From Guillardia theta CCMP2712 (lineage: Eukaryota; Protista; Cryptophyta), in contig NW_005434650.1 of assembly GCF_000315625.1 (NCBI RefSeq), forward strand, positions 745,439 through 809,438: 64,000 nt of DNA. Reading direction: 5' to 3'. The position numbers and the translations under genes are program-made. Positions 1 through 64,000 of the stretch are shown here, piece after piece. The notes under the pieces are model-generated. The model worked only from the letters and a program-made list of their open reading frames with translations. It made no database searches and was not told where the DNA came from. Within the stretch, counting starts at the first letter, position 1. Every line of letters starts with the position of its first letter.

Positions 1-2878
1 CTGATCGAGCGTCTCAGATCTTCACGGGTCACTCCAACGGGGGTTATGGAGCTCTCATGCTTGCGGCTCAAAACCCCTCGAGGGCCATCGGCCTGGTACG
101 CGTCCTCCTTCCCTTCCTTTCCCATCCCCTTCTCCACTTCCTCATTGCCTTCTTTCCTTCCTCCTCCTCCTCCTCCTCCTCCTCCTCCTCTTGTTCTTCT
201 TCTTCTTCCTCCTCCTCCTCCTCCTCCTCGTCATCCTCCTCCTCCTCCTCCTCTTGTTCTTCTTCTTCTTCCTCCTCCTCCTCCTCCTCGTCATCCTCCT
301 CCTCCTCCTCCTCTTGTTCTTCTTCTTCCTCCTCCTCCTCCTCCTCCTCGTCATCCTCCTCCTCGTCATCCTCCTCCTCGTCATCCTCCTCCTCCCTCCT
401 CTCATTCGTACAACCCTGAAGGCGCCATTGGCGGGAATGCCTTCCCTCGGCTCCAGCGGGAGAGAGGGGACCTTCGCTTCCTTCCCCATCGCAGACCCGA
501 ACTTAGATCGCATCCTCTCCCTCTCGTCAGCTCAGTATCAGGTCGAGCTTCTTGCCGGTTCGCCTCCTCTCGGAGGGGACTAGAGGATGAACTCGCAGCA
601 GGGAACGTTGCTGGGATCCCCTTCTTGGCACGAGCAGGAGGGAGCGATGAGGTTATCTCCCCCCATCTCACACGCCGAGTAGCTCGAATCGTCTGTGGAT
701 ACAGAGCCAAGTACAAGAGGAGGAGGAGAGGGAGAAGAGGAAGGAGGAGGAGGAGGGAGCGAGAGAGGGGAAGAATCTGACAGAGTTGTCAGAAAGTCAA
801 AGTCGAAAGAGTCTTTTTGCAAGCTTCGTGAACTACCTGGCAAGCCTCACTGGTGGTGGGACACAAAGTCTGAGGTGAGGGGAGCAGGAGGAGAAGGGAA
901 GGAAGAGGAGAGGAGAGAATGGAAGAGAAAAGAAGGGGAGGGGCTATGAGATTATTGTGGCCGGGGTGTGGGAGAGAAGCTGGAATGAGAAGGGAGTGAT
1001 AGAGAGCATAGGAACTGATGTTCTTGCAGATGGATGGAGGAGTCCTCGACGACTCTGAGATGTGATGGGAAGAGAATGACATGCTCTGTCAAGCTCACTG
1101 ATTGCAGGAGGGACTTCTGGAGCTTATGTGTAAGAAAGGTCAGTCACCCTTGATGTGTGAAAACTTTTGACGTTTCCGAGACAGGGAAAAGACAACCAGA
1201 CAACGGAAGGACAAAGTGTACTCAAGTGCTTCTCATGACGTCTTTCTTTCCTGACAGACGGAGAGAATGACTTGCTACGACCTGTCAACCTGCCGCTCAA
1301 TCTCTGGAGTTTTCCCCCTGCAAGCTCTGACGATCGGTGATGACTTGGCACTCTGCTGAGCTCTGGATGGTGAGGAAAACTCCCAGGTCAAGCAATCTCC
1401 ATCACCGTCACTAAGACAGCAGAGACGATTGACATCACCACCAACAACCTTCGCCGGTTGAAAGGTTCTTCCCTTGCATGCTGCAGGTTCTTTCCTCAAG
1501 TCGTTTCAAGTTGATCCCATCGGCTCACGGACGAGGATCAACATTGATGGTACAGTTTTCAGCACACAAGGTGGCGAGCGAGAGGAAAGGAATGCCTCGT
1601 CTAACTCTTGCTGTAGCTGCTGCCCTCTCCTACTGCAGAGATTCCTCAGCTGATCGCTCCAACCCTTCGCGATGGTTTGCATGCTATTCAGGTAATTCAA
1701 CTTGCTTCCTTCTTACCTGTCTCGGAACTCGCAACCCCCAACACCTCCTGCCTTGTCGGCGTTCGCTCAACATGTTTAGCAGCTCAAGAGCAAGGCGATA
1801 GTTGCTCATGCTGCTCAGAGCGAGGGCAGAGGCCTCGAGAGAGCCTCGGGCCGATGAGGAACATCTTCAAGCGTCCTCTCGCTTGCATCTTCTCTGGTGG
1901 CGCGTCAGCAAGTGAGAGGGACGTGCAGGTCAACCGGAGGAGACAAAATTTGTTCTCCTCTGATGCAGGGATGCAGTTCGAGGTTTGCCAGATGCTCTCA
2001 CAGAACTGGTTTGAGTCGGGAGCTGGGATGTGAGGATCGAATCGTTTCTAGCGCGTCTCACCCTGTCTTGGGTGCTTCCACCAGCATGCAGATGATGAGC
2101 GACATCGAATTTCAACAGCTTCGGACTCATCCTTCGGCAAAGGACTTCAACCTCATCGTCCTCGGCAGCCCAGGTCAGTCCCTTCCCTCCCTCCTGTCAC
2201 GTGCAGTGAGCAGGAGTGCACCAGGTCAGAACCTGTTGAGCAGGGAACTTGAAGCGCTTGTGCCGGTGAACATCTCCAAGTCTTCCGGCTCTTTGGCCTT
2301 CCAGGTGCTGCGTCCGCGCTCAACCGTCTGCTCTCTCACCTCCCCTCAGCTGGGCTCCTGCAACTTCTCAGGAGGAGGCCATGGCTTGACGACGCTCGGA
2401 CCATGGGGTTCAGCATGCAGTCAGCCTCCTTGTCGCTGAAACAACTGGAGCAGGCGAAGGCTTGTTCGTGCTCGTGATGGGACAAGATCTCCCTTCCTTC
2501 CACAGAGCCGCCCAGTGAATTTCTCTCCTCTCCTCTTCCTCCTCCTCTCCTCCTCTCCGCTTCTCCGCTCAGTCAAGCTTCTTGCAGTGTTCTCACCGAT
2601 AGCCTCTTCGAGACCAACCACTGGAACGCCCACAGGTCACCCGACCCTCTCTGACGGTTCAGTGCAGGCAGCACCGTCATGGCGATTATGCCATCGTGGG
2701 GCCACGATTCGGGAGGTGAGAGAGGAGGGGAGGAGGAGAGGCTCTGAACTTGTTTGCAGCCATGGCGTGCAAGGGATCGTTGCGGCGGGGTTCTACGGGA
2801 ATCAGTATCGGCAAGTGAGCAAGTGCTGTTGGTTGATATGGATGCAGGTGGGAGTTTCTGCCTGAGGCCTCGTACTTG
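1..2878 (+). CDS. Multi-exon hypothetical protein, probably 5'-incomplete; C-terminus weakly reminiscent of glycosyltransferase family 61
   Basis: A series of short + strand GT..AG introns (e.g. 874-1029, 2174-2207, 2304-2349, 2716-2759) separates codon-like exons (KDFNLIVLGSP, VLTDSLFETNHWN, GSTVMAIMPSW). The family call is weak. Confidence 0.4.
157..400. repeat. (CCT)n/(CTT)n compound microsatellite
   Basis: Directly visible, with recurring CCT/CTT/CGTCAT sub-units. Confidence 0.95.
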
Positions 2879-2997
2879 AGTTGTTGAGACGTGTGATGGA
2901 AGCCGAAGCTCGATATGTTGTAATATGCAAACCAAAACTCTTCCACTGCCTGACCCTCCGAGACCTCCACACGTGGAAACGACCACTACAAATCTTC

Positions 2998-4152
2998 TTA
3001 GGCGTCGATGCCCGGGCGTCCTGGACTTCCAGAGTCTCCCTGGAGCAGACGAGTCAGTCAACCGGCAAGCAGTCGCCTGTCTCAGTACCTGAGCTCCCTG
3101 CCGGCCGGGCTTTCCCTGGTCTCCCTGCCAGGTGGTCACTGACATGTAACCCCCCTCCCCCCCTCTTGCTCCTACCGGTGGTCCTGCGACTCCCGCGTCT
3201 CCCTGCGGACCAGGCTTGCCCTGCAGCCCTTGGGGCCCTTGTGGGCCTTTGGGTCCTGTAGCGCCTGCAAAGCCTGGGGGACCGTTGGCTCCGTTGGCTC
3301 CGTTCGTTCCGGGGGCACCAGGGGCACCAGGGGGTCCGCGACCACTGAGACAAACATGAGGAGCAGAAGGGGAGTAAGACAGCTGCTTACCCCGGCAGCC
3401 CCTTGTCTCCTGCAGGTCCCTGAGGTCCAGGGGGTCCTGGGGGTCCCTCCTGCGGAGAAAGTCAAGAAACCGGGAGAAAGGTTGACTCAGCGTCGAAGCA
3501 TCTCTGTACCAATCCTGCGATTCCAACTTCTCCTTCAGGTCCCTTCGCTCCCTTCCTTCCTCGCGGTCCTTGAGGCCCGATGTCTCCCGGCAATCCTCTT
3601 GGTCCAGGTTCGCCTGCACATTGACAGTAAAACCATTGAAGTTTGCATTCTTGAAATGGATTCTTCACCTGGAAGGCCAACGGGACCCGTGGGTCCTTGG
3701 AAGCCGATTTCTCCCTGAGGACCAGGAGGACCTTGGTCTCCTCTAGGGCTCAAGGAGATCTTGATCTTTCTATGCTCATGAGTAGCAAGGTCAGCCTCCT
3801 CGTTCTCCAGGTCACGTTGAAGCGTCTTGACTTTCTTGGACATGTTCTCAACTACGCATACGAGCGTCAGCATGTCTTTCACAGCGACTCTTGCATTGTC
3901 TGACCTATTGTCTCAAGATTCTCTCCGCTCAGAAGCGAGACGCGTCTCCGTCTTCCCAGCCCCGCAGCGATCTGGTACAATCATGTCAAGTGAAAGAGGA
4001 CAACGGACCTTTTCCTGTACCTCAGAATCTCCGGATGCAAGCAGAGTAAGACAGAGCACGCAAGCAAGAGCGAGGAAGATGGCAGCAGCTGCCATCAAGG
4101 CGGCTCTCCTTCCCTCCTCCTTCCGCCGCTCACTGATCACCAGCGGCGCCAT
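2998..4152 (-). CDS. Type II membrane collagen-like protein (N-terminal TM, coiled coil, Gly-X-Y repeats), multi-exon
   Basis: MAPLVIS...AAAAIFLALACVLCLTLLASG hydrophobic segment, then coiled coil KVKTLQRDLENEEADL. G-X-Y exons follow (GDQGPPGPQGEIGFQGPTGPVG; GPPGAPGAPGTNGANG). Ends GDSGSPGRPGIDA* at 2998. Confidence 0.8.
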
Positions 4153-4501
4153 GGGACGTCTCTTCACGTTTGATATCCGTTGCAATGTAACGAATATCCT
4201 ACAACCATTTCCTAGGAGTTTGCTACCACCTGATTGATAGGAAAAGCCTAGGTTGTTGGTCTAGGTGTTGCTAGGACACTTGCTAGGGACATAAGTTTGT
4301 TACAATAAAAGAGTCATGGCGGCGGCATTGGAATGGTGGAAGAATGGCGACGGGAAGTAGAACGACGACGATGAGGAGGAGAAGGAGGGAGAGAAAATGG
4401 AGTCAAGGGTAGAGGAGAGGAGCCACTGATGAGAAGGATGTGTTTGAGCGGATGAAGAACTTCGATAGCAATCGAATCATCGACCAAAATTTGAAAATTC
4501 A

Positions 4502-6775
4502 ATGAAGGTTTCCTGCACGCCCATCCCGGTGCTTGAAAGGAGCGCCGCCCACAAGCCATGCGCACGATCCTCTCATGCAGCCTGCGCAGTGGATGACCGT
4601 TGGGTGATTGTACATGGAGGATGGACCGGCTTGAAACCGCTGAGCTGCTGCTGGGCTTTGAACATGGAGACTTTCTCTTGGAACCAGATTAAAGCTGCCG
4701 GTGAGCAGCCCTCTGCACGACAAGGACACTCGATCAGCTTCTTTCCCAAGACAAGGAAGCTACTCCTCTTTGGAGGGCTGGATGCGAGTGGAGCAGTTGT
4801 CAAGGACAAGGCATACTTCCTTACTGTCCCTAACGACATCACCGATCGATGGCACTGGCAGGTGGGTGAAGTTGAAACCTCTCACGAGTTCGTGCTGAAT
4901 TGTTCTCCTTCAGCCTGTTCGCTTTGCTGGTCTATCCCGCACAATAGGAGGGATCATGGTTGATAGAGCCTTTCACTCCACTTCAGACATCGGCAATGAG
5001 AAGGTGGTGGTCTTCGGGGGGATCTGCGACGAGATCACTAGCAAGCATCATTCCTCGATGCTGTTTCAGTGCGACACAACATCCTTCAGCTGCCATGAGC
5101 CGAAGGTCTACGGAGAGGTAACTAACTTCGCCTCTCAATCTTCCTTCATGGGTTTGTTCTTCACACAGCTGTTCTAGGGTCCCTGCTCCAGATATGCCCA
5201 CTCGAGCTGTAGCCTAGAAAGTGGAGCCAACGGGAGAGAAGTGATTATCATCGGCGGGATGAAGTCTGATACTCGGTCTGATCTCCTCTCATCATATTTC
5301 TCGACTTATCTTTGATCCCCAGGGAGATTTTATCCGATGGCTATGTCTTGGAAGTTCACCCGACAGCAGTGCGATGGAGCAAGATTTCCTTTCATGGTGA
5401 CCTTCTTGCCAATTTCTCGGTTGCCTTCCATAGCATAAGTCCAGTGACGGCTGGTCTAATGGTAGTGCCTTGCATGGAGAATCTGATGAGTGACTTGCTG
5501 GAAGGCTCAAGGCAACATCTTGTTGTTTGGCGGAAAATCAGAAAAGAACAAGAAATGTTCTTCGTTGTTGAGTCTCTTCCCATCTACTCACAATTACTCT
5601 GCTGTGTCGAGCCCGACTCTTCTTGCGAGAGTTCGAACAGCAAAGGATGTCAACGGCAACAAGTTCAGCACCAGACAGGTGAGAAATTGTAGACATTCTG
5701 ATTCCGCCGGTAACTGCTGATATCGTTCAGGACTTCCTCAGGCAGCGGCAGGACAGAGAAAAGATGGCGAAAGGTTAGAAGGATTCTCTTTCTTGCGGCT
5801 TTCTTGCCTTGTTCGCTGCTGAATTTGTTGTCCACTTTCTTTTCAGCTATCTCTAGTCTGCCCTCCTATTCAGAAAGGAACTGGATTTCGAAATCTCCAG
5901 CTCAGTGGCAAGATTTCTCCCCTGTTTACTTGAATACCAGCAGTCTGACTCTTTTAAAGGAACTTGGGAGAAGTTACAAGTGAAGGATACTTACCGAGAA
6001 ATCGCGCGGGACACTCGGCTGTCATGCTCGCACGGAGATATCTTGTCGTGTGCTTCGGGGTGGATGCCAAGAATCGAGCCAGCAGCGACGCCTTCCTGAT
6101 CGACTGCAAAGCTGACGAGAAGATCGAATCGAAAGTTCGGGAGGCACAAGTCTACCTTCCTCCTCCTCTCGGCGTCCCCGCGGTAAGACCCGAGGTTGAA
6201 GCTTCAGACGTCAAGGTCGCAGAGCCTTCGAGTCCGCCCGAGGCTGCGGGGTTGGAGGAGGCAGACTCAAGTAAGACATGAAGTGCGTCAGACTGATGGC
6301 TGACTCGTGCCCGCACAGCTCGAGACCGCCCGATGCTCGTCGAAGACATCTCAGACTCCGTGGTGCTGAAAACGTCAGGGACCTCCCAGGCTGAACATTT
6401 CAAGAGCGTCCTGAGGACTATCTGTTCAGAGATGCAGAAGGGAGGGAACTTCTTCGACCTCGTCAACATGATGGGGGAAGCTGGAATACTGACGGCCTCG
6501 CAAGGAAGAAAACTTCTCTTCCTTGCCAATCAGTGCGATGCCAGGGTGCTTCAAGCCTTCACTGCACTGGAGAACACGTCAGGAGAGGAGCGGACGGTCG
6601 ACATGATCAAGGCAGGCTGACCCTCCCTCAGCTCCCTCTCCTTCCTCTTCACCCTCCCACATCCTGCTGATCTCACTGACCTCCCGTGCAGGAGCAAATC
6701 ACGGAGATCTGTTGTATTGCTAAGGAGCTCAACGACAGATCGAATCGTCTGCTCAACGATGAGGAGAATTTTTGA
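4502..6775 (+). CDS. Kelch-repeat protein (KLHDC/Rab9-effector-like), multi-exon
   Basis: Repeated kelch motifs: ARSSHAAC..VHGGW, ARQGHSI..LFGG, RAFHST..VFGG, RAGHSAV. Last exon EQITEICC...EENF*. Confidence 0.8.
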
Positions 6776-6779
6776 CGTC

Positions 6780-6845
6780 TGAACATTTAAGTGAACCAAA
6801 ATGAACATTTAAGTGAACCAAAATGAACATTTAAGTGAACCAAAA
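6780..6845. repeat. 22-bp tandem repeat x3 (TGAACATTTAAGTGAACCAAAA) between convergent genes
   Basis: Three exact copies with no spacers. Confidence 0.95.
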
Positions 6846-6883
6846 GTTCAATGGAACGACATTATTCCTGCCTCCTCTCTTCT

Positions 6884-8099
6884 CTACAAGATCTGTTCGT
6901 TCTTTCGGGTTGCGTTTCGACTCCTGTTGACCTTGGGAAAGATCTCTGAGAGCTGGGGGTACCTGTAAGGACGGTCAACTACTTGAGAGAGAAGGAAAGA
7001 GCATGCAAGACAGAAGCTCTCACATCTCAACGTACGAAGTCCACAAGTACTCCGTGAGCTCCGGACTGTGACATTTCACCCTGCCTGCTCTGTCCAGCAC
7101 AAAGATTTTCTCCTTGCAGATCCCTGCGTTCTCATACGCCACCGCATCCTCTACCTTCTCACAGAATCCCCCGACAAACGTGCTAGTCGCCTCCTCTCCC
7201 TCCGAAGAGCCCTGGAAGACTTGTGCAAGCTCAGCGAGCGACATGGTCTTGAACGAGCTCTGATGATTCCCTCCAGCGTCCTTCCCCAAGGACATGAAAG
7301 GGGCAAACGTCCTGTCCGAGAGCTTCTGAAGGAGCACCGTTCCCATCCTCTCCTGGGTCGTTATGATGGGAGACGCTGGCAAGTGAGCCCCCCTCCCCCA
7401 CTGCTCCACCTCCGCCTCCCTGATCCAGTTGATGGTCTCTCGGACCCGATCAGCGCGGGTGATGGGAGCCGCTGTGAGGAAGAGGACGCGGTATCCCGCG
7501 CGGTCGAGGTAGGAGAGGAGTGGACCCACACCGTCTCGCACCGTCTCAAGGCCTCCTGCTCCTCTCGTATGCTTGTTGGTCGTTAGCAAGACCAAGTCAG
7601 CGCTCTTGGTCCATATGTCCCCCTTGATCACCGTTCCCTCCACATCCGCTATGACGATCTTGTCCTCACGGTCCCAGAGGAAGATCCCGAGGGGGACGCT
7701 GGCGACCTCTTTCCAGTCTCCCGTGCCCTTATCCCTCTGGAGCACCACCAGCTCCGATAGGTTGCATCCCTGCTTCAGTGGTAGTGCTTGCAGCTGGTCA
7801 GCTGGCGGGTGGAAAACTTCTGCATGATCTTCGAAGTAGCACTTGCAGTCGTCTCCAACCTTCATGATCACATCTGTGAAGATGTTTCCAACCTTGAGCT
7901 GAACTTTCGTTTCGATGCCACTTCCCACTAGCCCGTTAGCTACTTTGCAGTGCCATGACGTAGAGACGAGCTTGTCTTGATGCCGTACAATAATCACATC
8001 ACAGGCTCCGCTGTGAAAACGAAACGCATTCACTCCCAACTGCATCACCTTCTCTGCTCCTGACGATAGATTTCGCGTCCATGCCACCAGACCGTCCAT
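6884..8099 (-). CDS. Compact lipin/LNS2 (PAH1-like) protein with degenerate HAD motifs
   Basis: N-LIP-like SGACDVIIVR and C-LIP-like IFLWDREDKIVIADVEGTVIKGD, GYRVLFLTA, FK, DAVAYENAGICKEKIFVLD. Second exon YPQLSEIFP...IL*. Confidence 0.8.
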
Positions 8100-8182
8100 G
8101 ACTCTTATCCTCTTCGCCAACACCCTTGATTCTCTGGCGGGTCCCTCGTGTCTCGATGTTGAAACGGCTGCTTCACACCTAG

Positions 8183-8416
8183 TCCCTCCCTCTCCTCCTC
8201 TCCTCCTCTCCTCCTCTCTCCTCTCCTCCTCTCTCCTCTCCTCCTCTCTCCTCTCCTCCTCTCTCCTATACTTCTCTCTCCTCTCCTCTCCTTCTCTTCT
8301 CTTCTCTTCTCTTCTCTTCTCTTCTCTTCTCTTCTCTTCTCTTCTCTTCTCTTCTCTTCTCTTCTCTTCTCTTCTCTTCTCTTCTCTTCTCTTCTCTTCT
8401 CTTCTCTTCTCTTCTC
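8183..8416. repeat. (CTCCT)n/(CTTCT)n pentanucleotide microsatellite
   Basis: Directly visible. Confidence 0.95.
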
Positions 8417-8680
8417 CCCTTGCTTGCCTTCACATTCAATTTCGCTACAGTCGCTTGACCGATAAGTCGCGAAAGCCGGCAGACACATCTCAGTGAGTCT
8501 TCCCCGGCAGCTTTCCCCGGGCCGGGCGGCCGGGCGGCCGGGCGGCCGGGCCCGGGCAATCACGGGCCAAGAGTACTTGCACCGTCAGGCTGCCGCATCG
8601 AAGCGAAGTCAATTGCAGTGACTTTCTGAGATTGCAAGGAGAATTTCTTTATTGAAAGACTGATATCATCTCACGACAGT

Positions 8681-11600
8681 TCAAGGGTTCAAGTTCATTC
8701 TTGTTCCAACGTTGCGACGAGATTTCATACCCTCCTTGTACACCGTCAGCTCCTCGGTCTCAAGGATATCCTTGAGGTCCACGCTGGAAGACAAAGTTAG
8801 AGGAGGGGAGAGCGGAGATAAGGATGGATGGATGAAGAGGAGGAGGCAAAGCAGGGAAGGAGAGGTGTGAGGAGGGGATGATAAAGCAGAGAAAGAAGGA
8901 GAGCTGACTTGTGAACGAAGTCTGCCCGCATGTCGACCAGTCGAACCTGCGCGAGTTTGATAGGAAAGGATTGATCCTTCTTCACCGCCTATCATCCCAT
9001 GAGCTCAGTCGCAGAAGGGTCGAGAGAGTCGATCAGGAGCTTCACCTTTTTGAGCTTCACACTGCACAGGATCGCGAGGTCTTCTATCAGCCCGACGGCA
9101 ATCTTGGGTGCCGCAGGCTTCTGTTGTCGCTGGCTTAGGCAGATGGCTTCTCCTGTCCACTCTGCCTCCTGCTTGAGCCACAACAAGGTGTAAAACTGCC
9201 TCGAGAATCGCTCGGCCTTCTTCATGTTCATCGACCGATTCTCCGTCTCACTCACTCGCTGATGCAGCTGGGCAAGGAGATCAGGCTCTTCTCCTCCTCC
9301 CTCGTCTCGCCTACCTGTTCGATGGTGAAGAGCTTCTGCCCTGCAAGGTAGGCATGCAGCTGCTGGTGAAGCACAAGGTCCCCGTAACGTCTCAATGGCG
9401 ATGTGATCTGACAGTAGAGGGGCATGCCGAGGCTGAAGTGATAGCCTGGCTCGCCGAGCTGGGAGTCGCGAGTAAGCACGACAAGAGGGAGTATGGGGGG
9501 GGGGGAGACCTTAGTCCTGAGAAGGCGTTTGCGAAGCTCGAACATATCCGAGAGCGTGGTCGGAGGCTTGAAAGCCTTGGGCTTTGTCAGCGTCATCTTC
9601 TTGTTCGGAGTGTTTGGTTCCGTTGGAGGCAGCTGGACAGCATCGTTTAAACACAGGAGAGGAGGAGGAGCAGGGAAACCTGCGATGAGAACAGGAACGG
9701 GATTTGATTATCAATAGCAAACTTTCCCACCGCCTCTCCAGCCATGAGCATGAACTCCATGACCTGAGACACAAGTCAGCACCTCCCGATCGTCGCCGTG
9801 CTACTGACCATGTCCTTACTCTCATAGTATTCTACCGGCTCGACAGAGATCTTGCCGTCTGAGACCTTCACGTCTGCCTCAGGGAACTGGAAGGTGATGG
9901 CGCCTGACATGTCCCGTCACCTTCAGTCGTTGAACCTCAGAGCCTCACCGTTCTTGCGCCTCCTGTCGGCAAAGATCTGCGCAATGACGTCGAGCTTCCC
10001 CAAGTCAGTGCTTTCGTCTTGAATGTAATCGCACGCATCATCATAGGACACTCTCGTTACTGAAACCTGAACCCAGGGGTCACCCCAACAACGCGGTCGC
10101 CTGCTCTCACCAAACTCTTGCAGATCTCCACATCCTCCACCTGCCCATCCTCGTCCACACGGAAGCCAACAGAGAAGGCGCAAGAAGTCTTCTCGTTGCC
10201 CAACGCTATGGTCTGAATCGCCGTCTCAGGGAGCATGTTCACAGTTTCTGACATGGCAGGTTCAGGCATAGCAAGGATCAAGATCAGTCTAACCTTGAGG
10301 GAGGTAGCAGCTTGACCCACGAGCCCTTGCGAATCGATCCAATTCGCTATCTTCATAGGACATTCAGAACAACACGGAACAAGAAACCGATATACAAGGA
10401 GGTCTACCTGCGCTCACAATACTTGCGACATCTGCAATGTGAACCCAAACTTTTCCATCCGCATCCAGCCTGCTCGCATATCACCACAGCATCTGCAGTA
10501 GGAGCGATCGCGCACGAGAGAGCATCGTCGGGATCTTTGATGCCTTCGCTATCGATCGCATAAGCTTTCAGATGCGTCAGATCTCTCCGCTCGACATCTT
10601 CAAACTTGGGGTGGCTGGTGACTTGCGGAGTGTTCAGATTCACCTGGCACCCTCGTGAGAGCTTGTTCTGGTACACGAGGAGGAGGGGGAGGAGGAGGAG
10701 GAGGAGGNNNNNNNNNNNNNNNNNNNNNNNNNNNNNNNNNNNNNNNNNNNNNNNNNNNNNNNNNNNNNNNNNNNNNNNNNNNNNNNNNNNNNNNNNNNNN
10801 NNNNNNNGAGGAGGAGGAGGAGGAGGAGGAGGAGGAGGAGGAGGAGGCACCCCGAAGCGCTGGGGCCAGGGGTTGAAGTCTTCGGTCCAAATGCCCAGGT
10901 CTAGAAGAAGCTGATGCGCCACTTCACAAGTCTGAGAGACTTCAAGGCCCTGTAGGAGGGTGACGAGGAGCGACGAGAGCGAGAGGGCAGCTGACCTTGA
11001 GGATCTTGCTGGAGTTGGTGGACATGAGCGCCAGGTCTTCGACATCCTTCAGTCTTTCAACGTCCCCCTTCTTCAGCTTTCTTGTCTGATGAAAGAATCA
11101 AAGGACCAAGGATGAGACAAGAATAGGAGAGACTTCGATTCTCTTGAGGAAAGCTTCCCACTCTTTCTTCGCTGCTTTCTCCATCTTCATCTTCTCTAGC
11201 TTCCCATCAACATGTTCTTTAGTATGAGCGCTGATATCCGATGGTTCGCCATGAAAGTACAAGTCCTCGCACACGATCTTCCATGTTGCCCATGATGTCA
11301 CGTGGTCTACTTTCTGCGAAAGGAGTTCACGAGAGATCGGAGGGTTATGAAATCGACTCACATCGAAGAGCAGCTGAGCGAGCTCTGAGATGCTCTTCGA
11401 TCCCGTCTCGAGAACGAGTTCATGCACGTCCTCCACTGAGTTCACAGGCTGGGGAGAAGCGCTGTTAAGCTCTTCGACCTCCCAGGACCTTACGGGCCCT
11501 TCATAGATCATTGCGACATCCTTCAGCTTCGCTTTCCTGGCCTTTGATCCGAGGAAGGTCAGAGTGACTTTTGCTAGTTCCTCGTTGACATCGTCGACGA

Positions 11601-12003
11601 TCGCAGGCTCGTTCTTGTACACGACAAGTGAGTCTTTGACGGCCTGTGCTGGAGGAGAGGCATCTGCTTTCAATCTCCTGCAAACACCTCCAACAGTCAG
11701 AAAGAAACCAACCAAACGACTCCCTCCTGCTCAAAGTTCTCACAGGTTGCGAAAGATGGCAGAAAAGTGGCTGGTGGCTCTTCTTGCCCTCGATGGTGCG
11801 GCAAAAGGAAGATCTGCCCTCCGGTGGGTAACGCTGATCCTCGTGTTCAACCTTGGAGCGAGCAGGGGACTTGATGGCATCATGAAGGCGGGAGAGCCTC
11901 GTCTGCCCATCAACAAGTCTCCTCCTCCTCCTCCTCCCCCTCCCCCTGCAGCAGCAGCTGCCGCCACCATCATCCACACCAATGTCGCAGCCATCCCCAC
12001 CAT
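8681..12003 (-). CDS. Ribonuclease II/RNB-domain exoribonuclease, probably plastid-targeted, multi-exon (assembly gap inside an intron)
   Basis: RNB motifs RRDLTHLKAYAIDSEGIKDPDDALS, HFSLGMPLYCQITSPLRRYGDLVLHQQL and VSVTRVSYDDA. The N-terminus is hydrophobic and is followed by SPAFMMPSS and an R/S/A-rich transit-like stretch. Confidence 0.85.
10708..10807. other. Assembly gap (100 N) within a (GAG)n tract
   Basis: N run. Confidence 1.
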
Positions 12004-12934
12004 TCCTCCCAGTTCGCCACCACCCCTACCCACCGGATCAACAAAGTATGACCCTACCTTCGTTCTGTACCCCTGAAATCATACCCTGCATTGAGAAGTA
12101 CCCACCACCCTTTCCCACCAACAAAGAAGGTACCCCCACCCCCAATTTTCCCTTCCTCCGTTTAATCAGGACCCACCCAACAAACTTCCCTGCAGTGATT
12201 ACCCTATGGTCTTGAACCCCACCCCCCAAAAAACTTCAACTACCCTACCTCCAGTGTCAAGCATAAGTACCTCCACCCCACCCCATGACCTCTACCCCTA
12301 TCAATTTCCCTGAGTGAATGGGGGCCGACCATAGAGGTTATACCCCCTCCCCCCACGATATCTACAAAGGTATTTGGGTACTGACTAAGTACCCCACTTT
12401 GATCATCTAAATTGAGGGATTTGGTGGGGAGGGTGGTGGGTGAATTGGAAATAGTGGGGTAGTTGCAGGGAATCGAAGGGGTCCGTACCAAGAGGGGAAA
12501 TGGGTAGGGTAGAAATCTTGGTAGTAATGGTGGGTAAATCACAGGAAACGAGAGGGTGGGGGTAGTTCACAAACACGATTCAGTGCCAGTGGGGTAGTGG
12601 GGTTTTGAATTCGCGTGTAACGCCATGGCGACAAGAACGAAACGAGCAGGTGAGGAGGAGGAGAGAGAGGAGAGGATAAGAGCAAGAAGAGTGAGAGGGA
12701 GAGTGAGAGGATAAGGGGAAGAAGAGTGAGAGGGAGAGGGAGAAGGGGGGGAGGAGAGGGAGAAGGGAGAGGGAGAGTATGAGGAGAGAGGAACGAGAGG
12801 AAGTATGTGTAAGAGAGAGAGAGGAGGACGAGAGAAGACAATGAAGTAGTGATCAGGAGACAGACCAGAAGACAGTGAAGCCGAATCCAGACACACAGAG
12901 AGAAAAGAGGGAGAGACAAGATTCTGTATTGAAG

Positions 12935-13874
12935 ATGGCTATAGAAGCTGCAGAATCAGGATGTTTGTCTGTAGATGGACACGTACCTCTCTCTGTGCTG
13001 CTTTCGCTTACAGGCGTTCTCTAGGGGGTGCGCCAGCTGCGAGCAAAACAACGAGCAAGAACACGCTTTCTATGAGCACAGCTCCCGTCAAGTCTGTCAG
13101 GGCGCTCGGAAAGGAGAATGAAGACCTTCACCAGCAAGTAAAGGAGCTGACGGAGACTATCAAGACGCTCACGGAGAGCAGGAATGCTCAGAAGCATTCA
13201 ACAGATGTACTTGCATATGCTAAGACGTCATTTTGATGCTGACAGCGATGGCAGAGACTCGTCAAGGCGAAGGAGTCGGAGATCGAGACCTTGAAGTCTG
13301 ACATGGAGACTTTGAGACTCGAAGAGCAGAAAAGGATCTTCGAGCTCGAGGAAGCGTTGAAGGCTGCACAGGAGGAAGCGAGCGAGAAGTCGCAGAAGAA
13401 CGACGAGTTTCAAGCTCGGCTTGCTCAGATGCTGAAGTCGAATGCGGATTACAAGAACTGCCTCGAGCACTATGGCGTCAACGCTGTTACTTTGAAAGAA
13501 TGGTCGCAGAGAGATAAGGAGAAGCGAAGAGACGTTGAGATGCTGGAAGATCAAATCATGAAGGCTCTGGAAGATCTCTCCCAGTCTAAGAACATCCTGC
13601 AACAAGATCTGCAGAGAGGAAAAGAAGTCTCCGAGCTGATTGCGCAAGTGAAAGAGGACATGAAGCAGGTCAAAGATTTCAAGACAGCAGGTGAAAACTT
13701 GAAGATTGTTTGCGGCGAGCCTTGATTCCTTGTGCCGTAGATGTTGACAGCAACAGTGATGAGGACAAAGAAGATGTCGACGAGCAGCTCTACGAGGATC
13801 CAAGAAGGCACGAAGGAAGGGAGGAGGAGAATGAGAGTGGAGACTCGAGCGGACAGCTGAAGGAGACTGAGGAA

Positions 13875-13938
<64 letters not shown>

Positions 13939-14633
13939 AGACGAACAAGGAACCATCTGAACAGTGCCTGCAAGAACCAGAGGAGGAGCGTGAGGAGTTC
14001 GTGGTGAAGGAGGCGGGAGCGGGCAATGAGGAGGCAGTGCTTGACGCAGCCAAGCCCGAAGACCAAACTGATGTTGTTGAACCTCAGCCACAGCAGGATG
14101 AGGAGGACAACCAGGTTCTGCCAGGAGAGGAGCAAGATGCCGAGGACCAGGACAAGGAGATTCCTGTAGAGGAAGCGACAGAGCTCAAGACTCCCGAGAT
14201 GGAAGTGGCTGCATTTGCAGAGGAGGATCTAAATGTCATCGATGCAGCGACTGACGAGGTTGGAGAGAAGGACGAGGCGACGGTAGAGGAAGAAGCAGGC
14301 GAGAGCTTGTCGGAGAAGACCTCATCGTCTTCAGTTGAGTCCTCTGCAGCTCCAGCAGAGGAGGTCGGCACGGAAGAGGCCGTGGAGGAGGCTCCCAAGG
14401 AGGAGGAAGACGTTTCCTGCGGTCAAAAGGATGTCCCTGACGAGTTGCAGGCTGAGGAGCATGCGGATGGTTTATCCATGGCTGCGCTCCTGAATCCAGA
14501 GGAGCCTGTGGATGAAGCAAGACTATCGCGGAGCAGCGACGACTTCATCGACTCGAGCCGATGGGTGCAGGAGGAGGAGGAGGAGGCGCTGGCGAACTCG
14601 AGGAGGGAGTCGTTTGACAGCGCCATCTGCTAG
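12935..14633 (+). CDS. Coiled-coil protein with long acidic tail and (EQ)n repeat, multi-exon
   Basis: ORFs 12961-13236, 13291-13725 and 13710-14633 can be linked by short introns. Heptad-rich N-half; (CAGGAG)n at ~13876-13937. Confidence 0.7.
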
Positions 14634-14689
14634 AGGAGGAGAGAGCTTGTAACTAAACGCTTGTGATCTAACTTAAAATTAGGCAGCTT

Positions 14690-15956
14690 TGCCTAGAGTA
14701 TCTACACACGAGTGCGGTAAAATGCAGACTTGACGTCCTGACCAGAAGGCGAGAGGGTCCTTGTCGCCGAGCGGCTGCATGCTGATGAGAAGAAGACCAG
14801 GGCGGGGGGGGGGGGGAGGGGGGAAGCAAGAACACCTGACTCAAGGCAGAGATTGCTGCCTTCAAGTCGAAGTTCAGGAGCTCGATAGTCGCTGCGCCAT
14901 GACAGTCATTGATGAAAGAGGATGAGGAAAGAACGTGAGAAAAGACAGGGACCCGAGGAGGAGGAGCAGGAGGAGAAAGGAGACCTCTTGTGGTGGCGAA
15001 CTGGACGTTGAGGTATCGGATGTTGTCGGTGGACCTGACCGTGTAGAGATGGCCGACGCTGATCGACGTTCCCGGCTGCACAATTGTCACGAGGGAGCCT
15101 TGCAGGGGATCGACCAACGATAAGGAGGCTGTCGGGAGAGACCAGGTCCGGGTTGAGGGCCCACATCTAGACGATCATCAGGAGGAGAAGAGAGAAACGA
15201 CAAGGAGAGGGGGGGAGGAGGAGAGGGCAGGATGAGAAATACCTGCACGAAGTTGCTGCCGAAGATAGTGGCGATTTCTGCAAGGGTCTGTCCTTGGTTA
15301 ACTGACCATGAGCATCTGTTGACGGCAACCTGGCATAGGAATAGTGATCAGCTTAAGAGCTCAATAGGGAAATCGACTCACTTGAACGCATGCTTCCGAG
15401 GAGACGTCGCTGATAGAGTTCACGGCTCGGAAGCAAATCGCCTGAAAAGCATGTGCAAGCAGCGAGGGATGAGGAAGACGGAAGCAGGGCATGGAAGGAG
15501 AGGAGGAGATGAAGGAAAGAGGAGGGAGGGAGGAAAAGAAGAAAGAGATCGTAAGGAGAAACGAGAGGCCCACAATTGCTCTGCACCTGCGACCAGCCTC
15601 CATAGTAGCTGGCGGGTGTCCACTTGAACAAGTAGGTGTTCTGCCCACAATCTCACCCACCCTCCACTCTCCCCCTCCTCCCCTGCGCCGTCCCCCAACA
15701 CCGTCACTCGCTCTAGCCTTACTTGAGAATCTCCTAGAATGGGGGCTAGCGAAGCTCCAATTGGGAGGACAACCTACAAATGGTTGAGCTCAACAGGGAG
15801 AAAGTCTCCTCCTCTTACTGGCGCCGTTATAATGACTGGGTCAAGCACGTTCTCATTTACAGCTCTGATATTGATCTGAGGAACAGTTAGAGGATGAGGA
15901 TTAGAATAAGGAAAGGAGGAGAACGAGGAAAAGATGAGGAGTGGGATGAAGAAGTC

Positions 15957-16021
<65 letters not shown>

Positions 16022-16024
16022 GGC

Positions 16025-16057
<33 letters not shown>

Positions 16058-16075
16058 GGCTGATGATGATGAGGC

Positions 16076-16111
<36 letters not shown>

Positions 16112-18214
16112 GGAGGAGGAGGAGGAGATGCTCATGATGAAATGGTGGTGGTTGGGGAGATCACCTCTAAATTAAAATTCATGTCGATGACCTGAGAGGA
16201 TTCATTACTTACCCGCACTCTCGAGGTATAACATGACTACAGACTCACATAAGACGCGTTCGACATTGCTGGCAGAACGAACGAGGGAGGAGCGTTGGGC
16301 TTGATGTTGATCTGACCAACGGAGTAAGTCATGAGCAAGAAACCGGCCGGACCAGTACATGGAAGCAAGTTGGGAGTGTTCTGATGTGGTTGGGGCAGGT
16401 TGGTATGCAACTGAAAAGCTCGTCACGTCAACGTTGGAGGTGTAGACTCCAGCTCACGGAGACACGGGGGGGTTGCACGTGCAAACACCTGCAGTCGTCT
16501 CACGGGGCGTAAAGGAGGAAGAGGGAGCATACTGCTTGGGTCCATGTTCAATGCGACGCCGCAGATGTAGTAATCGCCAGCCCTCCCCTTCAAGGGCGTC
16601 CATGTGATCTGGGGAATGACGTCACAGCTCATGGAGCTGAGGCTACGAAGAGCTTACCGTCCTGTAGGCCGGGTTGCTTCCAATCTTCGCATCTGCCGTG
16701 GCTCCTGCAAAGGAGGTCAGATTCCCTCCACAGTGTCTCAGTCAGACCCAGTGGCAGAGTGTTGAACTCAAAGTAGAGAATCTTGGTGAAGTCCGGGTCC
16801 TTAGCAAGAGTCATTCACCATCGGATGCTCAGGTGGCAGACTGACAGTCGCTGAGAAGGTCAGCTTCAGTGGGAACTCCTCGAAGCCGACGATGGCAGGC
16901 ATCAGTGTCTGGTTTGAAAACGCTTCTCCCTGCTGAATCTTCACGCTTGCGTTAAGCCAACCCTTCATGCCTCACCTGCATCGGAGTATTGGGCGGCCCA
17001 TTCAACAGGATCGTAGGCCCAACTTGCGTGTTCCTTTGCACGTGTACTGAAGTTCAACCACTTGTCAAATAGTTGAAACCTGGAGAGTTCACTCGCACCG
17101 ATGACGTCGACAGTGCAAAAGGAATTCGATTGTGTGTCTTGAACAACAAACACAACCTGTCCAGCAGCGCTTCAGCACAAGAATATTGCTCTGTTGAAAG
17201 CGAGTCAACCTCGACGTCATCCGTGCAGGTGGTTTTGAAACAGGACACATCGAAACTGACCATCCCTGCATTGCAACTCAGCGTTGAGCGTTCTATGTAC
17301 GGGAATCGTCTCACCGGTCATGGCATCGACTTGCACGATCGTCGTGTTTGGCGCCACATTCTAACAGCAGCTTAAGGTGGAGAATAGAAAAAAAGAGCTT
17401 GAAGCTTACGTAGAGCGCATTGTAGTAGGAAGCAGGCATCATGGACCAGGATAACGAATCGTGCTCTGCAAAGCCTCTCGCACTTGCCGCTGGGATCTGC
17501 AAGTTCAGGATGAGAAAGGGAATTTATCCAATACGAGTTTGACCAGAAATTGCTGCACAGTTGGTTCGCTCAATCTCACAGAAACCAGAGGCATCATGCG
17601 CACGTACGGAGAGCCGATCATGTCAGCGCTGCTCAGGTCGACCCTGCAGCAACATCAGCCTCTCTCGCCGCGAGGCTCAGCAGCCACGTTACGCACTTTG
17701 TGGTGAGCAGAACCCCTTTGTTCGCATTCTGATTGCCCGCGACTCGACAACACAATGTCAAGTTGGCCAGCCAGGGTCCTCCGGGTCCGTACTCCCAGTC
17801 AATGTTAGTCACTCCCACCACCATGTCCTGAATGGGATCGACACGAAGAACTTCGACATCGAACTTCGCGGTCATGTTCCCATCGCCAAAGGAAAGGATC
17901 GGATCTTGCCCGTCAACTCCGGTGATCTTCATGATTTCTCCAGCCGTTGAAGGTTTGTTCTGCGTTCCGAACACGACTATCGACCCGTGGGACAGTCGCC
18001 ATGCACTGCAGAAGCAGAACTCAGAAACCTCAACGTCAACAACTCTACATCACCTCTCCACGGTGAATGTCACCATCCTTGAGGACGAGTTTGTCGGGAA
18101 CTTTCGTTTCCAGCTGATGGCACCATACCTCCACCTTCCAGATTCTTGTGCAGATGCAGCAACGGCCAAGAGGAGGATAGATATGATGCCATGAGACAAG
18201 TTGCTCGAAGTCAT
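14690..18214 (-). CDS. Secreted protein with C-terminal tandem LysM domains, multi-exon
   Basis: Signal peptide MTSSNLSHGIISILLLAVAASAQ, then RWRYGAISWK. LysM-like exons VNQGQTLAEIATIFG/MWALNPDL and GHLYTVRSTDNIRYLNVQFATT/TIELLNFDL. Confidence 0.7.
15958..16127. repeat. (GAT)n/(GAG)n trinucleotide tract, probably intronic
   Basis: Directly visible. Confidence 0.9.
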
Positions 18215-19554
18215 GATGTTGAATCAGAGCCTCAGGAGCGCAAAGACATCATGTTCACAGCACACATGCTCCTAGACAAACTTCCACCATGCCTGGGCTG
18301 CGGAAGAGAATGATCAGATCAACACAATACAGAATCACAATTAGCTGCTTAGTGCTATCAAAAAGAGCTTCTCATACACAGAGCGCTAGCAGGATAATTC
18401 TTTGTGAGTGCGGGAAACGGTGTGTTTGTCATCCTCCAACAATCTGTGACTGCTTGAAATAATACAACACAAACAAATGTAACGAAAAGATAGGAATGCT
18501 CTCGATCGTTCAGCGCAGGACACGTCAAAAAGCATTTCAGAGAAGACAGTTGCGCATTTCCACCACATGGACAGGTAGGAGAAAGCTGCTGAGTTCTTAG
18601 TGAGATATCCAATGAATTTGCAACAGGAATCTGAATTGAAGTTCAGGGTTCAGAACAGTTTGGATCAGAGAATGAAGCAAGAGGATCAGCTCATGGAGAA
18701 GTTGAAATGCATAACTTGAGGAGAAGGATGGCTGCCGCAGGCGATGATAGGTTGGAAATGACTGGAGGAGATCACGGCAATGAGGTGAGTGTAGTTGTGA
18801 TGGTAGCAATAGGAAGTTGAGCAGGAGAGGAGGAGCAGAGGAAGAGGAGGAGAGGAAGAGGAGCAGAGGAAGAGGAGCAGATGAAGAAGAGCAGAGGAAG
18901 AGGAGAAGAGGAAGAAGAGCAGAGGAAGAGGAGAAGAGGAAGAGGAGCTCGTGACTGGGTCACTCGGGCGGCATATTTTCTGCATTGCTTCTTCTTCTCA
19001 AAGGCCATCAATACAACAGTTATCTCCGTTACTTCATGGTTACAACCGCTACCAACCGTTACATAGCTTTACAGATAAAAAAGATTCTTTTTGTGAGGAT
19101 TTTTCACTATTTTGGTAAAAGGATTTTTGGTTGGCGATGATGATGCGATTCAGGAAGAGGGAGGGGAGGGGAGAAGAGAGGAAAGAAGAGAGGGGAGCAG
19201 AGAGGGGAGCAGAGAGGGGAGAGGAGAGGAGAGAGGAGAGAGAGGGAAGAAGAGAAGAGAGAGAAGGGGAGAGAAGGGGAGAGAGGGAAGGGGAGGAGAC
19301 AAGGGGAGGGGAGGATCAGAAGGAAGTGGAATACTAGGATTCACATTTCGTGTCATATGTCTGTGAACAAGGAGAAGAGAACCTATGGGAAGGATATCTG
19401 AAGGCGAAGTGTGAATGAGAGTAAGTGAGCGAGCGAGGGACAACGTTGCTGGAGGACGGTACTAGTGAGAATAATATTGCTCTGCAAGCATTGCAGGATT
19501 TCTCGATTGACAGACAGACTGAGTTGACTTCAGGTTCATGAGGCGGATAAAGTG

Positions 19555-22460
19555 ATGGAGGAGTTTTCAACTTCCGAATTCCAATCGCGGTGATGACTGG
19601 TCTTGGTCAGTTGAAGATCCGTGACTCACTTTCTAGGTTCCAAGCTTATGGAAGCGTCTCTACTTCCCCCGGAGGCCGAAAGCGTTTCTCAAGGGTCCAC
19701 GTCATCGCGATTGGTGGCGCTGTTGTGGTCGCGATCGCCGTGGCTTCCTTCTTTGTGCCCTCAGGCTCAGGGAAGCAGAGCAGCTCGAAGAATGAGATGC
19801 TGAAGCTGAAAGCTAAGGACAAGATTCATTCGCGTCACATCAAGTCAAGCCTAACCGATACAGGTTTCCTCTCTCAGCAGGACCGAGATTTCTTTCCGCA
19901 GGACGTTATAGACTCCCTGGACACCAGCGTCGACCCCTGCACAGACTTCTACGAGTTTGCCTGCGGCAATTGGATCAACAATGCGACTATCCCCAGCTAT
20001 CAGCCAGCATGGGCGAAGCAGTGGGATGGAGTCACCAAGCATGTCGAGGCCATGACCGTTGACTTGCTCAAGAAGGACGCAGGAGTGTCGGGCAAATTCT
20101 TCAGATCCTGCATGGACACAGAGACGATCCAGAAGCTGGGGGCTACACCGCTGGAGCCCTGGCTCAAGATCGTCGATGGCATCGTCGACAACTCGACCCT
20201 CCATAACGCGCTGATCAAGTTTGCCGTGTCGGATCTGAACTTGTTCTGGAGCTGGTGGATTGACTCTGACAGTGAGGATTCCAGCATCAACAGTTTCTTC
20301 CTCGCGCAGGGAGGCATCACAATGCCGGATCGCGACTACTACCTCAAGCAGAGTGAGGGGATGCAGAAGCACCGCAAAGTTTACCTCGACCTCGCCGTCA
20401 CCCTGTTTGGGCTTGCAGGCAGCTCAGAGGCTCGAGCGAGGGAGCTGGCTACGGACATGATGGATGTAGAGACTGCATTGGCTGCTGCGATGACTCCAAG
20501 AGACCTTGAGAGGAACGAGCATGGGAAGCGATACACGGTGGAGGAGCTGTGTGGTATCGCTCCTGGCATCGACTGGGCGGGCTGGTTTGACGGCATCGGG
20601 GTGAAGGGGGTTGGCAGCATGCCTGTTGGATACTTGGTGGTCAAGAACGAGAAATTCCTCTCGGCGCTTTCAGGAATCATGATGAACATGGGGTTGAAGA
20701 AGCTCAAGAGCTACATGAGGTGGCAGCTTGTTTACAGCTACTCTCCCTTTTTGAGCATTGAATTCGAAAACGCTCTCCTCAAGTACAATCAAGACCTTTA
20801 CGGCATTTCTGTGCTCCCACCGCGCCACAAAAAGTGCTTCTTCAGCACGAATGGTGACCCAAGTCCGTCCACCAGTTGGGAATGACTTTAGTTTTGTTTC
20901 GCAGGAGCGATGGACATGCATGTGAGCAAGCTCTTTGTGGAAACATACTTCCCCGAGCAAGCTCGAGATAATGCCCTTGAGATGCTGCACGAGATTCGCG
21001 ATCGCTTCAATGCCAGCTTGTCAAGAAAAGATTGGATGGATCCCATCACCCGGCAGAAGGTCGAGTCAAACACGAATCATTCTCGAGTTGTGAACCTCAT
21101 GCCAACAGGCGATGGTGAAACTGCAGCAAATGTTCATGGAAGTTGGTCACCCTACAGTCTGGCCCGCCTCGACATATGAGACTTTCAATGTAAAATCTTT
21201 ATGTTGAGATGATGATGTTGCTGGATCGCTCTTTAAAGTTTCAAATCCGCAGGAATTTGGAGGGATCAGAGAGGACACCTACTTTGACAATTGTGTCACG
21301 ACCAACTCTTGGGATGTGAAGAACACCCTGAAGAGACTTGGAAAGAAGGTTCGGAGCGAACTCTCAATCTTGGTGTAAGGAATCAACAGGTTGACAAGAA
21401 GCGATGGGGGAGTTCTTCAGCCACAGACGTCAACTCCTACTACAACCGCAAGGTGTTGCAACTTCGACGGACTGTGGGGTTGAGATGGTAAGAGATGTGT
21501 TGGTTTCAGGTCAACGGCATCTTCATCCCTGCCGGGATCCTCCAGCCGCCCTTCTATGACCCGAAGCAGCTGGTAGCGCGAAACTACGGCAGTGTTGGAG
21601 CCATCTGCGGGCACGAGATGACCCATGGGTTCGATGACGTGGGACGAGAGGTGAAAGATGGAAGTGAGCTCGAGGGCAGCTGGGCATTGACCTGCTGATA
21701 GTATGACGGCAATGGGAACCGCAATGGGTGGTGGACGCCTGACGTGGTCAAGGCGTTCAAGGAGAGAGCAAAGTGTATCGAAGTGTTGTTCTCCTCCTAC
21801 GAGATTTACGGGGAGCATGTCAACGGCAAGCTCACGCTGGGAGAGTCCATTGCCGACAGGTTCTGCTGCCTCCTGCTTGGCTGCTCTTGTAACGCTCAGC
21901 CTCACCAGCGGAGGGCTGAAGTTCGCCTGGGAGGCCTTCTTGTTCAAGTACAACGTGAGAGGCGACGACGGTGACTGTGACTCGCACTGAACGACCTGCA
22001 GCCCGACGAGAGCATGAAGCGATTGTTCTTCGTCGCCATGGGTCAGGTGCAGCAGCTCTTAAGCGAGGAGACGGTTGGAGGAGTGACGGACTTGCAGACA
22101 TGGTGCGAGAAAACTCGAGTTGCAAGCGCCAAGAACTCGCTACTCACGGACGAGGTTAGTGCAGCTACTCCCGTCCTCTCCCTCCTTCCCTCCTCCTTCC
22201 CTTGACTCTTCAGCCTGACCTTTTCCGGGCAGCATCCTCCGAACAAGTACCGCGTGATTGGGACTCTCAGCCAGTTCGATCCCTTCTCGGAGTCTTTCGG
22301 GTAAGAGGGGGAGCGGCAACGACGGGGAGGCAGGGGAGCAAAGGAGAGCAGGAGGAGTGAGCGTGTGAGGGAGGAGGATCGAACTTGGGGTGTTGAGACG
22401 TGTGGCAGATGCCCCGCAGGCTCGGCGATGAATCCGATCGCTAAGTGTCACTTGTGGTGA
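19555..22460 (+). CDS. Peptidase family M13 (neprilysin/ECE-like), type II membrane anchored, multi-exon
   Basis: TM segment VIAIGGAVVVAIAVASFF; LDTSVDPCTDFYEFACGNW; VNSYY; IFIPAGILQPPFY; GHEMTHGFDD (HExxH); TLGESIAD; HPPNKYRVIG; KCHLW*. Confidence 0.92.
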
Positions 22461-22633
22461 TATGGTTTGAAATCAGATTCTTCTGTGTATATAGCTTCTA
22501 ATTTGTGAGCCTGTGATGTGCGCTGGTCCGTCCTCCTCTGTCTGTTATTCTTTCTCGTCTTGCTGTGCCAAGGCACTTTGTGCTGAACAAGATGAAGTAT
22601 TAAAGTATCTCCGCCTTCCGGCGCTCTTGGCCC

Positions 22634-24072
22634 TTACGCACCCAGGTCTCGTTGAGCAGTCGAGCTGGACGTACCTGACTTTTTCATCCATTTGCCGAGG
22701 TCCCAAGAATCCGGCGGAGCAACGCTGTCGCTGTAGTGGGCCATCCTCTTGTTGAACTCTTCCTCGTAGTACTTGAGCATCTTCTCGCACTGATCGATGC
22801 CATGGTCTGAGACGAGGAACCCGTTGTTGATGTTGAACTCCAGGAAGACAGGCCCCTCTTCGCGCACCATCACGTCCCACCCCACGTTAGCCAGCTCCTT
22901 CCCCAGCTCCCCGTGCATGCTCATTGCAAGCTCGTAGGCGCGGAGGAGGGCAGCAGTGTACGTGGACGCGTCGATCCACGTCCTGTTCCTCGCATCGTAG
23001 AAGCCGTAGCACGCGGGGTCTTGGGGGTCTTCGTCGTAATCCTCATGGTTGCCGATGAAGGGCTTGGGCCCTCCCTTGAGGAGAACAGCATGTCCTCCGA
23101 TAATGTCCGTCTGCACGCGCTGATCCTCCAGCTTGTTGAAGGTGCGCCAGCAGTAGCCGAAGGAGGGCGCCGGCGCTTCGAACCGCCACAGTGTGGAAAT
23201 GCGGAACCATTCCGCACGAGGATGGAAGGAAGGGAGAACCTGCAGAGAGGAAGACAGTCAGGAGAGACAGCAAGCAGACTACTTCTGTGCACCTGCTCCA
23301 CGAGCATGTAGCATGCTTTCCTGTAAGGAGGAACAAGTTGCTCAATGTCATGGCACTGAACGATTCCCAACCCCATGGTTGCGTAGACAGGCTTCCAGAT
23401 CCACTTCATCTCATCTTGTCCCTCGATCTTCTTCGCTCGGTACTCTACTTCTCCATTTCTCATAACCAGCATGATCCGAGCAGTCGGAGCTTCATGGCGA
23501 GCAAAGAGCCGATCCTGCCAAAGCTTGTCGTGGAACATGTCATGGAACTTGTCGTACATGACGCTGGGATAGGAGAGCGACTCTGCTGCACTATAGATGG
23601 CAAGACCAGCACCGTTTCCAAAGCCCTCACCTTCGATGGCAAGAGGATGCCGAACGTAGAACCACCAGAGCCTCCATCCCCTCTGACCCGATCGGTCCAT
23701 CCCATGTCCTCCCCTTGCAAACTGCCTCGCTGGAATCATCCAGGTCGGGAAGAAGGCGTGGACGAGCCCAACAACGGGACCCATAAACTGAAGGAAGGTA
23801 GCTCCTGAGAGCACGAGGAAGCGCGTGATGAGCGGAGGATAGCTCGTGTCCATGGAGTGCTGGACGAAGGGAGTGCCTCCTGGGAAAACATTGAGCGTGA
23901 ATGTGATCATGGCATTCCGCAGCGACGAGCGCAGACGATCGTTGGCGGTGGCAAGACGGATGAAGAGCTTGCGGTCGAAGGGCGACATCACCGCCCATTC
24001 TATCGCCACCACTCCCAGCATGCCGACGGCTCCTATTGCCAAAATACCCAGGCCGCCATCCCACGCCATCAT
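22634..24072 (-). CDS. ATP-grasp fold protein (sugar-transfer-associated ATP-grasp-like) with N-terminal hydrophobic segment
   Basis: DKLWQDRLFARHEAPT, WIWKPVYATMGLGI and VGWDVMVREEGPVFLEFNINNG are typical ATP-grasp motifs. One intron at ~23240-23290. Confidence 0.7.
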
Positions 24073-25207
24073 TCCGTTACTCTCAAATGTAACGGTACAA
24101 ACAGCCGTTACTAACCGTTATGAAATCTTTCCCCGGGGCCCGAGTCCGGCGGTCCGTCCACTGAGCCCGGCCGCTGAGTGCCACGGTGGTCTCACTGGCA
24201 GAGTCAGGGGAGGCCACCGTGACTCAGTGACGCCGGTGGGCCGTGCCCGCCGCCGACTCGCCGCCTCGCGGCGTTCGGTCCGTTCGACGGTGGTCCTCTA
24301 GTCTCCGAGGAGGCTGCGGCGCCGCGCGGCCGCTGCTCTCGGTGACTCGGGGCCTGCCGCATGATCGGACTCAGCGATCATCCGATCGAATTGTCCTCGT
24401 ACTGATTTTTTAACTTAACTTTGAGTAAAGGAACTCCGAGGCAGACTTGATAGGGTTTTTGATACCACCCCTGTGTACTCAAACAGTACCCCTTCATCTG
24501 ACTGATTTTATCTTTCCGAGGGTGGGGGTGAACTTGAGCCCCACCCTTCGGCAACCAGCTCAGCTCACTGCACCGGCTGGCATGGCGGAGTCGAAGAGGG
24601 GGAAAGCAGCGAGGCGAGGAGAGCAAGAGGAGAGGAGAGAGAAGGAGGAAAGAGAGGGAGAAAGACACGAATGGAGAGAGGAGGACAGCAGCAGATTGAG
24701 AAGGTTTATGCTGCACAAGAAGCAGGCGAAGAGCAAAAGTTAGACGAGCAAATCCACATGAGTGTGGCAGCGAACAATTCGTTGGGTCGTCACACTAGCA
24801 TGGATTTTAGATGGTGTGTGTAAAATGCATTTTAGTTGAAGGGAGAAGGAGGAAAGGGCATTGTACTTGAAGCCATTATTATGAGAGTGGCAGACGTTTC
24901 AGAGTGAGAGATAAGAGTGTGTTGAGGCAACCATGAGGCGCACAAAAGTTCAATTTTGAGGAGGAGAAAGAAAGATGGAACAACTCAACGATGCCAAGTA
25001 GAGAGTATCTTTACAATAGAGAGAAGTTAATTCGTCTTCGACCATCCAAATGTAGTTTCCGCATGTTCTGGCCTTCTGTGACTTCGCTCCCATTGTATTC
25101 ATCAAAACAGTGTAACAAAGAGTCTTTGCCAACTTCGTGTTGTCCCTCCGGAGAGCTGATTCTCATGGGTTCATACAGGATCAAATCCGTTTGTGTCATC
25201 CCGCAAT

Positions 25208-27695
25208 ATGGATGGTTTACAAACGAGACTGGAGCAAGGAGGAATCGTCAAAACTCCTGCACGCACGGTGAGTAAATCAAATCTCTTTTCAAGAGCATCA
25301 TTCGTTGGCAGGGTGACAACCCGGTGAACGTGCACGTTTCTTCCGTTCAGTCTGTCATTCGTAATGCTCATCTGGTCCAATATCACTGGAAAGGTGAAGA
25401 CTTTGCTGTGGCCTCTTTGAGACTGATGATGGCGTTTTAACGAAGATGTTGACCTTGAAGCGAAGCGGAAGGCATGGGAAGAAACTACACTCGAAGTGGC
25501 GAATGCACAGGAATCAAGCGCAGCCTCTCGAAAAGCTTTAGCAGAATCCACAAAGAATTTCAGAAAATTGCCGGACGAAGAGAAGTTAGCTGCCTGGGGA
25601 GCGCTACTCAAATCCTACCAGTCAGAAATTGACAGCTTGACAAAACGCTGCAAAGCTGCTGAACTCGCGTTCATCAATGTGTTCAAGGCCTTGCGAGACG
25701 TGCCTGACCCAACAGGGATGTTGAGCACTCTTTGTGAGGAGCTTGAAAACATGATTGTGTTGAAAACGGCCTATGACAAGGTCAGCAAGGAGCTGGATGA
25801 ATACAAAGAGGAATTCCAGTCGTTGAAGAATCAAGATGTAACCATAAGACGGCTGGAGGAAAAGATCGCATCGTTGGAAGAGGAACGTGAGGGATACGTA
25901 GCAGCTGCCCTGGATGAGCATGCACGCGCCTTGGAGGTCCAGACCAAAGCCGCTATGGAAAGCAAGGAAAAGAAAGAAAAAGAGCTCGAAAATCAGGTCA
26001 AGCAACTAAAGCAGAGCATTGTTGAGATGCAGAGGAAGAACGATGAGGCTCAGGCACTTCAGCTGGAGAATCAAGTTCAACTGGAAGCAGAGATTGCGGC
26101 CAAACACTCTCAGATTGATTTGCTTTCTGAGGAAGTTGATCGCCTGTCCGCTCAAGTCACAGCTACTGAAAGAGAAAAAGAGCAAATCAATTCGCAATAT
26201 CTTGAACTCTGGAGGAAGCACTACACAAACGGTGAGGCTGCTGCGTCTGGTACGACCTCGTCCACTTCTGCGAAGGTTGTGGAGTTGGAGACTGCCCTTC
26301 AGTCCAAGGAGGGTAGACTTAAACAGCTTTGCCTACAAGTCGAAATTCTTGAGGAGTCTGTGCAGAAAGAGCGAGATACAGCGCAACAGGCGGCAGAACA
26401 ACATTTGCGGCAACTGAAAGTGAAGGAACAGGAGATCGAACATTTGAAACAGACGATCTCTGAGTTGCCTTCACAAGCAGACTACAGACGCCTCAAGAGA
26501 CAAATCCAGATTTTACAAGCAGTGGAATACAACATGCCAGATGCTTTAGAAAGTGCGATGAATGAGTCCGACGAAGAGCATGAGGACGAAGACAACAAAG
26601 GATCCGAAATCCGTAAGCTGGAAGAGATTCTCATTGCTAAGAATCGGCAGTTGGATTCGAAACTTACTGAGACGAAGAGGCTTCTGGACTCCACCAATGA
26701 CGAGCTGAAGGAGCTCAAGAAGAAGGAGACAGAAGCTGAACAGAAAATTGCTGAGCAAGCTGCGCTGATCGCCAAACTTGAAGACCAGCTTTACACGCAG
26801 CAGAGCCCACTCTCGCAAGGCTTTTCTGCGCAACACCTTTCCGCACTCCTAGACTCCAAAGATCGTGATCACGACGAAGAAAACGTCCCTGCGAATCAAA
26901 ACTCTCTTGCGGCAGCAGTGGCCGAGCAGAGGGATCGTTTCCGAGCCGCAAACATTGCGCTGGAAGCTGAGAACACTGCATTGAAGAAGAGACAGACCAA
27001 CTTGGAGGGGGAGATCCGAACTCTCCGTTCGGACAACGTGAAGATGTACGAGAAGATCAAATATTTGGAGAGTTACCGGCCAGGAGCAGCAGCGAGGGGA
27101 AATCACTCGGACGTTGAAGCAGGAATCGACACTTTCCCACATGCTGACAAGTACAAGGCGCTGTACGAAGAGAGTTTGAATCCCTTCACTGTGTTCAACC
27201 AGAAACAGCGACAGCTGAGAAAGGAGAAGATGCCACTACATGAGAGGCTGATGCTGGAAATGTCGCAGTTCTTCTTGGGGAATTCTGTTGCAAGGAAATT
27301 CTTGTTCTTCTACATGGTGAACGCGAGATGGTGTGGGGAATGGATGTTCTGACTGACTTGTTTCCCTTCCAGGTCATTATGCATATTCTCGTGTTCGTCA
27401 CTCTCTACCGCTTCACTCACAATACCGGATGTCGTAGAATATCCGGAGGAGGTGCAGCGGCTGCCGCTCAGGCTGCTGGTCAGGCCGCAGGTACACTGAG
27501 GGTCAAGGAGGAGGCTGAGGGGAGAGAGGAGGGGGATCAGGGAGCCACAGAGGAGACTCAGTGGGGAGGGATGGCGAGGGTTGTCGAGGAGAGGTGGAGA
27601 GGGGAGGAGGGGGAGTCATGTCTAGTCACTGAGAGTCCGCAGGAGTTGCAATTGCCCAGCAGATGTTGGCGAAGAAAATGGTGAGAAGATTGTGA
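25208..27695 (+). CDS. CASP: CASP/CUX1 (Coy1-like) golgin
   Basis: N-terminal WK|DVDLE...LLKSYQSEIDSLTKRCKAAELAF...DVPDP. C-terminal QRDRFR...LRSDNVKMYEKIKYLESY...YEESLNPF. TM ARKFLFFYM|VIMHILVFVTLY keeps the conserved Tyr and His. Confidence 0.9.
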
Positions 27696-27871
27696 ACTTC
27701 TTTCAACCTTCAAGTCATCATGCATACAGGAGGCGTCACCATGGCCAGCAGCTAGCAAGCGATAAAGGGCAAGAGGTTCATGTCAATAACAACTTCTGAA
27801 GTATAAGAATGCAACTCGACACGATGAGGCAGGAAGACGCCCATACCGACAGCAACTCCGATGCCTCACTG

Positions 27872-29841
27872 TCAGGCAGGCTGAATGACCACCCGCACAA
27901 GGTCGACCTTGCGGATGTGGTGGATCTCAATGTAGTTCTCCTCCGACCGGACCCACCTGGTCGCCATCTTGGGAGAAATCTGTACGTCAAGACCCTTGGG
28001 GAAGTAAAACTCCTCGGACACCTTCAAGCATGCGATAAGAACAAAACGAGGCAAGATCATCGTCTCACGTAGATGAGAGAGGGTGAGGAGACGTTGAGGT
28101 CCGGCCAGTATATAAGCTCGAGCCGAGCGCTCGCCTTCGTCCACTGGAAGTGTCTGATATCACCGGCTATGGCGACGGGATAGCCACGTGCTAGAGCTGC
28201 CCAGTTGGATAGGAAGAGCTGGGAAAGTTGATCAGGTGATACCAAGAGACCGAGGAGGCAAAACCTCTCCGGAATCGGTCCACAAGCATCCTCCAAAGCC
28301 AGTCTTGCAAGCACCGAATCCTCCCCATTGCGTCATCTGCGACGGGGAGCGAATGTGAGGAAACAAAAGACACCGAGAGAGTCTCACCGGGTCCGAGATG
28401 TTGCCGTTGCAGAACATCTTGTACTCCCAGACAGCCCATGACACGAACATGGAGTCGGCAGCTTGAGCCGATCTAGCGAAGATAGAGTCTGAAGAACACT
28501 GCTCTCCGAACTCAGTCAGCATGATTCCTGTGTTGAGCCGTTCCGCTTCGCGTACCTGCTCCTCTTGTCAAAGTGCTGCAGACTCAGAGGAACAAGAAAG
28601 CTACGTGAATCGCGACTTCCTGGAAGGAAGAATTCTTTCTTTGAGGTCCTGCTGGCCACTCATAGTGATGGAACACAAGAACGCTCCTGGTAGTTAAAAA
28701 AAGAGCACGAGAAGCTTTTCAATACCCTCCTTTGCCTCTTTCCTCTTCCCCTACCTGTTGGCATTTTGAGACCCTCCTGGAGGATGACTGAACCCGTTTC
28801 CATAATTGTCCCATGTGACTCCTGCAAAGAAGACGAGCCGGGTTGGATCGACTTCCCATATTGCAGTCGCAAGTCGATCGTACACTCTCTGGTGGATCAT
28901 GATTAGGAGCATGAAAACACATTAATTTTTCCCTTCACCTGCAGGTTGTATTCATCCGCGACTTCTGGCACGAGCAGGAGAGGATTGTGGAAGATGTTAC
29001 CACACCAGGGCTCGTTCACCAGCTCGATCCCCAGCACATATGGTTCATTCTACAGAGAGATCAGCAGCTCCTGACATTCTGAACTAGTTACCTTGAAAGC
29101 AGCGGCAACTGTAGCCCACATATTAGCCCAAGCGTCGAGAATGCCGTCTTTGTTGTCATAGATCGCCTTGGCGAACATGTAAGATGGACACACCCGATGC
29201 ACAGATTGTACCTGGACTGCTGAGCTGACAGCCTCCGCAAAATAGTATCTCGACCAGTCACCTTTGAGACATTCTTCTACCGTTGGAAATCCTGTCGCTG
29301 GATCGAAGCTTTCAAACGGCGCCAGATAAGGTTCGGGGAAACGAAGCCTGCCTGATGGCAGTATAACCCAGTCAGGAAAACCTTCTCCGCAAAATCTTTC
29401 AGTGAGTGCATCTTGATGCATGTCCAGCAGAGTGTAAATTCCTCTCTTTGCTGCTTTTTGTGCTATCGACTTGAGAACCCCAATGTATGTCATGTTGTAT
29501 TGTCCACGTTGTGGCTCTATACCCGGCCACATGGTTCCGAGCCGAATGACATTTACGCCTGCTGTCTTGAGGAGATCAAAATCCAAATCATGCAGAGACG
29601 TCTGGAAGTCAAAATACTCCGTCCGAGGATGCCAGGGTGCTCCCTTCACGATGGCATTCACCCCATGGAATATTCGCTCTCGCCCTGCAGCATCCACAAA
29701 CGGTCTGAAGCCAGTGGCTCCGGGCTCGCCAAGATGTATCGGCAAGATAGGATCATCGCTCACACGAGGGAGTCTAACTCGATCAATTCCTTGAGCAATT
29801 TGAAGGAGAAAGAGCCAAAGAAGAAGAGAAGATCTTAGCAT
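27872..29841 (-). CDS. Glycoside hydrolase family 5 endoglycoceramidase-like, secreted, multi-exon
   Basis: Signal peptide; GRERIFHGVN; GVNVIRLGTMWPGIEP; LLDMHQD; VLGIELVNEPW (acid/base); MLTEFG (nucleophile); SWAVWEYK. Confidence 0.9.
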
Positions 29842-30694
29842 GGGTATATGTCCAGAAGTTTGGCGGAGAAACTCAATGTGTACAAACCAGCAAATGGTCT
29901 AGGGGACTGAGGAAGGATGCGAAGAGAAGGAGAGCTCGGAGAAGCAGGAGATAGCAAGAGGAGCAAGATAAGAATGGGAGTGGGAAATGACGGGAAAAAG
30001 GTGTAAAAGATTGGCACAAGGAGAAACAGAGGAACAGGAAAAGAGAGCAAGTGAACCGAATAGTGAGACTTGTCCAGGAGGAGGAAAGGGGGAGGAAGTG
30101 GAAGAGGTAGTGGAGGACAATGAAGAGGAGGAGGAGGAGGAGGAGGAGGAGGAGGAGGAGGAGGAGGAGGAGGAGGAGGAGGGAGCGGAGGACGATCTGC
30201 TTCCTTTTCAGGAACTAAATCGTTCTGTCTTGAAGCATGGCCGTTGCGATCCCTCGCCGACCCCTAATGAAATTCTCACCCCTACCCCCCCATTTTTCGA
30301 TTGTGACATTACCACCCGTGGTTATATCGTAAAAAGTACCCTAGTATTATAAAACCTTTGTGACCTCACCCCCTTTCAATCGTGATTGTACCCCACCCCA
30401 ATCACAGCACCAACAAACTTAGTTCCCCCCTACTAGTGCCACTGCTTAGAAGGCCAGCCCTGTCTCGTTGCGTCCGATCACTGACCGGGCCCGCCGACTG
30501 TACTGCCTCGCTACTGACTCAGTCACTCCTTGCTCGGCAAGTTTTTCCGTACTAGTAGCGACCATATGGCCTGTACGACAGTACGGTACAGTGTCAAAGT
30601 CAACTTGGCAAAGCCTCGTCGGCGACAGGGGCATTACTGGCTTCTCAAAACGTTTCATTTACAAGGTGAAATCTTTCAGAATTTTCAAGCTGTT

Positions 30695-31965
30695 CTAGAC
30701 AAGTCCAGCAACGTAATAGCTTGAAGGCTCAATTCTGCGCACAGCATTTGCCTCACCATCAACGATTTGCATGAGAACATCAGTGTGGCTCAAGGATCTG
30801 CAGTTGTTACAAGCTGCAACATATGATTGAAGGGACGAAGAATCCAAATGATTTCCCCAAAGGAAAAGTGTCTGCAATGAAGTGACATCAGCACCAATTG
30901 CTTTTTGCAGGTGCAAACACTACCTTGAGCTTCGTGCTGTGAGCGACGGCGATCGACAAGGCTTCGATTCCACGTGACGCAATCTCGTTGTAAGAAATAT
31001 CGAGCTCTACGACGCTGCTGACCGGAAGAGCTTGTGCAAGAGCCTCGCAGCCTCGATCGCATAGTTGATTGCACGAAAGCTTCAACCTGCAGCATGTTAA
31101 TTCGTCAAACATTCCAAGGCAACATTTACCGAATCAAGTTCTGGTCTTTCTTCAACAGATTGTGAATGTGATTTCCGGATATTTCAGTGAGCCTGTTGCT
31201 CGACAAGTCTAATTCCGTTAGTGTTTGATTCAGCATCAAATTGTCGCACAGCAGGAAACATCCATGATCTCTCAGCCCAGCATTCTTGATGGAGAGGGAC
31301 TTGAGACTCTTGTTGATTTTCAGTCCGGTAGCAAGGTGATAGATGCTTTCTTCTTGACAGCTGAAAAGAATGGGCCGGTCGACGTTCAAAGAAGTGATGC
31401 TGTTGTTCTGTGCTAAAGCCTTCCCCAACATCGTGAAAGTCTGATGTCCAAGATCCATACAACCAAGACTTATTGTGCGAATAGAAGTGTTGCGAGCTAG
31501 ATTCTCTACCAAGATCAAGCCGCCTTTATCTTCGATTTTGTTTCCATCCAGAAAAAGGTGTGATAAGCTCTGGAGATTGTTCATGACATCCGCAATTCGC
31601 TTTGCACCCTCCACTCCAAAATTGTTATGAGAAAGACTAAGTGCAATCACATTGTCAAATTCCTGAAGATAGTCCATCAGAAGGCCGACACCATGATCAG
31701 ATATGTTGTTCCAGCTCAAGTCAAGCTCTCGCAGTACTAAATCTCCTGCTTGTCTCATTCCTTTCAGGAGCGCCTCCAAGTCCCCATCGTCCAACCGTGT
31801 CGGGTACGCAATCTTCGAGTTTCCCTTCAAGATGAGGGAGGTAAGCTGAGTGTCACTAACCGCGATTTCATCAAGAAAGTCTACAACTGCTGAGTGCGGC
31901 CTCCTCTCTCCTCCCTCACAAGCCTCGATGTATCCCTGTCTCAGCGCTCCTGCCATTGCTGCCAT
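30695..31965 (-). CDS. LRRC34: RNI-like leucine-rich-repeat protein, LRRC34-like
   Basis: LRELDLSWNNISDHG; SLNVDRPILFSCQEESIYHLA (LRRC34-type insertion); C-terminal TDVLMQIVDG. Confidence 0.75.
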
Positions 31966-32285
31966 ATTGAGATTCGCCGCCCGCGCAGCGCCCGCGACTG
32001 GCCCGCGACCGTTGATGGTAAGAGTGGGGATGTGGGGAATAGGGCGGGTTTTGGAGCCGGAGTTCACGGCCCCGGTTGTCGCGTACTACGGTACGGTCAC
32101 CTAACTAGGCTCTCTCAGAGCCGGCGGCACCAGTAGCCGGGACTAGCTAGGATTTTATTCGCTGTTATGAACAATTTTGAAAAAGACGAGAGAGGTCTAG
32201 GAAGAGCTAGGTTTATGCAGGATGGGAGTGATGGAGTTTTTCATCTGCATAGAGAAGTCAGTCACGGCCGCTCTCATAACAGTGC

Positions 32286-33818
32286 TTAAAAAGCTCGCAC
32301 CAGGTCGATGGCTGATCGCACACGTTCAGCATGTTCACCAGACACGAGATGGCCGTCGGGAAGTGACTCAATCTTGATGCTTACATGCTTCTGCAGAAAT
32401 TCGGTTAAGCCAGAGACGCTTCGATCACCCATGTAAGTCAAGGCTGTCTTGTTGTGAGCCGAGAACAAAGTGATTGTGGGATAGCTGGTCAGGTTCAGGT
32501 AAGGCTCGGGGTCGTTGCTAGAGACATCGAACTCATAGAGCACCAGTGAATCGACATGTGCCATCGACACGGCGAGAGACCGATACGTCGGCTCGAGGAG
32601 GTTGCAAAATCCGCACCACCTCGTTCGAAAATTGACAAGAACATCTTTAGCCGGGTCCATCACGCGGCCACGAAATTCCTTTGCCACAAGAGTGTACACA
32701 GGTCCGTCCTCGTGAAGAGGCGCATCCGCCGATCGCAACGTTGGACTGACTTGATGCGCAAAGACCCTCTGGACGAAGTCGAAGATGAGGTCTTCTCGGA
32801 GAGGCTGATTGCGGGGAAACACGTAATGAGACTCATTCTTGATGTCGACAAAGACGAGTGAGGGAATTGTCCTGGGCGGAATGCCCATTTTCAAGGCCAG
32901 CTGTTGATATCTGATCCCATCAAGAGTGGCAACATTCAATGAACCCTTGAAATGTGCGGCAGTCTTGTACAGGGCAACTTGCAGCTTGTCTGACCTGGCA
33001 GAATCATCGCGGTAGAGGATCAACGCGGGGATGCCCGATCCCAACTTAGAATAATAGTTATCTTGAGTGAGAGGTTCAATCAGCGGAACTGCCCACTCCG
33101 ATACCCACAACCCGAACTTCATCACAAGAGATTCTGCGTCACTAGACTGTTCTTGCTGCCATGTCACAGAATCCTGCTGTTGACGAAGAATAATGTATGA
33201 AGGAAGCGTTGAGATCCCCAAGATGTTGTGGATCCCTACATTGGTGATGTATACAAAGCTCAATTGGTCCTTTAGATTCCTCGCGGTCACCAGAAAGTGT
33301 TCACCGATGTCGTTGGCATCTTGCACAAATGCAGCTACCACCACCTGCTCCCTTTCCAGCATATCCACTAAATGTACAATTTTCCAGACACTGTTTACAT
33401 CATCGTCCATCATTCTTCTGCAGTATTTCACCATTTCGTCAGCTGTAGCTCGGTGCAGGTATTCATATGCTTGCCCCTTTTGAAAGAAGAGCAGTGTAGG
33501 ATGATATGTGATCTCGTTCTGTTGGCAAATATTCGCTCCATCAGCTGTGCTGCAGTCTACTCGGGCAAACATCGGACTTCCACCCATAACTGCTGCTGCT
33601 CGACGAAACTCAGACCGGAGACGACGGGAATGTCCGCACCAAGGAAGGAAAAATTCAACGAAGAGGCCGGTATCGTTGTACTTATCTAGGTACTCGGGCA
33701 TGCTAGTTGCGTCCAAAATTTTACTTCCTGGAGAATCTTGCCATTCCTGTTCCTCGCTTCCGAACAAACCGACACCATACGTGAACATCAAAACAATGGT
33801 CGCAGTAGGGAATCTCAT
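32286..33818 (-). CDS. Protein disulfide isomerase family (a-b-b'-a'), single exon
   Basis: Signal peptide MRFPTATIVLMFTYGVGLFG; thioredoxin sites WCGHS and WCGFC; ends DLVRAF. Confidence 0.88.
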   Translation of the reverse strand: MRFPTATIVLMFTYGVGLFGSEEQEWQDSPGSKILDATSMPEYLDKYNDTGLFVEFFLPWCGHSRRLRSEFRRAAAVMGGSPMFARVDCSTADGANICQQNEITYHPTLLFFQKGQAYEYLHRATADEMVKYCRRMMDDDVNSVWKIVHLVDMLEREQVVVAAFVQDANDIGEHFLVTARNLKDQLSFVYITNVGIHNILGISTLPSYIILRQQQDSVTWQQEQSSDAESLVMKFGLWVSEWAVPLIEPLTQDNYYSKLGSGIPALILYRDDSARSDKLQVALYKTAAHFKGSLNVATLDGIRYQQLALKMGIPPRTIPSLVFVDIKNESHYVFPRNQPLREDLIFDFVQRVFAHQVSPTLRSADAPLHEDGPVYTLVAKEFRGRVMDPAKDVLVNFRTRWCGFCNLLEPTYRSLAVSMAHVDSLVLYEFDVSSNDPEPYLNLTSYPTITLFSAHNKTALTYMGDRSVSGLTEFLQKHVSIKIESLPDGHLVSGEHAERVRSAIDLVRAF

Positions 33819-34431
33819 ATTGGGTATCGCCTTGTCACGAAAATACGAAAGGTTTATGGAAGAACCGTGGAAGGCGGCATGTCCAAGAAATCCTGTAAAA
33901 CCCAACATGGATTAATTGACAAACAAGATATACAATCTAGAGTTACAAAGAGACCATCCATTTGCTCCTTCAGCACTTTGACCAACCCCTTAACTGCATC
34001 TGTTTGTTTTGAGGGGTTCCTTGTCCCGATAAGCTACTTTACTTGCTATCCTGTTCATCCACCGGAACCTTTATTCACTCTCTGCCCGATTCGATTCCAC
34101 GCTCTTTCTCAATGACTCGCTTAATCTCTGAGCTTTACTGCCATTCCATTTCCTCCTGTTATCCACGTCCGTTGCGCAGGAACTACAATCACCTATTAAC
34201 TTTCTTCTTCCCTCCTCTCCTCCTCTCCTCCTCTCTCTCTTCCCCTCCACTCCTTCCCCGCCTTCATCTCCTCCTCTACCCTCTCCTCTCGTTCAGCGTT
34301 GGACATCAAAGGTCCTCACGCTTGGTGGCAGGTGGGATTTATTTGTTAATCTGGATTTAGGTGTTTAAATATGAATTAAGAACTTTTCGCTTTCAATTTC
34401 TTGAGTAAAATTTGTTTTCGGGGCGATCGGG

Positions 34432-37400
34432 ATGGCGGGGAGGAGTGGGAGGAAGGGCGATCCTGTGAAGAGGGTGCGGGAGATCATCTTCCACAACTAC
34501 CCCGATGGCTACGAAGCCTTTGCCGACATGGATGCCGATCACGATGGTAAGATCAGTCTGCAGGACTTTGTAGGGAAGGTCAAGGAGCTCGAGTGGGGCG
34601 ACGACATCTCTACGGACGATCTCGACATCGTGTATCATGCCTGCAAGGTCGATCAAGACGGGCTCGTCTCTCTCAAAGACTTCCTCACCTTGCTCAATGC
34701 CCAATCGACCTCAGCTGTCAAGTCTTCAGGCAGATCTTTCGAAGAGGTACTGCTGGCTCCCTGCATCATTCCCTGACGAGGTCCTTCAGGTGCTCCTTGA
34801 ATGTAAAGACGAACATGGCGCGCAAAAGTTTGTTTCTGTTCCAGCGAGTGTGACATGGCCTGAGCTTCTGCAGAAACTTAAGAAGAAATACAGCAGGCCT
34901 GTCACATTCATGTACGAAGCTGACGGTAACCCCTACACGGTGAAATCAGAGCGAGATCTGAAGCAATGCTGGGACTCCGTGGAAGAAGCATTCACAAAGC
35001 TCAAGGCAGGATCAGGCATCTCAGCTCATCTAGAAGCTTTCATTGTCGACCTGGACCCCTCAATCTTCAATGCTAGCACAAAATCTGCTCCGAGCGCTCA
35101 AAAACCGGCCATTGCCGCCCGTCGTTCTGTCCTGCCACCCAAGCGAGTGAGCATGAAAGGGAACGATATAGATGAGGTAGAGAAGAGCAAAGATGCTACT
35201 TCTCGGAGAATGGCCTTGATGCAAGACTTTGAAAGCAAGCATCAGTGGATCGATGAGATGATGAAGAAGATCGGGGGAGTAGAGCAAGAACCAGTCGGGC
35301 TGAGAGACAAGTGGGATCGGCTCATGAAAGCCTGCAAGACATTGGACACGAAGCGAGAAGGTCTCTTATCTCACGACACTTTCCGAAAGGCTTTGCTTGC
35401 TGTGGAGCCAAACTTGACCAAGCAGCAGATCCAGTGGTTCATTCATGATGCTGATCCATCTGAGAATGGACGAGTGCCCTACGAACGATATTGTTCACAG
35501 AAGATTCAAGGAAACGCCATCTCACAACAAAACGACGTACAAGAATTGGCTGTGCAAGACATGGAGCAGAGAATCTCTGAAGCCTTGAGGCATCGCTACA
35601 AGTCGCTACCAGTATCTTTCAGAAAGATGGATGCTGACGGCGACGGATACATCTCAAAGAGTGAATTGAAACAGGTGATTGAAGAGAAGCTGGATATCAA
35701 GATTCCAAACAGGATGTTTGAGGAGGTTTTCAGACGCATGGATACCAAGGGTGATGGGAGTATCGACTATCAAGAGTTTCTCGAGCATTTCCATTCGGCA
35801 GCAGAGATCAAAGTTGATGTCGACGGAAGTTGCGATTCCATGTCCGTGTATGAAATCTGCAAGCTGTTGCTGAACATATATGGGTCCACGGCTGAAGCCT
35901 TCAGAGAGCTGAATGTCGGTGGAAACGGGAGAGTCACTCGAGATGAGCTGTTCGAAGGTCTTCGGAGAGTTGGAGCGAGGATGAGTCTGAGGCGGATAGA
36001 TCAAATCATATCTGAGATTACCAACGATCAAGGCAAATTCATGAATTACAAGCATTTTCTCAAGGCGATGTCTACGGTGAAAATGTCAGATGCAAGAGCG
36101 GTCGGACAAGACGAGTCTCTCAAGGAAGAAGCAATGATCCGAGACGCGATCCGAGAATCGTTTTCAGACGCCAAACAAGCATTTCACTCGTTTGACAAGG
36201 ATAAAGATGGTCGCCTCTCACAAAAAGAATTCTTTGATGGTCTGGATAGAATCTTTCAGCATGAGCCTCTCAACAATCTCTTGAAAAATCGATTGTTCAA
36301 GAGAACTGATTTGGACGGAGATGGTTTCTTGGCATATCATGAGTTCTTGACAAGGTTTGGGGTGAAGCCCGTTCTGCGAATCACGCAAGGATTTGAAAGG
36401 AAAGTGTCTGACGCGCTCAAGAAACATTATTCAGATTCTTTGCACAAAGCCTTTGTAGACATGGACGAAGATAAAGACGGGATACTGCGGAAAGAAGAAT
36501 TCAAACATGGAATCCAGAAATATCTGCGAATGCAGGATGCAAAAGACGAAGACATTGAGTCTATGTTCCACACTGCTGACAATCGTGAGCTCATTATGGA
36601 CTTCCATGAGTTTGTCGTTCGCTTTGGCATCGATTACAAGAGTGAGGGTCGCTGGGTTTTCACTAGTGACACAAAGAGCAAAGATCAACACAAGGTCCCC
36701 GAGAGAGTAAAGATTTTTCGTCGTAACATGCCGCCTTCCAAGTGGTACGGCCGAGGAGGAGTGATGGCTATCCTTGCCAATTTCTGTCAGAGAGGAACGC
36801 TACGCAGGAAACTGAGCCTCCTCGCCGAGCGGTGTCAAGAGCTGGACAGCCAGGGCTCGGGGCTGATTGCTGTCGATGGTTTCACTTCCATGGTCACCAC
36901 TGTCGAGCCGAAATTCGTGCAGAGCATCGTGCAGTGGCTGTTGCAGTATGTGGAAGCAAAGGCGATGATATCGGGATCAAACATCAACTACTTGAAGGTG
37001 CTGAAGCATCTTGAAGAGGAGCATATCTTCCTAGAATTCATGGACTTGAAAGCCTTTGGCATGGCGCTGAGGAATGGTCTGAATATGAGCTCCCTTACTG
37101 CTGATGAAATTCTTTTGCTGTCAGGGAAGACAGAATCAAACACATGGTGGGACAAGCAGGCGCAAGCTGTGAACCTTTACTTGTTCTGGAAAGATTTCTT
37201 GATCAAAGACTTCAAGCTGGAGTTCTCGCTCTTCCGCGCTCTCCTCTACGAGAATCACTGGCAAGAATTCAAGGCTGCCTTCGAATCTTTCGACATCTCC
37301 TCCAAGACACAGACCCTCATCTCTAGGACTGATTTTGTCCTTGCGCTAGATCGCCTGGTCGCAGACGGCATTATTGACAAGGCAGAGAAGCAAGATATCT

Positions 37401-40400
37401 GGAGCATTACATTGAGGGACGATCAGTTTATCAAGGAAGGACCCAGCATTGGCTACATCGACTTCTTTCACGGCTTCTTGAACTTCTACATCCCAGACGA
37501 GATCGAGTTGTACCGGTTGATCTTCCCTTGCTGGGAAGAGTGTGCGATGAAGTTCGAGAAGCTTTCGCATCACTTCCTTCCGTTCAGGAAGTTTCATGAC
37601 CTGTCGCGACAGTTTCACCTTGAAAAGCCGCTGTCCTACCAGCAAGTCGAGTACCTCATCGACGTCCTCGACGTCAACGGCGACAACCGGGTAAGTTGAC
37701 GTCGATGTCGTCGAGCCGCTGATGGCGCACAGGTGTCGTTGGAAGAGTTCAAGATGCGGTTTGCGCGAGAGGAGATGAACCTGATGGAAGTCTTCCGGTA
37801 CAGGTGGTTTGACATCCTCCAGTTCCTCGCCAAGAAGAACATCGAGAACAAGACCAACTCCCTCGATATCCCTAAGACTCTGTTTCGTGAATGGCTGGTG
37901 CAGGCGCACGAGTCGGGAATTATGCAGGTGATGCAGTTTCACCTGGAGGAGAAGGAAGTCTCGAGAATGAGCAACGACATCCCTCCTTCCTGCCTCAACA
38001 TCAACGCTGACGTTGTGGCAACCAAGTGGATCTCAAGGTTTTGCAAGGAGTACTACCAAGTGCATTCTGGGTTTGTGGGGAATCACGCCGAGTACAAGAG
38101 GCCCAAGTGGGATGTTGTCATCTCCCACTTTGAAAGCCTGGACAAGACTGAGAATCGACAGGTTCACAGCATGCACGAAGGTGTTTGTCATGTTTGCTCC
38201 TCGCGCACGTGTTTCTGGAGGACGCGAGAGAGGTCTTGGGTGACGTGGGAGGAATTCGTGAAGACGCTGTTGAGGTCGGGAATCCACATGGAGCCTCAGC
38301 ACGTGCAGAAGCTTCTCGAGCACCTTGATCCCGACCTGCACGGCATCGTGGACTGGCGATCCTTTGTGGAAGGAAGGCTGTTCATGAAGGAGCGAGATGG
38401 TCTGCAGACTATGAAGAGCATCGCCGGAGGGTTCCAGGAGAAGGATTGGCAGCTGACGAACCCGTGCTCGCCCCCCTACTTCTTGGACGGCCAACTGTTC
38501 TTGCTGACCCGAACCGTCTTGACCCGACACTGGCGGAAAATCTTCGACGCGTGTAACGAAGAAAAGAAGAGGAGTCTGAAGAAGCGCGAGAGCGTCGCCA
38601 ATGAAGGGATGAAGGAAGGGATGCTTACTATGGAAACCTTCGTCGACATCCTGAGTAAGGTGTTGACTGCTGCTATGCAGGATGAAAAGGAGAATAGAGA
38701 GTTTCTCTCGAAACTCCTGCTTGCGTTTGAGACCTTGCGTGAGAATAAGTTTCAGAGAACTTTCACAGTCCTCTCACGAAGCGATTCTCACTTGGCAGTG
38801 ATGGACGATTACTTGCAGAGCTTCTCGGATGAGACCTCGCCCAGACCGCTCTCTCACATCGACTTCATCGCCTTCTGTAAAAACTTTTCGCAAGGAACTT
38901 TTGGTGTCCACGAAATCTTCGAGGCGAAGTGGCAGGCGATCTATAGTCTCTTCATGAAGTGCGACAGAGGTGGCTTGGGATGCGCCCCCAAGTCAGAGAT
39001 GGTAGCTAGAATCTTGTGAAGGTGCCAACACTGATGGTCTTTTCTTGACAGCTGGACGTTCTCTCGGCCGCGAACCTGGGTCTCGACTCCTCGATGCTGC
39101 AGTTCCTCTTCAGAGACGACGATGACATATGGTGCAGCGATTCACCACACGGACACGACGAGCGATCATCGCACATCAAGTATGACAATCTGTGCTGGCG
39201 GTTTGCCAAGATGAACATTCAGAAGAAGTTTCACAGCAGATGTTTGACGATGCTCAAGGAATTTCGCAAGGTCGACAAGGAAGAGGCTCTGCTGGTGTCA
39301 CAAGAGCAGTTTTCGAGAGCTCTTACCTCAGTCTCAGTTGGCTTCACTCAGCTCGAGGTTAACCTTGTCTGGCACTTCTTGCCCAAGACGGACGATCGAT
39401 GTTCCTATCATGAACTGCTGCGAGGAGGCTTCGCCATCATCCCCGCAAATCCCGCGGTCTACGAGCTCTGGCTGGCGATTGAGGGCAAGTGGGAGGAGGT
39501 GGCGGAGCAGTTCTTGTCGTTCGATGTGAACTACGACGGGGCGGTGACCGGGAAGGAGTTTGAGAGCGGCATCCTTGCAGTCATGAAGGAAGGGATTCTT
39601 GGAGAACAGTTCGCGCTGGTGGATCGCGTCAGGCCTGCGGTGCAGAGTGTCGTGTCTGAGCTCGTAGATTCAAATGGAGATCTGGTCAATCTCGACGACT
39701 TGATCTGGACGCTCGCGGTGCCGCATGTGCGGAAGGTTCTTCCTGCCAAGGCTTCGCAGATCTACGACACGATCAGCATGGAATGCAGGAATGTGATGCT
39801 CAGAGGAGCGAACAAGAGCAGAGGAGAAGCGCTGGGCATGACGGTTGGGACCATTTCCCGCGCTGTCTGTGAAGGGAAACTGAAGAGAATCTTTGAGGGC
39901 ACCGGGCTGAGTGCGCTATGCATCCGCCTGATCGTGAACAGAATGGACCCTTCCTTCCTCAATGGCCAGCGGCTGTCCGAGGGAGCCATCACGGAGGAGA
40001 GCGCGTGCAAAGCTCTCAGGGAGATCGTACAGGATGAAGTCAGCGAGGAGGAAGCAGCCAAGTTTCAACTCACGCTGTGCAGCCTGCTGGCTGATTTCGA
40101 GTCCTTGAAGTGGGAAACGTGGAGAGAGAAGGGACAAGGGAGAAGCGCATTCAAGGAGTTCGAAGGAATGTGTGTCGGGCAAGGCTCAGATGTCATCGCA
40201 AGGCCGGAGACAAACAGGCAGCATATGAAAAACGTCTTCTCTTCCCCCGTCGATTTCCTCCCGCTTGGGCTGCGACCTTCTCATGCCTTAGAAAAGCTTT
40301 ACGAGGATCGCAGGGACAGAGTGTATCACTCGAGCGCATGGCAGGCGTTCTGGCAGGGCACGTCGGGAGGGTCTGAGCGACCGATGGAGAAGAACTTGAA

Positions 40401-40930
40401 AATGAACGTGGAGGAGCTGAAGGTGATGCGGAATAAGGCACATCTTCTGCACTGACCTTATTGTATCTCGCAGAAGAAAATCCGGAGGATACTGTTTCTT
40501 CGCTTCGACTCCATTGAGGTTGCCTCCTCCGCCTCCTCCCTCCTGCTGTTGACATGCCGAGCAGGCAGCTTTCCATTCTCTCGATGCTGATGGGAACGGG
40601 CTCATAACCGAGGCTGAGTTCATCAAGGGCCTCAACGACCTCCGAGAGGGTCTGAGCATGCAAGAGATCAACCATCTCTGGCGGTTGGAGGTGCCCAGGT
40701 TGTGAAGGAGGTGGAGGAAGGAGCCGCTCAGTTGCTGACCTCGTGCACAGAGGAAACTTCTTGGGGTATAACGACTTCCTTTCCAAGTACGGTACTCATG
40801 TGACCGACGTGTCGGGAGTGGCAGAGATGCGGGAGAGAAGGTGAGGGTTACAATGACTGAAGGAGCCTTGACTTGGATGCGTGTCAGCGGAGTGTACGGA
40901 AAGTTGAAGCAGGCAAGAGGGGAGGCATGA
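34432..40930 (+). CDS. Very large multi-EF-hand protein (EFCAB6-like) with a PB1-like domain near the N-terminus, multi-exon
   Basis: Many EF loops (DADHDGKISLQDF, DADGDGYISKSE, DKDKDGRLSQKE, DLDGDGFLAYHE, DEDKDGILRKEE, DADGNGLITEAE). ORFs 34432, 34637, 37733 and 39094 are joined by short introns. Confidence 0.85.
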
Positions 40931-42878
40931 AATTCTTGTACATGTCGGATCATGTAAATAAAGTGAGATGTGAACTAAACCACCGGCTTTGCAACACAGC
41001 AATCACACTTTCTGTTCTGCTCGTTTTCATCATCAATCTAATGTCAACAGGTATGAAGGCAGAAGTTAGATGCTGCTAAGAGGATGTCCCTGCTCGAACG
41101 AGAAGGTTCCCTCCGCGTGATACCTCTGAGTAGCTCCAGCAGAAGCCATGTGCTCGGACGCGGGGAGCTGGGTGAACCAATCCCAATGGGCATCCCAGTT
41201 CTGTTATAGCAGATATGTCAAGGCAATAAACAAGAGATCTTGCACATGAACTCAAAGCCCTCAATAAATGGCATCAAACCTAGACGAGGTAAAGGGAATC
41301 TTTCTTCTTCTTGACTACGGTATCTGTTCTACATTATCCTGAATCTTCAACCACCAAGAAAAGCCTGAAAGATATGGACACACAAGCCAACTTGCACTCG
41401 CTGTTTCAACAAAGTCTCTGAAATCACCAGGTCGAAATCGCACCAATAATCAATCCGTATCATATGGCCATAGAAACCTCCATAGATAAAAAAACACTTC
41501 ATCTCATTATTCTCATTATCTCATCTGGGTTTAATTTCTATTCTGCTCTTTCATGGCCTAGCTTCATCTTGCACAGTATCATCGTCCTTTTTCCCCTTCA
41601 CTCGCATCTCTCCTCCTAGTCTCATCATCTCCCCTTCCCTCCTCACTCAGATTTCTCTTCACGACTTGTTCTCTCACCTTGGGCACTCCCGGCCTAGCGT
41701 TCGCCGGCAGCCATCCTGATGACTGCAACGCGTCTGTCAACCTCTCCAACACCATCGCGGCTCTTCGTTTGAGCTCTACCCCACCCTTCCCGCAATCACA
41801 TTTTCCCTTCTCACCAGGACCCTACCCAATTTTTACTATCATGCTTTGGCATCTTCTCGGGGGTACTTTTGCTACCCACCCCTTGGTATGGCCAATGGCT
41901 TCTCAGAGAATTGTTTCACCGGGCACTGGCCTGCAGACCTTCAGGAAGAAAACCTGTGAAACCTGGACGCACAACTAGCATTTTAAAGGCGTATCCTTTT
42001 AAAAATTCAACGGCAAATGATCTACCCATGACACCCCTGGTAATACCCAAACTCTTAGGTTATAAGGTACCGGTACTAATAGAAATAAAGGTACCATGTT
42101 GATCTTGACTTTTAGAGTTTTTGACTTGTAACGCATTACCACAAGAGACCCTATAAGTAAAGTAAGATTATAGTGGTACACATCAAAAAATTAACGCCGC
42201 TTAGCTACCTTTCGCAGATTTAGGCTAAATCTACAGAACAGCAGGTAAAACTAACAGGAAAGCATCTAAAATAGGTTGAAAGATTGTTACTTTCACCAGA
42301 TTTGTCTGCCCCACGGCGGTTGACGGCAATGTCCATGAGCAGTGTGGTGGGAAGAGATAGCGGGAAGAGATAGCAGGAGCAGATCAGAGATCAGAGAAGA
42401 GAAGAATGGATATGAGAAGCGAAGAGTGGAAAAATAGAGGTGATATCGTGCAAGATATGGAAGAGAGTGAAAGATAGATACGGTGAGAGCCACAACCATG
42501 GACTAAGACGATATATTTGTTGTTGGAACAAGGTATGCTTGACGTAAGATACATAAAGAACATAAAATATACTTGAGAGGGCAGAAGATCAAAATAAGAA
42601 TCGCCTTTGGTGGATGATGAATCGAAAGGATGTTTGACAAGGTAACGATTTAGACCGAGAAAAAAGGATATCACATCGAGAAAGGAAGAAGTTAGTGAAG
42701 CAGTCAAATCGAAATGTGAGTTTGCAATGTAGAACGGTGAATTTTCTTGAGTGCATGATTCATGCAACTGCATTGTTAGTGAATTTGTTCCAACTACCAT
42801 GGCATCTTGGAAAGTGAAATAACGGTTCAAACAGACTGTTGTGTGCCTGCGTTGGCACCTGTCCCCAAGAGGTTCAGG

Positions 42879-45121
<2,243 letters not shown>

Positions 45122-45245
45122 ATGTCGTCGTTATTGTTTCCTCTTGTTTGACCTTTTAATCTATCTGTGGCCTGCCGTTGTTGATGATTTGTATACTGGC
45201 GATGAATACATACTTGTTCTCGGATTGCTTGTCTCGGATTGCTTC

Positions 45246-46507
45246 TTACGTATCGGGTTGTTCTTGTAAATGGGCTGAGGCGCCTGGACGTCGAGAAGCA
45301 CCGGATACTTGGTCATTCAACCACACAGCATGGTATGATGCCTCGTCTAGTGCCGTTTCGCTCGATGCCATTCGCAGCATCCCGTTCACATGCAGCAGCC
45401 CGACGATAGCAAGCACTGTGTTGTTTCTAAGCTGCTCCCTAGTGTCTGGCAGCTGTTTGCGCAAGGAGCAACATTCGAGGATTGATTTCAGTAAGAACTT
45501 GTCACGCGATTCGATCAAGACTGGATGGATTCGCGGGATCAAGGCAAAGATGACGATGAGAGGGATAGAAACGATCAGATCATCGACTGACTGCTCGACA
45601 AGTCACAAACCGACAGCTCTCAAGCACTCGGTACCTCGTGAGAGGCTTGCGACACGCCGGCAGCGCTCTCAGCATACCTTGTACCAAGACAAGTCAGCCT
45701 CCACCCATTCACATCATGTTTCAACCATGCAATCGTTGTTAGGATTGACGAGCTGAGAAAGATGGCAGCTGAGAAAGGAACCAGCTCGAGGATCCTCCGA
45801 GAGTCGCTGAAGACTTGGAGAAAGTCGACGCGTCCGCCTGCACTCTTGACGGGAGAGTGAGCGAGTTTGTGCTAGCAGATGGGAAGGGGCACCGGTGTAA
45901 AGGAGCTTGCGAACCCCCGGATCCCTCGCAGGGCCGAGGGGATGTCAAACATTTCTGTGATGCTGACAAGCTTTGAAAGCTCGTCGAACGTGTCGGTGGC
46001 GTTGATGTCGCCCAAGACCTGAGCACCGTCAGACAGTTTGACACATCCAACTCTCATCTCACCACTGAGCAGCCAAGGGCCTTGGCTTCCTGCACCGCAG
46101 CTACAAACTCTCCTCCTGACTCCATTCCCGCTCGCTGCAGGATGGCGTAAACAGAAGAGATGAAAAGATCGGCGATGCTCTTGTTCATGATCGACCCTCC
46201 TCTTTCCTCTTTCGTTTTGGACGGCGACGAGTCGAACATGCACAGAAAGCGATCCAAGCAGAGCTCGAGGCAGACAACTCGCGGTCGGAGGAGCCGGAGG
46301 CATTGCCGGACATCTTCTGTGCTTGCCTGCGACACATGGAAGGTCCCAAGGATGTACACGTGCGTCCTCGATGAAGGTTCGTAGAAGTATGCTGTGCTTG
46401 ACGGAAGCTCCTCCAGCCTGACTGGCATCTGTTCCCTGCTCGCAGCCGACAGAGCGACTGAAGCATGTTTCCTCGGAAGAAGCGAAGGAAAGACGCAGAA
46501 GGGACAT
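45246..46507 (-). CDS. TraB/PrgY-domain protein (TRABD-like), multi-exon; start uncertain
   Basis: VYILGTFHVSQASTEDV...VCLELCLDR; GGEFVAAVQEA...VLGD; LIESRDKFL; VLAIVGLLHVNGM. Confidence 0.85.
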
Positions 46508-46793
46508 GCGGATTGAAGCAGAAGCAAAAGTGAGAAACTTACAAGGTGGGTGGCATGCATGGGACTGCACAAGATGAGCTAAAGGAGACAAGAGAAACTG
46601 TCAGGTAGGTTAGCTACGAGGATCGAGCGAAAGGAAAGGGACGAATGAATATCAATGAAATGGCAGCGAGATGATAGAGGAGGAGGAGGAGGAGGAGGAG
46701 GAGGAGGAGGAGGAGGAGGAGGAGGAGGAGGAGGAGGAGGAGGAGGAGGAGGAGGAGGAGGAGGAGGAGGAGGAGGAGGAGGAGGAGGAGGAA

Positions 46794-46893
46794 NNNNNNN
46801 NNNNNNNNNNNNNNNNNNNNNNNNNNNNNNNNNNNNNNNNNNNNNNNNNNNNNNNNNNNNNNNNNNNNNNNNNNNNNNNNNNNNNNNNNNNNN
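46794..46893. other. Assembly gap (100 N) next to a (GAG)n tract (46676-46793)
   Basis: N run. Confidence 1.
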
Positions 46894-47472
46894 TTGTACC
46901 ATGCATTTGAATGTTTAGTCATGCTTTTCTCATCATAGTCACATTGTTAGTTTCAATATCAATGCTTTTATTTCTCTGAGCTGTCTCCAAATTTGAGCCA
47001 ATAAAATCGCTTAAAGCTCATTTATACGCCGCTGCCCCTAGAAAATTCTTGCGAGGGTTTCCCTATGTTTTTTGGTTAGACGGACTTTTAAATATTGCCA
47101 AATACAGTAATTTAGCAATTTTATCATCCAATTCCCCTAAAATGCCAGAATATGCCCTACTACACACCCCAGTTTATAGTGCAAACGCTTGAGACTCTCA
47201 ATTAGCACCAAGTAAGGAGTAGCAGGAGGAGGAGGAGGAGGAAGCGAAGGGAAGGGGGGAAGGGAGTTGAAGGGAGGGAAAGGGGGTGGGGTGAGGTGAA
47301 AGGAAGGGTGGATGCAGCGAGGGAGTGGGGTGGGTGGAAGGGAAGGGAGGATCACAGGAAGATGGGAATTTTCACCCTTTTTTTCGTGGATCCTGCCGAG
47401 AACTTTTACAGGAGGGAAGGGCGGGCGAGAGGGCGAGATGAGACGAGACGCGAGGGGAGCGAAGAGAAGAAG

Positions 47473-50300
47473 ATGGAGGAGGACGATGAGAGGGAAAGAA
47501 AGGAGATGGAAAAAGAGGCAGGGCAGGGCGGGTTCGTGGATTAGATATGTGGCAATGGTGGTTTGACGTAAATCCCCTGCCTGACAGGTGAGAGGAGAGA
47601 GACGCATGCTCGCAACAGGGGAGGCCGAAGAGAAACAGAAGAAGAGACGAGCAGAGAGCGCGGGCGGGAAGGATGTTGGCTTCATGTGCATTTTCTGCAA
47701 GTCTGTCTTCTGGGTCGACGGGCGGGAGAATGCGCGCTCCAAGTTCTGTCCCCTCTGTGGAAGCAAGCTAGCACCAGACTCGAGGGTTTGGTTCTCTCGG
47801 ATTTCCAAGGAGGAGGATGAGGCCATTACCAAGCGAATGTGCGAAAGCTTCTCTAAGAACTCTGCCCGTCTCTCCTCGCTCTGTCCCGACCATTCCCAGC
47901 GTGAAGTCAAATATCCACCCAAGACAGTCTGCATAAGCCAAGAGCCTGCTCAGACGCTCCCCAAGTTTTGCGAAGTTTGCGGCTACCAGTCTGATGAGGT
48001 GAGAACAGCAGGGCTCTCTGCAAGGAACTAAATCTTAAACCCATCACGCGATCTCAGGTCCACTGCTCTTCGTGTACAAGCGTATTCCACAAGCGATGTC
48101 TGTTTATACCGGAAGCCTTCAAACCTTCTCACGGGTCAGATGTTCTTGGCATCCAGCCGCTCTCCTTTTTGCACTTACTCACTTTCTGTCAGTTGGCGAT
48201 GTCACTCTTGTATGCACGACGCTATGATCCAGCGAAAGTTTTCACCTCTGCCAGCTTTGCGGCGGAGCAAAACCAAGTTAGCGAATGTTTCCAAGTTGTG
48301 CTCGTCCTGCGGGTTAGTATTGCTTGAACTCACCGTCACCCTCAAAGTTGTTCCAGATACTATGAGCTCGAAGCCTTGAATTGTGATGTCTGTTGTCGGT
48401 GGTTTTGCTACGGTTGCATGTGCATCAGTCAAGGAATCTTACCACCCAATGGATGGAGTTGTTCGGGTGAGAGGCATCTGAGAATGGTGACTGACCATGA
48501 GCTCTTGGACTGACTCTCGATTCGTCAGAATGCGTGGGGCAACGTGAATATGATGAGGATCTTGTCAAGAAGCTCCAAGTTTCCCGTTCAAGGTTCGCAG
48601 CAGGATTGATGTCAAGACGAGAGCGGGACGGATTCTCGCAGGTGATTCTCTTAGATTTGGATTCGAGTGCGAGATTGACGGGAAGCGTTGCAGTTGGTGT
48701 TTGACCTGTCTTGTGGCTGCTTCTGGGAGGAGTGGAAGAAGAACGTATGTTGCTTGATCGATGACAGCAAGAAATGCCTCGAAGATGGAGCTCTCACTCC
48801 GATCTTACCGTATCATGCGCTTCACTACCCCATCGACAAGTCAATGATCCGAAGGATTGCAGAAGTTTATTCCAAAGTTTGCTTCGAGAAGGCTCGGAAC
48901 CACTTGCTCTCGAAGGCGACAGCTGAGGGCCAGCAGTCGCAGAATGTTGTGGATACAGATCAAATCAAATCTTGGAAGGTTGAAAAGATCGCGAGAAAAG
49001 TGGACGAGGTTTCGGGGGCTTCCTCTTCACGCCTGCGAATAGGATACATGAGCTCTGATTTCGTTGATCACCCTACGGCAGACCTGATTCTAAGAGCGCT
49101 CCTGCTACATGACAAAGATCGTTTTGATGTTTATTGCTACTCCATCACTAACCATGCTAACTCCGAGTATCGTCGGAGATTGAAGCACCACATACCTAAC
49201 TTCAAGAATCTTGCAAAGAAGGACTCAGACGACAAGTATGGCAGTGTGTCGTCGGCTTACACTGAGGTGCTGCAGGTGTGCAGAGATCATCGCTCAAGAT
49301 GGGATCCACATCCTCATCAACCTCAACGGGCACACTGCAGGAGATCGCAATGGGATCAGTTCATTGCGTCCTGCTCCAATCCAGGTGGTTTACTTGGCAT
49401 ATCCTGGAACATCTGGAGCTGATTATATTGATTTCAACGTGAGGGCAAGTGCTGATGGTTCCGTGAGTGACATATCGTCAGGTTGTGGACGATCATGTTT
49501 GTCCGCCAGAGCATCGCGAGTTTTACAGCGAGAAGCTGATTAGAATGCCACACTGCTACCAGGTCAACTCGTTTAACGATCTCTACCAAGACGTGCTGAG
49601 GTCAGAGACGCTCCCTAAAAGACGCGATCACTTTCTGCCAGACAAACCTGCAGTTGTCTTGTGCAACTTCTGCCGCCTGGGAAGAATCTCTCAGGAGCTC
49701 TTCGATGCATGGCTCAGGATCATGCGGAGAGTGGAAGGAAGCATTCTCTGGCTCTACAGTCATCCCCGAGCGGCAGCTAATCGTCTCAGGGACTATGCTC
49801 GCCGTCAAGACTTCCCGACCGATCGGATCATCTTCGCTCCTCCCTGTAGCCCCAAGTTGCAGCACATGAAGCGTCTTACTCTCGCAGACCTCTACCTCGA
49901 CACTCTGGTGTATAACGGACACACCACCGCAAGCGATGTGCTGTGGGCTGGTGTTCCCATAGTAACAGTGAAGGGAAGCAACTGGCCCTCGCTGGTTGCA
50001 ACATCTCTTGCTCGCAGCGTTGGGTTGCCAGAGATGGTTGCGACATCATTGGAGGAGTACGAGGAGATGGCCGTTGATCTCGCCAGCAACCCTGAGAAGC
50101 TGCAAGGATTACGCTCGAAACTTTGCAGAAATCGACTGACGCAACCTCTGTTTGACAATGAGCGTTGGGTGAGAAGCTTTGAGAACGCCTTAGAAACGAT
50201 ATGGAAGACCTGGGAGAATGGAGAGCAACTAGTCGACGTCAGGCCCCAAGACTTTGGTGAATCCGATTGCTCAAAGAAAATAGCAGAAGAGTTTAAATGA
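47473..50300 (+). CDS. Zinc ribbon + PHD + ADD-like finger fused to an OGT-type GT41 catalytic region, no TPRs, multi-exon
   Basis: Zinc modules: CIFC..CPLC; CEVC|HCSSC..FHKRC|WRCHSC; CSSC|CDVCCRWFCYGC..WSC|SEC. GT41 motifs: RLRIGYMSSDFVDHPT, INLNGHTAG..RPAPIQVVYLAYPGTSGADYID, ADLYLDTLVYNGHTTASDVLWAGVP. Confidence 0.85.
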
Positions 50301-51263
50301 TTACAGAGACATTCACAGACCGTATGGCACATATTGCATTCGCACATTACTTCATTGTAATAAAACAATGCTATTCCTTCCTACATATACAGAGTCGCAA
50401 GAGATTTGAAAATTGCGTGCTCTTTAGTTGAGGAGAAGGGTGGGATTGTACTTGGTGGTGACAGCTCTGTCCTCAGTCTGTCCGACGAAAACCTGTCTCA
50501 TCTTGCTGCCCATACCGAGGTCAATCTGGGCAGTATCATTGTGGGCCTGCCGTGTAGAAGGTCAAACACGACAACCTCGAGCACAGGGAAAAATCGATTC
50601 TTTGGCATGTTCACATCATGTTGCCTTCGAAATTACATTACAAATCACACATAAATACAATCAGACAATAATTCCGATCGTTCTGATTTACACGTGGATT
50701 ACAAGTTTCTGATTAGACCATGTTCATTAGAACATTTGGCTCAAGCGATGAGGAAACGATTCAAGACTTGCAATGGATACTATTACACTCTCAACCACAA
50801 CATCATCAGACAAGAATACACAAATGACAGTTGTGGCTCTAGTCATTGTGGCTCTAACGGATCCCTATCATATCTAAACTCAGGAAAGAGCGCGACACGT
50901 AAAATACGGATTACTCAGTTAAAATGTTGCCCGTACAGCTGCAAAAGTGACGATGGAAAGGATAACTCAACATGAATAATGCAGCGGATGGTGATTCGAT
51001 GATGCAAGATGAGCAGCGGTGTGTATTGATGTGATGCAAGATGAGCAGTGGTGTGCATGGACGTGGCTGTCACATAAATTGTTTCTTACCGCGTTGAACA
51101 ACATAGACAGCATGGCGTTTGTCTCTTCGACGTCCGCGTGACCCCTCGTCCAATATAACTACCAAGTTTCGGAAGTAACGGTCAATTGCATTTTTAACAG
51201 AAAAAGAAACCAAAAAGTCCGTTACAGTCCGTTAGTGACAAACGAAAAGCGAAGAGGCGCGCT

Positions 51264-52559
51264 ATGGTTGGGACCTTTAGTAAGGGAGCAGCAGCCATCG
51301 CGATTGTCGGAGGGCTGGTGCTCATCGTGCTGTCTGCTACTTCGTTTTCGCATAAGGTGGGTGGAGTTGTCCTTGTCTTCTCATCATCTTAACACTTCTG
51401 ACGGCTCCTTCATCATATTCCTTTTTCCAGCGCGAGGCAGCTCGAAATGAGTTGTTAGGATCCTTGCCTGGTTACACCTGCTTCAGTCCTCCATGCACTT
51501 TCGGGAACGGCCTTCCTCCACCAAGCGTTAGTTTCCACTTGACCCAACAGCTTCCTCTTGGACCCCATCCAATGACCACAGAAGCTATCAGCAAGTCTAG
51601 CGACGCTATGTCCTTGGCTGATTCTGTAGAAGACGTGGAAAGGGCGGATAGGGGGAAAATCGATCATGTGAGTTGTGCTTGTCTTCTGATTTCACTGTTT
51701 GTGAAAAAATATTTGTAGTTGGAGGACAATATCGATGATGTGCAGAGCTCTACGTCGGACAACATGAAGTCATCAAGAATAGCACTTTGGAAAGAGATTG
51801 GAAAACTAAGGCGAAAGATCATGGGATACAAAAAGCGTCTCATGGATGTCAAATCTCAAATGATGGCTCGTGACAATTACTTAGACACCAGGATGTCTGC
51901 TCTAGACAATTCTATCAAGCGATCGCAGGTCTCGATGGAGCGAAGGTTGAATGATATCACTGTCAAAGCCAATGTCATACAGCATGAAGTTGGTCCTCCT
52001 GGCGCACCAGGTGAAGATGGAAAGGATGGGCCCCCAGGACCTGCAGGTTATCCTGGCCCTGTCGGCGAGCGAGGGCCCCCAGGGAACATCGGACCAGCCG
52101 GGCCAAGAGGATACGATGGACGGGATGGTATCCCTGGAGGGGTGGGACCGAAGGGTGATATGGGCTTGCCCGGTCCTGAAGGTCCTCAAGGCGCTCAGGG
52201 TACGAGGATGTTGCAGCCCATGCTGAGCATCTAATATTGGCCTTAGGTGAAGGAGGCCGACGAGGCCCCATGGGTTTGTTGGGACCAGAAGGTCAGCCGA
52301 TTGATGGTCAGCAAGGTCAAGCGGGCCCTCGCGGTCCTCCAGGATATGCAGGAGTGTCTGGAGCAGAAGGTCTGACAGGACAGTCGGTCGCAGGAGGTAG
52401 AGGACGTGCTGGTCTGGCTGGACCTGCAGGCGCAGCAGGAGGTAAGAATCCTTTCTCCCATATGCTAATCTGTTCGGAATGCTGATCTGTTCGGTAGCTT
52501 CTGGACCGGCTGGACCGGCTGGACAGTGGGGACGTTGGGGATATAATCAGAAAGATTAG
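51264..52559 (+). CDS. Second type II membrane collagen-like protein (TM, coiled coil, Gly-X-Y), multi-exon
   Basis: [27 protein letters not shown]; coiled coil [19 protein letters not shown]; [19 protein letters not shown]...; ends [12 protein letters not shown]. Confidence 0.8.
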
Positions 52560-52838
52560 AAGAGATTTTACGAAGGAAACTGGTCCCGATTTCGCGTTTT
52601 GTTCATAGATCAGAGAAGGGGGCGAACAGGTTACGAACTTAAACTGAGAATAGGCTGGAGAGCTTAAACTTCTAAAATAAGCAAGATCTGCATGTCAATC
52701 ATCGATTTTATGATGAATAACCGTCAAAAAAGGCTGTTCAGTTGTGCGGTTAGGTAGCTGCAATGCTGTGATCGATGCACGGCGCCTGCCGATCAAATGT
52801 CAATTACATTTGAGTTTATTTCAGTTAGAATGGCTGAA

Positions 52839-53834
52839 TCATACATCCCAATCTACCAACATCATTCTTCTTTTTCTCCCTGTTCGCCCATAGTTTGACA
52901 TTTGGTCCAGTTGCGATCGGATGAACTCCCACTTAATGTCATCAGCCCCACGTCCATCGAAAGGATCCTCCAGTTCGCTTTGCACACGGTAAAGTGTGAT
53001 AACAATAAGCACGTAGGTGATACAGATGAAATATCCTGCGTCACATCCATACTTGTTCTCGATTATCTCCCAATTGTGCTGCTTCACGCAGAAGTGATTC
53101 CAGTAAGGTGCCAATAGGATGGGAGTGGTGTGGATCAGCGCAAAGCAGAACAATCGCAGACCAATGGGAGTTTCTACATCTCGTATGGTGCGCACACTTT
53201 CAAAATGTGATATCATGTCACGAAAGTAAACCGACATGCGCCCCATCCCAGATTCTCCATTGAGCCTGTAGCCAGAGTGGGCATGAAATTCCTGCATCTT
53301 CTCTGCAAGGCTCGCAAAACCATCGTAGACAACATTTCCTGCCTCCTCAGAATGCTTGCTGCTCCTCAAATACCATTCAATATCATCAAGAAGCTTTTGA
53401 AATAGAGTTTCCACTGCTTGGGCCCTCATTCCAACACTGTCAGACTCCCAACACCATGCGCCACTCTGGTCTTTCTCCCACGTCTTAAACATAAGGTACA
53501 TCGTGTACATTGCTCCTTTCAGCTTTGCCAAACAACTCAAGGCCTTCTCTCTCCTTTGGAAGCTTGCTTGCACTGAGAAAACCAAGGGAAAGATTGTCCC
53601 CACCGCTACAATGCTCATCGAAGTGTTGAATTGAATCTCCAGCATTCCTTTCGAGCAGATGAAGGTAAAGAAGCATGCTATGCAAGACATTATCAGAGTG
53701 TGCCAGGTTATGGCGAAACGAATTCCTTGCGCAACGAGAGAAATATGATTCACAAGAGCTGTCAAGATAGGCTGATCATTGACGATAACATCTAAATCAA
53801 GAACGTCTCCTTTTTGCTTCACCATGTCGCTCAC
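52839..53834 (-). CDS. Bestrophin-like (bacterial/UPF0187-type) channel; upstream exon(s) likely
   Basis: TM helices; FPLVFSVQASFQRREKA; VQSELEDPFDGRGADDI signature. Confidence 0.75.
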   Translation of the reverse strand: MSDMVKQKGDVLDLDVIVNDQPILTALVNHISLVAQGIRFAITWHTLIMSCIACFFTFICSKGMLEIQFNTSMSIVAVGTIFPLVFSVQASFQRREKALSCLAKLKGAMYTMYLMFKTWEKDQSGAWCWESDSVGMRAQAVETLFQKLLDDIEWYLRSSKHSEEAGNVVYDGFASLAEKMQEFHAHSGYRLNGESGMGRMSVYFRDMISHFESVRTIRDVETPIGLRLFCFALIHTTPILLAPYWNHFCVKQHNWEIIENKYGCDAGYFICITYVLIVITLYRVQSELEDPFDGRGADDIKWEFIRSQLDQMSNYGRTGRKRRMMLVDWDV

Positions 53835-54768
53835 CCTTGGCCTGTGCTAGTCACTTCAGAGGAATCACAACCCATAAGAGCCTTTGCTCAGATTCCTCAG
53901 GCTGCATATCCACTCGTGCCCCTTGTTGCTTTCCCCTTGCCGTCCTGCTTGCCGTCCCTCTATTTTCGTGATGATCTCTGCCTCAAAGGCTTCGATAATA
54001 AATTACTAGGCCTCCTATGATTCACTCTCTGACTTGTATTTAGTATCTGAGGCGAGCGTGCTGATTCACGCGGTCGGAAGAGCCATCGTTTTAGTAGTTA
54101 GGCTATTTTTTCAAGTTAAAGTAACTGAGTTCTCTCAGTTGCACAAAGACAGTGAAGGCTGCCGCCATGAGTAGCATATTTCACTGAACCAGAAGAAGAT
54201 TGAACAATGGCAGAGATCAGTTGAAGAAACAAGTACGCACTTTTCTTTCAAGACGTGTCGCAGAGCGGTTACTCAGTGTGGTGTTGGCTAATTTCGATGG
54301 CCGGATGATATCGACCATGAACGGAAGAAGGAAGGGTTTATCTGAGCCAATCATTGCCTATGGAGATCCTCTTTCAGTGCTAGTGGAAGGAATGGAAAGG
54401 CCGTACCCGTCAAATGGATCCAACAACATTGCCACAAAGCTTTCAAACGCGTTTTTGATGTTATGAAAAACATATGACAGCGAATTGTCATCAATGTGGT
54501 ACAAAATTAGAAGATTTCAGACGCGTCCCGGTCCTCAGGGGTGGTGTATTTCATCTCGAAAGACGGGCGGTGCGAGGGTTGAAATGGTGTGAGTCCACCA
54601 AGTGTTTCAAAACTCGCATTGTATCCGTTGCTATACATTGTGTGGGCACTCGCGATGAGGAAGGCTTGAGTCCTAAAGAGTTTTCCGAATAACCCCCTGT
54701 CGACATATTAAGATTTGTATTTCTGAAATCTTATTTCAAAGTATTCATCGTTGTCGATTAGAGTATAA

Positions 54769-55435
54769 TCATGCCCGAGATTGAGAGATATGGCATAAGT
54801 ATTCTGCGTCGTCAAACACCATCACATCTCTAAATGCTTCGTTGTCTGCCCATTCGATCCCTCTTTCAGCAATCTGAAACATTGCAATGGAAATGGTCAT
54901 TACAACGACAAATATTAAGGAAAAAACTTCATACCAACGCGATGATAACATTTCGCAGAACAATTGCCTTCTTTTTCTCCATGATACGGCCTTTGTCAAC
55001 TTCTTCGTCCACATCTTGGTTTTGTTTGCTCTGAAGCAGAATCCTCGCATCGTTCAATTTTTGATTTTCGTGTTGAATCTGCTTCAGTTTTGCCTGGAGA
55101 TGTTCTTGCTCTTGCTCGATCGCTTTCATGGCACGTTGCTTCGACAGGAGTTCTCTCACGAGATGATCCCTTTGAGAAATAGCCTCGAGAATGCCCCGAT
55201 ACGTCTTCTTGTCTTGACCCTGCAAAACAGCTTGCACTAAAATCTCTCTTTGTAGAATTCGATCAAAGAGTCTTTCAGCCACGAACAGCTTTTCATTCAG
55301 GGTGAAATTACCCTCCTCCATATCGCAAACGTTTCTCCTATTTCGACGATCAATGCCCTCTGCAGCTTGCAAATGATTCTTCGCCCCAGGCTGATCTACT
55401 TCTTTCGTGCCAGGGCTTCTCCTGTCCTTATCCAT
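54769..55435 (-). CDS. CENP-H/Fta3-like kinetochore (CCAN) protein, 2 exons
   Basis: Coiled coil followed by LRNVIIALV|AERGIEWADNEAFRDVMV, which resembles the CENP-H C-terminal (NVFQxLIxGSxVNWAEDPxL) motif. Confidence 0.55.
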
Positions 55436-55629
55436 GTTGTGAGCCCTTGATTTTCAAACAAAAGTGTAGATTTCTAAATTCAAGAAAAACAAATTGAGAA
55501 TTGCGGTTTGACGGGCGGATTTGGTTTCACATCCATCACGGGAACCAAACAGTAGACTAGTCAGGCAGACATGCTAATCGACTCGTCTGAGTCAGGGCAT
55601 TCTCAACATCGTCTTGTTCCCCTATCGCA

Positions 55630-55820
55630 GCTTTTCTGATCAGACATCAGATAAGCATCAGTATCAGCATCGTAAGCATCAGTACCAACATCATGAGATA
55701 AGCATCAGTATCAGCATATGATCAGCATGCATTCATCAGCCTGGTGATCCTGCTGGTGATCAGCATCAGGATCGGCATGTTCAGCATCTGGTCAGCCTGC
55801 ATCAGGTTCAGCTGCAGGTT
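55630..55820. repeat. Degenerate (ATCAGC)-type low-complexity repeat in a divergent intergenic region
   Basis: Recurrent ATCAG/GCATC units, including a duplicated GATAAGCATCAGTATCAGCAT. Confidence 0.75.
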
Positions 55821-56056
55821 GCGTATCCGCGCGGGGACGAGGGTCGGCCAGGTCATTATTATCACCTGTCCTGATCCTTGTTCCCCTCGTGCATGCTGTC
55901 GCTTGCGTGGTTGGAGTAGCGGTTTTCGCTGCCTCCTCCGTTTCCTAGTGTTTTATTGAGGCTGTCTTGTTGGATTTTATCCTCGACCTCCTTTGTTCGC
56001 TCCGGTTTGCCTTTTCTTTTCAGTCAAAAAAAGAATCGAATTATCACCTGATGTAA

Positions 56057-56745
56057 ATGGCGGAAGGGGTGAGGGTAACAGCTCGCGCCTCCTTCAGCCG
56101 ATCGACGGTAAAATGCTCGCGCAAGAATGCAGGACACAGGGAAGCTGATAGTTTGGCACAGAAATACTACATCTCTGTTGGAGACGCATCCTATGGTCGA
56201 TGTAGAAAGAAATGGGAGGATTTTGAAGATCTTTATGATTCTCTCGAATTAAGATATGGCAAGCTGGATATTTCCTTTCCCGTATATGTAACAAGGTACA
56301 AGTTGATATCACAAACTATCTGCAGCTGCAGTCCTTCTTGCCATCGATGACATGGATTCACAGGAAAAATAATACCAAAGCCGAGGCTGTAGAAAAGAAT
56401 CGCAAGAACTTGGAGAAATTTCTGGAGAAACTGAGGGCTCATCCTCAGCTTTCACATGATTCTGATGTGATTTCATTTCTGCACCTTGTTGATGTAGAGG
56501 AGAATGAGGACTCGGACGATGGTGCACCAAGCTTATCCCTGCGCGACAAGCCTGGACCGACTCCGTTCACAGTGGAGTCAAAGCCTGCTTCTGCTTGTCA
56601 TGTTGATGAAGGAGACCAAGCAGACGACGAAATTTTACCAAATGATAGCAATTCTACATCGAATACCCTTCTGCCATCATCACTTGAATGGAAATCAACT
56701 CCACAAGCAGCCGAGCCCAAGAATTCTATATGGATTGGTCGATGA
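56057..56745 (+). CDS. PX-domain protein, 2 exons
   Basis: YYISV...RKKWEDFEDLYDSLELRY...FP|PSMTW...VEKNRKNLEKFLEKLRAHPQLSHDSDVISFL. Confidence 0.75.
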
Positions 56746-56805
56746 GCATGTAACATTATAGAATTTATCGAAAAGCACACCACTCTTGTTCACGAAACCT
56801 TTGCA

Positions 56806-57360
56806 TCAGTTCAGAGGCGCAGAAATGTTTTTTGTGAGCTCTTCACTTTTCTTCCAGAGCTGCTCAGCCTTCTCTGCATCCTCAGCTAAAGGATGAGATG
56901 TCTTCATGACTGCGCACCTAGCATAATGTTCTTCTGGAACCAAGCTAGAAGGGGGGGGCAACACAACAGAATGTAGAAGTTGCAGCTAATTGCTCATGGG
57001 AGAAGAGAATCATCCCTCCTATCGCTCGATAAAGACCGATCAATACACCTGACAAACCTTCCTTTGCCAGGCCAGTTGGACCAACTCCAGGGTGAAGAGA
57101 GACAGCAATGATGTCAAGCTTCTGATCATGAAATCGTCTGGCAAGCTCTTTTGCCATCAAAATATTGCTCAGCTTGGATGCGCCATATGCTTCCATCAAG
57201 CTGTATTTTTCTGGATGGGTCCAATTAGAGAATTCTTGGTCTTGATTAGGAGCACTGCGATGTAGCTCGGAACTGACGCAGATAACGCGGGCAGGTTGCG
57301 AAGCACGAAGCTTGTCCATGAGCAGTTGACAGAGAAGAAAGTGCCCAAGGTGGTTGATTG
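56806..57360 (-). pseudogene. Short-chain dehydrogenase (RDH/WWOX-like), 3' half only
   Basis: INHLGHFLL...RVICVSSELH...YGASKLSNIL...SLHPGV, and a last exon AEQLWKKSEEL. No TGxxxGIG Rossmann exon is recognisable upstream. Confidence 0.6.
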
Positions 57361-57779
57361 CGTGGCAAATAAATGAGGAAAAATAGGACACATTTCTGCA
57401 GTGTAGGGCGATGCAAACACATGTTTGATCCTTGTGCTTCACATGTCAGTGCCAATACTACACTGATCTTTTTTTGTCTTGAGTAAGACTACCTTCATGC
57501 AATCATCTTCCCAGTCAAAGTGCTCAAGATGTCAAATGTCTAGACTCTCACTTCTGCATGAACAGCATGCCCAAGAGAAAATCCATTAACTGCCGGACTC
57601 TGAACTCTACGAGGTCTCATCTCTTTCAAGATGTTGTTCAGTGCTTTGTACTCGGGCGGGTAACTTCTTTGGTATAGGAATTGATGTAACCATCCAGCAT
57701 GTCATCCGATTATCTTCCGCCTCTTTTTCAACCCGATTGCCGTAAACATAACATTCCTGCATCTGTACAGATATTTCGA

Positions 57780-58330
57780 CGCACTTTTATACCCCTGGAC
57801 GGTGGACGCAGCTGCGGTTGCTTTGTCTCTGCTTGATGCTTGCACAGTGTTGGCTACTGCCTCTGGCTGACGCTCGTGACCTGCCAGGTCTGGGGTATCT
57901 ACATTCTCTTCTTCTTCTTTGCCCTTCCTCTTTGACCCTGCTGTCCTCATCTGAGCCCGAAATACTACCAGCCTCGGGGTCGTCAAACATTCTCACAAGC
58001 ACATTCTTGTCCTTCACCCTCCTTCTACGCGAAAGAGGTGCATGCTTTCCACATTCATCGTTGCGATCCGAGCCAGCTAGCTCCCACGCACAAACAAGGT
58101 GAAAAGCACAGCCTGCATATTTTGCATACCTTCAGAACAGCGTTTGCCTCCTTTTGCATCAAGCAATCAGCACCGAAGACACACGTGTTGGGCTGTGCCA
58201 CAGCCGGAGGGTTCGTGGAACTGGATCGGGAGGGCTGATCGACCTGTTCATGATCATGACTGTCACTTGCCGGACCGGCTTGGCTGTCGTCCTCGAGATC
58301 ACCCTCCAGTGGTTGGTTTTGTCCCCCGTG
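57780..58330 (-). pseudogene. Degraded PHD/ePHD-like zinc-finger coding fragment
   Basis: The minus strand reads CVFGADC...LKVCK, then after a frameshift YAGCAFHLVCAWELAGSDRNDECGKH. No intact ORF. Confidence 0.35.
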
Positions 58331-58851
58331 TCCGCCATTGCTTAGGGTGCGGGATGCGACGGGGTGCTGCCTTCTCTATCATGAGGAGGGTTTCAGAGTT
58401 TGGTACAGACGCATTGGAATGTTCGATGATATCCTGCATGTTATAACAATTACTCCTTGTGACTTGTATAATGTTGACGGGGATCGGATAATGGGAGAAG
58501 TGCGGGGAATGGGGAGAAGATGCTTTTGTGATTGGGGTGTGGATGATCGTGCAGTGTACGAAGGAAAAGCACCTCATATTGTTGTTCCAGGGACTCGCAC
58601 AATGACAACTTGGCGATCTCAAACAGACCAGTATGATTCTTCCGACCATGTTCATCTGTACAAATGAAAGGTTTTCTATTATGATCATGACTGAAAGAAG
58701 TGTAGAATTACTGTACAAGTATGTCTAATATGATCCTAAGACATGATCTGATGTAGCACACCATCATCCTTGCTGTAGGGCGGCGTTGTTGCTCCATCGT
58801 TGTGCTTCTTGCATTCCAACTACTTAAAACTGAGTATGTTTATACTCAACC

Positions 58852-58870
58852 TTTAGGGTTTAGGGTTTAG
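58852..58870 (+). repeat. Telomeric tract (TTTAGGG)n, innermost
   Basis: TTTAGGGTTTAGGGTTTAG. Confidence 0.95.
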
Positions 58871-59044
58871 AAGTATATCAGAGGAGGGAGCAGACTCTGA
58901 GAGCAGAACTTCGGAAGCACGCCGGGCTGCCACCGGGGCCAGCCAAGTCGGGCCGAACTGCCAGGTCACGAGATCCCTGTTAGACTAGAATAGAGCAAGG
59001 CGATAACAAGCCATGTAAACTTACCTAGCATTCTAATAAACTCA

Positions 59045-59088
<44 letters not shown>
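58871..59088 (+). mobile_element. 5'-truncated 3' end of a related telomere-inserted element (family A) with a (CTA)15 tail
   Basis: Flanked by telomeric tracts. Shares TTAGACTAG and CTAGCATTCTAATAAACTCA (59025-59044) with the downstream elements. CTA repeat at 59046-59090. Confidence 0.75.
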
Positions 59089-59090
<2 letters not shown>

Positions 59091-59113
59091 GGGTTTAGGG
59101 TTTAGGGTTTAGG
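59089..59113 (+). repeat. Telomeric tract (TTTAGGG)n
   Basis: TAGGGTTTAGGGTTTAGGGTTTAGG. Confidence 0.95.
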
Positions 59114-60672
59114 AGGATCCCTTTATCTGAGGCAGGATCCCTTTATCTGAGGCAGGATCCCTTTATCTGAGGCAGGATCCCTAGGGATCCCTGCGTGGTA
59201 GAGCAAGAGTCGCCAGGAACACAGGAAGCTCGGGAAACCATCGAGAATGCCGCAGTTCGAAACATGTGGCCAATATCTCCGGAGGGAGTACACCTGACTC
59301 TGTTCAGCGAGGACCCGAAGATCAGAGAGGCGCTCGCAGTCGAGTTGACAGCTGATCGCTTTGTGTCCAGAAATAAGTTGAAGAAGGCATCAAGGGTGCA
59401 GAAGAAGGCAGGCGGCAAGGACGGCAAGGAGATCAAGATCATCATCAAGTCGACGGCGGCATCTGGTCGCTTCACGAGGAAGGAGATGGAGGGGCTGTGC
59501 AACGGCGGCAACACTTCCATCGCAAGAGTCAAGAGAGTCTTGTTGGAGATCGCTAACAGGCTCGAGATCAACGTTGAAGGCATCGACATGGAGGAGGATT
59601 TGAACAGCCTGAGGCGGCTGGTCAGCGGGGCACGCGCAGCGACAGGAGGAGAGCGAGGGAGAGTGGCTGGAGTTTACAGACCTGGAGAGGATCACAATGG
59701 AGGCAGCATCTCCGTCAAGCCAAGAGGACATGCAGCTCGTCAGCGAGCTGTCAGCAGTCATCGAAGATGCAGCTTCTTTGAAGCTGGTCCTTGACAAGGC
59801 CGTTGGCAACCTCCACGACACGTTCTACTCTCCGGGGAGCCTGGAGTTCATGTCGCTGGGAGAGTGGGCGAAGATGCCAGAGGAGCAGGGAGTTGGGCGC
59901 AACGTTCTCAAGGAGAAGCTGGGGAAGTAGCTGCAGAGCAAGCGCTGGACTCGCGTGCAAGGAGAGAGCAAGAAGGCAAGGAGGGGCAGCGCGTTCTCGC
60001 CACGGGCAACGGCAGCTGCTGAGCTTGAGCAGGAGGCGGAGAGCGACGACATAGAGCGTCGATCTCTTAGCTTCCTGTTCATAGCACTGAGTAAATTCGC
60101 AGAGATGCATGTGCCTGGCCTGCTCGCTGAAGGTGGACAAGAAGGACCGACTGCGAGTGGAGATGAGGGAAGATGACGAAGAAGAGGAAGACATGGAGGA
60201 AGAGCAAGGCGAGGGCGAGGAAGAAGACAGGGCGAGCCCGGACCGAGCTTGAGCTGAGCTCAAGGTAAGGAGAGAAGGTAGGAGGCGACCGAAAGCCAAG
60301 GTGAGGAGAGGCAACTTTCCTGACTGAGGCTGAGGAAGCTGAATGGAGCAGGAGTAGGTGGCGACCGAAGGCCAAGGTGAGGAGAGGCAACTCTTCTGAC
60401 TGAGGCTGAGGAAGCTGAATGGAGGTAGAGTAGGTGGTGACCGAAGGCCAAGGTGAGGAGAGGCAACTCTCCTGACTGAGGCTGAGGAAGCCAAGAGAAG
60501 ACAGCAAAAGTAGAGAGTAGAAAGACGCCTCAGAAGCAGGGTTCGCATTGTAGGCCGTGTACTCCCAGTGCTCGAGCGCCTCTTTAGACTAGGATCAACT
60601 TGCATAAGCCCACAACGAGGCCGAGCAACATTCTAGCATTCTAATAAACTCACATAATAATAATAATAATAA
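59114..60672 (+). mobile_element. Element copy 1: chimeric and internally deleted, defective ORF, (TAA)6 tail
   Basis: 59281 onward is near-identical to 61826 onward, but has deletions, a TGG>TAG stop (59928-59930) and a 1-bp insertion. The 5' ~170 bp is different and starts with a 20-bp repeat x3. Confidence 0.85.
60281..60490 (+). repeat. 76-bp tandem repeat (~2.7 copies) in the element 3' UTR; also at ~63000-63241 (collapsed at the gap)
   Basis: GACCGAA recurs at 60287, 60363 and 60439 (period 76). Confidence 0.9.
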
Positions 60673-60690
60673 TAGGGTTTAGGGTTTAGG
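60673..60690 (+). repeat. Telomeric tract (TTTAGGG)n
   Basis: TAGGGTTTAGGGTTTAGG. Confidence 0.95.
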
Positions 60691-60820
60691 GGCGCCGTTA
60701 TTTTCGGCAGGGCGCCGTTATTTTCGGCAGCATGGCTCCTTGCCAGGTGTAGGGGAAGCCGCCAGGGCGCCAAGGAAGCTGCAAGCGAGAGGTTTGTATA
60801 CTTCAAATAGCTTTCTAAGT

Positions 60821-62972
60821 ATGGTTCTTCAGTATGATGAAAATGTTCGCAACCTGCTGTATCGGAGATCATGCCAATACACGCAGAGCGGACTTGTGGA
60901 TGCCTCTGTCCTCGAAGCTGATCTCGTCGAGAGGGTGAAGAGCTTCGCGAAGCGTTATCCGAACAGCAGGACAGCCCAGGCTTGCAAGGCTGTGGAGGGC
61001 GGGATGCACCCCCGACGCTATCGCAGAAGCCATCCGCTCGACATGTCAGCAGGCACGACGTGAGTTTCTGCAAGAAGCGATGACTGGATGGAGTGACGCA
61101 TCCAGAGAGTGGTTTATGCAGCAGATTGAAGAAGCCAAGAAGGAGAAGGTCGAGACATACACCGCCTCAGCAGGCAACGAGGTGACTTCCTTCATCTCCA
61201 TGACTCTCCTGGGCATCTCCTCGGTGTATGTCAACCATGAAGAAAAGCTGAAGAAGAAATTTGAAGAGATCGGACTGATCGTAGACTCAGTGCAAGAGAG
61301 TAAAGCAATCATGTGGAAGGCTCCGTATAGACCCGAGATAGCGAGTGCTGAGGAGATCCCGGTGACTGTTTCCTTCCTCCGCAATGCACAAGCGGAGAAG
61401 CTCTGGCAGGGAAGAGAGGACTTCGCGATCGATGGTCGCAAGTTCACAGCTGTACATGTGAGCATCGTGCACGATCGATCTTTCAAGATTCGAGCCAAGA
61501 GAGGACCCTGGGGCAAAGGGGGCAGCTTGGCAGAGCTGACTCACCTGCTAACCTTGGGCGGCATGACAACGGCTGAGATAGCTGCCGTCTATCGCTATCA
61601 GCTGCTGCGCCAGTCCCTTGCAGCGGTCCAACTCCAGCCGCTGGCAGGCATGCTGGTCGCTGGGGCGCCAGGCCAGCAAGTCCACAAAGGCTTAGGTCAG
61701 AAAGGCTTCATCGCTGTAGGGGCCAACGTCATCTGGAGACAGAGGGAGGTGGAGTGGATCGTCTCCTCGAGCTGCCCAGAGGCGAATGATACAGCATTTC
61801 GAGCTTTCCGAGAGAGCGAAGCGATGGAGGGAGTACACCTGACTCTGTTCAGCGAGGACCCGAAGATCAGAGAGGCGCTCGCAGTCGAGTTGACAGCTGA
61901 TCGCTTTGTGTCCAGAAATAAGTTGAAGAAGGCATCAAGGATGCAGAAGAAGGCAGGCGGCAAGGACGGCAAGGAGATCAAGATCATCATCAAGTCGACG
62001 GCGGCATCTGGTCGCTTCACGAGGAAGGAGATGGAAGGGCTGTGCAACGGCGGCAACACGTCTATCGCAAGAGTCAAGAGAGTCTTGTTGGAGATCGCTA
62101 ACAGGCTCGAGATCAACGTTGAAGGCATCGACATGGAGGAGGATTTGAACACCAAGTCCTGGAACGGGTCCGAGCTATGCATCCTCCTCGGCTCCACGGA
62201 GGATGCTCGACGCATGATGAAGGAGCTGCCCTTCTATCTCGAAGGCGCAGCAACCAAGCTCGAAGCAGTCGGCTTCGACAAGGAGCCTGACTCTGAGGCG
62301 GCTGGTCAGCGGGGCACCAGCGACGCAGCGCAGCGACAGGAGGAGAGCGAGGGAGAGTGGCTGGAGTTTACAGACCTGGAGAGGATCACAATGGAGGCAG
62401 CATCTCCGTCAAGCCAAGAGGACATGCAGCTCGTCAGCGAGCTGTCAGCAGTCATCGAAGATGCAGCTTCTTTGAACGAGGCGGGGACGAGCGAGCCGAT
62501 CAAGCTGGTCCTGGACAAGGCCGTTGGCAACCTCCACGACACGTTCTACTCTCCGGGGAGCCTGGAGTTCATGTCGCTGGGAGAGTGGGCGAAGATGCCA
62601 GAGGAGCAGGGAGTTGGGCGCAACGTTCTCAAGGAGAAGCTGGGGAAGTGGCTGCAGAGCAAGCGCTGGACTCGCGTGCAAGGAGAGAGCAAGAAGGCAA
62701 GGAGGGGCAGCGCGTTCTCGCCACGGGCAACGGCAGCTGCTGAGCTTGAGCAGGAGGCGGAGAGCGACGACATAGAGCGTCGATCTCTTAGCTTCCTGTT
62801 CATAGCACTGAGTAAATTCGCAGAGATGCATGTGCTGGCCTGCTCGCTGAAGGTGGACAAGAAGGACCGACTGCGGGTGGAGATGAGGGAAGATGGCGAA
62901 GAAGAGGAAGACATGGAGGAAGAGCAAGGCGAGGGCGAGGAAGAAGACAGGGCGAGCCCGTACCGAGCTTGA
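60821..62972 (+). CDS. Element-encoded RRM-like ORF1/Gag-type protein (~715 aa when intact; this copy is frameshifted at ~61000, leaving the 630-aa ORF 61080-62972)
   Basis: RRM-like pattern MTLLGI..EEKLKKKFEEIG.IVDSV..VTVSF..AQAEKLW..IDGRKFTAV. Second partial pattern LCILLGSTEDARRMMKELPFYL. No RT (YADD-type) or endonuclease motifs seen. Confidence 0.6.
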
Positions 62973-63073
62973 GCTGAGCTCAAGGTAAGGAGAGAAGGTG
63001 GAGGCGACCGAAGGCCAAGGTGAGGAGAGGCAACTCTCCTCACTGAGGCTGAGGAAGCTGAATGGAGCAGGAG

Positions 63074-63173
63074 NNNNNNNNNNNNNNNNNNNNNNNNNNN
63101 NNNNNNNNNNNNNNNNNNNNNNNNNNNNNNNNNNNNNNNNNNNNNNNNNNNNNNNNNNNNNNNNNNNNNNNNN
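63074..63173. other. Assembly gap (100 N) inside the 76-bp repeat array
   Basis: N run flanked by repeat units. Confidence 1.
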
Positions 63174-63425
63174 AGGTAGAGTAGGTGGTGACCGAAGCCA
63201 AGGTGAGGAGGAGGCACTCTCCTGACTGAGGCTGAGGAAGCCAAGAGAAGACAGCAAAAGTAGAAAGTAGAAAGACGCCTCAGAAGCAGGGTTCGCATTG
63301 TAGGCCGTGTACTCCCAGTGCTCGAGCGCCTCTTTAGACTAGGATCAAATTGCATAAGCCCACAACGAGGCCGAGCAACATTCTAGCATTCTAATAAACT
63401 CACATAATAATAATAATAATAATAA

Positions 63426-63485
63426 TAGGGTTTAGGGTTTAGGGTTTAGGGTTTAGGGTTTAGGGTTTAGGGTTTAGGGTTTAGG
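63426..63485 (+). repeat. Telomeric tract (TTTAGGG)~8
   Basis: Perfect Arabidopsis-type repeats. Confidence 0.98.
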
Positions 63486-64000
63486 AGGCGCCGTTATTTT
63501 CGGCAGCATGGCTCCTCGTCAGGTGTAGGGGAAGCCGCCAGGGCGCCAAGGAAGCTGCAAGCAAGAGGTTTGTATACTTCAAATAGCTTTCTAAGTATGG
63601 TTCTTCAGTATGATGAAAATGTTCGCAACCTGCTGTATCGGAGATCATGCCAATACACGCAGAGCGGACTTGTGGATGCCTCTGTCCTCGAAGCTGATCT
63701 CGTCGAGAGGGTGAAGAGCTTCGCGAAGCGTTATCCGAACAGCAGGACAGCCCAGGCTTGCAAGGCTGTGGAGGGATGCACCCCCGACGCTATCGCAGAA
63801 GCCATCCGCTCGACATGTCAGCAGGCACGACGTGAGTTTCTGCAAGAAGCGATGACTGGATGGAGTGACGCATCCAGAGAATGGTTTATGCAGCAGATTG
63901 AAGAAGCCAAGAAGGAGAAGGTCGAGACATACACCGCCTCAGCAGGCAACGAGGTGACTTCCTTCATCTCCATGACTCTCCTGGGCATCTCCTCGGTGTA
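63486..64000 (+). mobile_element. Element copy 3, 5' part (runs off the window); ORF open from ATG 63597
   Basis: Near-identical to 60711 onward. The frame is continuous from MVLQYDENV through AVEGCTPDAIAEAIRSTCQQARREFLQEAMTGW. Confidence 0.88.

What the first reader, a model, noticed from the sequence alone, without database searches (positions are those of the whole stretch)
47473..50300. TPR-less O-GlcNAc-transferase-like enzyme fused to PHD and ADD-like fingers: a candidate chromatin reader-writer
Seen: the spliced N-terminus has a CxxC..CxxC ribbon, a C4HC3 PHD (47967-48211) and an all-Cys finger CDVCCRWFCYGC..WSCSEC (48296-48540). An OGT-type catalytic region follows (LPYHALHYP, SSDFVDHPT, NGHTTASD), with no TPR repeats. 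Known: OGT/SEC/SPY use N-terminal TPRs for substrate selection, PHD and DNMT3/ATRX ADD fingers read the H3 tail, and DNMT3 ADD contains CCRCFCxxC..WxCxxC. Inference: the TPRs have been replaced by histone readers, giving a nucleosome-targeted glycosyltransferase, an architecture I do not recognise as described.
Basis: partly seen in the sequence, partly recalled or inferred. Interest (0 to 1): 0.8.

Follow-up and report, generated by a model that had tools for sequence, protein, structure and literature searches.

The report
PHD-finger O-GlcNAc-transferase of cryptophyte algae
This is a real, expressed gene of the alga Guillardia theta in which an O-GlcNAc-transferase-type sugar-adding enzyme carries two histone-reader-type zinc fingers where the usual substrate-selecting repeats should be, which suggests, but does not prove, an enzyme aimed at chromatin.

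Summary
Window 47606-50300 (+) is one 8-exon gene of 778 codons. RNA-derived contigs from three studies skip all seven predicted GT..AG introns exactly, so fingers and catalytic domain lie on one mRNA. The order is zinc ribbon, a C4HC3 PHD finger, an all-Cys PHD-like finger, a linker helix, then a GT41 catalytic domain with no TPRs and no intervening domain.

Two paralogues in the same genome (Guillardia theta) have the same order, one as a single intronless ORF. About 25-30 clusters among 1.84 billion representatives carry the module. Every long one checked has GT41, and all named ones are cryptophytes. Some members add chromo-like or Tudor domains, and one adds a SET domain.

The catalytic domain is closest to animal OGT, not SPY. 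The whole clade has Arg where human OGT has the catalytic Lys842.

The ADD label is not supported: finger 2 matches generic PHD fingers, with no GATA-like part. The ATG at 47473 is not the start; 47606 is.

Histone binding, sugar donor and activity remain inferred. Text searches of the paper library found no description. I rate it a new variant of a known kind.

The parts
46514..46545 (+). 3' end of a 5' UTR exon, seen in one run. It is joined to 47588 across a 1042-nt GT..AG intron that holds a (GGA)n run and an assembly gap. An in-frame TGA lies at 46531-46533.
   Evidence: The loose end of the X5 contig matches 46514-46543 exactly. Sequence read.
47588..47998 (+). First coding exon. The acceptor AG is at 47586-47587 and the start codon ATG at 47606. 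A basic KQKKRR patch follows the start.
47687..47758 (+). N-terminal zinc ribbon, CxxC-x16-CxxC. It is conserved in paralogue L011 and in P0007, P0121, P0123 and P0124.
   Evidence: Weak Pfam zinc-ribbon hits (E 1e-3); family sequences.
47969..48211 (+). PHD finger 1 (C4HC3), interrupted by introns 47999-48057 and 48135-48192.
   Evidence: Ligand pattern. Pfam PHD E 1.3e-3 on the 25-aa exon 2 alone. All 8 ligands plus the Trp are invariant in the family. The paralogue model matches the BHC80 PHD at Z 7.4, rmsd 2.5 over 60 residues.
48299..48533 (+). Finger 2, an all-Cys (C4C4) PHD-like finger, interrupted by introns 48313-48356 and 48467-48528.
   Evidence: All 8 Cys are invariant in 11-12 members. 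Pfam PHD is the commonest hit (7 of 12 members, best E 1.5e-4) and there is no ADD hit. The AF2 model has pLDDT 84 and its best fold matches are generic PHD fingers.
48534..48641 (+). Family-specific linker, a predicted helix that follows finger 2 directly.
   Evidence: Conserved GQ-x-YD ... DGFSQ motif; helices in the AF2 models.
48694..49438 (+). GT41 N-terminal catalytic lobe (exons 6 and 7, intron 49236-49275). The residues equivalent to His498 and His558 are kept.
   Evidence: Pfam PF13844, E 2e-20 and 1e-21. Aligned to Drosophila and human OGT. Residue table.
49482..50300 (+). GT41 C-terminal catalytic lobe (exon 8) with the stop codon. There is no intervening domain. Arg stands at the positions of human Gln839 and Lys842. 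H920, T921, T922 and D925 are kept.
   Evidence: Pfam E 2e-48, profile positions 355-541. Human OGT scores 159 bits, against 113 for XcOGT and 72 for SPY. Residue table.

Best explanation
Shown:
- The window encodes one expressed 778-aa protein of the cryptophyte Guillardia theta.
- It belongs to a small clade of OGT/SEC-type GT41 glycosyltransferases; every named member is a cryptophyte.
- In this clade the N-terminal TPR superhelix, the substrate selector of OGT, SEC and SPY, is replaced by a zinc ribbon and two PHD-type fingers. These are joined by a short helix straight onto the first helices of the catalytic domain.

Inferred:
- The fingers dock the enzyme on chromatin. The most likely target is the N-terminal tail of histone H3, because finger 1 resembles the BHC80/AIRE/CHD4 class that reads unmethylated H3K4.
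- The GT-B catalytic domain then transfers a sugar, most likely GlcNAc from UDP-GlcNAc, to Ser/Thr of histones or of proteins bound next to them.
- In effect proximity set by a reader domain replaces TPR-based substrate choice.
- The clade-wide Arg at the place of Lys842 is assumed to keep the charge that stabilises the diphosphate leaving group.
For: One gene, one mRNA: single contigs from three studies skip all seven introns exactly, and the frame is intact.

Same order in paralogues:
- L011 has zinc ribbon, PHD, Cys finger and GT41 in one intronless 1650-aa ORF.
- L012 has PHD, Cys finger and GT41 in one ORF, with a Tudor-knot plus PHD ORF just upstream.

Family:
- All 16 zinc ligands are invariant.
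- A profile of the finger module against 1.84 billion representatives gives only about 25-30 whole-module clusters.
- Every long one checked has GT41.
- The 14 finger-bearing C-lobes form one clade at 100/99 support. The next set out (98/92) holds animal OGT and a TPR-GT41 of G. theta.
- Named members are Guillardia, Teleaulax and Geminigera.

Reader-like fold: the finger 1 model matches BHC80 (Z 7.4), CHD4 PHD2, Rco1, AIRE PHD1 and TRIM24/33/66.

Chromatin partners by fusion:
- A chromo-like N-terminus in P0004 (19.2 bits, below the cut-off of 25.1).
- Tudor-knot (25.4 bits) plus PHD in L012.
- A Tudor domain in P0189.
- A SET domain (29.9 bits) in the same continuous ORF as finger 2 and GT41 in L028/P0278.

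Enzyme:
- The best solved relatives are human and Drosophila OGT.
- H498, H558, H920, T921, T922 and D925 are kept.

Precedent:
- The TPRs select OGT substrates, and an OGT-nanobody fusion redirects OGT by proximity (PMC8386111).
- Plant SEC O-GlcNAcylates the SET domain of ATX1 (PMC6166131).
Against: - No binding or activity data exist.
- The residue at human Lys842, called the key catalytic residue (PMC4683255; PMC8386111), is Arg in every clade member that has the C-lobe. It is Lys in 94 of 113 other GT41 hits. Gln839 is Arg as well. Activity or donor may therefore differ.
- PHD fingers also bind non-histone partners, and Pfam scores for the fingers are at or below the cut-off in several members.
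- The fold matches are for a paralogue's fingers, not for the spliced window protein, and have Z below 8, which the tool says can reflect a common arrangement.
- No GH84 O-GlcNAcase was found in the genome, so a reversible cycle is not evident.
Confidence: 0.6

Rival explanations
1. The architecture is real, but the fingers are not histone readers. They bind a non-histone nuclear protein, another partner or nucleic acid, or are only structural. The enzyme then glycosylates substrates unrelated to nucleosomes.
For: Pfam PHD scores are weak (19.2 bits on exon 2, 17.7 in L011). Finger 2 has no close solved relative (best Foldseek E 0.05). PHD fingers with non-histone ligands appear among its matches, for example PHF2-VRK1. 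The zinc ribbon has no assigned function.
Against: Finger 1's best structural matches are all histone H3 tail readers. Relatives repeatedly gain other chromatin modules: chromo-like, Tudor-knot, Tudor and SET.
Confidence: 0.2
2. The GT41 domain of this clade is not an O-GlcNAc transferase. Either it is a pseudo-enzyme that only binds a nucleotide sugar or a peptide, or it uses another donor, as SPY uses GDP-fucose.
For: The catalytic Lys842 position is Arg and Gln839 is Arg in all clade members. Lys is kept in 94 of 113 other GT41 hits. No OGA was found in the genome.
Against: Arg keeps the positive charge. His498, His558, His920, Thr921, Thr922 and Asp925 are all kept across members that have diverged to under 60% identity. 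This argues for selection on a working nucleotide-sugar site. Similarity to OGT (159 bits) far exceeds that to SPY (72 bits).
Confidence: 0.17
3. The finger exons and the GT41 exons belong to separate genes or transcripts, and the fusion is an artefact of reading ORFs side by side.
For: None found. The only weakness is that the RNA evidence is assembled contigs, not single reads. The one raw-read RNA run (X20) is a 3'-end library that hardly covers the gene.
Against: Contigs from three independent studies join all eight exons with exact GT..AG junctions. Paralogue L011 carries the same domains in one uninterrupted ORF. So do more than ten environmental and cryptophyte proteins.
Confidence: 0.02

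Closest known systems
Metazoan OGT / plant SEC (GT41 O-GlcNAc transferase)
   Same: Both catalytic lobes are present, and human and Drosophila OGT are the best solved relatives. His498, His558, His920, Thr921, Thr922 and Asp925 are kept. The clade sits next to animal OGT in the C-lobe tree.
   Different: It has no TPRs. It has no intervening domain: Pfam profile positions 201-355 are absent, and about 90 residues are missing relative to human OGT. Arg stands in place of Lys842 and of Gln839. The N-terminus is made of zinc fingers.
SPINDLY (GT41 protein O-fucosyltransferase)
   Same: GT41 fold, no intervening domain.
   Different: Much lower similarity: 72 bits against 159 for OGT on the C-lobe, and 41 against 62-64 on exon 7. 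SPY has TPRs.
PHD fingers that read unmodified H3K4 (BHC80/PHF21A, AIRE PHD1, CHD4 PHD2, TRIM24)
   Same: The C4HC3 pattern with the Trp two residues before the last CxxC. These are the best structural matches of the finger 1 model (Z 5.5-7.4, 50-60 residues aligned, rmsd 1.4-2.9).
   Different: Here the finger is fused to a glycosyltransferase. Binding was not tested, and Z stays below 8.
ADD domain of ATRX / DNMT3 (GATA-like finger plus all-Cys PHD)
   Same: Finger 2 is also an all-Cys PHD-type finger with an F-C-x-x-C centre.
   Different: There is no GATA-like finger before it and no Pfam ADD hit. DNMT3A and ATRX ADD structures rank 42 and 46 in the fold search, behind ordinary PHD fingers.
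Engineered proximity-directed OGT (nanobody-OGT fusion)
   Same: A binding module fused to OGT sets which proteins are glycosylated, by proximity (PMC8386111).
   Different: That construct is man-made. This would be a natural, lineage-wide version that uses chromatin-reader domains and lacks TPRs altogether.

Membership tests
GT41 glycosyltransferase (OGT/SEC type) | Pfam PF13844 match above the gathering score, covering both catalytic lobes | tested here: met
   Exons 6, 7 and 8 score 72.8, 77.2 and 165.4 bits against a cut-off of 25. Profile positions 74-201 and 355-541 are covered.
GT41 glycosyltransferase (OGT/SEC type) | Catalytic lysine (human Lys842) | tested here: not met
   It aligns to Arg in the window and in every clade member with a C-lobe. 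It is Lys in 94 of 113 other GT41 hits.
GT41 glycosyltransferase (OGT/SEC type) | Other active-site and UDP-binding residues (His498, His558, His920, Thr921, Thr922, Asp925) | tested here: met
   All are conserved in the window and in the clade.
GT41 glycosyltransferase (OGT/SEC type) | N-terminal TPR superhelix | tested here: not met
   No TPR family hit on any exon. A TPR-bearing GT41 does exist elsewhere in the genome (L014).
GT41 glycosyltransferase (OGT/SEC type) | Transfer of GlcNAc from UDP-GlcNAc to Ser/Thr | not testable with these tools
   Needs an enzyme assay.
PHD finger (finger 1) | C4HC3 ligand pattern with canonical spacing and the conserved Trp | tested here: met
   The pattern is read across exons 1-3 and is invariant in 11 members.
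PHD finger (finger 1) | Pfam PF00628 at the gathering score | tested here: inconclusive
   The window could only be scanned exon by exon: 19.2 bits on the 25-aa exon 2, against a cut-off of 24. Relatives pass: L012 24.7, P0002 28.5, Teleaulax P0153 31.6. L011 does not, at 17.7.
PHD finger (finger 1) | PHD fold | tested here: met
   For paralogue L011, the AF2 pLDDT is about 85 and the best match is the BHC80 PHD at Z 7.4. The spliced window protein itself was not folded.
PHD finger (finger 1) | Binding of a histone tail | not testable with these tools
   The complex prediction gave no verdict. Peptide binding assays are needed.
ADD domain (ATRX-DNMT3-DNMT3L), for finger 2 | GATA-like C4 finger packed against an all-Cys PHD finger | tested here: not met
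   The all-Cys PHD-like finger is present. No GATA-like finger lies in the 29 residues before it: Pfam GATA matches 1 of 12 members at E 0.3.
ADD domain (ATRX-DNMT3-DNMT3L), for finger 2 | Match to ADD profiles or structures better than to generic PHD fingers | tested here: not met
   No Pfam ADD hit. Foldseek ranks DNMT3A at 42 and ATRX ADD at 46 (E 0.44-0.47), behind BHC80 at E 0.05.

The most novel reading that the evidence does not exclude
Cryptophytes have a dedicated chromatin glycosylation system. Reader-writer enzymes recognise a histone-tail state through PHD, chromo or Tudor modules and put a sugar directly on nucleosomal histones. In some lineages this is physically coupled to SET-domain lysine methylation. 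That would be a natural histone glycosylation mark with its own targeted writer.
Probability: 0.25. Interest if true: 0.85.

Novelty: new variant of a known kind. Interest (0 to 1): 0.6.

Why it matters
In animals and plants OGT reaches chromatin only through partner proteins. From my own knowledge, not checked here: whether histones themselves are O-GlcNAcylated is disputed.

A natural enzyme family in which the TPR substrate selector is replaced by histone-reader-type modules, and once joined to a SET domain, is a fusion-type argument that GT41 enzymes act at chromatin. It offers a compact system, two fingers plus a catalytic domain, for three tests:
- whether a reader domain alone can set OGT specificity;
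- whether Arg can stand in for the catalytic Lys842;
- whether histones are real substrates.

At least one public gene model of a paralogue (GUITHDRAFT_68991, 493 aa, GT41 only) omits the fingers. The architecture may therefore be under-represented in domain databases.

Tried and rejected
- The step of joining the exons into one protein and searching or folding it was left out. Folds were made on the intronless paralogue L011 instead.
- Read laying was given 3,951 letters.
- Start at ATG 47473: rejected.
- 5' ends: the three runs show three different sequences before 47588. One maps to 46514-46545. One maps to another contig, C81, and is probably an assembly chimera. One is not in the assembly. 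The true 5' end stays open.
- Raw RNA reads of X20 are 3'-end tags of the neighbouring minus-strand gene and hardly touch this gene.
- Complex prediction with the L011 fingers and G. theta histone H3 residues 1-40 gave no verdict, score 0.00. This is no evidence either way.
- ESM Atlas feature search of the finger region gave no usable hit.
- The word-based search restricted to the finger region found only five to six proteins each time. The profile search was needed.
- Literature searches for PHD with GT41/OGT, Guillardia with O-GlcNAc, glycosyltransferase with chromodomain and cryptophyte, and K842R found nothing relevant.
- A GH84 O-GlcNAcase was sought in the genome and not found. This does not prove absence.
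- The ADD reading was rejected.
- The SPY reading was rejected on score.
Full report
**1. What is in the sequence**

The region is eukaryotic, with short GT..AG introns. Reading 47000-51500 and checking frames gives eight exons on the + strand:
- 47606-47998
- 48058-48134
- 48193-48312
- 48357-48466
- 48529-48641
- 48694-49235
- 49276-49438
- 49482-50300

Together they make 778 codons. The seven introns are 40-62 nt long, and none is a multiple of three.

The protein has, in order:
- a CxxC-x16-CxxC zinc ribbon (47687-47758);
- a C4HC3 PHD finger (47969-48211);
- an all-Cys C4C4 finger (48299-48533);
- a short linker;
- a GT41 catalytic domain.

Scanned exon by exon, exons 6, 7 and 8 match Pfam Glyco_transf_41 at E 2e-20, 1e-21 and 2e-48. 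Profile positions 74-201 and 355-541 are covered. The metazoan intervening domain is therefore absent, and no TPR family is hit anywhere.

I left out the step of joining the exons for a search or a fold.

**2. One transcript**

Logan contigs of three runs from three different studies each contain one record that skips all seven introns at exactly the predicted GT..AG sites. Each record runs from 47586/47588 to at least 50325, with no mismatch or gap.

Upstream of 47588 the runs differ:
- One 5' piece maps to 46514-46545. It gives a 1042-nt GT..AG intron that contains a (GGA)n run and an assembly gap. It also has an in-frame TGA at 46531-46533.
- One maps to another contig and is probably an assembly chimera.
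- One is not in the assembly.

The first in-frame ATG is 47606.

**3. Organism and paralogues**

The genome has 87.1 Mb in 669 contigs. A paralogue's product is identical to GUITHDRAFT_68991 of Guillardia theta CCMP2712. The genome gives more than 40 GT41 matches. These include a TPR-bearing one (L014).

Two paralogues are 57% identical in the C-lobe and repeat the window's architecture:
- L011, 130 kb away on the same contig, holds zinc ribbon, PHD, Cys finger and GT41 in one intronless ORF of 1650 aa.
- L012 holds PHD (24.7 bits), Cys finger and GT41 in one ORF. Just upstream is an ORF with Tudor-knot (25.4 bits) and a further PHD (27.6 bits).

The public model of L012 is a 493-aa protein with GT41 only.

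**4. The family elsewhere**

Word searches found environmental proteins with the same order: P0002, P0004, P0005, P0007, P0047 and P0121-P0124.

In an alignment of 11 members that are only 33-52% identical to the reference, all eight ligands of each finger are invariant. So are the Trp before the last CxxC of finger 1 and several finger 2 residues.

A profile of the finger module was searched against 1.84 billion representatives:
- It gave 1815 hits. Most of these are ordinary PHD proteins matching finger 1 only.
- Only about 25-30 clusters match the whole module, 15 of them at E 1e-30 or better.
- Every long one checked carries GT41.

Named members of these clusters come from Teleaulax amphioxeia and Geminigera cryophila, both cryptophytes.

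A maximum-likelihood tree of the C-lobe puts all 14 finger-bearing sequences in one clade at 100/99 support. The window is sister to the cluster that holds the Geminigera fragment. The next set out, at 98/92, contains animal OGT and G. theta's TPR-GT41.

**5. What the fingers are**

An AlphaFold2 model of both fingers of L011 has pLDDT of about 85 over the fingers.

Finger 1 aligns best to these:
- the BHC80 PHD (Z 7.4, rmsd 2.5, 60 residues);
- ZMYND8;
- CHD4 PHD2;
- Rco1;
- SP100;
- TRIM24/33/66;
- AIRE PHD1.

These are H3-tail readers, and several of them read unmethylated Lys4.

Finger 2 was modelled alone, with pLDDT 84:
- It again matches generic PHD fingers best (BHC80 E 0.05; Rco1, AIRE, UHRF1, ING2).
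- DNMT3A and ATRX ADD structures come only at ranks 42 and 46.
- Pfam gives PHD for 7 of 12 members and no ADD family.
- No GATA-like finger precedes it.

Finger 2 is therefore an all-Cys PHD-like finger, not an ADD domain.

**6. Chromatin context by fusion**

Relatives add other chromatin modules:
- a chromo-like N-terminus (P0004; 19.2 bits, below the cut-off, but over the full profile length);
- Tudor-knot plus PHD (L012 and its 1360-aa relative P0002);
- a PTM/DIR17-type Tudor domain (P0189);
- on a 55.6-kb environmental contig, the end of finger 1, a divergent finger 2, the family linker, GT41 with the clade's Arg-Arg signature and a SET domain (29.9 bits), all in one continuous ORF.

This is the strongest indirect argument that the family works on chromatin. 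It parallels plant SEC, which O-GlcNAcylates the SET domain of ATX1 (PMC6166131).

**7. The enzyme**

All three GT41 exons are closest to human and Drosophila OGT:
- C-lobe: 159 bits for human OGT, 113 for Xanthomonas OGT and 72 for SPINDLY.
- Exon 7: 62-64 bits for human and Drosophila OGT, against 41 for SPINDLY.

Exon 6 aligns from its start to the first helices of the Drosophila catalytic domain. The fingers therefore replace everything that normally precedes the catalytic domain.

His498, His558, His920, Thr921, Thr922 and Asp925 are kept. His558 is otherwise found, among the 113 other hits, only in the two animal OGTs.

The position of Lys842 is described as the key catalytic residue (PMC4683255; PMC8386111). 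It is Arg in the window and in all clade members, against Lys in 94 of 113 other GT41 hits. Gln839 is also Arg. Arg keeps the charge, so I expect activity, but this is inference. Donor and rate may differ.

No GH84 O-GlcNAcase was found in the genome.

**8. How it most likely works**

Shown: one protein with ribbon, two PHD-type fingers and an OGT-type GT41 domain, conserved as a clade whose named members are all cryptophytes.

Inferred:
- The fingers bind a histone tail, most likely H3 with unmethylated K4 for finger 1.
- They hold the catalytic domain at nucleosomes.
- There it glycosylates histones or neighbouring proteins.
- Proximity replaces the TPR asparagine-ladder mode of substrate choice (PMC8386111).

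The engineered nanobody-OGT is the nearest functional analogue.

A complex prediction of the fingers with H3 1-40 gave no verdict and counts neither way.

**9. Novelty**

Four text searches found no description of a PHD-GT41 protein, nor of this family in cryptophytes. The parts are all known. The combination, the loss of the TPRs, the Lys-to-Arg change and the restriction of all named members to cryptophytes make it a new variant of a known kind.

I put:
- the architecture at about 0.97;
- chromatin targeting at about 0.65;
- GlcNAc transfer at about 0.5;
- the combined best explanation at 0.6.

Noticed in passing
L028:3896-8158 (ENA contig of 55.6 kb, protein P0278): One continuous ORF joins the end of a PHD finger, a divergent finger 2, the family linker, a GT41 domain with the clade's Arg-Arg signature and a SET domain (Pfam 29.9 bits). 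This is a glycosyltransferase fused to a histone-methyltransferase-type domain. The organism is unknown and the DNA is GC-rich.
   Followed up: partly
L012:5162-5971 (G. theta contig C23): An ORF with Tudor-knot (25.4 bits) and a PHD finger (27.6 bits) lies 40 nt upstream of the PHD-GT41 ORF. The 1360-aa relative P0002 has the same parts in one protein, so this is probably one gene. The public model GUITHDRAFT_68991 covers only the GT41 part.
   Followed up: partly
G000, whole genome: There are more than 40 six-frame matches to the GT41 C-lobe in an 87-Mb genome, a large expansion of the family. Most of the checked paralogues show no TPR in the ORFs scanned.
   Followed up: partly
window 50334-50547 and from 51090, minus strand: A convergent neighbour gene on the minus strand has its poly(A) site at 50334, 34 nt from the stop codon of the GT41 gene. 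It has an intron at 50548-51089. The raw 3'-tag reads of run X20 pile up here.
   Followed up: no
window 45872-46591, minus strand: Minus-strand ORFs that I took from memory for a TraB-like protein (not scanned) overlap the 5' UTR exon of the GT41 gene (46514-46545). The two genes thus seem to overlap head to head, and one RNA contig runs on for 3 kb beyond the junction.
   Followed up: no
window 46655-46893: A long (GGA)n microsatellite is followed by a 99-N assembly gap, inside the 5' UTR intron. GGA-rich low-complexity sequence continues at 47225-47480 and attracts unrelated RNA contigs.
   Followed up: no
window 42860-45120, plus strand: A multi-exon protein kinase gene (CDK/MAPK-like N-terminus, GxGxxG and HRDIKPEN motifs) with a long Ser- and Pro-rich tail.
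   Followed up: no
window 51719-52500, plus strand: ORFs with long collagen-like Gly-X-Y repeats (GPPGPAG and similar) follow a coiled-coil-like N-terminus. This is unusual for an alga.
   Followed up: no
G000:C81:38994-39022 (L015): The 29 letters that precede exon 1 in the RNA contig of run X1 match a different contig of the genome exactly. This is probably an assembly chimera, but trans-joining was not excluded.
   Followed up: partly
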